Of a stretch of DNA of 64,000 nt, positions 1 to 64,000 are shown one piece after another. The notes beneath the pieces were generated by a model that saw only the letters and a list, made by a program, of their open reading frames with translations, made no database searches and was not told the DNA's origin. A program made the position numbers and the translations under genes. Numbering within the stretch: the stretch's first letter is position 1; each line of letters opens with the position of its first letter. The stretch covers positions 87,109,165 to 87,173,164 of the forward strand of contig JASCQW010000072.1 of NCBI GenBank assembly GCA_030264375.1, read 5' to 3'. Origin of the DNA: Carcharhinus longimanus. Lineage: Eukaryota.

Positions 1-30
1 CTGACGGGAATTGGAAAAACTAAAGATTAC
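1..30 (-). other. CHKA: Probable splice acceptor of the next CHKA exon; the exon lies just outside the window
   Basis: Minus strand reads GTAATCTTTAGTTTTTCCAATTCCCGTCAG, a pyrimidine tract plus CAG ending at position 1. No recognisable downstream CHKA coding exon was found within 1-14040. Confidence 0.55.
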
Positions 31-1133
31 ACAAGAATTCTCTGTACTTTCACCCACAAGACATTCGAAGTAGTTGAGATTTACTCAAACATAAATGAAT
101 AGGTTTTTTTGTGGCATTCCACTCACTTATCACCTCTTGAGAAATTTATGGAATCAGATTATAAAATAAAACTATTATGATGGGTGCAAGATATTGAGAC
201 GCTTTACAGCAGATTCAATGTCAATTCATAGTCAGTATAAGCAATTGCAAACAGCAGTTACCTATGGAGCCCTTTTGACCTCAGTAGATACACAGATTCC
301 CATAGATGGGAAGGTTTTTAAATGAAGGCTCACTGGAAAAAAGTTGTACATTTTTTGCCAAACATTCAGCACGAATGAAATTTGGGCTTTATTTGGTTTT
401 CCAGGATTTACAAATAAAAGTTATCTTTAATGTAACCAGTCATCCATTATTATTTACATGCATAATGTTTTACCGTGTTTAGCTTTTCCCCAGGTGGCAC
501 ATTGCTTTTTACACAAAGAGATCTTTAATTCTTACATTCTTCCCTTTTCCTTATAACAGGTCACTTTTCTCTCACTTGCTGTCACCCTCCATTATACTGA
601 CTGAGGCCAGCAAGCACCCTGCTCCCAGGGTTCTACCAATGCCACACATGGGTCAGCTAAAGGAGCCACAAGAGTAACCCAGGCCAACTTACTCTACATT
701 TTATTTCCCCTTAAAAAGGGAATTCTATGCTTTCACTTGGCAGTTCTCCTCCCTTGAGGCTGAGAACTCACGATGGGAGGAATCACAGGTTAGGGTCTGG
801 TATCTGACCACTCTTTAATTAGTCAATGCATTCTTCTGCATGGCCGTTTGATTTTAGAAGTTTCAAAGCAGGAAGGCATTTTTTTTGTGCTAAACCGAAC
901 TGCACTGTCTGCAATCAAGCATATTCCAAAACCATTATGTAAACCAGTTATACAAAAGCCTAAATTGAAATTACTTCCAAAATAAAAAAAATTACACTTG
1001 AGCAAAATATTTTTACAGTGAACTTAAAGGTCCAATTTAAATAGAGACAAAAATATAGTAGGATTTGTTTACAACTGTAGAAGATGCTGCAACGTCAGAG
1101 ATCAGATACTGTACCGTGAATCGTGTCTGTCAC

Positions 1134-1186
1134 CTGGAAACCAGAGTGCTCAAGGCACGATCGCAAAGGCACGATCGCATGGGAGC
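1134..1186 (-). other. Candidate 53-nt cassette (poison) exon in CHKA intron 2
   Basis: Acceptor GTTCTCTGCTGCAG and weak donor CAG|GTGACA. Alternative donor ACG|GTACAG at 1115/1114. Embedded in a CpG-rich non-repeat block. Confidence 0.4.
1152..1179. repeat. Perfect 14-bp tandem duplication (AAGGCACGATCGCA x2)
   Basis: Read directly at 1152-1165 and 1166-1179. Confidence 0.95.
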
Positions 1187-4100
1187 CTGCAGCAGAGAAC
1201 ATATGCAAGTACAGCCAAGGTGGTATAGAACCCCCACAACATACGCAACTCCACACATCAGACATTACGGCAAAGACGTCACAGATTGAGATCCGGTTTC
1301 TTTCAAAGATAATTTTAAATGATATCATTTTACAAGATTTCTTAAAAATTATCAATAAACCAACCAGTCTAATTTGCCTAGTCAGATTTCAATTCTTGAG
1401 GGATGGCCTATCACATTAGATGGGATTAATTTGGTCATACTTGCAAGTCCAAATGGCTTTTTGTTGACAGATTAACCAAACCCAAGTTGGTTTAAAAATA
1501 CAGTACTAACAGCTGAGCTGGGTATAATTCTGGACATCATGAAGTTTATTTGAAAAACATCAAATTTATAACAACATTTACAATATTATGCAAATAATTG
1601 CTGCCTTGTTGTAGTACCATTCTTGTTTATATTTTTTGCGAAGCAGATTTAATTTAATTTTTCCAAGTACTTTTTCTAACTTGAAAAACAGAATTCTACT
1701 AGATACTGCAGTTGATTTGAATAGTGGAACACATGGTACAAAGCTAAAAGAGATGTGGCAACAGCAAAAGATTTACTGAATCAACAAAGCTTCTCCATTG
1801 TGCTTCAGTCTTTTAGCTCATTATCCAAACAGTAATTTACACATCTTCCATTTTTCTATCTAAAGGTTTTGTTCAGCAACAAAGTTACATATTTGGACAC
1901 GGAACCTCTCAAGCCACTACAACTTGGGCATTGACCAGGTGACATTATATGATGGCAAACTAAAGATGAAACAAATTTATGATTTTATTATGTTCCATAA
2001 GTTTGTAGTAGTTAAAGATCTATAACGAATTGAATTTGGCAAGCTATTTTAACTGCTGGCCATCAACAGTAGGCTGGATTTACTTACCAGTGCCTTTAAA
2101 GTTGTAACTATACTTCATATTTTAGTTCACTTGGCCAATTAAATGCATTCTAGAAATTTATTATTCCTGAACCCACAAATATAATTAGGTTTCAAACCTG
2201 TGCTTGAATTTGAAACATTTGTTATCACAATCAACCTAAATCCTTTGCACGGATTATGCAACTCAGAAGTAAAAGTTGATCACGTGATTTCAGATCATAT
2301 GACCATCACATGCTTTTAGTCTTGGCTTGCCAAATTTTAACCCTTTGGCTTGCCCAATTTTCTCAAACATATTTCTACAGGCACCAGGCTCCCTGAGATA
2401 CATCTTTGCCCAAATGGCCATTCTCTCGTGTGTGAAATTTAGCCATGAGTGTCAGCTGGCTATTAAGTGCATTGCAACTTAACAGTTGAGATGGCTCAGT
2501 CATCACCGGATGTTGAAATTCAATTTCCAACTAAAAGCTGTGGTCAGGAACAGGAACCATTGAGGTCTAGTCCCCAACCTGAAATCAGCTAACAATGTAT
2601 AGATTTAAGATTAAATGTTATTTTCTGCTTTGCATAGCTTGCTTTTCACTGGATAAACTTGCTTAGCCTTTAGGTCTCACTTGTTTTATCAAATGTAATA
2701 TTATTTACTTGTACAGAATTATACAGTTAAAATAAAATTGCCAGTTGAGATCTACTGGAAACAAATTTATCTCATGACCTCAGGAATGACATAACTCACT
2801 CACCCTTTGGGAATGTTGATTAAGTCTCAGCACAGCTCTTCCCCAATCAGAAATCCTCTGCAAGTGCTCAACAAAAAAATGACTTTTTCATCCTAAACAA
2901 AGACTGTAAGCACTGACAGCCTGCACAAAAATTCTACAACTATCCCCATTTTAGATTCCAGCAATTAAATAAAAAGGTAAAATTGATCATGACCACTGTG
3001 TTTGCTACATACCAGCACTAGGATTATATTTTTAAAAAGTATTACATTGCCTGACAAATTAAAATCTTATAAAGGGAGTTAGCTACACACTTCTCCATGT
3101 CTCTCAACAACATAAAATTGTTACCAAATTTTATGTTTCAAGGTAACTTGGAAGAAGACAATCTGTGCAGAAATATTTTATTCCTCATACAAAATTATAA
3201 AATACTCCTTCAGTGAAATCAGAAACTTTGACCTCAATCCACTGTACAGCAGGAGGGGTAGTTCTATACAAACTATTTGCTTCCAAGTTTAAAGCATTAA
3301 ACAGAGGAACAAGAAGTTGTGGAGAGACACTGACAAGTTGTACAAATATATGCAACATTTGTGATTATGGGGCAACTCAGTAGGATGTATTTACTATTTA
3401 TTTATTTTGAGCCATAACATCAACTCAACCAGGCACAGCATACAATAGAACTGCTGTTCATCTTTCATACTGGGAGGTCATATATTTCAATACCAACTTG
3501 TACTGTAGCATATACACAAAGTAAAAACCAAGATATATGCCTATGATTTTTCACTAATCCATTGTTTTGTTTTGGTTATTAATCTTGCTATAATATTCAT
3601 TCAATTATGATTATCACTTTTTTCAACATTTATGTTACTGGCGGTATTGGAACTTTAAGTATTATTCAAATCATGTACACAGCAAATTAAATATTTTTGT
3701 TCAAACATGGTGGTTAGAAAATAAATAAGCAGCCAGAATTGAAATTCTACACAGTCAACTATGTTCCTTTGACAATAAAAACAGCTCTATTTGCTCTAGT
3801 TCAGTTTTGAAGATTAACTTCCCATTATAAACACGCAATATGTATAAGATATTCAATTTAAATAATAAAACTGAAATCTTGTATTGAAAGTTTAATGGCA
3901 TGTGCAAGTTCAGGTGCATTTGAGTCATGCAGTCAAGGATGATTCCAGGTTTAATCTCACTCTCTGTCAAGTGAGTTAACTTAATCCTGAAATGACAACA
4001 GCGGCACATGGGAATGGGGTCATAATTGAAAGAGGCAAAAAAATTCAACCAAGGAATCTGATCTTAATCACTACCCAAAAATCATTTTGGAAAACGTGCA

Positions 4101-4689
4101 GTTGGCCGATGGTTACGGCAAAAATCAAACCCAGGACAAATAACCTGGAACATCAATGGTTTAAAGGCATACCTGAATGAGGGCTGCCAGCGCCCCACTG
4201 AACCCACCTGTATGAATCATATTCAGGAGGTGGGTATGGAGCTGGTGAAAAAGAAGCACCTGTAACTTTGAAACCTCAATATTTAGTGATCTCAATGTTT
4301 TCAAAACACAAGTTACAGAAAGAAAAAAAACTTTAAATATTTCCAATAGCACTGTTCTTTCCTAATCAAAAAAAAAATCAATCTTACATTTGACTGTAAA
4401 ACAAATTTTAGATGAAGTCTAAAGAATATTTTAAGACTTCAATAATAGATTATTTTATTGGCTTCAAGGGATAAAGGAAGAATACGATTATTGGGTTTGT
4501 AGAGGTGATCAGGTGACACTAATTTGACACCAGTGAACTCTGCTCTTCATTTATAATGCAAGACAGAAGAAAATCTACTCATGACAAAATAAATAGCATC
4601 TTGAATGTTGAGATTAGAATAGTAGGGGTATGGGTTTCATTCAGGGAGAGAGAAGTGAAGTTGTAAATGGAAGGCAGAAACTTAGGAAG

Positions 4690-5200
4690 CAAATATTCAA
4701 GGTCTAGGAAAATGCAAGAAAATAAATAATTATTCAAAGCAAGGTGTCTGGTAAATAAGGCAGATAAGTGGGCACTAACACCATGTGAGTATAGCTAATA
4801 CTGAAACATGGTTTAAAGGGCAGTGATGACAGCTTAAGATTTCTGGTTACAGAAATATGAGAAGGGGGTAAAATAGGAGGGCAGATCAATAATTTAGACT
4901 CAAGTGTAGGCGAAAATGGTTAAGAAGTTTGCAGATGATGCAAAAATTGGCTGTGTGGTTGACAGCGAAGAATAAAGCTATAGACCGCAGGACATTAACA
5001 ATGAACTGGTCAGGCGGACAGAAAAGTGACAAATGGAACACAATCTGAACGAATGCACTTGGTCAGGGTAAGCAAGGCAAGGGAATAAACAATAACTCAA
5101 AACATACTGAAGTAAAGGAACAGAGAGATCTTGGAGTACAAGTCTACAAGTTTCTAAAGGTAGCAGGACAAGTAAATAAAGGTGGTTAAGACATATGGCA
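4690..5200 (+). mobile_element. Degenerate CR1 LINE ORF2 fragments
   Basis: KFADDAKIG RT motif (AAGTTTGCAGATGATGCAAAAATTGG near 4925) and following WQM/MHLG-like segments. Confidence 0.75.
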
Positions 5201-5339
5201 CACCTTCCTTTAGCCATCACTTGTTTTCCACTTTTCAAAAACTTTTTCATTCTATCTCATCTTTCCAATATCCAATACAAGATCAATAGAAATTTCTTCA
5301 AGTAAATATTGGGAAGGCTGAAGCCATTATTTGGTGGTC

Positions 5340-6060
5340 GCTATTTAAAATTACATTCCCTAACTACTGACTCCATTCCACTCCTTGGCAACAGTCAAGA
5401 CTTAATCTGTTTACAGACTGTGTGTTAGTGATCCAGAGATGAGCTTCCAACTACACTGTCATCAATAATACTGCCTATTTTAACCTCCATTTCTTCACCC
5501 ATCTCAATACATCTGCTACTGAAACCCTTATTCATATCTTTATTACCTCTAGGCTTCACTACCCAAGGCAGTTTTGACTGGCCTCTCACATTATAGCTTC
5601 AATAAACTTGAAGCCACCCAAAATGCTACTGCCCTAACTCACACCAAATCCCATTCACCTATCACCCCTGAGCTCACTAACCTACTCTAGCCAGTGGCCA
5701 AGCAACAACTTCATTTTAAAATTCAATGTTTTCAAATTTCTTTATAGTCCCACCCTTCCTATCTCTAGAATCTCCCCCAGCCACACACTCAGTTACCTAC
5801 ACTCCTCTAATTTTGGCCTTTTGGGAATCCCAAATTTTAATTGCTCTGCCATTGGTGGTTGCACCTTCAATTGCCTATTAAGCTCTGCAATACCTCCCCA
5901 AGGCCTATCTACCTCGCCTTCCTTCTATGACCCTAGCTCCTTGACTAAGCTTTTAGTCATCAACCTACTCTCAGTTTATGGGGCTTAGTATTATATTTTG
6001 TTCTCTAACGTTTCTGCAAAGAACCCTGAGATGCTTGATTATGTTAAAAATGTGTTGTCA
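5340..6060 (+). mobile_element. L2-clade LINE 3' fragment
   Basis: Decayed ETLIH.FITSRL.Y...KLE..QNA motif typical of the L2 ORF2 C-terminus. Confidence 0.7.
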
Positions 6061-6069
6061 TTGTAATTT

Positions 6070-6580
6070 ATCAAGATATATAACAGCAAGAAAATTCTGC
6101 TAGAATCGTCTAAAACACTAGTTGAACCATAAATAGACTACCGAGTACAGTTCTGGTCACCAAATTACAGCAAGGATCTGATTGCACTAGAGAGGATACA
6201 GAGGAGATTCAAGAGGATATTGCAGGAATGAGGAGTTTAGGTATGAAAAAGACTGTATAGGCTGCACTTGTTTCTTTTGATACAGAGGGTACTGAAGAGA
6301 GATTAAATTGGGGATATAAGTTCTCAAGGCCTTGTTAGAGTGATCACAACCAGGCTGAAATAAATTTAAATTTAAAATAACGGGCAGAAGGATCAGAGGA
6401 GAACTGGTTTCATTCAGAGGTTGGTGAAGATCTGAAATTCATTGTTTTAAAAAAAAATTTCCTGTGAATGCATTTCAAGGGCTGTAACCTATCAAGAGCT
6501 GGAAAGTGGGATTGGATGGATGGCTCTTTTTGGCCAGCAGTCGCTATGAGCTGAATGGCCACCTTCTATATCGATATTTC
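6070..6580 (+). mobile_element. CR1 LINE 3' fragment
   Basis: VQFWSP.Y.KD.IALERIQRRF motif and a CTGAATGGCC-type 3' end. Confidence 0.8.
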
Positions 6581-7205
6581 CGTTTAATTTGAACCTTCCA
6601 AACCCAATTTAAATAAATTACAGTACATTATGCANNNNNNNNNNNNNNNNNNNNNNNAACACTGTAAGCATGTATTATATCTAATTTACCATTTACATTT
6701 GGAAAAGAATGAAGTAATCTCCGTACCTTTTGTTAAAACATTAAAAGATCATCTTTCTCTACCTTCTCATACCAATCAACACCATTGAATAAGTAGAAAG
6801 GACTGGTAGGCACTTCGCTCCTATGCCTCCTCTATACTCAGATTGAGTGCGTAGTAATGGATGTTGAGGTCAGGAGTGGAAGGCAAATATTTGGTCACAG
6901 ACCCTTAAATTTTCCTTTCCTCTGGACAACCATTTTGTTTCCAATTTACACCTTCCTAAACACAGCAACTATGATCAGATATTTACTGAAAAGGAAATAA
7001 GAAGAAAGTACAATATCTTTTTTTTAAAAAAGCTGTTTCATACAGCAATCAATATGTTTTCAATTTTGCGTTATACAAATCAAACGAATTGTGCAGTCTG
7101 AACTGCAAGCATGTATATGCCATGCCAGTTTTGGCACATGAAGTTCTGACACTATCCGGAATTTCTGTAAAAAGATAAAAAAAAGATATATTGTAGAATA
7201 CTTAC

Positions 7206-7214
7206 TGCATCATT
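7206..7214 (-). other. Candidate 9-nt in-frame microexon (Asn-Asp-Ala) in CHKA intron 2
   Basis: TTCTGGTTGCATTCTCTGCAG|AATGATGCA|GTAAGT. Phase 0-0, which fits the phase-0 intron 2. Confidence 0.4.
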
Positions 7215-10200
7215 CTGCAGAGAATGCAACCAGAAGTATCAACATAAACAGAATCTATAGCTGTACTTAGTTTGTGCAAACTGACATTTTATTTTACTGT
7301 CAATATTTCATTTGATTACAAACATTATCAAATCTGAAGATGTTAACAAACTGAAAAGCTGAAAGTTTGTCGAGAAGTTTAACATTGTCTTTACTCAAAT
7401 ATTTAAACTGTAAATTAACCAACCTTGATTCATTCCAATGATACAGCTTTGGAACAAGGTTGGTTTGTAACTTAATATCATTGCCATCAATTCTGTATTT
7501 AATTTCTATGGAATTCCTAGCACAGTTGTCAGTTAACAAAGAAAACCTTCCACATATGACTAAGACAAAATTATTTCCATAGCCCTACCCATAGATTGTC
7601 AGCTAATTGCACAGGAACAACTTTATGTTGTTATCTGGACTTGTTAGGGCAGATTGTGACAATTTTTTATTGCAAAATTGAAACTGATCATTACATCTGT
7701 GCCTACTAAAAATATTTGTTTCAGATTTGGGCATGGGGGGTAGGTTGCACATCAGTTCATTTCCGCTTCCTTATTAGTACTGTGATGCACAGCAATATAA
7801 TCTACTTATAATAAAGCATCACATTATGGCAATTTCATTTGGTCATATGATTCTCTCCCACTCTGCCTCCTCCCCCGCCCCTAGTAGCATGTATCTGTTT
7901 TTGTTGGCAAGGTCCAATCTAAATGGCAAGCAGGAGCTCTGTGCATCAGTTTTGAGTTATGTTACAATAAAATGTTTGGTTTTTATTCAGCTATTCTTTG
8001 TGGATATGAAGAAGCTGAACAAGTTAAGTTTTCCAATGAACATGCTTGTTATTACGAATACAAAATTCATATACATTGCTTAGAATGTATATGAAGGAAG
8101 TTAACAGCATGATTTCTATGAAGATACAGAATGAATAAGTAATTAGCAGTGGACACATTTTGACTCACACATTTTAAAATGTTATAACTATATTAAAAGA
8201 CATTCAGTTGGAAATATTTAAACTTTTGAGTGCATTCTGCAATACAGGAACACAGATTTTCAATGTGGACAATGTGTGAATTATGCAGATCTTTAGCCAG
8301 ACAGAATGAAGTGAAACAATTAAGTAAGTACATACCACAGGTATTTCTTCCAAGCTAATTATTAAACCCCATGCATTTTTTAGATGGAATTGTAAGAAGT
8401 GTATTAAGATACACTTTTAAATTGTAAATTACAAATAAGAACATCCAAGTTACTTGAAATTTAGTTTCAAGATCTATTTAATCTTAATGAATTAAATAAG
8501 GTACTGGCTAGAATCACAGAGCATGGAAACTTGGTAGCCCATGTGAAATCATTATAAACAGGTGTTAAGTTATAATCACCCATCAATTTTCAGTTATTTC
8601 AAACTATCACAGGAAATAAGAATCATCAGCAAATATTTTGCTTTATTCTATATAATACTTTAACTGGAAAACAAAGCTTGTTCAATTTATTGTGCTTGAT
8701 GTACTTGGGCAAAAATAGATAGAAAAACAGGACTCTGCGATCAGTTACTTAAAAAGCTGAGAAATTAATTACCTGTTTGACATTTTGCTGTACACAATTT
8801 TTCAAAGTATTGCAGTCATGTACAAATAAAAAAAATTGGTACATGACAGTGAAAAAAATTACACAGAATCAAAACCTGTAGTTTTAATTGTAATTAGTAA
8901 GTTAGGCTCCAATTTGAATCCAAGCAGTCCAAACTTCCACATATTTATACTAATAACCTGTGTTCAGTTCTAGCACTCAGCATCACCTCAGGAAGAAGCT
9001 GGGTGCCGTAGATGCACCAGAATGATGTTAGTTAAAAGGGTTGAACTATGAAGGCAGGTTGTGTAAGGTAGGTCTGTATTCATTTAATTACAACAGGTTA
9101 AGGGATCAATTGAAATATTTAAGGCAATTAAGTGATTAGCCTTTTAGATATTTCCTTTGGTGGGGGAGTCCAGAACAAGAGGGTACAAGTGCAAAACTAG
9201 AGCTGGCCATTCAGGGGGGACTTGTATTATCACTGCTATATAAACATTCAGCACTTTTGCTTATCGATAAACAGAAGCCATAGTAAATTTACACANNNNN
9301 NNNNNNNNNNNNNNNNNNNNNNNNNNNNNNNNNNNNNNNNNNNNNNNNNNNNNNNNNNNNNNNNNNNNNNNNNNNNNNNNNNNNNNNNNNNNNNNTTTAC
9401 ACACTCACACAAACATACATTTACTGGCTTACTAATAATTCAGGGAGCAGTATCAAAATTCTTCATGAACTGTGGGGAAAATCATCAGCAGGTTAATTAT
9501 TTTGATCATCCTTTAGTGGGGTTGGAGAGGATCATAGTTTTGAACCTCATGTGGATAAAACGTGGATTTAACATTTCTTAATGTCACTAAACATTAATTG
9601 GAAATATTTCATTTCAAGTCTACATCATCACATTAAAATAATCGAATACAAAAATACACTTTCCACTTACGCAAGAGAATAGACTGTCAAATGTTTGAAA
9701 GAAAACTGTACTTGTGGTTCTACACAATGATATAATGATTAAATTTTTTAATTATTTAAGGAAGTGTTGTGATTACTAAATCTCAGTCTGCATTTTCTGT
9801 TTAATAGTTTGAATACAGAATTCTCACCTTCATTCTACTGAAATAAATGTTGTGCAGCCATAAATGTTTTTAAATTTGCCTTTCCTAAGTGTATATCCAT
9901 CAGCATGTTCCCAGTCCCACTGCTTTATTTGAAGGTTGAAACTAAACTGCTTTTCTTCCACTCTTCCCAATCCCTAATGTTAACTCTTTTGCATTATTCT
10001 GGTAACTTTATTTTTTAATAATATTTATTACTCTATCATTTAAATAAGCCACACTATTTTACATAGTGGATTTGTTAGTCTGATACTTTATTAAAATTAA
10101 GTTTTATAATCTTGATCTTATCTTTTTTGAAACACTTCATTTGATGAGTGATATTGCAATTATGCGTGAAATTGTTGTTCCTGTTTTCTTCTGCTACAAA

Positions 10201-11289
10201 ATGGATGACAAGCGTTGGTGATTTTATCTTCTGACTGGATGACAATTTTTTGATAATGTGTACATGCCCATTCAATATTTTGAAGAATTTATTCACTGTT
10301 TCTCCACTCCTTTGAAACAGTTAATTTCATCTTTTCTGACTATGTGAATCATAAATTATCAACACATGTAGCCATCAAGGCAAAAACCATTACTGAAAAT
10401 CATCCACAACAAGAAAAAGCACATATAATTGAATCTATATATGAACGTACGCTTTCAAAGGTAATGTTAATTTGGTACTGTGAAGCAAAGCAGCTAATTT
10501 TTCAAGAATTACTTTCTACGTTCATGAAAAAATGTAAGTTTAGTGTGCCAGAAATAAAGACCTATTTGCAATATGGGGAAATTTGGGACTTTCTCCCCCA
10601 AGTACCTGCAGATGCCAAATTAATTGCAATTTTCATGACTAGGTGACAAGAGTTTTGTTAGGCTAAAGGTATTAAGGAATATGGGAGCAAGATGGTGAAT
10701 GGACAGATCAGCTCTGATCTAACTGAATACCAGAATATGTTGGCAGTTTGAATGACCTGCTTTAGTGTCTATTATGAACTGAGTTACTACCAAAATAATT
10801 GCAATATACATGTACAATGAGGTCTGGAGTAATCAGATTATGGACTGTAAGATTTGTAAAATGCAACCTCTATTTTTGTGGATGATAAGTGGACAGTCTT
10901 TTGAAAGTAGCAGACAGTTATTTTTGCAGTCCACCAAAGTTAGATGCAATAGAAACAAAAATAAATTTGGACAGATTGCTCCTCTGATGATCAATCTTAC
11001 ATGATTAAGTTTATATTTTCACTTTGGAACAGAGACGCACGTGCTGAATGCAGATTTCAGAAAACCCCAAATTCTCATTTCTGTATTCCAAATATGGAAA
11101 CTCCCCTCCAGGGCATCATACGGTGAAAATTTACCAAGTAATATAGGTATCAGCTTTACTCAGCAACAGCACCTCATTATGTAATCAATGACTTGAGAAC
11201 AGTGCAGCAGATTTCCAACCTGCACTTCTGTCAAGTGAGCCGAGTGGAATGACACTGATTTTGTGCTTGCATCTCAGCATGAGTCAACA

Positions 11290-12560
11290 AATTGGAAGAA
11301 TAGTTAGTTGGCTGCAAGACAGGAACTAGAACAAAGGCAAGGGGTATCTATTCACAGTGGCAAAAGATGGAAAGTTTGTCATACAAGGATCAATGCTGAG
11401 ACCTCTTGTTTACTACTCATACTAAAAATTTAAACTCTGAAATAAAAGTACAAATTTGTGGACAACACTAAATGGGAGGGATGGTTAACACTGAGGTGGA
11501 ATGCAAAAATGACAAATAGGTGTGCAAAATGAACATATGACTATTAAATGAGTATCACCATTTTGGTTAGAAAACAAGGTAAGCACCTATTACTTTTAAG
11601 AGTCTAAATGGGCTCATGAAGCAAAGGGATCTATGGAGTACAAATATACAATTCACTGCAAATTCTGATTAAGGTCAATAAGTCCATAACAAATGCAAAC
11701 CAAACTCTAGGGTTATTTTAACAGGGATAGAATTAGAAAATAGAGAAGTTATGCTTTATTGAACTTTGCTCAGTATATCCTTGGGAGTATTGCATACAGC
11801 CTAGTCATATATTATGGAAAGGATATGAAAAGCAACTGGAGAAGATGTAACAAAAATTTTAAAGGGTGATTACAGAAATACATGAATATAGATATCCAGA
11901 AAGGATAAACAGACTGGATCTCTTATCTTGAGAGCAAAATGCTGAGGGGTGACCTAATAGAGATCTTTATGGCAATGAAAGCTTTTTGANNNNNNNNNNN
12001 NNNNNNNNNNNNNNNNNNNNNNNNNNNNNNNNNNNNNNNNNNNNNNNNNNNNNNNNNNNNNNNNNNNNNNNNNNNNNNNNNNNNNNNNNCAATGAAAGCT
12101 TTTTGACAGGATAAACACAGAGTAGGAGCAGGATTTACCCACCATTGTCTACGGCTTTTATGTGGCTTACCCATCCCGCCAGCAGAGAATCCGCTGTGTA
12201 TTGGGGGCGGAAGGAGGGGGTTGTCTTTGGCTGGACCATAAGATCCCATTCTACGTTTCTACTTATGGGGAAGAGCAAAACTAGAGGCCATCACGCTAAG
12301 TCACCAAGGTATCAAATAGGGGATTCAAATAACAAACCTTACCTTCCCTGAGGATTACTGAATGGTCTACCCCTGAAGGTACTGGAGGTGAATAATGAAA
12401 ATACATTTAGGGAGAGGGTAAGTTTGCATGAGGGAGAAGGTTATTCTAGTAGAGTTAAATGAGGGAAAGTGAGAGAGGTTTCATGTGCAGCATAAACACC
12501 TTCTTAGATTAGTTAGGCTGAATGGCTGCTTCTGTACTGTATATTCTAAATCAATCCGTG
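11290..12560 (+). mobile_element. Old CR1 LINE 3' part, interrupted by a gap and a short insertion
   Basis: QGS.L, FVD.TK and LRGDLIE motifs, and the 3' end GGCTGAATGGCTGCTTCTGTACTGTATATTCTA. Confidence 0.75.
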
Positions 12561-14004
12561 CAAGCTCAGGAAAAGAGGGAAAAAGGAGAAAAACCGAGGA
12601 AATACTAAGATTGTATTTTGCAAGAAGATCGTTTTTATAAATGATTAGTGCAAAGTTCATCCAATCAGTTGAAAATAATTTGTTTTATCAGAAGCAGTGT
12701 ATCAATTTGAGCCATTTCATGACTTTCCTGTGAGAATTCNNNNNNNNNNTACTACAGCTAAAAACTGTTAGATTTATACATTTACTCCATGATCATTGTT
12801 TCCATCAGAATATTTAGGGATAAAAAGGATCTGTGTGCATTATTGTACATGTGGTGATCTGCAGATCATTTCTTGTTCAAGAGGAACATTCAAAATTGTC
12901 TCAAATTATATCTTTTCCCATTAGTTGCTGATTGTATGGCAAACACTGCAAGTTAAAGGCAATTGACACTCTTTGTAATGATTAACTACCATAGCCATAC
13001 ATAAAGGTCACCAAGTGGCAGGGACATGGAAGATTGACTTGTCTTTGATTTTTTCACTCTTCATATATCCAATAATAAGCGCATGACCACCATTAATTAT
13101 CAGAATTCTCGGCATAAAGTTCAACACAGCTCTGATGTAAAATGTAGAATCCTACCTTTTGATCATTTGTAACAGGCGTTTCTTCTAAACTGTTAAGTAT
13201 TTGTTTACAGGTTTGGTCTAAAGAACATGAAACTAAACCAAACAGTTCTATCACCATGACCCAATGTTTGCAAGGCCAAATCAGTAACAGGTCTAGCAGT
13301 ATTGAAAATGAAATATTAAAAAATTGATTTTCCTTTATATGTATTTTCATGATTAATGTTTCAGTAATCTGCTGGGAAAGTGGTCATTTTCAGTTGCACT
13401 TTTTCTGAAAAGAAGCAGATTTCTTATTAGCTACTATATTTCTCAATTCCAGTGAACTATTAAATGTTTCATTAAGCTTTACATCAATCTGGATTGCCAT
13501 TTACTCTATTCTATACTTTCGTCAGTTACCGGATATTAAAATATTCCGTGTCACACAAAATGACAAATTTGCATTACTTTTCTATGCACATCTCTTCCAA
13601 CTGGTTAATTCAAATCTTTCATTAGAAGAGGTATTTTAAGCATCTCAGTGTTTTACATCCATTGTTTTCTGTTTCTGTTCATATTGAAGATTAAACAAGA
13701 AGCTCAGAATATTTATTTCACAAGGAATTTCAACAATGAGATACATTTGTATCAATTTATTGAATAAAAGTCATTTATTCTTGCTCAGAGCAAAGCAAGA
13801 TTAGTGCAATTTTAACATCATATTTTTAAACTTTACTATTGATGCAGAATGGCTTTGATTCACATGGATACAAGTTAAAATCCATTCTTAGTTAATAAAA
13901 ATGGTACTCAAAATGAAAATTTATTATTCAATCAAATCATTTATTCCATTACAATTTCTCATACTTAACGGAAACAACTTTAGCTCTCAGACAGACATAC
14001 ATCA

Positions 14005-14178
<174 letters not shown>

Positions 14179-14779
14179 TTACAAATGCAAAACCAAAAAT
14201 GGGATGGTTGAAATTTTGCAGCCAAGTTAGTTGCAAAATGACATGCAAAGTCAAGAAATGTTATATAGTTGCTATAAATTCAGATTTTGCCTTACAGATA
14301 TTCTCATGGGTACAGCAACAATAGTCATTTTTATAAGTGGTCCAAGTATCTTCATTTCTTCACAGCTGCTACGGGGTTTTTGTCAGTGCAATTTGACCAA
14401 AAGTCAGTTTAACCTGCACAAATAATGCTCTGGCTCCTTTATGAAGGCTTTAATTTCTTATAAATTTTGAGACCTCAAATCTCTTCTGAAGGTGTTGTTT
14501 ACTCAGTGGTATGCAGATAAATCAGCACAGAATGCCTTCTGTTGACAAGAACCTTCTCAGCCATACCTAAAATTTTCAAACATTTATTCTTCCATTGTGA
14601 CTATGATTAGTTAATTATAATTCCAATGTTTTTAAATTAAAAAAGTTAATCCTGTATTTCCTTTTTAATTATCCTGAATTTGCAAATGTATTAAAAAACT
14701 GTTCTTAAATTCTCATTTTAATCAAATTTGCTCAGATCATCTTTTTTTGTTATTGAGGTGTGTCATACTCAGTCATCTC

Positions 14780-15420
14780 TTTGACAGAATAGACCCAGGA
14801 TAGTCCATCTTTCCTCTTACATTATTCCCTTAAAATTATGGAATCAACTATGTCAACCCTTAAAACTGAAAAATTGCGTGCATTATTCCAAATTCAGTGT
14901 CACCAGGACTGAATTTGTCTTTATAAAATTTTTCTTTATAAAGTCACCTCAGGATTTATACCCCCTGCAATGCATTCCAAAATTTTACCAGCTTCTTTAG
15001 AAAACATTGCCTGGGAGCATTGTGGTGATCCAGCAATCATTTGCAATCTATTTTAATACATTTCCATCTGTCTCATGATCTACTTTTTAGGATAGTGTCA
15101 AATGCCTTTTGAAACCCATGTAGATAACAACTTTCTTATCCTCTTTCTTATCCAACAAGTCCATCATCTTCTCATAGAGATGCAATGAGCCAGCCAATGC
15201 CCACCCACTCCTAAAACCACGTTCACCCCTTGATTAGCTCATACCCCTCAAGGTACTCTCGTATCATCCCTCGTGACATTTTTCCAACAGTGTAATAAAG
15301 CTAACAATTTGATGGTTCATCCCTTGCTACTTCTGAACTGTGACAATTGGCCTGTGAGAATGGAGCTCTTGAAAAGGTCCGTAAGAAGAACAGCAATTGT
15401 TGGAGCCAATTCCTTTGGAA
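14780..15420 (-). mobile_element. Highly decayed CR1-like LINE fragment
   Basis: The reverse strand shows FQKAFD and LEY.AQF-like segments. Confidence 0.5.
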
Positions 15421-16639
15421 CCAGGAATTAATATTCTTTTTTGGTACTTCAGTATTGCTTAACTAAATTTAATTAAAATTTGTCTGTTGGCTGCATGATT
15501 GTTTGAAATGCTAACAGATGCAATGGAAAGATTGGAGAATTAGACAAAATTTATATCAAGGACATTTTATTGGCAGTTCTGAGGGACGCAACATGCATAA
15601 GTTTGCAGGTTGCAATTCAATGGAGACTTGGCATTCTTCCGGAAATTATCTGTACTGTGATTGCAAAAGAAAAAGGCACTGGGAGAAAACCTGAACTGTT
15701 GCAATGTTCAAACATGATTTCTGACCTTCTCCAAAAGAATTCATGTTTCAAATTTGACCAAATTAAAAGTGAATGTTCTGCTATTGAAAAAGTCACAACT
15801 TCATGCAACTTTTTTTGTGATCTGAAAACCTGACAGTGTAAAGTATGCATTAATACGAGGTATTTTTTGCAGCATACACAACAACCAACTACGATATTTT
15901 CCTCAGACTGCCAAGCTTCTGAGCCACCCATATTGAGCAATTCAACATTGCAGGTATTCCCAACGTTACATGTTGCCCCAATGTATTCTGCACAGCATGG
16001 ATATTATCCACTCCATAGCCACACCAGTTATTTTTCTAGAGTGAATATTTCCACTTACCTGAATAGTTTTGTTTTTACAGTCAGGTGAAAGAAAATTAGT
16101 GGACTTGGGAAAGTTAACTTATGAGAATATATTGCGGAGACGTGGCATGTATTCCTGAGTGTAGCAGATTGAGGACTAACATGTTAAAAAGATTTCACAG
16201 GACAGTTATTGAGAAACGATTTCCTTTGGTGGCAAAATGAATCTTAGTATCACAGCTAAGCCATATAAAAGCAAAATCAGTAAGGTCTTTTTCACACAGA
16301 GGGAGCAGAAATTTGGAACTTCTGCCAAATTGACGTGGATGCTAAAATAAAATTGAGCTCTCAAAACTGAGATAGATGGTATTTTATTTGGTAAGGATGT
16401 TCTGGGACATGGGATAAAGGTGAGAAAATAGAGCAGAGCTACAAATCAGCCATGATCCAGCTGAACAAGCCCAAGGAGCTGAATGGTCCACTCCTGTTAT
16501 TATTCCACATCAGAATTAGACTAATTAACACCATATCATTTGTATTTGGAATTGAATTAAATGGGTACATTTTAAATTCTCATCAAATAAGCATTGTTAA
16601 GTCTAATAGAAATTGGCTTCAAATGGAATGCATTTTGAA

Positions 16640-19520
16640 CATTCTGGCTGAACAAGTTGCACCTGGCCAGGGCAGGACTGAGTTCCTTGTACTGCTGGGG
16701 AAGTTTTAAACTAATTCAGCAGGAGTGTGGGTACCAGGAGATAATACCAGAGAGCAGTATCAAGGTACACAGATAGCACTGGAGTGGGGAAATAGCAAGT
16801 TAATAGCTGGTGTCAGAGGGAAAGGATGAAGCAAATTCTGAATCAGGGTTACTCTGTATGTATGTGAATGCACAAACTGGAGTAAATAACACTGAATTAC
16901 AGATGCAGATTGCCATGTGGAAATGATATTGTGGTGATAAGAGACCTGACTCAAAAAAAAATGTCATGATGTGGAGATGCTGGTGTTGGACTGGGGTAAA
17001 CACAGTAAGAAGTCTCACAACACCAGGTTACATCAGAAAAAGGGCAGGACTCTTTATACAAGTTGTATAGAAAAGAAAAATAGGAGGGGTGGTGATATCA
17101 ATTAATGAGAGCATTGCAATGCCAAAGAAAGAAGATAACCCAGAGGAGTCAAGGACAGAATTTATTTGGCTGTAACTAAGGAGTAAAAGAAATGCAATTA
17201 TATTGCTCAGTGTAGTGTATTGGTCACCAATTAGTGGGAAGGATGCAGGAGAACAAATTTGCAAGGAAATTAGAGGTGCAAATAAAAAGTACTTATAATG
17301 AGGGACTTTAATTATCTGAATATAAACTTGGATAGTATTAGTGTAAAGAGCAGACATGAGCAAAGTGTGTTCAGGAGAACTTTTCCAGTAGTATGCCCCA
17401 CTGAAAATGGAGGCACTGTTAGACATGATTTTTGGAAATGAGATGGGCCAAGTTGTTAAGTGCTAGTACGGAAATAGTCAGGGGGCAGTGATCATTGTAT
17501 CGTAAGGTTGAGGCTGATGATGAAAAAAATGATAAGGAATAACTCTTAATTAACTGGAGGAAAGTAATCTATGAAGGGATGAGAGCAGATCTGGGCTGAA
17601 TAAGGGGGAGTCAAAGATTGGCAGTAAAAACAGTAGCTGATTAATTTGCTACCTGCAAATAGGAGCTAATTTGGGCAGTCGTGGTATATTCCCTCAGAAG
17701 TGCAAGGTAGGGCAAACAAATGTAGAGCTTCCCGGATAACAGAAAAATTCAGATAAAGAAATGGTGTGCTTATGACAGGTATCAGAAAATTAGAATTAGG
17801 CTGAATACAGAAAGTTCAGAGGGCAGATGGAGGGAATAAGAAAAGCAAAGAGGGAGTATGAAAACAGACTAACACCGAATGAGGGAATCCCAAAGTCTGC
17901 TGTAAGAATATAAATAGTAAAAGTAGGGATATTGAGGGACCAAAAATGGAATTTACATAGAGGCAGTAGGCATATCTGGGTAGAAGTACTTTGCACCTGA
18001 CTTGTCAAAATATGACAATGCTACTGAGGCCCTGGTCAAAATAGGAGGTAGTTCAGACTCTAGAAGGATTTAAATTGGAAGAGGTATTGGATAGGCAATT
18101 TGTACCTGAAGTTAATAAGACATTGGGACTGGATGAGATGCACTCGAGAGAAATTGCAGAGGCACTGCTCATAATTTTTCAGTTTTAGATTCTGGGTAGT
18201 GCCAAAGGACTAGAGAATTATAAACGTAACAACCTATTTCCAGAAAAAGGGTGTATGGATAAGCCAAGCAACGACAGGTCAGTCAGTTTAACTTCAGTGG
18301 TGGAGAAATTAATAGTCACATGGGTGAATGCAGGCTAATTAAGGAGAGCCAACATAGATTTCTTTTGGGGAAAATCACGTTGAACTGACTTGCAGTTTTT
18401 GAAGAGATGAGGGTTGAAGATGGCAATGCTGTTGAACTTCCCAAAATATGTCTGATACCATGCCACTCAATAGACGTGTGAGTAAAGTTGTAGCTCATGG
18501 AATAAAAGGGTCAATAACAATGTGGAAATAAAATTGACTGAGTAGCAAGAAACAGACTTCTAGTTAATCAATGTTTTTCAGGCTAGGTAAATTTTATAGT
18601 GGAATTTCCCCAAAGATCAGTGTTAGAACCATTACTTTTCTTGATTTATAGATGATCTAGATTGGAGTAAGGGTACAATTTCAATAATTGGGGTGACACA
18701 AAACTCAGAAGCACTGTAAACTGAGGCCAGTGTAGAGCTGGTGGAATGGACAGACAGGTAGCAGATGAAGTGCAAAATGATTCATTTTGGTAGAAAGAAC
18801 GTGAACACTATCAAACAGAAGGTAATTGCAGAAGACCTGGGTGTGTCTGTGCACAAGTCATTGAAAGTGGCAGGACAGGTTGACAGAATGGTTAATAAAG
18901 CATATAGTATCCTGAGTTTTATTAATAGTGGCATTTTGTACAAGAGCAAGGAGGTTATGTTGAACTTAAATAAAACTAGTTTCACCTCAGTGGGCGTATT
19001 GTGCCCAGTTCTGGGTCTCGCACTTCAGGAAGGATGTGAAGGCATTGGAGAGAGTGGGAAAAACATTTGAGTGGTTCCTGGGATGAGAAACTTCTGTTAC
19101 GAAGGTGGATTGAAGAGACTGGATCTGCTTCCCTTGGAGAAAAGTAGGCTAACAGGTAATTTGCTGAAGATATTGAAAATCACGAGTCTGGACAAAGTAA
19201 ATGGGAAGAAACTGTTTCTACTGATGGGGTCAAGAACATGAGAGCACACGTTTAATTGGTGAAAGCAGCAATTGTAAGATGAAGGAAAAACCCTTTTTTT
19301 AAAAAATGCAAGTAATTCAGGTCTGAAATGCTCTGCCTGACAATGAGGTGGAGGCAGGTTCAGTTGAAACATCCAAAAGGACTTATCTGAAAAGGAAGCT
19401 TATGCAGGGTTATAGGGTGGAGAGGCATGGAATGGAAGTAGGTGAGTTGCTCATCGGAGAAAGCAGTATAGGCAGGATGGATCAAATGGCCTCTTTCTGC
19501 ACCCTAATAATTCTGTGATG
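16640..19520 (+). mobile_element. Long degenerate CR1 LINE (ORF1 end, endonuclease, RT, 3' end)
   Basis: GGVVI, MRDFN and SDH endonuclease-like motifs, the VSLTSVV motif, MKCKMIHFGRKN, and a typical CR1 3' end. Many stops and frameshifts. Confidence 0.88.
16965..17030 (-). mobile_element. Penelope-type terminal repeat fragment nested in CR1
   Basis: Reverse complement of the same tail seen at 28200-28268, 53831-53883 and 62945-63018. Confidence 0.6.
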
Positions 19521-20006
19521 AGAATAATGCTGGACCAAATTCTGCTGGAGTCAAAAGATCCGCTTTCTTGGGGTAAATCTGCATTCATTCTATATATTTC
19601 AAACCACTATACCACATAGAATTTGGACTTTATATTTTTGAAATCCCCCGCCCCCACCGTAGAAACACACACACACTTCCCCATTTGAACACAAGCTAAG
19701 AGATTCCTAGTATTATCGTGGAGCCATCAGATGCCTGAGTGACCATTCTTGGTTTATCTCGTCGTTTTGGTTTTGTTTTCCTCATTGATTTTTCAAACGG
19801 AACTGTCATACAAACTGGGATACCGAAAGAAAATTACTCGCGTGGATTATGCTGCAGATCATTTCGGACCCTCCCCGCGACCCTCGCAGGATGTCGCATC
19901 GCCTCCATTTTCAATCAACACGTTTAATTTCTCCCCCCCCCCCCCCACCCCACCCCCCGTCCCTCAATAGATTCATGGTTACTCCATTTTTTCCAGAAAC
20001 AATTCA

Positions 20007-20294
<288 letters not shown>

Positions 20295-20790
20295 TTATAT
20301 TGACGGGTGGGAAGAAAAAGAATAAAAATTGCAATTATCACTTAAAACGCGGGGTGCGGGCTGGTGGGGCGGGGGAGGAGGAACCTCCCCTTCCTCACGG
20401 TCGGAATGAATCCCCTTCTTTCACTCTTCTTACTCCCAGCAACAAAAAGATTTCCTTTTCCCAAAAAAAAGCTGGAAGACAAAGGGAGGGAAGAGAGAAA
20501 GAGAGGGAGAAAAAAAATCAGTGTCTATTAAAACCACACCTATCTCTGCGGGAGAAGAGGGAAAGAAAATCAATATCTTAAAATTATTTCTTTTGAACTA
20601 TGTCAAAAAATACAATTTTAATATATATATAATAGCGAAAGCAAACGTCGGCTGAGGAATCTACTGATCTTGAAGAGATGAATTTGTCAACGGTTTCTTG
20701 AAGTTGGTAGCTGCAAATAATAATAGTAAATGTTCTTGAAAATTCCCCCCTCGGACACACAAGCCAGCAGTTCCAGGAAGCAGAGCTGTT
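20295..20790 (-). other. Predicted ~500-nt CHKA 5' UTR
   Basis: Lies between the predicted TSS and the ATG. There is no minus-strand ATG from 20295 to 20943. Contains pyrimidine-rich tracts. Confidence 0.55.
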
Positions 20791-20814
20791 ATGAGAGCTG
20801 GGAGGATGTGTACT

Positions 20815-20950
20815 CAATGTTATATATTGATGGCGTCTTTACCAGTAGGTACAAAGAATGTGATTGGAAAACCAACTGCCTCCGCCCACACACCCTCCAA
20901 TGGCCACAGAGCCTTCCGTTCAATAGCTGGTACAATTACTCGTCATCTGT
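20815..20950 (-). promoter_or_regulatory. CHKA core/proximal promoter
   Basis: In minus-strand order: TGACG half-CRE (20941-20945), inverted CCAAT (20897-20901), GGGCGG GC box (20882-20887), CCAATCA (20861-20867), TATA-like ATATATAA (20820-20827). This spacing predicts a TSS near 20790. Confidence 0.65.
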
Positions 20951-21704
20951 TTTACACCAGCCTTTCTTTTTGTTGTTGATACCAAGCGTTTCTCTTTTTT
21001 TTCTAAAACTGCACTGACTCGCGGTGCCCTTTCCCCTACCCAAAGAGGCCCACCGAAGTTTAAGCCGNNNNNNNNNNNNNNNNNNNNNNNNNNNNNNNNN
21101 NNNNNNNNNNNNNNNNNNNNNNNNNNNNNNNNNNNNNNNNNNNNNNNNNNNNNNNNNNNNNNNNNNNNNNNNNNNNNNNNNNNNNNNNNNNNNNNNNNNN
21201 NNNNNNNNNNNNNNNNNNNNNNNNNNNNNNNNNNNNNNNNNNNNNNNNNNNNNNNNNNNNNNNNNNNNNNNNNNNNNNNNNNNNNNNNNNNNNNNNNNNN
21301 NGGGGGGTGGCTGGCAGTGGCAACATGATATGAAGGGGTGCAGCTGGTCAGAAGAGGCTCACATATGTTTTCAGATTGGTTGCATGTTTAGGAGCAGGAA
21401 TGCTCCCTCCCTGGCCTCAAATGGAAGTCTTTGGCCTCCCCGACCTCGCCCACCAGCTTTCCCAGTTGCTGTGATTCATCAACAGGGGCCCTCCTCCCCA
21501 TTGTAGCCAGCAGCCTCCCTCCGCTCTCCCCCTCCCAATTGCTGTCTCAGCATTCTTGACTGCAGCCTCCTGCCACTAAATTCCTGTATTTATCAAGGTG
21601 GCAGACAGTCACTGAATTATTTAAGAGAAGCCCCACCGTTAGTTTCAGCACAGCTTTCACGTCCCATTTCCTTGTTAGATTATTCTTTGGCTGCCCAACA
21701 GACA

Positions 21705-21915
21705 GAATCATAGAATTCCTACAGTGCTAAGGAAGTCATTCAGCCCATCAAGTCTGCACAGTCTCCTACCCAGGCCTACTTCCCTCCCCCCATCCTAACT
21801 CCAGATTTACCATGGCTATTCTTCCAAATTTACACATCTGTGAACCCTGAGGGACAATTTATTAAGGCCAATCCATCTAACCTACACACCTTTGGACTGT
21901 GGAATGAAACCAGAA
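21705..21915 (-). mobile_element. HE1/V-SINE-like SINE, 3' part
   Basis: Matches the other SINE copies (CTTTGGACTGTGG core, AGAATCATAGAAT tail on the + strand). Confidence 0.75.
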
Positions 21916-21939
21916 CATGATGGAGCCATGGATGGATTT

Positions 21940-22330
21940 GAAATAATAATAATATTTGTGTAAAAATATTTAAATTGCGAAGTTGGAGGCCAATAGAGGT
22001 CAGTGAACACAGGAATGCTGGATGAATGGGAGTTAGTGAAGGTTAAGATAAGGACAGCAGAGTTTTGGATGTATTTAAGTTTACAAAGGGTGCAACGTGG
22101 GAGGCTGGCCAGGAGGACAATAGAATCTAATGGTAACATAGTCATAGATGAAGGCTTCTGAAGCAAATGAGCTGAGATAGAGAGGTACAGTGTTAGGAAA
22201 TAACCCGTTTTGATATTGGAGAGGAAATGGATTCAGAAATTCAGCTCAGATTCAATTAGGATGCCACAGTTGCAAACGATATAATGTAGCCTGCAGCCTC
22301 ATCTGGGAGAGTGATGGAGTGAATGGCTAA
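21940..22330 (-). mobile_element. L2-clade LINE fragment
   Basis: ORF piece LASLP...KLKYIQNSAVLILT. Confidence 0.7.
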
Positions 22331-23474
22331 GGAGCTTGTGAGCTACCATATTCTTGGAGACCTTGGTTGGATTGAACTGTATTGTCATATACCCCCGCTT
22401 TGCCAAATAACCAAATATCTACTGCTAGGATGCTAATCAAAGTGCCCAAAAGGTCCTGGTACCTTCAGCAATCATCTATGCAGTATTCCTACAATGCAGA
22501 TGCCATTGATTCTCTGTGAATAAAAAAAATCATTGGAGCTATATACCAATAAGTGTAGATGTGCATGATTCTACTCCTATGGGTGTGCAGCATCTGCACA
22601 TCCATAGTCTCAGGCATTAAGAGTCAGTTTAGAGGCAGTAGATGTGGGGGGAGGGGGTGACAGCTGTTGCTGTAAGTTGTGACTGGGGCACATTCAATCA
22701 AATGCCTAATGTCATGACGGATGCCACAAGCAGTGGAAATCTTGGAACACAAATGTCTCACATTGATGTGGTAGGACAGATGTCAATTAATCCAAACTTT
22801 GTGGCACATTTCTAATATTATCAATGGCCCACGTGGGCCAAGGAGTTTCAGAGCCTCGCCTGTTTAAAGGAGGTGGTAAGCAGACAAGAGTTCAGTGCTT
22901 TCTCTGCCAGCTACACATCCAGCAAGCCAGTGTGAGGTTTTGATTTGATTTATTGTCATATGTATTAGTGTACAGTGAAAATTTTTGCTTCTTGCACTGT
23001 ACAGACAAAGCATATCTAACATAGAGAAGGAAAGGAGAGAGTGTTACAGTCATAGCTAAAGTGTAGACAAAGATCAAATTAATACGAGGTAGGTCAGTTC
23101 AAAAATCTGATGGCAGCAGGGAAGAAGCTGTTTGAGTCAGTTAGTTTGTGTCCTCAGAATTTTTGTATCTTTTCCCCAATGGAAGAAGAAGGAAGAGTAT
23201 GTCCATAGTGCACGAGGTCCTTGATTATGCTGGCTACCTTTCTCAGGTAGCAGGAGGTAAAGATAGAGTCAATGGATGGGAGGCTGGTTTACTTGATGGA
23301 CTGGACTTCATTCATGATTCTTTGTAATTTTTTGTAGTTTTGAACAGAGCGTGAGCCATACCAAGCACTGATACAACCAGAAATAATGCTTTTTATGGTG
23401 CATTGGCAAAAATTGGCGAGAGACATGCCAAATTTCCTTAGCCTCCTTAGAAAGTAGAGGCATAGGAGTAAGAG

Positions 23475-23693
23475 TTAATTTATTAGTCATAAGTAAGATT
23501 TACATTAACACTGCAATGAAGTTACTTGGAACCCTACAGTACAGAAAGAGGCCATTTGGCCCATCAAGTCTGCACTGATCATAATCCCACCCAGGCCCTA
23601 CATATTTTACCCACTAATCCCTCTAACCTACACATCTCAGGACACTAAGGGGCAATTTTAGCATGACCAATCAACCTAACCCGCACATCTTTG
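23475..23693 (-). mobile_element. V-SINE-like SINE pieces nested in the Rex1 element
   Basis: Core GGACACTAAGGGGCAATTTAGCATG..CAACCTAACCCGCACATCTTTG running into the gap. Confidence 0.75.
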
Positions 23694-24381
23694 NNNNNNN
23701 NNNNNNNNNNNNNNNNNNNNNNNNNNNNNNNNNNNNNNNNNNNNNNNNNNNNNNNNNNNNNNNNNNNNNNNNNNNNNNNNNNNNNNNNNNNNNNNNNNNN
23801 NNNNNNNNNNNNNNNNNNNNNNNNNNNNNNNNNNNNNNNNNNNNNNNNNNNNNNNNNNNNNNNNNNNNNNNNNNNNNNNNNNNNNNNNNNNNNNNNNNNN
23901 NNNNNNNNNNNNNNNNNNNNNNNNNNNNNNNNNNNNNNNNNNNNNNNNNNNNNNNNNNNNNNNNNNNNNNNNNNNNNNNNNNNNNNNNNNNNNNNNNNNN
24001 NNNNNNNNNNNNNNNNNNNNNNNNNNNNNNNNNNNNNNNNNNNNNNNNNNNNNNNNNNNNNNNNNNNNNNNNNNNNNNNNNNNNNNNNNNNNNNNNNNNN
24101 NNNNNNNNNNNNNNNNNNNNNNNNNNNNNNNNNNNNNNNNNNNNNNNNNNNNNNNNNNNNNNNNNNNNNNNNNNNNNNNNNNNNNNNNNNNNNNNNNNNN
24201 NNNNNNNNNNNNNNNNNNNNNNNNNNNNNNNNNNNNNNNNNNNNNNNNNNNNNNNNNNNNNNNNNNNNNNNNNNNNNNNNNNNNNNNNNNNNNNNNNNNN
24301 NNNNNNNNNNNNNNNNNNNNNNNNNNNNNNNNNNNNNNNNNNNNNNNNNNNNNNNNNNNNNNNNNNNNNNNNNNNNNNNNN

Positions 24382-24790
24382 NGTGGGTCTGTACTCGGAG
24401 TTTAGAAGGATGAGGGGGAGCCTTATTGAAACTTCCAGAATCCTGAGAGGCCTGGATAGAGTGGATGTTAAGAGGATGTTTCCATTAGTAGGAAAAACTA
24501 AAACCAGAGGTCACAACCTCAGGTTAAAGGGACGACCGTTCAAAACAAAGATGAGGAGTTTCTTCAGTCAGAGAGTGATGAATCTGTGGAACTCTGCTGC
24601 AGAAGGCTGTGTGGTCATTGAGTGTGTTTAAGACAGAAATAGATAGGTTCTTGATTAGTAAGGGGATCAGGGGTTATGGGAAAAACGCAGGAGAAAGAGG
24701 ATGAGAAAAATATCAGCCATCATTGAATAGTGGCGCAGACTCGATGGGCCGAGTGGTCTGATGCTGCTTCTAATGTCTTTTCGTGATCTT
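24382..24790 (+). mobile_element. CR1 LINE 3' end nested in Rex1
   Basis: GLYSEFRRMRGSLIE...TRGHNL...FFSQRVMNLWN. Confidence 0.88.
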
Positions 24791-25486
24791 AGCACTTAGC
24801 AGCTTGACGCTCTTGACCATTTTCAGTTTATCCCCTTTAACGTAGTCGGGCATTTCCTCCACTACGCTTCCTGAAGTTTAAGTTTACCTCCTTTTTGTCG
24901 ACATTGAAGGAGAGGTTATTGTCATCGAACCAGCTTCTCTATCTCTTTCCTGTACTCCGTTTCATCATTGTTTCAGATCTGCCCCACTACGGTGGTGTGA
25001 TCATAAAACTTGAAAATCAAGCTGGAGAGGAATTTGGCCACACATTCATAGGTGTATAAAAGAGTGTAGTAAGGGCCTGAGAACACAGATTTGTGGGGCA
25101 CTAGTGTTAAGGATGATCGTGGAGCCAGTGTTGCAGTTTATGGGTTAGGAAGTTGAAGATCCAGTCACAGAGGGAGGCACCAAGCCCCAGGCCGTGGGAT
25201 TTGGAGATAAGTTTTGTAGGAATAATGCTGTTGAAGGCTGAGCTGATATAGGTGTCATTGTTATCTGGGTGTTCCAGCGTTGAGTGCAGGGCCAGGGAGA
25301 TGACGTCTGCTATGGACTTGTTGCGGCAGTAGGTGAACTGTAGTGATTCAAGCAACTGAGAGGCTGGAATTGATTTGTGCCATGACTAACTTTTTGAAGC
25401 ACTTTATCATGATAGATGTCAGAACCACTGAACGACAGTCAATAAGGCATGCTGCCTGGTTTTCTTTAGTACCAGGATGCTGGTTG

Positions 25487-25735
25487 ATAGCAAGAGTTTT
25501 TATAAATATATAAAAAGGAAGAGGCTGGCTAGGGTGAACGTTGGTCCCTTAGAGGATGAGAANNNNNNNNNNNNNNNNNNNNNNNNNNNNNNNNNNNNNN
25601 NNNNNNNNNNNNNNNNNNNNNNNNNNNNNNNNNNNNNNNNNNNNNNNNNNNNNNNNNNNNNNTATTGAATGGCGGGGCAGGCTCGAAGGGCTAGTTGGCC
25701 TACTCCTGCTCCTATTTCTTATGTTCTTATGTTCT
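25487..25735 (+). mobile_element. Young CR1 LINE nested in Rex1, with most of it collapsed in a gap
   Basis: SKSFYKYIKRKR..VNVGPL before the gap. Intact 3' end with an (TTCTTATG)n tail after it. Confidence 0.82.
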
Positions 25736-26269
25736 AAGTAGTTTGGGACCTCAAATTGGTAAAAAGAGAGATTAAAGATGTCTGCAAATACCTCCACCCA
25801 CTGGTCTGTGCAAGATCTGAGAGCTGGCCGCATCCAGACCAGTAGCTTTTCGTGCGTTGACTTTCAAGAGGGCTGGTCTGATATCTGTGATGTTGACCTC
25901 GGAAAGGATAGTGAAAGTAGGGCATTGCCACATATTGGTAGAAAGGGATGAAGCTGGCAGTGATGAGAGAAGAATGGTGCTACCGGTGATAATGGAGAGA
26001 GACTGCTGTCTGGATTGGGACTTGCTTCCAAGGTATGAGGGGAGATGGGCTATGCAGACACTCAGGAATTCAAGAGAGCGTCTGTCTTCTATGGGCTTAA
26101 TCCACATAGTGTGATCACTGACTGAGGAACAGCTCAGCAGGAGGGAGGTTCAGGCACAAGTGAGGGCAAAAAATGATCACTAGGAGCAACAATATGGGCA
26201 GCCTCTGGGCAGGTACACTGAAGACGAGGACAGAGAGGAGCACCATGTGCCTTCTGTGCAATGACAGGC

Positions 26270-27040
26270 CTATCCCCAGGAAAAAGTCATACCATCTGTG
26301 GAAGATCAAACAGCAGTGTCAGTGCAGACTGAGACTTCCCAAGGAGACTATCTCTGATCTCCATACCGTGCAGGATGAACTGAGACCCAGGGGGGAATAC
26401 CTAATGCCAGTATCTTTGAACATTACAGTGGCTCTCAAATGCTGCACCTCTAGATCTTTCTAACAATCCATGAGAGAACTGTGTGGGATCTCCTAGGCTG
26501 CAGCCAATGCTCTGTTCAAAGGGTAGGTTCAAAGGCTATCACACCAACCCAAACAGTCTAGCAGAGAAATCCATTGGGTTCTGGGCCATTGCTGGATTCT
26601 CCAGATGTGGGCTGTTATCCATTCCATGATTATGGCCATCAGAACTCCCCAGGTTCAGCCAGTGGCCTTGATTATTCAGAAGGGCTTCCATTCCAATAAT
26701 GTCCAGCTAGTCGCCAGTCATCAAAACTGGATATTTCAAGTATGTGCAAGGTTCCCTGGAAGTAGCCACAATTATCTGGTATTCCCAAGTTTCAGAGCTG
26801 TTCGAGCCCTCTTTCAGAGATAGATTCTCGGGGACAAAGGATACTACTAAAGGCATGGTTGCTCATAGCCTGTGAGGAATCAGGACACTCCAGCAGAAGA
26901 AAAGTTCAGTAGCTGTTATGGGTTCACCCAAGCATCCTCCCAACTGATCACTGGGCTGCTGAATGTGAGATTCAGATACCTAGGTCACTCCAGTGGAACA
27001 CTTCAGTATGACCCAAAGAAGGTCTTGCAAATCCTCAGGA
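26270..27040 (+). pseudogene. Decayed PIF/Harbinger (HARBI1-like) DDE transposase
   Basis: CRLRL..., ITVAL....SF, CGIS, KGFHS.NVQLV, VCARFPGSSH, LGDKGY, GLL..RFR.L and GTLQY.PKKV motifs across frames, with stops. Confidence 0.85.
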
Positions 27041-27079
27041 ACTGCTATCGTCTTGGCTCAGAAGATCAAGCTATTGAAT

Positions 27080-27610
27080 CAGTTTGGACTGAGATAAAAA
27101 ATAGCAATGCTAGGTGTAACTACAGCCTTCCCAACCCCTCTCCTAACAGTAGCTACATTGTAGGACAAAATATATATATATATATATGTCAATAAATAAT
27201 GGGGGCTTGTAAGATAGGAACTGCAATAAATCATGGACAATTTTAATTTTCACACAGTGGGCCAATAAGTTGGCAAAGGTAGTTGTGAAAATTAGTTCAT
27301 AAGATATATGTCAGTTTCTTCAAACAATAGGTCATTTTCAGGTTGGCACATTGTAACTAGTAGGTTGCCACAGGGATCACTGCTGGGGCCTCAACTATTT
27401 ACAACACAAGTTAATGACTTGGATGAAGGCAGTAAGTATATTGGAGACAAATTTGCTGACAGTGCAAAGACAGGTGTGAAAGTAAGTTGTGAAGAGGACA
27501 CACTGTGTCAGATCGGTTAAATGACTGTGCAAGAATGTGGCAGATGGATTATAATATGGGAAAACATTGAGATTATCCTCTTTAGTGGGAAGAAGAGCAA
27601 AATATTATTT
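27080..27610 (+). mobile_element. CR1 LINE fragments
   Basis: VTS.LPQGSLLGPQLF...NDLD...KFAD. Confidence 0.82.
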
Positions 27611-27907
27611 CTTGTTTGTTCTTTGAGTCAAAATTAACCATGTTCACCATCTGGGGTATTTGTTAAATTTCCAGTGGGTACATCGATGACAGCTAAGGCC
27701 CATCTGCACACACAAGATTCAATCATACACAGGAAAATACTATTAAGGTATACAGAATATTAATTTGTAATTTCATCTGTTGGTTTATAACCTTTTTAAA
27801 AAAAAGATTTCTGTTAAACAGAAGACGTTGACTTGAAGTAACTGCTAATTTGCACCTATGAAGTCGCATTCCATTCCATTGGAGAAACAATGCATGTGGA
27901 GATCACA

Positions 27908-28269
27908 GTAAGAAGTCTGACAACACCAGGTTTAAGTCCAACCGATTTATTTGATAGTAAACTCAAGCTTTTGGGGTTGGTCCCTTCGTCAGGTGAATGG
28001 AGAGTTCTAGCCTCAGACAGAGCATATAAAGCACAGACAGTTTACAGATTACTGATNNNNNNNNNNNNNNNNNNNNNNNNNNNNNNNNNNNNNNNNNNNN
28101 NNNNNNNNNNNNNNNNNNNNNNNNNNNNNNNNNNNNNNNNNNNNNNNNNNNNNNNNGAAACCTCAAAAGCTAGTGAGTTTACCATCAAATAAATCGGTTG
28201 GACTTAAACCTGGTGTTGTCAGACTTTTTACTGTGTTTACCCCAGTCCAACCCTGGCATATCCACATTA
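27908..28269. mobile_element. Penelope-type insertion with inverted terminal repeats (gap inside)
   Basis: About 65-bp inverted repeats, a 3' tail and an 11-bp direct repeat TGGAGATCACA at 27897-27907 and 28270-28280. Confidence 0.7.
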
Positions 28270-28359
28270 TGGAGATCACAACAGAGACCAAGGAGATGCG
28301 TACAGCTCCTTCCTAGCTCATCAAGATGAGGGGTGGATCAATCGGGTTAATGGCTGGGA

Positions 28360-29078
28360 TGTTAAAAAATAATTATCTCGACTAAAAGGCCAGGCATGGG
28401 TAACCAATTTCCTTTGGAATTCACAATTGGTTTCTTTGAACTGTTGTGACTAAATGAGAGGTCACGTGACCTGCTTTTGTATAACTGCCATATTTTTGAA
28501 CAAAAAGGCAGAAATATTCCAGTCATTGGAGAGCATGGTTTTCTCTCTGTCTCTCTGTCTCTCTATCTCTCTATATAAAAAGTATTCTATCCAAGTTTTG
28601 TTGAGATATAAGGGAGTCTACATTCCTACAGCAAACAGAGACTCCATGAAAAAGTCATTGGATTGTCTATAACAGTGATCCCATTAGAAAAGGGGATCTA
28701 CCAAGCACAACTGAAAAGCTGTGAGCAAGCCGAGTCCAGACACAACAGTAAATTTTTACTGATTTTATCTTTTTAATCAGCCCCAAGGTTAACATCTGAA
28801 ACTTTTTTCCTGTACATATTTGTGCAGAGTAGTGAGAAGTAAGGCGTAACTGCATATTAACATCATTTATTTTCTTTTCCCTGGATGGATTTTAGCACAA
28901 TAAAATCATCTTATGTGTTTGACTCAAGAATACCTGCTGAGCATAATTCTTAGAAACTGCACATGGTGAAGTGTACAGTGATTTGGTAATACTGCATCCT
29001 TTTAAAATTCAAAATTTCTGCTGCAACCAAATGGCAAAAGAGAAAAACCAGCATATGCATCCTCACCTTGATGTAACA
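28360..29078 (+). mobile_element. Candidate solo LTR
   Basis: TGTTA...TAACA termini, near-TSD GGGA/AGGA, internal TATATAAAA (~28572) and AATAAA (~28899). Confidence 0.5.
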
Positions 29079-29199
29079 AGGACACTGCAGGAGATTGAGT
29101 TTTATACAAGTTGCTAGCTCAGGATTTCATCTCCCTGATGTTCTCTCTGCCTCTGATCTACACGTTTTTGAAGGAGGCTGCACTGTTTCCTTATTTGGT

Positions 29200-30545
29200 T
29201 AAGCCAAGTGCAGTGATCCTGGATAATCTTCTCCCAGAACTCAAAGTCAATATCAAAACAATGCACCTTTGACTCAAGCTTTCAATAGGAGATGTGCTTT
29301 CATAAAAGAGAGAGTGTCCTGTATTCTGACTACATGACCAGCCCAACTCAGCTGTGATTATCTCAATATGGTGCGGATGTTTGAATATCTGTTCATGAGC
29401 ACCTCAGTGTCTGGTATTTTGTCCTGCCATCTGATCGTCTCAAACTCCTGAAGGCAGCTCCAGCGAAAGTGGTTAAACTGCTTGACATGCAAATAAACAG
29501 TCCAAATCTCACATGCATAAAGCAGGGTGGGCAGGGCTATTGCTCCACAGACTTTGTTTGGTAGCCAGACTTGCTCCTCTTCATTCCCAGATTGAGGTTC
29601 AACATCGGCTGAATGCCAGACTTGCTTTGGTAATTCTTGCCTGTGTCTCGTCATCGATATAGACAGCTCAAGAGAATGTGGTGCCAGTCAAGATAGAGCT
29701 TTCCTCAAGCAGTCTGCTATATTACTTCAGTTTTCTTTGTGCTGATTGCCAGGCTGAAGCTGTCAGTTGCAGTGGAGACCAAGTCCATGCATTGTATGTC
29801 CAGTTCTGAACTGGCAGCTAGTGCACAATCAGGAAACAGGAAATCGTCAAGCATATCCTCGAAGGTCAGAGTCATCTCAGATTGAGCAGCTTCTTGCCCA
29901 TATGGTATCTGATTTAGATACCAGAATCACCATCATGGAAGGCGTTAGAGAGCATGGCAGATAAAAGCATGCTGAAGAGGGCTGACACAGCCTTGATTAA
30001 TTCCATTAATGGCTGAGAATGGGCAGAAGACTAAATCATCCAGAGGACATTTGAGCATGGTGTCATGGAATTGTTGAACCATTGTGGTGAATGTTTCAGG
30101 GCAGCCAAACTTCCCTGTTACTTTCTAAAGGCGCTCACAGTTGACTCTGCCAAAGGCCTTGGTCAGGTCAACAGACATTGTGTAGAGGTTCAGGTTTTGT
30201 TCTTGGCATTTCCCCTGGAGGTGTCTTAGTGGAAACACCATATCAGTGGTTCCTCGATCTTTTCTAAAGCTGCACTGAGTCTCTAGCAGCAGATCCTAGT
30301 TGAGATGTTGCATTGTGTTCGAGAAGGATTCTTGTGAAGATTTGTTGATGATGGAGAAGACTGAGATTCCTCTACAATTATCACAAGATTGGCAAATTCT
30401 TTTCCACATGCACAGGTGGACAATGGAGGCATCTTTTGATTTTTTTTGCGGAATAGCTCCTTGCTGTCACATAGACCAAAAGAGTTCAGTGAGCCACTTG
30501 ACCAGGCATTGTCTTCCATTCCTGTGGACCTCAGCTGGGATAGCA
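29200..30545 (-). mobile_element. RTE-clade LINE ORF2 remnant
   Basis: QCSFRK.RGTTDMVF, VDLTKAF, LPTLLYACEIWTVY and IRWQDKIPDTEVL. Confidence 0.85.
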
Positions 30546-30579
30546 TCAACTCATATCTATTGTTTAATTAGAGAGAGAA

Positions 30580-31310
30580 CTCAATGTTGCGGTATAGAGG
30601 GATCTGGATGTCCTTATGCATGAATCACAAAAAGTTAGCATGCAGGTACAGCAAGCAATTAAGACAAATGGAATGTTAGCCATGACTGCAAAATGAATAA
30701 AGTATTAAAATAGTGAAGTTTTGCTACAATTGTTGACCATGGCATTCATCAGATGATACTTAGAGAATTGCATACAGTATTGGTCCTCTCACTTGAGGAA
30801 GGATATACTTGTATTGGAGGCAGTTCAGAGAAGGTTCATTGGGTTGATCCTTGGATAAAGGGATTGTCTTACAAGGAAAGGTTGAGCTGGTTGGGCCTAT
30901 AATCAGAGAGATGACCTGATTGTCTGATTGAAGCATTTAAGAATCTAAGGGCACTTGACAGAGTAGATGTAGAGAGAATGTTTCCCCTTGTAGGGATGTC
31001 TAGAACGAGGGGACACAGTTTCAAAATAAGAGGTCCAACATTTAAGTTGTCATAAGGACAAATTTCTTTGCTCAGTGGGGCATTAGTCTTTGGAATCCTC
31101 TTTCCCAAAGGGCAGTATATATAAGGTCATTGAATGTATTTGAAACTGAGTTAGACAGATAGTTGATCTAAAGGGAATCAAGGGTTAATAGGGACAGGCA
31201 GGAGAGTGGAGTTGAACCCATAATCAAATCAGGCATGATTTTTTGAATTGGCGGAGCACGTTCAAGGGAGAAAATAGCCCAATTCTGCTCTAATTTTTTA
31301 TGTTTTTGTG
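30580..31310 (+). mobile_element. CR1 LINE 3' part
   Basis: LEAVQRRF, MFPLVG.SRTRGH and a degenerate TTTATG tail. Confidence 0.82.
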
Positions 31311-31319
31311 TTCTTGACA

Positions 31320-31950
31320 AAACTTGCACTAAGAGGTTTTGAATAATGAAGACATCATCATTTGCAACTTCGTGACTGCAAGCTGGTTTTGTATTTTGGA
31401 TGACCTCAAGTTTATGGAGAGTTGAAAACGGGTGGTCAGCAGAAGTATGTTTGAATAGTCAAGTCTAGAAGTAACAAAGGCATGGATGAGGGTTACAGCA
31501 GCAGGTGAGCTGAGGCAGGGATGGAGTGGAATAATATTAGAGGTGGAAATAGGAAGCCTCGTGATGGTGTGAATCTGTAGTCAACATTCATCTTGGGGTC
31601 AATTATGGCACCAAGATTGTGAATATCTTATTCAGTCCAGACAATTGCCAAGGTGAGGGATGGAGACAAAGTAGGGAACAAAGTTTGTGATAGAAATCAA
31701 AGGTAATAGCTTCAGTCTTCCCAATAGTTAATTGGGAGGAAATTTCAGTTTATTCAATACTCTGTACTAGATATAAAATAAGCAGTCTGGAGACAGTGAA
31801 AGGTCAACATAGATGATGGTAAGTTAAAAGCAGTGTACCGGTGGTGTTGCCGGTGTACATGTGAAACCTAACGTCCACTTGTTGAATTATATTGCCTCGG
31901 GGCAGGACATACAAAAGCAATAGAAGGAGACAAAGGAAACATCTCTGGGA
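31320..31950 (-). mobile_element. L2-clade LINE fragment
   Basis: The reverse strand has TLIHAL.TSRLDYS. Confidence 0.7.
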
Positions 31951-32730
31951 CACACCAGGGATCTATCCTTACCAACAATTCAGAAGGTTGACGCCATGCA
32001 GTACAGAGCCATTTTTCTTAATGTATGCACCGCCACTGGACTCCATATCCCCGTCACAATCCCAGTTGGTGTTACCACTGGATGGGAAGTTCTCAGGACG
32101 GAACACTGACTCAAAGGTTGACAATTTTTACATTTTTTTGGAAAGCATGGATGGACACAATCACACAATTACCAGATAGCTTTTAAAAAAATTAAACATG
32201 AAAAGTTTGACTACAATACAGTGTTCCTTCACTACCACTTATCGTCACAAACGTACACAGATTTTAAGGATAAAACAGGTTAAACAATACATCCTATTTT
32301 CAGTAATACACAATCCCTATAACCCAACAGGCTAAGTGTGGTCAGACAATACCTCACTCTGAAATTATGTGGCAGAGGTCACTCAATCGATCTTTTGTGA
32401 ATTCTCTTCAAATCTCCCCAGATGACTGTTACACTGTGAGCCAACAGATCTTATTGGACATCAGCTTCCACCCGAGTGTTTCTGAACTCCATTTTCAAAC
32501 AAGCATACCTTAGAATCTTCTTTCAAAAAAAATGCTTTCCCTCAGCTTTTTTCAGCAAGGATTCACCTCCAGGTTTTCCAACTCTCCTTTAAGTATTCTT
32601 TTGTATTGCATAGGCAGGAGGTGTATTTGAATAGTCAAGTCTAGAAGTAACAAGGCATGGATGAAGGTTTCAGCAGCAGGTAATCTTTCAAACTTTCACC
32701 ATCTCTCAGGGATCCAGCCACCAATGGTTT

Positions 32731-33045
32731 CATAAGAACATAAGAAATAGGAGCAGGAGTAGGCCATCTAGCCCTTCGAGCCTGCCCCGCCATTCAGTAA
32801 GATCNNNNNNNNNNNNNNNNNNNNNNNNNNNNNNNNNNNNNNNNNNNNNNNNNNNNNNNNNNNNNNNNNNNNNNNNNNNNNNNNNNNNNNNNNNNNNNNN
32901 NNNNCCTAGTCCTACTGTCCTTTCTGAGCGGGAAGAGTCTCTCCACCTCTACCCTATCCATCCCATTCATCATCTTATACGGCTCATTGAGATCTCCCCT
33001 CATTCTTCTAAACTCTAACGAGTACAAGCCTAGTTTATTCAGCAT
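32731..33045 (-). mobile_element. Young CR1 LINE 3' end
   Basis: LNKLGLYSLEFRRMRGDL and a CATAAGAACATAAGAA tail on the + strand. Confidence 0.88.
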
Positions 33046-33299
33046 AATAGCTTCAACCTTTTACTTTACAGGCCGTGGTAAGATCACCAACCTTAGGAGC
33101 ATTTCCAATAGAGCTTTTCACTAGCTAACTTCACCAGGTCTGCACTTTTCAGCTGACTTTATCAACGAGTAGTAATCAGTTCCAATAGCATTCCTCTTTG
33201 TTCCTTTTTACATCAACGTTCCTGGAAATTTCTCTTAATACTCTAATTTCTAGAACTGTCCTCTGGACTTGCTTTCTTGCCCATTACTCCATTGTAAGG

Positions 33300-33700
33300 G
33301 ATGCACAATGGTTCAGAACGAGTTCTTGCTCCGCCTCTCAATTTAAACAGGGTCGGTTAACCTTGAGGATCTATGCTTCAAAGCTGTGCATCAACATCAA
33401 GGCAAAAGACCTGTTCTAAGAGGAGCTTGGCACTGCTATTAGCTGAATCCCTCAAACAGAATATCTTTACCTAGAGGAATTTGTGGGCACGGACCATGAG
33501 GTATGGGTCAGCTGTTGAGAAGGGAGCCCAGAGAAAATAGAGGCCAGTGAATCATACACCTTTTCAGCCCACCGTCGCCCTCTGCGGCAAATGTGGCAGA
33601 GATTACCGTGCCAGTGGTGGATTGCTGAGTCACAACGGGCAATGCTGAACACAGAGTTGACCATCACAGCACAAAACTATTGACTTACAGACTGCTGCTA
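33300..33700 (+). mobile_element. RTE-clade LINE 3' end
   Basis: C-terminal zinc-knuckle-like CGKCGRDYRASGGLLSH..QC at ~33583-33645. Confidence 0.55.
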
Positions 33701-34817
33701 ATCTAGATGATCAAACATTTTAAATATTTTAATTACAAAGGAAAAGCAAATATATCAATCTTGATATCAATTTTAATCTAGGCAAAGGTCTGGTTCATGC
33801 ATTTTTCCTAAGTAGCTCTTTATTTAAAACACAGAGATACTCAATTAAACTAAGCCACTGAGCTCACTCTGTCCAACAGATAATGTTTGGTTCACAGTGA
33901 TCTTTTTAACTGATTGAAATTTTTGAGGTAAAATGAATATTCCAAGTCATACTTCTGCAGTAACAAACTGACAAAAAACAGAACCAAAGGTTCCTGTTAT
34001 GGCTATGTTATTTAGCAGTACGTGTCTCCTGCTTACACAGCAACAATCTGCACTGATTTGGCAACCTTCCCCAGAAAGAAGTGACTATCATATACTTGGG
34101 AGATATATGGATATTGTCAGAAATATCTCAGAAAAGGCAGTTCACTTTCCCAATATTGTCATCCTTCAAATTGATGAATACAAGTGCACGTACCCATTAA
34201 AAAGAGAAATAATGGTCAGAAAACTTTACGATTGACATAAATGTCAAATTAGGCCAACACTCTTCACTTATCATAAGTGTGATAACCAAAAACCATTCTA
34301 GATTTCACCAGAATAGCACATAGTATAAAGCACATGACACAAGATTTTATGATTTTTACTATGCCACATGTATAACAAAGTACAAGAGTCATAAGGGTGG
34401 TGTAATTGTATTTGCATTGATAATTCAGAACACTTGGGTAAAAACCACAACTGCAAGGCTATCAGGAAAATAATTTAATCGATATGGCAATCTGCCTTTG
34501 GCTATAAAAGTTTGTTTAATTAGTAAAGTCGAAAACATTATAAAACCAGTGTTTTGAATGTATAACAATTGCCCAAGCTTAGAGAATATTATGGTCTAAT
34601 AGATCATGGAAAAAGTTTCAGACTTACATAAGACAGTGTGTTAAATTAAATAAACCACTGTGTCATCCTTCTAACAAACACAAATTAAATTTCATTTTTA
34701 AAGCCTTTTCTGCAGAGTACCTGGGTTCCTGCTGCATGGATCCAGATCCATGTGGCTTCTTTTATGGACATAGATGAAGGGCAGGTCTTAAGTCAGACCT
34801 CATGTAGTAACAATACT

Positions 34818-35005
34818 GGAGGCACTGTGGTTAGCACAGCTGCCTCACCGTGCCCAAGACCCGAGTTCAATTCCCCGCTTGGGTCACTGTCTTTGCACAT
34901 TCTGCCCGTGGGTTTCCTTCGTGTGCTCTGGTTTCCTCCCACAGTCCAAAACATACGCTGGTTAGATGCATTGGCCATGCTAAACTCTCCCTCAGTGTTC
35001 CTGAA
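34818..35005 (+). mobile_element. HE1/V-SINE-like tRNA-derived SINE
   Basis: GTGGTTAGCAC A-box, GAGTTCAATTCC B-box and GGTTTCCTCCCACAGTCCAAA core. Confidence 0.85.
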
Positions 35006-36424
35006 TGGGTGCGTACTTGTAACACCAATAAGTAAATTGAAGACTTTCCAACAGGGCTCACCGACTGCTTTCTCCACTTCCTCGTTCAGAAGCACCTAAG
35101 TGCCTAACTGCACCCCCCTACTGAGACCAACTAACAGTCCAAAACTAGTCACAGCTGAACAAATGGCCTTCACTTGCTCACTATCCCTGTTTACATGTGA
35201 AGCATGACCTTTGTATCAGCTAGTGTACAAGATATCCATTATGCCTGTTCAACAACCACAACTTCAAGACAGGAAGAGAAAATGATTCTTTTTTTTAAAG
35301 GTAAGATTTGTTTCTTGTTCGAGAAAAGGACACAGTCTACCATAAGAGATGGCTTTGTGCATCTTCTTGACACACAGTACAATAGGCAGAAAGAAATCCA
35401 TATCCAATAGTATGAATGAATCACAGAGCCTCAAGATATTACTGCACAGAAATATATAGGAGTCATGGTGACCAACTCGTATGAAACAAAAAGGACTGGG
35501 AGGGTCAGGGTTGCTGGTGACCAGAATTGTGGGCTTGGGGTTACTGGTGAGTGAGAGTGAAGGCAGGGTGGGCTGGATACTTGGCAGTGTTCTGGTGACC
35601 AGAAGAGAAGTGGGGGTGGGGGGTGGCGACAGTCTTTTAAACAAATCAAAACTTACAGTTCATCTTGTGGAGACACAACATTGTCATCTCTCAGCTGGCT
35701 GACTCACAGACATGTAAAGCAGCTCAAATTACTGAACTGAGACTCCCACTCTCAGTTTCCCATAGGCACTCTCTGAAAAATATGGCACCAAAGCTGCATT
35801 TGATAGGACAGGTGACAAAGAGTCAAAATAAAGAACAGTCCCTTAAAATATAGGACAGTTGGTCACCTTTATCAATGTTACAATCCTCAAACAGGCCACA
35901 TAGTCCAACCAGCCCATGTTGGTGTCTACCTTCCACATGATCAACTAGCCCTAATCATTGCCACTTGCCTTTTTTCCCCTCCATCCAGCTATCAAATCAA
36001 AACTTGAATATTAACATAGTTTCTGCCTCAAGTAATAACCCTAAAAATAAATTTCAGAAACTCACAGCACTATGCAAAAAATTTTCCTTGCCTTTTATTC
36101 AATGGCTGGAATCCTCTGGCCATCCAAGCCCTCCGCCCCTGCCAGCGAGGATGGAGAATTTGGCCAAATCTCCATTCACACCAGCAGGACGGGAGTATTC
36201 CAGCTGCAAACAAGGTTGGAGAATTTGGCCCAATGTCTTCTACATTTAATCTTGCCACTATGGCCACTCATCAGAGACCCTTCAGCTGCAGAAATACATC
36301 AAATCTATCAGAGTATCCTCTTGTTGCAATGTGCAAGTGCTTAAAATTACCAGAACATATTTTTGGTAGTTAAGTGTGACCAAATATCCAGCCAGATCAA
36401 TAGCCAAAATTACCTACTAAAATT

Positions 36425-36695
36425 AAAGCAAAATACTGCAGATGCAGTAAATCTGAAATATAAACAGCAAACGCTTGAAAAACACAGCAGGCCTGGTAGC
36501 ATCTGTGGAGAGAGAAACAAAGTTAACATTTCAAATCCAACATGACTTTTCTGTGGAACTGGCTGCCGAAAAAGGCCTGAAGTAGAGCCAGTGTTAACAT
36601 TTCAAGTCCAATATTTCTCTCTCTCCAGCTGATGACAAACCTGCTGAGTTGTTCCAACATTTTGCTACATTTATATCTGAATGTATCTGCCTTGC
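36425..36695. mobile_element. Palindromic Penelope-derived/MITE-like repeat
   Basis: The left arm (GCAGATGCAG..CAGCAGG..GGAGAGAGAAA) is an imperfect inverse of the right arm (CTCTCTCC..CCTGCTG..TATCTGC). A related arm lies at 50890-50995. Confidence 0.55.
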
Positions 36696-36764
36696 ACAGG
36701 AGTTCTGCTGAACTGAAATAGACAGCAAACAGTATTTTATAATAACAACTTGTATTTGTATATT

Positions 36765-36960
36765 TTTTTTCCCAAAATGTATTCTTCATGGGATGTGGGC
36801 ATTGCTGGTAACATCAGAATTTATTGCCCAACCCAAATTATCTTTGAACTGAGTGGTTTGCTAGACCACTTTGGAGGGAAATTATGAGTCACATTACTGT
36901 GGGTTTTAATGCAGGCCAGAGCAAGTAAGGGTAACGGATTTCTTCCCTAAAGGGGCATAA
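36765..36960 (-). mobile_element. SINE 3' part (same family as 54630-54945)
   Basis: ATGGGATGTGGGC..TTTATTGCCCA..TTCCCTAAAGG, the reverse of the 54.6-kb SINE. Confidence 0.7.
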
Positions 36961-36974
36961 GTCCTTAATGTAGA

Positions 36975-37680
36975 AAAAAACTGAAGTATCTCAAAGAACA
37001 GTCATCAACAAAGAATGGACACCAAGCTGAAGAAGCAGATCTTGAGAGGTGTATGTCAAAGAGGCAAGTCTTAGGAGAGAATGGAGAAGACAGGGATTTA
37101 GGAAACTAATTTTAGAATGGTGGAGTTAAAACATCTGAAGGCATGTTCCCAGTGATGGGCAGAAGGGAGGAATGCATAAAGGCCAGAGAGAGGAGTTAGG
37201 AGTTCTGGGGATTGCAAAGCTCCAGAGGGTTACAGAAATAAAGAGGGGCAAGGTCATTGAATGATTTATATACAATAATAACAATTTTAAGTTGGAAACA
37301 TTAGAAGATAGAGTCAACATATGTCAGTATGGATGAGTGAGACTTGTTGCAGAATGAGATACGGACATCAGAATTTTGGCATCTAAGATTTACAAAGCAT
37401 AGATAATGTGAGGACAGTAAGAGGAGCATTGCAATTGTTAAGCATGATGTTGACAAAGGCACATGTGAGAGTTTGAGTCAGGTTTGCAGGGAGGTAATAT
37501 TACAGAAATAGTAGTATGCAATCTTTGTGATGAAAAGAATATGGGATCAGAGCTCGGTTTGCAGTAAAGTAAGGCACTGAAGATGTGAGCAGTCTGGTTC
37601 AGCCTGAGACAGTATCTGGGGAGTGAGATGGAATCAGTGGCAAGGATGTAAAGCTTGTGGTAGTGCCAAAAGTGTGAATG
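36975..37680 (-). mobile_element. L2-clade LINE 3' fragment
   Basis: Similar to the reverse of 5340-6060. Confidence 0.6.
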
Positions 37681-40514
37681 ATGAAAACACATTGACATGA
37701 TAATAGACCAGTGAAACCTTGTGACAGCTGGGATGTCTGTTCGTCAGAGCGAGTCATGGTTTTTCTTCTCATATTATTTCAACTCCATGAAATTTATAAT
37801 CTACTCTTACCAATGGCTAAACAGCATAGAGGACTGAAGCAATGAGGGAAGCTGACAAGACAATGTTCTATGAAGTCCCAATTGGTTTGGTAAACTCATT
37901 TCATTAGTATGATAAAGTTGATTCCCAGGATTTCGGAGCCTTAAAATTGAGCAGGCATTGCAGATCCTGGTGTAACTAGTTGGACTTTCACCTAATATTT
38001 TTCTGTTGTGCCTAGAGAAACTGAACTATAACCTACATTCTTGCCCGCTGAAGTCTCCTCGCTTCTTGAAAGGCCACATCGTCAGATGTTATTTTAGGGT
38101 TGTGTAATGCACAATTCACACAAGTACACCACAACATACTGGATATACAATATGTTAAAAAAGGAAGAGCATTAATCCATGAGGTTAAAGTACATGTTTG
38201 AATGTACAGCTTTTACAACCGTATAATTGCTGGGACGTTTTGAGGAAGCAGCTTTTTGTGACATGTTATGGTGCAAATGTCATAAAGGCCAATGTGTTGC
38301 TCAATCTAGAGAGATCAAATTCTCTAGTTCAAAATTAATGACCTGAGCAATCTGTGCAATGATTTACATCATAAGAATTCTTTCATGTTGCAGTCAGACC
38401 TTTGAATGCCACGTTGTTTGAAATTTGGTGTTAATGTTTAGGCGGTGCCATCTTCCAGCAAATATTTAATAGTTGCTTTGATATCTAACAGCCACACCAT
38501 CTATTGCCAATGTGAAAATAGCCACTTCACTTGAAAAGCACATTTTGAGAGGTGTGTTTAGAGATTTTGCAGAGATATAAGCTGTTACAGACAGGAGGGT
38601 CTTAATTTAAAACAGCCCTGATTTCTCCATTCACTAATTGTCCATAAACAGAAAGAAGTTTTTGATTTCCTCCCCTTTATAAGTGATGACACATTCCCTC
38701 AATGCTCCAGTTTTGGAATGATGCAATCCTTTATTCATAAACTCCACAGCAAATTCAAAATAAAGTGAAATAAGACGGTTGGATTATTTTAAACACACAA
38801 AAAAAATCGGAAGATGTTATGCAACATCCGCCCCTCATACAATAAAACAGGGATAAGGGAAAGAGGTTCAGGTCAAAGAGCACCATAAAAATAAGAATTA
38901 TGGTTTCATACAAGTCCAGAGTCTAATAAGTCAATGTCCAATGAAAGTACTTTCAGGTAACTTTGTTTGGAAGAAATCCTGTTCTTGGTCTAGGAACTCA
39001 ATTGTAGGTTAAGTCTATTGAAGATGCAACCAAGTATTTTTGATCTTGGAAATTAGCTCATTCTATAGACAAAATATAGAGTTCTTTCTGGAAATCAGAC
39101 TTGGAAAGAGGTGGAGGTCAAAGGTAGGCTGTTAACTTAGAGTCTACTTCTCTTTGGAGATTAAACTACAACTAAAGATAAAACTCAAAGCTTGAGCAAT
39201 TCAAATAGTTCAAGTTTCAATCATGTGACTGGGTGGCTTCAAGTAAAGCTACTCAGTTAACCACACACCGGGTCAAAACCCAATGGCCAGGTCTTCCAGT
39301 GCAAAGGAATACTGAAAAGAAGTTGAATCCTTGGATGTGGATACTTGGTAAAGGCAACTAAGAGCGAGTGTTACTTGGTTCAAGATTCCAAGTGTGTTGT
39401 TTGAGAATGGAGTTTGGAAATCCTTGTGTGGAATTCAGAGTTCCAATGAAACCTGTTGGCTGGCAGTATAACAAGCATCTGGGGGATTTGATGAGAAATC
39501 GACAGAAGTTATTTTGGGTGGCATTTATTAATTGGCTTTGGAGTTTGGTGTGTTTGACCACATTTCACCTCTTGGTGTACATGGGCTGTGTACTTAGGGA
39601 AAACATCAGAGTATAAGATTTAAGAAGGGTTGCAGTCACTTCAGAAGATGTTTGAATGTTTTTTCACCAATGACAGTGGCCGTAGCACGAGGGGCAACTT
39701 CCATTTTCAGGGGATGGCTGTTAACTATTAAAACAATCTCAATGGGAGGTATCTTGCTCAGTTGGACCTGACTGATTGTGCAAGTCTTGGCCCCTTCCTT
39801 CAATTCCTTACCAGCTTATTCACAAGGGCTGTATTCATCATTTCATTTTTTTTTGGATTGCCTGTGGAACCTGCTTTGCTCTACACCTCGATTGCAAGTG
39901 GCCCTTCTTCTTGCATCTGAAACAGATAAAACTCTTGCAACGGCATATCTCTTGGGTGTGGTCTCCCCAACACCAAGAACATGCCTTGGATCCAAATGCT
40001 AACTCAATTTTCTGAGGCTCTGCTGCACCCCCACTGGGTCACTTCATTCTGCACACGTCGCTGCTCACACACGCCTTGCTCAGTGCACTCAGTTGCTTGG
40101 GCCATCTTTACCCCTTTTTCTAATAAAATCTTGGAGTAATCACTCTCCTCTCCCACTAACACTGCAATGTGGGCTTTCAATGACTGATCCAGTTTGTCCT
40201 TGTCACCAATGTAGTAACTTGAGGCAACTTAGTGTGGCAGGTAACAACCTAAAAGATTTATTGACAGAAGAACTACGTACAGCTAGGGTTTAGCAGCACA
40301 ACTGTACAGGCCTACTCCCGACAATGCCCTGACTGCAACTGAAGCCTTCTAGCCCAAGGAATGCACACCCTCACTCAGATTGGCCCAGGTTTGCGCACTC
40401 GTGCTCATGCTTCATTGGTTCCAACCCAGTGATGGGGCCTGTGAAGGATCGCCCTTCACTATCCGTGAAGGATAGTGAAGAAATTAGAAAATATAGATAT
40501 ACAAAATAACCTGG

Positions 40515-40820
40515 TATCATAGAATCCCTGCAGTGCAGAAGGAGGCCATTTGGCCCATCAAGTCTGCACCAACTCTCTAAGTGTCTTATCAGTGTCCCCA
40601 TCCCCATACATTTACCATGGCTAATCCATCTAATATCCATATTTTGGGACACTAAGGGGCAACTTAGTGTGGTCAATCCACCTAAGCTGCACATCTTTGG
40701 ACTATGGGAAGAAACGAGAGCACCCAGATGAAACCCACACAGACACAGGGAGAACATGCAAACTCCACATCGATAATAACTCAAGGCCAGAATTGAATCC
40801 AGGTCCCAGGCACCATGAGG
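40515..40820 (-). mobile_element. HE1/V-SINE-like SINE
   Basis: Near full length, with a CR1-like tail. Confidence 0.85.
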
Positions 40821-42520
40821 CACCTTGTCCTTATCCATAAATCATTGAAGGCTAGCGTGAAGATGCAGCAAGCTGTTGGGAATGCAAGAGGATTTGAGTA
40901 CAGGATTGATTTGTATTGGAGCTTGGTTAGACCACATCTGAGGAGTAGCTGTGCAGTTTTGATTCCCTTACCTGAGAGATATTATTGCCATAGAGGGAGA
41001 GCATCAAAGATTCACCAGACATGTTCTGGGGATGGCAGAATTGTCTTACAAACACATTAGACAAACTGGGCTTGTATACTTTAGAGATTTGAAGAATGAG
41101 GTGTAATCTTATTGAAATCTACAAAATATTTAAAGACAGTTGTTGCAGCTAAGATGTTTTCCTTGATTGGAGAGTCTAGAACCATGGGACACAAATTCAA
41201 AATCAAGGGGATGCTGCTTAGGACCAAGATGAAGGGAAATTTCTTTACACAGAGGGTTATGAATGTTTGGAATTCTCTGCCAGAGTGCAGTGTAAGCTCA
41301 GTCATTGTGTATGTTTAAAGCAGAGAGATATAGATTACTATTTAACATTTAAGGGTTATGGAGATAGTGAGTGCAGTCATGATCAAATCAAATGGTGGAG
41401 CAGACTTGACAGGCTGAATGGCCTACTCTTGTTCCTATGGAAGCATTGTGAACTGTGAGGAGGGTAGTATAGAAATTGGAAGGGACATAGACAAGTTGGT
41501 GCAATGGGCGGACAGGTGGCAGATGAAATTCAATGCAGAACATGTGGAATGATACATTTTGGTAGGAAGAACATGGAGAGTACAGAACAAAGCACAACAC
41601 TAAAAGAGGTGCAGGGGCAGAGGGACCTGGATGTGTACATACATAAATTATTGAATGAAGTTATTGTGAAAATCCCCTAGTCATCACATTCTGACACTTG
41701 TTTGGGTATGCTGAAGAGAATTTAGCATGGTCAATGCATTTAACGTCTTTTGGACTGTGGGAGGAAACTGGAACATCTGGGGGAAACCCACACAGACAGA
41801 GAGAATGTGCAGACTCCGCACGGACAGTGACCCAAGATGGGAATTGAACCTGGGTCTCTGGTGCTGTGTGGCTAACCACTGTGCCATCGTGCTGCCTGAA
41901 AGCTCAGTATCCTGGGCTTCATTAATGGAGGCATGCTATACAAGAGAAAGGAGGTTATGTTTAATTTACGTAAGTCTCTAGTCCAGCCTTAGTTGGAGTA
42001 TTACATCCAGTTCTGGGTGCCACACTTTAAGAAAGTTTAGAGAGGGTACAGCAAAGATTCACGAGAATGGCTCCAGGAATAAGGAACTTCAGCTACATTG
42101 ATAGATCGGATAAGTTAGGACCGTTTTTCTGGGAGAAGAGAAGACTGAGGGGAGATTTGACAGGTTTCAAAATCATAAGAGGTCTGGACAGAACGGATAG
42201 GGAGAAACTGTTCCCAGCTAAGATCAAGAACAGGAAGACATAGATTTATGTAGTTAGTACAAGAAGCAAAATGGTGATGAAGAGATTCTTTTTCACACAA
42301 GTAGTTATGATCTGAAATGTACTGCCCAAGAGTGTGGTAGAGACAGTATCAATTGAAGCATTTAAAAGAGAAGTAGATTGTTATTTGAAAAGGATGGACA
42401 TGCAGTTATGGGGAGTAAGCAGGGGATTGATATTATATGGAGTTGTTCAGAGAGCTGGTACAGACAATGGGCTAAATGGTCACCTTCTGTGCCCTACAAT
42501 TCCATGATTCTATGATTACT
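40820..42520 (+). mobile_element. Two CR1 3' fragments; the second is interrupted by a SINE
   Basis: LVRPHL, FFTQRVMNVWNSLP and WQMKFNA motifs. 3' ends at ~41440 and ~42515. Confidence 0.82.
41660..41897 (-). mobile_element. V-SINE-like SINE with an alternative tail, nested in CR1
   Basis: Head GGCAGCACGATGGCACAGTGGTTAG on the minus strand. Confidence 0.85.
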
Positions 42521-42579
42521 TTATTACCCTTATTATCTGCACCACCATTGTCGTGATTTATACCCTGTCCAACTTACCA

Positions 42580-43160
42580 CAACTGTTTGCTGGCCAATAA
42601 ACAACTCCCACCAATGTTTACTGCTTCTTACTGTTCCTGAGCTCCATCCAAACTGATTCTATATCTTGATCTTTCAATCTAAAATCTCCATTCAATAATA
42701 CACTGATTTCTTCCCTTATGAATGGCAGTACCTCACCTCCTTCTCCTTTCGGCCTATTCTTCTTAATATTGAAGATCGCTGGATTTTCAGCTCCCAGTCT
42801 TGGTCACCATGTAGCCATGTCCTCAGTGAGAACTAAGTCATAGCTGTTTACTTCAATTTGTGCCTTTCAATCATTTACCTTGCCGTGAATGCTGCGTGCA
42901 TTCAGATAGTGTGCCCTTAACTTTGTCTTTATGGCATTATTTCACATTTTGATACTACTTGATGCTGGCTTTTTCTTCCTCTACCTTCTAACTTCATTTA
43001 CTAGTTTTCCAGTTCCCGATACTAGTCATGTTTCTCTCCACCCTGAGCTCCTTCTCTTCTGCCATTCCTCTGCCAAGCTACTTTAAATTCTCCCCAACAG
43101 CATTAGCAAATCTCCCTGCCAGGATATTAGTACCAGTCCTGCTAGTGCCCACGCCATCCA
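42580..43160 (-). mobile_element. CR1 5' region/endonuclease fragment
   Basis: The reverse strand shows YLNARSI, LTE.WL and GGEVL endonuclease-like motifs. Confidence 0.6.
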
Positions 43161-43587
43161 TTGCAGCATATAAATAGCACAGGAATCATACTGCATAACT
43201 AGAAAAAATAGAAGTGGGTACAACAGGCAGAAGTGAGGAGGGTAGAAATAGTTCAGAATAGTCAAGGAGCAGAAAGGAAATTGATAAGCAACCTGAAGAA
43301 AATCAAAGACAGCATTTCAGATCCCAAGCACTCACTGATTAAAAACATATTTTCCCCAGATAGCTCCTGCTTCTTTTGACAATCATTTTAAATTAGTGCC
43401 CTCTAGTTCTCAGTCCTTCTGCCAAAGCAGGTTGTTCTTCTTTGATGTTTGAGACTCTTCGACAAGATTGAAGTGACTTTTTAAAAAAAACCTATACGAC
43501 ATTTTAAAATCCTGGCTATGACCATTTGACTTCATCTAACACCAAACGGATCACCAAGAAACAACCGTTTGAATTTTAAATGAAGCT

Positions 43588-43848
43588 TTAAAGACAAAAT
43601 TTTCCAATAACTCTGCAAACGCTAGCAGACTGTGTCAAATCATTCCGTTCCTTGCGATATTGCTCCATGATCTTTGGATCGATGCTGCTGAATGTCATAG
43701 GCTTCACCACCTCCTTCTGCACCAAGATGTTCATTTTTCTATGCACCCTACATTTATCCTTATTGGTAAGCTGGTGACACTTGGCCTCCAACTCACTGAG
43801 AAGTGTGTTGAAGTCTTCATCAGTAAACCTCTGATACCTCTTTCTCAT
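43588..43848 (-). pseudogene. Myb/SANT-like DNA-binding ORF remnant, Harbinger ORF2 type
   Basis: RKR..RFTDED...LL.E.....QL...EQYRKERNDL resembles Myb_DNA-bind_5/MSANTD-type domains. The conserved tryptophans are absent. Confidence 0.6.
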
Positions 43849-44534
43849 CTTCTCTTTGCACTGCCATCTTATTCTCTGTAAGCAATGTGATTTTTAGAAA
43901 ATTATTAATTGCACTTATTTGCTTTGTCTTTTTTAAAACAGAACAATATTTAAAATTTTTAGAAGTTTTTACAGGTTCATTAAATTATTTCAAAGGTTTC
44001 ACAAACTTTTGAAAATAATTTAAACAAAACTTTTAAGTAAGAGATCAGTAGAAAACACTACCTCACCTTTCATCTGCTGACTCACCTTAATGGGCATGTC
44101 TTCATGTCATCGCTTGGTATACCTTCACCAGGATTTGCTTCATTGGAAGGCCTCATCGTAGCTCATGTTGAGAGGTCACGCTGCAGGAGGAAGTTAAAAA
44201 GCTCGCCTGAGGTGACAGATGGGATAAATGCACATTTTATGGCTGATTTATCACTGATCCCTCTTGTTGCTTTATCGTGGCCTAGTGGTCAGGGAGTTGG
44301 TATTTTAGCAGATTAGGGCAGGGAACAATACTATTTGGGTACGTGCTTCTCAAGATGAATCCCCAGTCTCCACTGGATTCATCCTGGAATATAGTAAGAG
44401 TAAACTGACAGAATGGTAGCGGTGAAATGCAGCAATATGCCTTTCCAATTCTTTGCAATAGATTTTATACCAGTAAGAGTAATTCAACCCAGATAATAAA
44501 CTTTCCTGTTATATTTAATTTCTTCTATATAGAA

Positions 44535-44720
44535 CGTAGAATCCCAGTGGTGCAGGAGGAGGCCATTTGGCCCATCAAACTCGAAACAGGCCTGATCATT
44601 GTAACCCCACAGATTTACCCTGCTGATCCCCCTGACATTAAGGGGCAATTTCGCATGGTCAATCAACCTAGCCTGCACATCTTTGGACTGTGGGAGGAGC
44701 ATCTGGAGCAAACCCTCGCA
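44535..44720 (-). mobile_element. V-SINE-like SINE 3' part
   Basis: Same core and tail as the other copies. Confidence 0.78.
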
Positions 44721-44979
44721 GATATGGGTTCTTCTTGATGCCAGACTCACTCAACTGCTGCCTTGATATAAAAGGCAGGTAAGTCTTACCTCATCTCTTG
44801 AGCTCAGCTCTTGTTTATCCCACATTTGGATCAAGGCAGTAATGAGGTCAGCAATTGAGTGGCTCTGGCAGAATCCAAATTAAACACTGGGATGGTGCCA
44901 GAGAACTGGAGCATTGTAAATGTTACACTTTTGTTTGTATAATAGGGGAGAGAGAAACCAGGAAGTGACAGATCGATCA

Positions 44980-45105
44980 CCGGAGGAAACCCACACAAAC
45001 ATAAAGAGAACGTGCAAACTCCACACAGACAGTGACCCGATGCTGGAATTAAACCCTGGTCCCTGGCACTGAGAGGCAGCAGTGCCATCCACTGTGCCAA
45101 CCATA
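44980..45105 (-). mobile_element. V-SINE-like SINE 5' part
   Basis: tRNA-like head on the minus strand. Confidence 0.78.
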
Positions 45106-48100
45106 ATAATGAGGAATTCTGGAGCAACTTCATTTCTCAGTGAGAATGCTGCAACTGAAAATCAGTACAACATGCAGTGATTCAGGCAAATAGCTTAGAC
45201 GCACGTAGACGAGAGCAAGATAAGCAACACGGAGAAAGGAATGGAAGGATATGTTGACATGGTGTGTAGGGAAATCTGTGGAGCATATCCGCTGCCACAA
45301 ACCAATTGGGCCAAATGGCCTTTTTCGGCACTGTCAATTCTACATTACATCGTCAACATGGAGATACAGTTCAACTGGTTCTACAGTTATTCCTAGGATG
45401 TCTATGTTTTTTGTACACGAGTAAAGCAAAAATGATTATACAGGAACCTGCTGGAAAAATCTGGTCACAGTGTTGAAACTCTTAATCTTTTGGCATCTCT
45501 CCAATGCCCTTTTGCCTTTAATTCATCATCTTTTCTTTTCCAGGAGTTGGACTCGGCTTTAATCATGAGACCCGGACAAGCAATACTTATACTGCTATTT
45601 TGTCATAATTTATCTCATACTGACTCAGCCCTTCTGGATTTGTTTGAACAGTAATCACATGGAGATCAAGGCAATTTCAATTATGTTGGCATTTTTGTTG
45701 GCATATATCCAATGATCACCGCAAAGCTCAAAAATAAGTGGGAGAAAGCTTGTCACAAAGCTGTTTCAGATAATAAGTGTGAGAAACTGTTTTCTGTAAA
45801 GTCAAAACCTCTCTGTATCTAAACTACAGACACCAAAAATTTATTTGCCAAACTTTTAGCATGGCAGAAGTGCCAAATGAAAGGAATCCTCAGTTCAGCA
45901 ATGTGTTGGACAGGTCCTGGGGAGTATGGACATCTCATTGACCTACAAGAAAAACTCTTGTGAAAAACATTAAATATGAACCACACATTCAGCCCTAGGG
46001 TTACTACTTTCTTTTAAATTATCTTTGACAAATACTAGCAATTTAGGAATCAAGGTAAGTTGATCACATTATTCTGGATGGCCCAGGAATTCTATTTTCT
46101 ATTCTTTGCGTCATCTACATGATGTCTTTGATTATGCTTTTAAAAATATATTAACTTCATCACAATCTCCTTAAAAATCACCTTTTTAATTCTCTGCCCA
46201 AAGGCAGGTCTCATCTATAGTGCCACAACATTTGCTATGGATAGGGAAAGGAAACACGAATAGAGTGGAGGAAAGGGCCTGGGTAAGACACTGTCAGAAA
46301 GTCAGTGCAGACTTGGTGGACCAAATGGCCTCCTTCTGCACATTAGGAATTCTATGAGGTCCTGGAATCCACCCAAGCCTGAATGGCTTCAATTCTCTTT
46401 CCATCATTTGGCTGATCAACAATATATCCCACTGTTACCAGCTGATTTGGATGCTCATTGGAAGGATTACTAGATACTCAACTCGTTTGGCCGTATTATG
46501 AATGTGCACTCCTTGGCTATCAAAGCTTGGAGTGGGAACTTGTGGTTCAGAGGCAGAGACACTGCCCAGTGCACCAAAAAATAATCTTCACTTTACAAAT
46601 AGCTACCAGTATAGTTCCAATATTTTGGAGTAGGAATAAATACATTAAGTATCAATCCACGTAGCAAAGTAGAATATAAAATAGAATAGCTTTTTCCCTC
46701 CATGTTTAATATTCATATCTACATTCAATTAAAAGTTAGTTTAATTAGTTGGTGTCAGATACGCAAGGAAGGCTATGGCCATAATTACAAATCAAGATAC
46801 TGTGAATTTTACACAGGTAGATGTTCTGTTTTCCCAATTTGAAACATACAGTTCCGCCACCACCCTCCCCCCGAAAACTGCATGGGGATACACCCCGCTT
46901 ACCTAATTTCACAGGACTTTGCTTTAACTTTAGAGCAAGAGATCAGTTGGGTTGGAGCTATCTGACAGCAGGTATTATGAATGGGCAAGTAAATTATACC
47001 ATTGTCAACTCAGGCAGTGAGAGAGAAAGATCAGTTCATTTTCAGTTGTAAGGCTTAGGCTCCATAAAACTTGGCCCTGACTTCATCTGAGACCTTACAA
47101 TTGGAGGCTTACAATTTCCATTAATCAAAAGAACCAGGAGAGAAAATCCATCCAGGCCTGCTAAAGGAATGAAATTTAGACACATGATCTATTTCTTGTG
47201 TATTATTTTGCTAATAACCCTACGCATGCTTTTTACCTGTCTATCTGTATACCTGAGGGAGTGAGTTTGCTTCATTGAGTTTATATTTTGGGTAGTTCCT
47301 TCCTTTTTAAACTTACCTGAAAGTCTGCTTTGTGATTATTGAAGATCATAAATCAAAGGCTCAAAACACATTTTCTGGAGCACATCTGGTCAAGAGGTGA
47401 AGAGAACAGCTGAAAATTATCGTATCACCTCTCCTCATCTGTAAAGTAACTTACGAACTTGAAATGATGGAATGTGCATAGCAATTCATTCATCGGGATT
47501 GTCAAAGTTTTTCTTCGTTCAATGGTCTCTGCTTTCAAAATCCCCTCTACCTACTCCTGCATTGGGTAGATACCTTCACTATCGCACCAATTGCGAAGGT
47601 ATCGACATAATTAGCACAATGTCGTAGATCAGTTGGAACAATTTGTCCAGATGTTGATTCTTATAATGTTATGGACTGGATGATGTTTTTCTTTTTCATA
47701 AACTAAATAATGCAAACATACCATCACCTGACCCATCTGTGTCTATGTTCTGCTCATTATTATGTGATTTTCTAAACAGCAAGCAGAGCTGCCCTTGAGC
47801 CAGAGATGTACCACAGGATCACTTTTTGATTATCAAATGTTATAGGTTTGTTACACTGAATGCTAAGAAACAACACTGTGCTTTTTTACCTTTGTTGGCA
47901 CACTCCTGAAGTTGATCTAGGACATCATTCAACCTTACAATGTGCTCTTTCTCTGTCTTACTGCTAATTAGAATGTCATCTAAGAAACAGCACACTACTT
48001 CCATCCCATTTAATACCTAATCCACGAGAAAACAGTGGAAGCAGTAAACACCCTAAATGGTAATCATTCATACAGATGTAACCCTTTGTATGAATGGTAG

Positions 48101-50289
48101 CAGTTTTTTGTTCTCGTTAGTTAATACCAGTTACAAACATTTGACAAATCTATCTATCTCCCTGAGCAGCTATCAATTCCTAAATTAGAAAACAAATCTT
48201 CACCGATAAGCAATGGGTAATTATCAGTCACTTTGTTTATTGTTTGTTTATAATCTCCACAAATCCAAATGGATCCGTCTGTTTATTGCACAACCACAAA
48301 GGGTGCGGGTGGCTCATTCACTGCGCTTCACCTTCTTAATCACCCCCTGTTCTTTCTAATCTATTCAGCTCTTTACTTATTATGAATAAGGCACTGTTCT
48401 AGCCTTGGAAAATGTCAGCTGTATATTATCCTTTATCTTGACTTTGGCCTTGTGGTGCCTAATTTTATCATTTGGTCCTCCTTGCTCAAAGACCACTTTG
48501 TGCTCTCTGAGCACTTTCTCAGTGTCAGAATTACTGTTACTGATCTTGACCATACATAACTGTCCAACTTAACTGTATCTTCTTCAACCAAGTCCTTCCT
48601 GTCAGGAAGACTTTTTCCCCTCTCCCACTGCAAGAGGAAACATCACCATATTTCTAACGCTAACTTTTCCTAATACTAGAATACTGCTGTTGGATGGATA
48701 GTTTCACATCAGTTTTGCATAAGGAAACATGCCTAGAAATTTCTTATACTCTGCTTATGAGATAACAGTCATGGCTGCAGCTTTACCAATTATTAAAGCA
48801 CTTTGTAGATTTCCAACTTTCATTCTCAACGTGGATACTGGAATTATATCTTCAGGCCTATTACTTTCACACATGCTGTTTTCTTGCTCTCTGACAGAGC
48901 AAAATTTGTGATCTTCATGTGTGGTAACATCAACTTCTGTTTCCACAACTACCAGACATGCATTCAAGGATTTTCAGACTCTGAACTAGCTTTAGATTGA
49001 TCATGACATTAACCACAATCTGTTGCATGACTACAATCTAGAGCGTTATTGTTTGCTCTACTCCAGCAAGCCGAATGGATATAATGGACTTTCCCACATG
49101 CATAGCTTTTGGACTGGATATTTAAATAGTTGGTGGCTACCATGGCAACAGTGACATATAAACTTCTGATTTGGACAATGAATTTGGCTGCCGTGACCAA
49201 GATCTCATTGAAATCTGGTGGACATGCCCTGCCAGCTCAGGAACAGAACTCCCTTACAACTTGCATCTCTCCCTTTCTGCCACTTCCAAGGCTTTGGCCT
49301 TAACACAGGCCCCACTTATTGCATTTACTCAAAAGCTTAGCTCAGATCTCATTGTTCTTTCGGCCTCCTACAAACAGGTCTTTAAGGTTGATTTCTAAGT
49401 TTGCGCCATACAGTGAAGAGAGTGAATTTCTCCCATTTGAGAATTCAATCTGCAACGGTTTCATCTGGCAACTGTTCCTTTTGACAGAATGTAACTCAGT
49501 GCACTATCATTCTTGGTTGTGCTATAATACGAACCCAGAATCTCTAATTTTAGAAGAGTCCACAGACTGGCACCATCATCGTAAGGAAAACATTTACTTT
49601 ACCCTCATCTCTGGTTTTATTTGCTGTCAACTAAACAGGTATGCTTTGTTTATTATTCCTCCCAGTCCCCATTGTTAGGGTTGAATTCCCCCATTGTCCC
49701 AAATATGCCTTCAGTGCCAATTTTCAGTTGCATAGTGCTGACTTAGCATCTCTGAATACAACGTGTACATGGAACAAACTTTCACATTGCTCAGACTTCT
49801 TCAAAGTCAACTATAGATATTCCAAAATGTGTGCCTTCAGTCCTTAATTTTTTTAAATGAACAATAATTGCCATACTTCAAAGAAAAGATTAACAGCAGG
49901 CAGCCATTGAGCTAACTTTATTTACACCTCCCAAACAGAGGGGGCAGCAGATAGGTGAATAACAAAATGCTTAGACCTTGCAATACACTGCTAACCCATT
50001 CTGCTCCACTTTGTCTATCATCAAGGTGACGTGGATGTTTCTCCTGGTACGGATGGTGGGAGATGTTTGTGACACAGCGGAGCATAGCAAAAAAGAATAG
50101 ACTGATGTCATCTGCTACAGCGTGGAACGAGTCTGTTGCAACTTTGACAGCCATAGACTGTCAAGCTTATTTTGAGCTCAAATTGTGACTGTAGCAGATG
50201 AAGAAGTTGGATGGCAGTCAACTTTGGGAAGCAGGAGTGTCTGACACATTGCTTCACTGAGTTGAGGTAGGAGAAGACAAACTGTCATT

Positions 50290-50460
50290 CATTGAATCCT
50301 ACAGTACAGGAGGATACCATTTGGCCCATCGAGTCTACACTGATCACAATCCCACCTGGGCCATAATCCCCATAACCCCATGCATTTAATCTCGCTAGTC
50401 CCTCTGACTAAGGGGCAATTGAGTATGGGTAATCCACTTAACCCACTTAATCTTTGGACC
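50290..50460 (-). mobile_element. V-SINE-like SINE 3' part
   Basis: GAATCCTACAGTACAG..CCATTTGGCCCATCGAGTC tail. Confidence 0.72.
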
Positions 50461-51259
50461 TCATTATGGTTTCCTTAATTGTGCCTTCCTTCTCGCTTCA
50501 CTCAACAATCTTGCAGTGTTGCTTTGTAGTAGGGATGTTGTCCACAGATTTGGTGCACCTAGCACCTTCAGCTAATTCAATTCACCCCAAATGAAACCAA
50601 AAAATGGCTGAAGATTGCATGTGATTCTAGGCCAAGATGGATCATCCACTGACCATAAACTGGAGAAGACTCAAAAGCCAATGTGATGTTTAGCTTCCAT
50701 CTTTGTATGATTCTAAGCCCATTGGTCAGGTGTTCAGTGCAGACAATTAAAGGCTACTTACTGTTACGGTTGAAAATTTCCCTCAATTGGCAGCTGCTTT
50801 GCTCCTCTGGTTAGCACAAGATCAGAAAAGCAGCTGGAAATTGAACATTTTCAAGACTATTCCTTGTTGCTGTTTCACACAATGAAAGTGAAAGGACATC
50901 AACCTGTTTCCATAGATGCTGCTTGACTGTGGAATATTTCCAGCATTTTTTATTTTTATTACAGGTCACTACCATCTGCAGTATTTTGCTTTCATAGACA
51001 TAGAAGTAGCATGGGCACATGCAATTAGGATTAATGCTTATGTGGAAGACAAAATCATCATAGACTGGTTGGGCTGAAGGACATGTTTTACTTTTCTAAT
51101 TTCTATGCAGTTCTAGAAGATTGATGGGAGTTTCACTGACTTTAGTTTTAAAGACTTCCTGGACATCTCAGTTCAAAGCTAAACAAAGTGGCAACCATCA
51201 TTGGTAAAGGATGGAAGGGGTTGCTAAAAAGAAATATTTTCAAATACCCCATTGCTATT

Positions 51260-51807
51260 TATAGTCATAGAGGTTTACAGCATGGAATTAGGCCCTTCAG
51301 CCCAGCTTGTCCGTGCTGCCGTTTTTTTTAAACCCCTAAGCTAGTCCCAATTGTCCACATTTGACTCTTATCCCAGCTATACCCATTTTATCCATGCAAC
51401 TGTCTAAATGCTTTTTAAAAGACAAAATTGTATCTGCCTCTACTACTACCTCTGGCAGCTTGTTCCACAGATACTCACCACCCTCAGTGTGGAAAGAATT
51501 GCCACTCTGGACCATTTCGTAACTCTCCTGTCTCACCTTAAACCTATGCCCTCTAGCTTAGGCTCCCCTACCTTTGGGAAAAAGTATTTACTATCTAGCT
51601 GATCTATGCCCCTTATTATTTTATAGACCTCTATGAGATCACCCCTCAGCCTCCTTCGCTCCAGAGAGAAAAGTCCTGTTCTATCCAGCCTCTCCTTATA
51701 ACTCAAACCATCAAGTCCCGGTAGCATCCTAGTAAATCTTTTCTATTCTCTTTCTAGTTTGATAATATCTTTTCTATAATAAGGTGTCCAGAACTGTACA
51801 CTGCATT
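51260..51807 (-). mobile_element. CR1 LINE 3' end
   Basis: MLPGLDGLSYKERLDR.GLFSLERRRLRGDLIEVYKI. Confidence 0.9.
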
Positions 51808-51907
51808 NNNNNNNNNNNNNNNNNNNNNNNNNNNNNNNNNNNNNNNNNNNNNNNNNNNNNNNNNNNNNNNNNNNNNNNNNNNNNNNNNNNNNNNNNNNNN
51901 NNNNNNN

Positions 51908-52155
51908 ATCCCCAGCCTTGGGTCACTGTCTGAGTCGAGTTTGCATGTTCCCCCCGTGTCTGTGTGGGTTTCCTCTGTCTGCTCCAGTTTCCTCCCACAC
52001 TCCAAAGATGTGCGGGTTAGGTGGATAGACCATGCTAAATTGACCCTAGTCTCAGGAGGATTGTCAGGGTAAATATGTAGGGTTGTGGGAATAGGGCTTG
52101 GGTGGTATTAAGACTCGATGGGCCGTACGGCCTCCTTGTGCACTGCAGAAATTCT
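51908..52155 (+). mobile_element. V-SINE-like SINE
   Basis: Core TTGGGTCACTGTCTG..TTTCCTCCCACACTCCAAAGATGTGCGGGTTAGG. Confidence 0.85.
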
Positions 52156-52372
52156 CTGGTTAAAAGGTGGATTTTTACAGTATGCTTTTCACAAAATAGT
52201 GATGTGTGAGGGAAATAAGAGAAAACAATTTGTACCTTGACAGCTCTGGCTGACAAGGCTCCACCTCATCCTATGGCACTCTTTCCAGCTCTGAAATGTT
52301 CCACATAGGCATGTGGCAGGACAAACACAGAGTTCTGAGCTGCTTTCAGGATTGGAGAGGGTTTCTGAAATA

Positions 52373-52670
52373 ATGGCAGCAAAGTGGTCAACACTGCTAT
52401 CTCACAATGCCAGGGACCTGGGTTTGATTCCTGGCTTGGGTCACTTTTTGTATGGAGTCTGCACATTCTCCCCGTGTCTGTGTGGGTTTCCTCCCACAAT
52501 CCAAAGATGTGCGGGTTAGGTTGATTGGCCATGCTCAGTTGCTGCTTAGTATTCCAGGATGTGGGGGTTAGTGGGCTAAAAATCTGGGGTTATATGGGTA
52601 GGATGCCAGAGTGTTTGTGCAAACTGGATGGGCCGAATGGCCTCCTTCTGCACTACTGGGATTCTATGAT
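52373..52670 (+). mobile_element. V-SINE-like SINE, near full length
   Basis: tRNA head, core and ATTCTATGAT tail. Confidence 0.85.
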
Positions 52671-52744
52671 AATAAAGACGGAGTCATGAAAGGACTTGAA
52701 CAAGGAAGCTGTGGGCATCAGGAGCCAGCCTTGATATAGTGATG

Positions 52745-53990
52745 AGTTATAGAGTCATAAAATTTACAGCATGGAAACAAGTCCTTCGGCCCAACTTGCC
52801 AATGCCATCCAGTTTTTAGCGCTAAGCTGGTCCCAACTGCCTGGGTTTGGCCCATATCCCTCTATACCAAACTTACTAATGTAACTGTCTAAATACTTCT
52901 CAAAAGACAAAATTGTACCCGCCTTTACTACCACCTCTGGCAGCTCGTTCCAGACACACACCACCGTGTGTGAAAAAATTGCACCTCTGAACACTTTAGT
53001 ATCTCTCCTCTCTCACCTTAAACCTATGTCCTCTAATTTTAGACTCCTCTACCTTTGGGAAAAGATGTTGTCTATCTGCCTATCTATGCCCCTAATTATT
53101 TTGTAGACTCCTATAAGATCACCTCGAAGCCTCCTATGAGCCAGGAAAAAAAACTCCCAGTCTATCCAGCCTCTCCTCATTACTGAAACCATCAAGTCCT
53201 GGTGGCAGCCTAGTAAATATTTTCTTCACCCTTTCAAATTTCTAGATATCCTTTCTATAGTAGGGTGACCGGGCCTTACCAATGTCTTGTACAACTTCAG
53301 CACAACATCCCAACTCCCGTATTCAATGTTCTGACCAATTAAATCCAGCATGCCGAATTCCTTCTTCACCACCCTGTCCACCTGTGACTTCACTTTCAAC
53401 AAGTTATAAACACGTACCCCTAAACTTCTTCGTTCTGTAACTCTCCCCAATATCCTGCCATTAACCGAGTAAGTCCTGCCCTGGTTCAATCTACCAAAAA
53501 GCATCACCTCGCATTTATCTAAATTGAACTCCATCTGCCATTCGTCAGCCCACTGGCCTAATTGATCAAGATCCTGCTGCAATCGAGATAACATTATTCA
53601 CTGTCCACTATGCCACCAATCTTGGTGTCATCTGCAAATTTGCTAACCATGCCTCCTGTATTCTCATCCAAATCATTAATATAAATGACAAATAACAGTG
53701 GACCCAGCACTGATCCGAGGCACACCACTGGGCACAGGCCTCCAGACTGAAAAGCAACTCTCTACAACCACCCTCTGGCTTCTGTCAGCAACAAGTCTGA
53801 CAACACCAGGTTTTAGTCCAACCTATCTGTTGTTGTCAGACTTTTTACTGTGTTTACGCCAGTCCAACGCCGGCATACCCACATCTGTCAGCAAGCCAAT
53901 TTTGTATCCCTTCAGCTATCTCACCCTAGATCCCATGAGATTTAACCTTATGCAACAACTTAACATGCAGTACCTTGTTAAAGGCATTTA
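52745..53990 (-). mobile_element. CR1 LINE RT and 3' end
   Basis: [38 protein letters not shown] and LYKTLVRP. Confidence 0.9.
53792..53883. mobile_element. 92-bp Penelope-type mini insertion within CR1
   Basis: 11-bp TSD TCTGTCAGCAA (53781-53791 and 53884-53894) and an internal 13-bp inverted repeat. Confidence 0.75.
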
Positions 53991-54629
53991 TGCATTCATT
54001 CAGATACTATCAACTTCAAATGTAGCAGCAGTTTGCATTGGGTTCTGAAAAATAAAACCACAGATCAATTTTCTCATTTCAACACAAATTTGGCAGAAAG
54101 TCTAGGTCATACCAAGTCTTATACATATCAAAATATGAGCATGTTTTTTTTTTCTGATGCTTGTGGAAAGGAAGAGCGATAATGTAGTTCAGACATCCAG
54201 TCAAGTGTACAATAATACTTCCAATTTCAGAAGATCATGCAGTGTGTCAGTTTAATCAAACTAACTCTCCCTCTGGGTCAGATAGCCAGTTAGTGCAAAA
54301 TAGAAATAGCCTTAGGTCTGTTTGTGAAGCACTGCCAAATTTAGCTTGCTCTAGCTGCCAATGTCGAACATATGCAATCGATTCTGTTGTTCCTTTACAT
54401 CATAAAAAATGGAGTAGTTGAGGCCAAAACCAAAAATGGCACTGCTCAAGTAATCGCAGCTGCATTTTCACTCCCTGATCCAGTAGCTTTGAGTTATCAA
54501 TTAACCATTACCTCCACCCCATATCTGCAATTGGTATTTAAAACATACAAGTCAAGAGGAATTGTCGGTCGCTGGCCCTTCAAGCTTGCTCCACCATTCC
54601 GTTAGATCTAATTATAACCTCACCCTCTC

Positions 54630-54948
54630 ATGTGATGGCCTAGTGGTATTATCGCTAAACTATTAATCCGGAAATCCAGGTACGAATCCTGCCATGGCAG
54701 ATGGTGAAACAATCTGGAATTAAGAATTTACTGATGACCAAGAAACCATTGTCAGTTGTTGCAAAAACCTATCTGCTTCACTAATGTCCTTCAGGGAAGG
54801 AAATCTGCTGTCCTTACCTGGTCTGGCCTACATGCGACTCCAGAGCCAAAGCAACGTGGTTGACTCTCAGCTGCCCTTGGGCAACAAGAGATGGGCAATA
54901 AATGTTGTCAGCCAGTGACACCCGTGTCCCACGAATGAATAATAAAAG
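54630..54948 (+). mobile_element. tRNA-derived SINE, second family
   Basis: GGCCTAGTGG A-box, GGTACGAATCC B-box and GGGCAATAAATG..GCCAGTGACACCC..TCCCACGAATGAAT tail. Confidence 0.78.
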
Positions 54949-55182
54949 AAATTCCTACCTAAGTTTTCACCTGTTAATCAAGAAGTTAGCTCCATCTTTA
55001 AAATATTCAATAATTCTTCCTCAAAAAGCCATTGGAAGCAGAGTTCCAAAAAAACATAACCCTCAGGAACAAATACTCCTCNNNNNNNNNNNNNNNNNNN
55101 NNNNNNNNNNNNNNNNNNNNNNNNNNNNNNNNNNNNNNNNNNNNNNNNNNNNNNNNNNNNNNNNNNNNNNNNNNNNNNNNNT

Positions 55183-55275
55183 TATTTGGTAGCAACAGCC
55201 ACTAACTTTAGGGGCTCTTCCCCTTCTTCAGATGAAGGGACAGTCCAGTCCAACGCCAGCATCTTCACATCATGA
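55183..55275. mobile_element. Penelope-type terminal fragment
   Basis: Inverted hammerhead-like arm joined to the CAGTCCAACGCC.GCATCT.CACATCATG tail. Confidence 0.6.
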
Positions 55276-57310
55276 CTTAAATGAGTGACCCCATGATCTA
55301 GTTCCAGACTCTGCAGCAAGAATATCCTCTCCACATTCACCCCGTCAATACCCCACAGGATCTGTGTGTCAATTAAGTCACCTCTTTCTCTTCTAAACAA
55401 GCCCAACCTGCCATCATAAGACAACCCTCCCATTTTATGTATTAGTCGAGCAAACCCTTTCTGAACTGGTTCTAATTGGTCTCCTTTAATAAGGAGACCA
55501 ATAGTGTACGCAATACTCTAGATGTGGTCTCACTAATGCCTTGTACAACTGAAGGATAACCTCTCTATTTTCATAATTAATTCTCTTTATAATAAACAAT
55601 AATGTTCTATTAGCTTTCCTAATTATTTGCTGTACCTGCACAGTTGCCTTTTGTGATTCATGCACAATGACACACAGTTACCTCTGAATCTGAGCTCTGC
55701 AATCTCTCCCCATATAGGACCATTCAGTGTTCTGCAGATACTGAAGCAGTCCATATCCAAATGCAGCAAGATCTAGACAATATCTAGATTGGGCTGACAA
55801 GCGGCAAGTAACGTTCACACCACAGTACCAGGCAATGACCATCACCAACAAGAGAGAACCTAGCCTTCACCAATTGACATTCAATGGCATTACAATTGCT
55901 GAATCCTCTATTATCTACACCCTGTGGATTACCATTGACCAGGAATCAAACTGGACTAGCCAGATAATTACTGTGTCTACAAAAGCGGTTCAGAAACCTG
56001 CAGTGAGTAACTCACTGCTTGATTCCCTAAGCCTGTCCTCCATCTACAAGTCAGGAGATGGAATGCAGCTCAAAAAATTTGAAACCATCTAGGTCAAAGC
56101 AGCCCACTTGATTGGCATCTCATCTACAAATATTTNNNNNNNNNNNNNNNNNNNNNNNNNNNNNNNNNNNNNNNNNNNNNNNNNNNNNNNNNNNNNNNNN
56201 NNNNNNNNNNNNNNNNNNNNNNNNNNNNNNNNNCCCACGACCAACATCGAGAAGAACAAGGGCAGCAAATACACGGGAACACCATCACGTGGATGTTCCC
56301 CTCCAAGTCACTCACCATTTGGACTTGGAAATATATTGCTATTCTTTCACTATTGCTGGGTCAAGCTGGCCTAGCCAGGGACACCCACATTCCACAAATG
56401 GAATAAAAACAAGTTTATCTTTTTATTCTGCCAAACTTCACATTTTCCCACATCATACTCCATTTGCCAGATCTTTGTCCACTCATCTAGCCTCTGCCCC
56501 TTTGCAGCCTCTTTTTGGTCTCATCTCGATTTGCTTTCCGACCTATCTTTTTGTTATCAGCAAATTTCACAACCATAATTTTGGTCCCTTCATCCAAGTC
56601 AGTTAAGTAAATTGTTAGAAGTTGATGTCCTAGTACTGAACCTTATGGCACACAACTTGTCACATTCTGCCAACCAGAAAAAGATTCATTCGTGCCTAGT
56701 CTCTGGCTAAATAACTGGAATCAAATCTCCAATCCATGCCAATATGTTGCCCCCTACATCAGGTCCTTTAATTTTCCACAATAACCTTGATTTGACATCT
56801 TATCAAATCCAAGTACATCCACTGGTTCCCTTTATTCACTGTACACATGACTGCTTCGAAGAGTTCCACTAAATTGGTTAAACATGGTTTCCCTTTCACC
56901 ACATTAACTCTGCTTTGAATTTTTCTAAATGTCCTACTATAACATCTTCAATAATAGCTTCTAACATTCTTCCTCTGACAGAGGTTAGGCCAGCTGGTGC
57001 GTAGTTTCCAGTTTTCTATCTCCCTTTTCAAATACATTTTCTATTTTCCAATCTAATGAAATATAGAAAATTTTGGGAAATTATATCAATGCACCAATGA
57101 TCTCTAGCCACTTCTTTCGAGATTTTAGGATGAAATCCATCCACAGCCCCAATTTGCTCAATACCAATTCTCTGGTGATTGTAATTTTTCTGAGTTCCTC
57201 CGTCCCATTTTCTGATTTTCAGCTATTTCAGGGATGTTGGGCGCATCTTCCACAGTGAAGACTGATGCAGAATTCAGTTCATCTGCCAGCTCCCTACTTT
57301 CCATTATTAA
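55275..57310 (-). mobile_element. CR1 LINE interrupted by a + strand LINE
   Basis: Minus-strand GLSYDGRL, RGDLID and NYAPAGLTSV-like pieces on either side of 55720-56410. Confidence 0.72.
55720..56410 (+). mobile_element. LINE 3' fragment (CR1/L2 group) sharing its tail with the 54.6-kb SINE
   Basis: MQQDLDNI..WA, LTFNGITIAES and IDQ..NWTS. Ends GCTGGCCTAGCCAGGGACACCCACATTCCACAAATGGAATAAAAA. Confidence 0.7.
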
Positions 57311-57929
57311 TATACCCTCTCATCAATTTTTGTGCTATAGTCACATAAATAATCAATGTTTCAGCGATTCACACATTTAACTAGAGTTGGTTTTAGCATT
57401 TGCAAATTATTACAAACATCCAAAAGTCAAGCGTATTTACTCTAAATTTAGTTCACAAATTTAAGCCAAGTCCCTCCACCATCCCTCAGGCAGCAACATT
57501 TGCAAAATAGGAATATTAAGTGATACTGGTCAACATTTTAAAAGACTGAACATAATACAAAGGAGTTTGAACATTTGCTAATAGTTTGGAATTTGTTCCT
57601 GTGCGATAGCAGATACTTTCCTGTAAAATAGTAGAGAGCCAAGAAATCTGGATCCTGTGGCATTTTATGGAAATCTGTCTTACCCTTCTCTGAAGAATTT
57701 GTTCAAAGCTTCCAATCAAATATTTTTCTTGCAATCTAGATTTGAAACATTAACTGGATTCATCACATTTGCAGGAGGAGGCAAAGATACCAGTGATGTT
57801 CAGCATCTCCTGCTCTTTAAGCAAGCACATCAGCCCAGTAAGCCACATGGCCAAGCTGCAACAGAGTTTAGTGTTGCCAAGTCTTGAATCATATCATATT
57901 TGAATCACTTTCAAACATAAGCAAAGGGA

Positions 57930-59990
57930 TACTGAAAAAGTAATAAAAAGAGTGAAGATAAATTATGAAAGAAAACTAGGGCAATATATCAAGAAGGATA
58001 ACAAAAGCTTTTATTGGTATATAAAAGGGAAGAGAGTCACTAGGGTGAATGTTGGTCCCTTAGATGAAACCGGAGAGTTAATAGTGGGGAACACTGAAAT
58101 GGCAGAGATACCAAATCAATACTTTGCTTTAGTTTTCACAGTGGAAGACACTAGTGCCATTCCTAGAGAAACGGGCAAGTCAGAGGTAATAGAAAAAGTG
58201 GAACTTAAAACAATCAACATTGATAGGAAAAAGTACTCAGCAACTATTGGGATTGAGGGCTGATAAGTCCCTCAAGCCTGATGACCAATATCCTGGGGTA
58301 TTAAAATAAGTGGCAGCGGAGATAGTGGATCCATTGGTCATAATATTCCAAAATTCCCTGGACACAGGAAAGGTTCCAATGAATTAGAAAAATACTAATG
58401 TAATGCCATTATTCAAAATAGGAGGAAGCAAAATGTGGGAAATTACAGACCAGTTAGTTTAACATCTATTGTTGGGAAAGTGTTAGAATCAATTATCAAG
58501 GAAGCAATATCAGGACATGTGGAAAATCAAAATGCTATCCATCAGAGTCATCATGGTTTTATGAAAAGCAAATCATGTTTGACTAATTTGCAAGAATTCT
58601 TCAAAGATATAACAAGCAAAGTGGATAATGGGGATCCCGTAGATATATCTAGACTTCCAGAAAGCGTTTAATGAGGTGTTGCACAAAAGGTTAATTCACA
58701 AGGTTAGATCACATGGAATTATTTGCTTGCAGAAGTGACTGGACAGAAGACAGTTGGGATAAATGTTTTTTTCTGGATGGCAAGTAACTAATTAGAGGAG
58801 TGCCACAGGGTTCAGTCCTTGGGCTCCAGCTTTCTACAATCTATATTAATGACTTGGATACAGAGATAGAAGGGTCTATAGCCAAATTTGCAGATGACAC
58901 ACATGTAGGTGGCACAGCAAGCTGCAATGAGGAAATAAGAACCTTACAAATGGATATAGATCGGTTAGGAGAGTGGGCCAAAACGTGGCAGATGCAGTTT
59001 AACATGGGTAAGTGAAAAGTCATGCATTTTGGTCGTAAAAATGGGAAGGCAACATTATCTAAACGGGGAGACACTTCAGGGTACTCCAGTGCAGAAGGGT
59101 CTGGTGTCCTTGTTCATGAGTCACAGAAAATTAGCATGCAGGTACAGCAGATAATAAGGAAAGCAAATGAAATGTTGGCATTTATAGTTAAAGGAATAGA
59201 ATATAAAAGGTAAGGAAATGTTGTTGTAACCGTAAAAGGCATTGGTGAGGCCGCACTTGGAGTATTGTGCAGTTTTGGTCTTCTTATTTGAGAGAGGACA
59301 TAGTGGCATTGGAGGCAGTTCAGAGGAGGTTGACTAGATTGACTTCAGAGATGAGGGGTTTGTCATATGAAGAGAGATTGAGCACTTTAGGCCTATACTC
59401 TCTGGAATTTAGGCGAATGAGGGGAGATCAAATTGAGGTATTCAAGATGATAAAAGATATGAATGAAGTAGACGTGGAATGGATGCTTCCTCTTGTGGGG
59501 CATTNNNNNNNNNNNNNNNNNNNNNNNNNNNNNNNNNNNNNNNNNNNNNNNNNNNNNNNNNNNNNNNNNNNNNNNNNNNNNNNNNNNNNNNNNNNNNNNN
59601 NNNNNNNNNNNNNNNNNNNNNNNNNNNNNNNNNNNNNNNNNNNNNNNNNNNNNNNNNNNNNNNNNNNNNNNNNNNNNNNNNNNNNNNNNNNNNNNNNNNN
59701 NNNNNNNNNNNNNNNNNNNNNNNNNNNNNNNNNNNNNNNNNNNNNNNNNNNNNNNNNNNNNNNNNNNNNNNNNNNNNNNNNNNNNNNNNNNNNNNNNNNN
59801 NNNNNNNNNNNNNNNNNNNNNNNNNNNNNNNNNNNNNNNNNNNNNNNNNNNNNNNNNNNNNNNNNNNNAATGGGTTGAAGGGTTATGGGGAGAAGGCAGG
59901 AAAATGGGGATGAGGAGCATATCAGCCATGATTGAATGGCAGAGTGGACTCAATGGTCTGAATGGCCTAATTCTGCTCCTATATCTTATA
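57930..59990 (+). mobile_element. CR1 LINE ORF2 (RT) to 3' end, degenerate
   Basis: NYRPVSLTSIVGKVLE, HGFMK.KSCLTNL, PQGSVLG, KFADDT and LEFRRMRGD. Confidence 0.92.
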
Positions 59991-60589
59991 CCCCACTATT
60001 TTGCTACAACTACCATTGGGAATTATTTATCCGTTATGGGGCTATATTATAGTGTGAATTGGGGACTTCCCTTAACAATGTTGTCTAAGCACTGACGAGG
60101 AACTTGGGGAAAAAAATCAATAATAAAGGGATCAGGAAGATGGAAGTCACATTTGCCAATTTTGCAGATCATCAAAATTGGAATGGGAAATTAAATATAT
60201 CCAAATATCAACTCCAAAGATTGCAGGAAAGCCACTGTTGTCTAATATTGTGTGTCTGACAGAATTCCATTGTATACAGGCTAGATGTCATCTCCCCTTA
60301 TGTGGGCAGAGAACAGCAATAGCTTTACAAGCTTTAATTGCATAATTGCATTTTTAAAGTATTTTGAAATCTCAGGTTAGCCCACGCATTTGTTGTAACA
60401 AAGGCATATGTAATGCATTTAGAGTTTACTGAAGAACAGTTTCTTAAAAGAGCTTCATAACTATTCACATGTGCAGGTGTTACTGGCAGGCTGGACATAG
60501 TTATTTAACAGTCATCGGTATCCCGTGCATGCCTAGCCCAGTACACATGAGAAAGAGTGAACATCATGCATTGGCAGGAGTTACAGTGT

Positions 60590-61027
60590 GGAAACTTTCT
60601 AACTAGTGGGTGAAATCCATCATGCAAAGCAGCATCCCATCCACTGACTCGGTCTACACTTCCTGCTGCCTTGGAAAAGCAGCCAGCATAATTAAGGACC
60701 CCTGGACATCCTTCGTCAATTGGAAAAAAGATACAAATGTCTGAGGTCATGTGCCAACTGACTTCTTCCTGCTGGATCAGACTTTTGAATGGATCTACCT
60801 CATATTAAGTTGGTCTTTCTCTACACCCTAGCTATGACTGTATCACTACATTCTTCACCCTCTCCTCTATGTATGGTATGCTTTGTCTGCATAGTGTGAA
60901 AACCAAACTTTTTACTGTACATTAATAGGGGAATTTCACAGTAACTTCATTACAGTTTTAATGTAAGCCTTACTTGTGACTAAAATAAAAATCTTTAACT
61001 TTATATGACAATAATAAATCAAATCAA
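60590..61027 (+). mobile_element. Rex1-like LINE 3' end with a nested SINE tail
   Basis: Reverse complement of 22940-23300. Ends with an AAATCAAATCAA tail. Confidence 0.72.
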
Positions 61028-62893
61028 GATGTTCATCTCTTTAAATCCATTTAATTACATGTAAATCACATAAAATAATTATAAATCTACACCTTATTAA
61101 TGTGTTTGATTAGAGATCCAGGATTAACAACAAACACATTCTAACCTGACCAGTCACCCACCTCTTCTACTACACTGGAGCAGGAACTAACCACAGCCCC
61201 GTCATTGGGCTGTCTGAAGAAAAAACATCGGTCAATAATGTTTTCAGTGCAGTAGCTACATTTGCTTAAATCAGCCTATGCACAGGCTACAAATTAAGAG
61301 GACGAACAGCCACACAGATTATGAAGGGTTTCCTAAGAGCTGCACATTTGCTCTTTTCCTCAATTGCCTTGCAAAACTCATGTGTGTGCAACCATTGAGT
61401 AAAAGTTGCTAAGTTGACCGTCACGGAATTATCACCATTGCACAGAGGAGTTCAGAATGATGTCTCATTCGCTACTATCAGCCAATGTGATGGAAAATGA
61501 GAACTGGCAATGCTGACATTTCAGACCTCCTCTATATTCATTGATTTTTACCTCTGAAAAACCAATGTTTTACAAGACACAGGTCAAATGTGAATCCAGG
61601 ATTCCATTGGGATGGCGAGTTTGTGCGGCTACAGGAGGGGATGGGGGTAGTGGGGCCATGGTCTATTTACATTGGTGGTGTGGCTGAATTTGTGGAAGCC
61701 TCAGTTTTCTCATTCTCCACTGTCTGCAGTAATAACAGATAACCCAGTTCTGTAGCAACACATTCAATGAGCAATATTTATTAAATACCCACCAAACAAA
61801 CGTGGGAAAACATGACAACGTTTGGAGAGCTGCTTCGTTTTGACTTCCATTTAGAGAAACATCATCATTACAGGCTTTCCCACATATAGAAATCAAATAT
61901 GAAATGAAAACATTGTACTTGCATGTTTGAAATGGATTTTAGTTAGACATCCTTGTCATTATCAACTCTACGGTTTCTGTGAAATAATTTCCTCTTGGTA
62001 ACACCTTGTATAGCTCAAGCGAAATGTGAAATTGTTTCCAGACCAGAAAAAAAATCAGCAATTTAGTCACATCTTTCCTCTGCACAATGCCTGTGCCAAG
62101 CACAGTCCCAGAAAAGACACATTGTTTTGGCCATATTGTAGAAGATTTAAATATGAGCTCAATAAGACATCATGCTTTTGGGAAGGAGTCAAGAATTACA
62201 GTCAGTCATATCTGCAGTAAATTAAACTAGAATAGTGCAACTTTAATGACAATTAGAACAAGATACTATTACAAATAATGACTATTGATAGTCTAAATTT
62301 TGTTGCACACCCACGATTCAGCAAATACAGAATGAACTAAAACGTAAGCTCATTTTCGAATGTCTGGCAAACTCAGACTGGACATTTACTGCATTTGCTA
62401 TTATTTTTAAATGAAGGGTTTTTTTTTCCAGAGTAAGGAATTGGTTCAAGTATGGGCAGATCTTCCCAGCCTACAGCAAATGAAACTAGATGGAAATCAA
62501 CTATTCCGTTGAACTGGTAATTTGGTTTCTGTTGCAGCTGGAAAAATATTGGAAAAAAGTTTTTATTTCAGAGTGTTTGATCACCAAAGAATGACGTGTG
62601 CATGGGAATTTCCTCACTATGTCTGCTATTTTCTTTCAAACCTTACGATAATTGATATGAATAATGGCCTTGGATCAACCATCAGTTGAAGAAACTAGTG
62701 TCTTATTATTTCAGCTGTCAGATTTACCTCTGTGTTCCTGAGAGATATTGACTATATCCCCTCAATTGCCTTGACACTGGTACAAAACCAGTGGTGAATT
62801 GAAGACAAACTTTTTATAGCTTTTACTTTAAATCCATGTTTTTCTAATACTGACATCCTAAACTCATATTTTACTTCCTGTTTATATCAATTT

Positions 62894-63018
62894 CTCACCT
62901 GGTGAATGAGCAGCACTCTGAAAACTCGTGATTCCGAATAAACCTGTTGGACTTTAACCTGGTAATAAGACTTCTTACTGTGTCCTCCCCAGTCCAATGT
63001 TGGCATCTCCACATCATG
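62894..63018 (+). mobile_element. Penelope-type terminal repeat with a degenerate hammerhead motif
   Basis: TCAC-CTGGTGA-..-GAAAACTC-GTGA followed by AATAAACCTGTTGGACTTTAACCTGG and the shared tail. Flanking ATCAATTT direct repeat. Confidence 0.7.
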
Positions 63019-63744
63019 TGCATCAATTTTGGGTTACAAGGTTACAAGTTGTATCAAGATAACCAAATAGCGAAGTTTTTCAGCTCCTCTGTGTGCATTT
63101 TAGCTGTTGCTCTATTTTCCTGTTCCCTCTCTTCTCCTTACTCCTCTTTGCTATCATGCTTCTTTTCTCTTCTGTATACTCTGATCACTCCCAGCTGACA
63201 TAGGAATCTGTCTGTAGACTGGCCATCATTGCTGTTTTCCAAACCAAATTCCAAAATGTATGTTCACTTGCTGTTGAAGCCTTTGCCATCTGCAAACTGT
63301 TTGTGAAGGATTGCATTGACATTTTGGCCTCAACAGTGACATAAGCTGAAAGGCAATAACATCTCTTAATGAAACTTCCCTACATAGCTACACCTTCCGC
63401 TTGTCTTGCTCAATAAACATGATGAGCTCACGAACTGTCTTCTGTTACAAAGATCAGGACCACCAGATTTGCTATTTCACTCCCTTCCCTCATACACTGG
63501 ACCACCTTCTTTGAAAGATGCTTTCTCCCTTGTCCAAATTTTGACTTTGCATATTTTTCTAGATTCTTTCTTATTTCTCCTCATGCCATCTGCAAGCTCA
63601 TCTTGATGAGGCCCGTCTCTTGTCCTCTACACCAATTCAGGCATCTCAAAGCAGAAAATCTGATTATTGTCCTATACCATTCAATAGGATGACCACTGAG
63701 GAATTTCCCCACCATCAACATCCTGGACCAATGAGATAAGTTTT

Positions 63745-63857
63745 AAAGTTTATTCATTAGTGTCACAAGTATGCTTATATTAACATTGCACTGAAGTTGC
63801 TGTGACAATCTCCTCGTCGCCACAGTCAAGCGCCTGTTCGGGTACACTGGAGGGCAA
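63745..63857 (-). mobile_element. V-SINE-like SINE 3' end (alternative tail)
   Basis: Similar to 41660-41720 and 23475-23527. Confidence 0.65.
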
Positions 63858-64000
63858 NNNNNNNNNNNNNNNNNNNNNNNNNNNNNNNNNNNNNNNNNNN
63901 NNNNNNNNNNNNNNNNNNNNNNNNNNNNNNNNNNNNNNNNNNNNNNNNNNNNNNNNNCAACATCCTGGTAAACCTCCTCTGCACCCTTTCCAGAGACTCC

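Follow-up and report, generated by a model that had tools for sequence, protein, structure and literature searches.

A stop-codon cassette in intron 2 of shark CHKA is the likely ortholog of the rodent Chka alpha3 exon

Introduction

Exon X of SAT1 and the retained intron and hairpins of MAT2A are examples of unproductive splicing in metabolic enzyme genes, and for both genes metabolite feedback has been shown. The choline kinase alpha gene (CHKA) likewise encodes a metabolic enzyme, but feedback of this kind, demonstrated for SAT1 and MAT2A, is hypothetical for CHKA. A 64,000-nt stretch of Carcharhinus longimanus DNA (the window) contains a compact, CpG-rich element that was originally predicted to be a poison exon in CHKA intron 2, gated by an RNA stem with two mutually exclusive pairings. 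Is this element a genuine exon, does it have relatives in other vertebrates, and is its splicing controlled by structure?

Results

CHKA lies on the minus strand of the window with its exons 1 and 2 located, which confirms the host gene and intron of the original prediction. Within a 38-kb intron, the cassette is preceded by exon 2; the next exon, the in-frame alpha2 cassette of 57 nt, follows 2.4 kb on and beyond the window. The parts of the gene and cassette are:

20071..20294, minus strand: CHKA exon 1, coding part (74 codons and 2 nt); its 74 aa are 100% identical to Mustelus asterias CHKA
14041..14149, minus strand: CHKA exon 2 (109 nt, ending in phase 0), the upstream partner of the cassette
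1187..1188, minus strand: 3' splice site of the cassette, at the 99.3rd percentile among 2292 intron AGs by a weight matrix
1134..1186, minus strand: cassette core of 53 nt, the likely ortholog of the rodent alpha3 exon by sequence match to the mouse alpha3 tail
1130..1132, minus strand: in-frame stop overlapping the first donor, positioned as in mouse alpha3 and esociform tails
1115..1133, minus strand: 19-nt stretch that reaches the second donor and makes the exon 72 nt long, the probable ancestral and used exon end
1152..1179, no strand assigned: perfect 14-nt tandem duplication inside the cassette

The acceptor, both donors and the exon lengths of 53, 72 and 19 nt are all as predicted, and the claim that every splice combination disrupts CHKA holds, since a premature stop arises in 6 of 6 combinations. 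The resulting proteins are 120-184 aa long against 396-415 aa for the full enzyme, at least seven exons lie downstream, and inclusion places the premature stop far ahead of the final exon junction. If splicing uses the donor at 1134, the stop and the AUG of the alpha2 exon overlap. By a weight matrix, the donors score 3.5 at 1134 and a weak -0.7 at 1115; the 1186/1134 pair comes no higher than 17th among 2304 exon-like pairs in the intron.

PMC8492312 describes an alpha3 variant of the gene, citing Aoyama et al. 2004. Translation of 1174-1133 matches protein P0144, "choline kinase alpha 3 [Mus musculus]" (AAR89357.1), at 11 of 14 residues, and the same tail match (11 of 14) is observed in rat P0145, Mus spicilegus P0146 and four unnamed Logan proteins. 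At the protein level, on which this comparison was made, the alpha3 tail match scores 55, the rest of the 38-kb intron giving 28 at best, and is reached by 0 of 2000 shuffles; moreover, 19 of the 22 codon positions fixed by the residues are identical between cassette and alpha3. The matching tails directly follow exon 2 in truncated CHKA proteins. The shark cassette and mouse and rat alpha3 share the gene, a position that follows exon 2 and precedes the alpha2 exon, a tail homologous at the protein level, homologous splice sites and an in-frame stop overlapping the first GT, and probably also the 19-nt distance to the exon end. They differ in length, the shark exon being 12 nt longer through its 14-nt tandem duplication.

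How widely is this tail distributed? The tail set comprised 259 proteins, 229 of which include the end of exon 2; 102 of those tails are non-canonical, and for 14 of the 102 the best match lies inside the element. Tails of Dallia pectoralis P0063 and Logan P0048 match the cassette at 9 of 10 residues, whereas P0047, P0056 and P0245 (Xenotaenia) carry cassette tails in another frame. The bird matches, kakapo P0064 and P0214, extend over only 5 residues and score 31, where the background reaches 27, and tails P0050, P0051 and P0061 are suggestive, yet not above background. A 6-residue match of teleost tails at -2416 (E 0.15) was set aside as chance. The length to the first donor is 40, 41 or 53 nt, the longer shark value being due to the tandem duplication, and the frame and stop position also vary by lineage while the sequence can still be aligned. 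This pattern is what a poison exon would show and fits selection on the RNA rather than on the peptide, and a coding role for the cassette tail was rejected because frame and stop differ between lineages.

The same comparison bears on which donor is used. The teleost tails P0047 and P0056 fit the 1115 donor spliced to the alpha2 exon, and translation of 1118-1107 gives the last four residues of P0245. Table S2a of PMC13078869 records a 60-nt mouse NMD_in cassette in this interval, with flags from two earlier NMD data sets, cycloheximide data included. We infer from its position, NMD flag and length, rather than from its sequence, that this 60-nt exon is the alpha3 exon; 60 nt equals 41 + 19, and 19 nt is the spacing of the shark donors. 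Because both the teleost tails and the mouse exon fit it, the donor at 1115 is probably the homologous one.

Searches of nucleotide data gave a second view of the element. Between 78 and 100% of 23 sampled 31-mers of 1060-1320 occur in nine studies under eight organism labels, none flagged as a possible source of the window, corresponding to ~99% identity, a figure that was obtained without a flanking-intron control and does not give the evolutionary distance of those organisms. No RNA run was among the matches listed in the sequencing-run search for 1060-1320, which is silent on expression. A metagenome pattern scan returned 99 loci, none reaching beyond the seed (best 33.7 bits), and so yielded no orthologous DNA.

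The predicted count of about 11 CpGs in about 200 nt was nearly right: 1088-1290 holds 10, and 11 are found in the best-placed 203-nt window. This is the top count among 1127 N-free 203-nt windows of CHKA introns (mean 1.7; 99th percentile 6). However, 4 of the 10 CpGs stem from the tandem duplication, and for this reason the count was rejected as an independent sign of structure. The element was said to resemble none of the repeat families, which agrees with a genome search that returned one match, itself (a result that does not prove rarity), and with the lack of overlap with any local repeat. An origin as a transposon relic was rejected on the basis of the single copy and the homologs in other vertebrates. 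No Rfam covariance model matched the element, the one match elsewhere being attributable to chance (E 2.2), and 80 kb around a CHKA paralog on C130, apparently of the choline kinase beta type, showed no similarity to 900-1500 (best E 1.7).

Folding and the flanking signals were considered on the CHKA sense strand:

1088..1283, minus strand: predicted stem of three long-range helices that surrounds the exon and extends over the second donor (pair probabilities 0.47-0.62)
1283-1275 with 1096-1088, 1272-1267 with 1117-1112, and 1264-1259 with 1129-1124, minus strand: the three outer helices, in the MFE structure
1192..1254, minus strand: predicted hairpin, 1254-1239 with 1206-1192, pairing the polypyrimidine tract (pair probabilities 0.84-0.97)
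1257..1261, minus strand: sole match to the yUnAy branch-point consensus in the 120 nt next to the acceptor, with candidate branch A at 1258
1190..1285, minus strand: UG-rich intronic flank upstream of the acceptor, a candidate protein-binding region by UG count

The nested stem had been proposed with four helices. The three outer helices survive in the MFE structure, but the fourth, 1253-1249 with 1139-1135, has a probability of 0.00. Nor is the proposed switch between this helix and one hiding the acceptor borne out: the acceptor helix has a probability of at most 0.02, and forcing the two helices costs 4.6 and 3.7 kcal/mol relative to the ensemble, so that two competing folds of similar stability are not predicted. 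The comparison with shuffled sequence, set beforehand as one of the refuting checks, also went against the structural claim (z -0.15; 80 of 200 shuffles as good). Three other boundaries gave z of -0.26 to -0.75, and the best sub-window (z -1.96) covers the tandem duplication. Long-range pairs number 24 against a shuffle mean of 11.2, a value matched by 25 of 300 shuffles. The hairpin is predicted to hide 1250-1249 as well, the only intervening AG, and opening the cassette acceptor would cost 12.0 kcal/mol compared with 4.3-8.5 at nine other CHKA acceptors. Outer helix 3 contains the candidate branch point in its 5' arm. The UG-rich flank holds 18 UG dinucleotides, reached by 0 of 1851 intron windows, and its G+U content of 0.69 is matched by 0.3% of windows, while its UGG/GUG count is ordinary (6.9%).

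Discussion

The element is probably the shark ortholog of the rodent Chka alpha3 stop-codon cassette, an exon that protein records from teleosts, birds and mammals show joined to exon 2, and its inclusion likely tunes the CHKA level through nonsense-mediated decay; the poison-exon reading of the original prediction is upheld to that extent. Inclusion would likely proceed via the second donor at 1115, so that translation would end after 129 residues, and the premature stop would be expected to direct the mRNA to nonsense-mediated decay. Inclusion in sharks would then act as a dial on the level of choline kinase alpha, probably set by splicing proteins at the UG-rich flank. That exon, stop and donor are recognisable from sharks to mammals argues that the cassette is a selected control point at the entry to phosphatidylcholine synthesis. 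The ancestry of jawed vertebrates reaches back ~450 million years. The alpha3 exon itself is not new, being known in rodents; the depth of its conservation is the new part.

Is inclusion gated by a conserved fold that hides the branch point, the second donor and the polypyrimidine tract and must be opened? Such a gate is compatible with the alpha3 reading and differs in the control step. The outer helices, at probabilities near 0.6, cover the probable donor and the sole branch-point match, the hairpin lies firmly over the tract, the acceptor is the costliest to open among ten in CHKA, CpGs are kept in the 5' arms, and the near-identity in the 31-mer studies extends over the flanks beyond the exon. 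These observations make the gate a tentative possibility, but a G+U-rich strand folds well from composition alone, and a back-translated teleost donor spacer gave upper bounds only. A switch in which choline, phosphocholine or a downstream lipid signal shifts inclusion, through the RNA or a sensor protein, as Kennedy-pathway feedback, is unlikely. The host enzyme stands at the pathway entry, the cassette is conserved across jawed vertebrates, and SAT1 and MAT2A provide precedents; the two helices proposed to switch are, however, not predicted. In fasted Lpin1-null mouse liver, a lipid-enzyme mutant, alpha3 inclusion rises and full-length protein falls, but PMC8492312 presents this shift as part of widespread mis-splicing credited to reduced ESRP2 and other factors. 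Its supplement lists expression rows only for CHKA in the part covered. The combined proposal of a pan-vertebrate switch, with a conserved fold over branch point, tract and donor that plentiful choline or phosphocholine opens, directly or by a protein sensor, to lower CHKA, would be something of a long shot.

It is also conceivable, though improbable, that the exon is unspliced in sharks and its sequence kept for an overlapping role as an enhancer or in controlling how the alpha2 exon, 2.4 kb downstream, is spliced. The second donor is weak, the exon tolerates a 14-nt duplication, and several protein searches found no cassette tail among elasmobranch records; a further search aimed at shark tails gave six matches, none new, and five skate-type truncated proteins bear other tails. 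Annotated proteins, however, under-represent NMD targets, and the cassette retains its acceptor, its overlapping stop and the sequence of the second donor. Six elasmobranch species also have RefSeq isoforms of 303-304 aa beginning at the alpha2 AUG, which fit an ORF-closing exon just upstream, although an alternative first exon would look identical. A 6-residue insert derived from the 19-nt piece was sought in elasmobranch isoforms of 400-402 aa, and the only insert that any of them has at the junction is the alpha2 exon. Very unlikely is a functional output from the truncated protein or from a product re-initiated at the alpha2 AUG, for instance as a dominant-negative subunit. With the 1134 donor that AUG overlaps the stop, alpha3 reaches high abundance among the splice forms of some mouse states, and a mouse PCYT2 splice variant acts as a repressor (PMC13565840). 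Against this, the tail changes in frame, length and stop between lineages, so the peptide is not conserved, and the mouse exon is flagged as NMD-sensitive.

For the preferred reading as an alpha3 ortholog, regulated inclusion and NMD sensitivity come from mouse papers, whereas the shark exon is known from its sequence. Descriptions so far present the alpha3 form as an inactive splice variant of mouse; the papers searched treat it as a mouse variant, and two human-centred reviews list only alpha1 and alpha2. No account of the conservation or structure of the exon was found in the literature covered, namely open-access papers and a minority of supplements. Given this depth of conservation, the choline-feedback hypothesis is worth testing: does alpha3 inclusion follow choline supply? 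If true, such a switch would stand beside SAT1 and MAT2A control as its counterpart for choline, and it would offer a ready target for antisense work on an enzyme relevant to cancer.

The SF3B3 poison exon (PMC11162794) resembles the cassette in kind, and a structure is here predicted over the candidate branch point; the SF3B3 stem-loop over its branch sites is conserved, SHAPE-validated and mutation-tested, whereas the CHKA fold is predicted from one sequence and does not outperform shuffles. The main text and one supplement file of that paper, like nine supplement files of PMC13247117, do not name CHKA. Human CHKA does have a cryptic poison exon, "2b", of 110 nt (chr11:68090979-68091089), given in the supplement of PMC11632617; it lies in the same numbered intron and is conserved, with a phastCons score of 414 and a PSI of up to 0.35 in heart and muscle, and is likened to the shark cassette by position rather than sequence.

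CHKA gene layout and splice sites

The translated first coding exon is 100% identical to Mustelus asterias choline kinase alpha over 74 residues, and later exons differ from that protein in few places; on the exon 1 identity, the gene is therefore shark CHKA, from a probable Mustelus relative. Its parts around the candidate cassette exon in intron 2 are as follows (negative positions lie beyond the window start):

20294-20071, minus strand: coding part of CHKA exon 1, from identity to the Mustelus asterias protein
14149-14041, minus strand: CHKA exon 2
-1317 to -1261 (8683-8739 of the neighbouring stretch L002), minus strand: alpha2 cassette exon, 57 nt, in-frame
-24439: next constitutive CHKA exon after alpha2

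A CpG island (19640-20553) covers exon 1 together with the beginning of intron 1; this intron also contains a 15-nt tandem repeat of 2.1 copies (14912-14942).

In the CHKA sense, exon 2 ends 12.9 kb upstream of the element (1088-1290), and the alpha2 exon begins 2.4 kb downstream of it. The original prediction described a cassette with an acceptor before 1186 and donors after 1134 and 1115, giving 53-, 72- and 19-nt forms, and these splice sites and lengths were borne out. With a splice-site weight matrix, the acceptor falls at the 99.3rd percentile among 2292 AGs and the 1134 donor at the 97.6th among 2134 GTs, while the 1115 donor scores weakly; as an exon-like pair, 1186/1134 ranks 17 of 2304 and the alpha2 exon ranks 6. 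The claim that every splice combination is disruptive also held, such that all six (three cassette forms by two downstream exons) reach a stop after 120 to 184 residues, as the sequence of a poison exon should. If the 1134 donor were joined to the alpha2 exon, the stop codon would overlap the alpha2 AUG.

The predicted CpG richness was confirmed as the highest of 1127 windows across the gene, with 10 CpGs counted in place of about 11, four of them within a 14-nt tandem duplication at 1152-1179. A search of the 2.68-Gb genome matched only the element’s own locus, and an Rfam search gave no relevant match.

Homology to the alpha3 exon

Short CHKA proteins were collected and the residues following exon 2 (the tail) were compared with the cassette; several of these records are unnamed proteins from Logan, and among the named records some may derive from gene models instead of transcripts. 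The set comprises 259 proteins, of which 229 have the exon 2 end and 102 a non-canonical tail at least 6 residues long. The best match of 14 of these 102 tails lies in the element, and the majority of the others start like intron read-through. The protein cluster of one matching tail includes ‘choline kinase alpha 3 [Mus musculus]’ (P0144, AAR89357.1) together with one rat and one Mus spicilegus record. Aligned to 1174-1133, the 14-residue mouse tail shares 11 residues and scores 55; the best other site in the 38-kb intron scores 28, and none of 2000 shuffles matches 55. Codon positions fixed by the tail residues are identical in the window at 19 of 22, and a stop codon comes next in both window and mouse. 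By its position, sequence and splice sites, the predicted cassette is confirmed as belonging to the Chka alpha3 exon family.

Tails of Dallia pectoralis P0063 and Logan P0048 match the cassette at 9 of 10 residues, those of P0047, P0056 and Xenotaenia P0245 match it in a different frame, and those of kakapo P0064 and P0214 match briefly before an earlier stop; tails of P0050, P0051 and P0061 appear related and do not exceed background. The alpha3 exon is already known in rodents, and its conservation to sharks and teleosts is the part that was not found in print. No paper on its conservation or structure was found in the literature searched, and one may exist in subscription papers or supplements beyond it. 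Two reviews, in the portions available, name only alpha1 and alpha2 forms. PMC11632617 describes a conserved 110-nt human CHKA poison exon ‘2b’ in this region.

The mouse tail implies 41 nt up to the first-donor position. For mouse, PMC13078869 (Table S2a) lists a 60-nt NMD_in cassette that is located between exon 2 and alpha2 and was already marked by two previous NMD data sets, as well as a second, 123-nt NMD cassette beyond alpha2. The difference between 60 and 41, 19 nt, equals the spacing of the shark donors. Tails of P0047 and P0056 end with four residues and a stop, which fits an exon end joined to a teleost alpha2 exon whose reading is shifted by one base, one outcome among 32 possible. 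For a cassette spliced from the 1115 donor, the window yields the equivalent reading. P0245 ends in four residues identical to the translated stretch 1118-1107, so sequence across this donor is common to shark and a goodeid fish. We infer that the exon ancestrally ended at 1115 and that alpha3 corresponds to the 72-nt form. Cassette length, frame and stop position vary among lineages, which fits a poison exon better than a coding exon.

Elasmobranch records

The stretch 1060-1320 is present in 20 of 24 sequencing runs among those listed. Nine studies under 8 organism labels, leaving out two marked as possible source, contain 78-100% of 23 sampled words, about 99% identity, in a comparison of this stretch alone; such near-identity hints at constraint over the element flanks. 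The cassette tail was absent from all elasmobranch proteins found in protein searches. RefSeq isoforms of 303-304 residues start at the alpha2 AUG in 6 elasmobranch species, which is compatible with, and not proof of, an ORF-closing exon upstream. Of the skate-type truncated CHKA proteins P0045, P0192, P0193, P0210 and P0208, four share a tail of 12 residues after exon 2 and one has a tail of 31; these tails have no match in the shark CHKA intron and are possibly other unproductive exons in rays.

Possible control of cassette inclusion

It is established that an early stop well before later exons leads to NMD. CHKA exon 2 would normally be spliced past the cassette; its inclusion is predicted to end translation at codon 130, with seven or more exons still downstream, such that the shark mRNA would be degraded by NMD. 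How might inclusion be controlled? SAT1 and MAT2A, metabolic enzyme genes with unproductive splicing, are comparison cases. The closest model for gating by structure is the SF3B3 case (PMC11162794). The original prediction held that a helix (1253-1249:1139-1135) within a four-helix stem competes with one hiding the acceptor (1252-1245:1190-1182). The three outer helices (1283-1275:1096-1088, 1272-1267:1117-1112 and 1264-1259:1129-1124) are indeed predicted, with probabilities of 0.47-0.62; the fourth has probability 0.00 and its alternative at most 0.02, and forcing them costs 4.6 and 3.7 kcal/mol, respectively. The element’s minimum free energy is -66.3 kcal/mol, and its shuffled versions average -65.6 (z -0.15; 80 of 200 shuffles as good). 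With three other boundaries z is -0.26 to -0.75, and it stays above -2 in every sub-window. On both fold stability and competing folds, the structural switch is thus unsupported.

The segment claimed for the switch is instead occupied by a predicted hairpin (1254-1239:1206-1192, probability 0.84-0.97) that pairs the polypyrimidine tract. The sole branch-point match within 120 nt, the A at 1258, lies just 5' of this hairpin, inside the third outer helix. Opening the cassette acceptor costs 12.0 kcal/mol, and opening 9 other CHKA acceptors costs 4.3-8.5, a difference that stems in part from the element’s higher G+C. Long-range pairs number 24 versus a shuffle mean of 11.2 (25 of 300 shuffles reach 24). 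This placement of modeled helices over splicing signals is suggestive, was recognised post hoc and lacks statistical support; structure gating as an addition to the poison exon is doubtful, and metabolite feedback as such an addition is quite improbable.

The flank upstream of the acceptor (1190-1285) is unusually UG-rich, equalled by none of 1851 windows, and, as a candidate binding region, fits control of the poison exon by protein. In fasted Lpin1-null mouse liver, PMC8492312 reports that alpha3 predominates and full-length protein drops; ESRP2 is lowered there along with further splicing factors, and ESRP2 motifs are predicted near the mouse Chka exons. PMC13451374 also lists CHKA with a PUF60-dependent splicing change, the event unspecified.

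Related kinase genes

A paralog, probably of choline kinase beta type, lies on contig C130 (31673636-31713365; stretches L010-L014), with an intron 2 of only about 3 kb. No alpha2-like exon was found in this paralog, and no homolog of or similarity to the element in the 80 kb around it; a CpG cluster lies in its intron 1 near 31695600. Three more PF01633-matching genes, at 93.49-93.62 Mb on the CHKA contig (C72), 5.93-5.95 Mb on C130 and 9.36-9.40 Mb on contig C142, are probably ethanolamine kinases.
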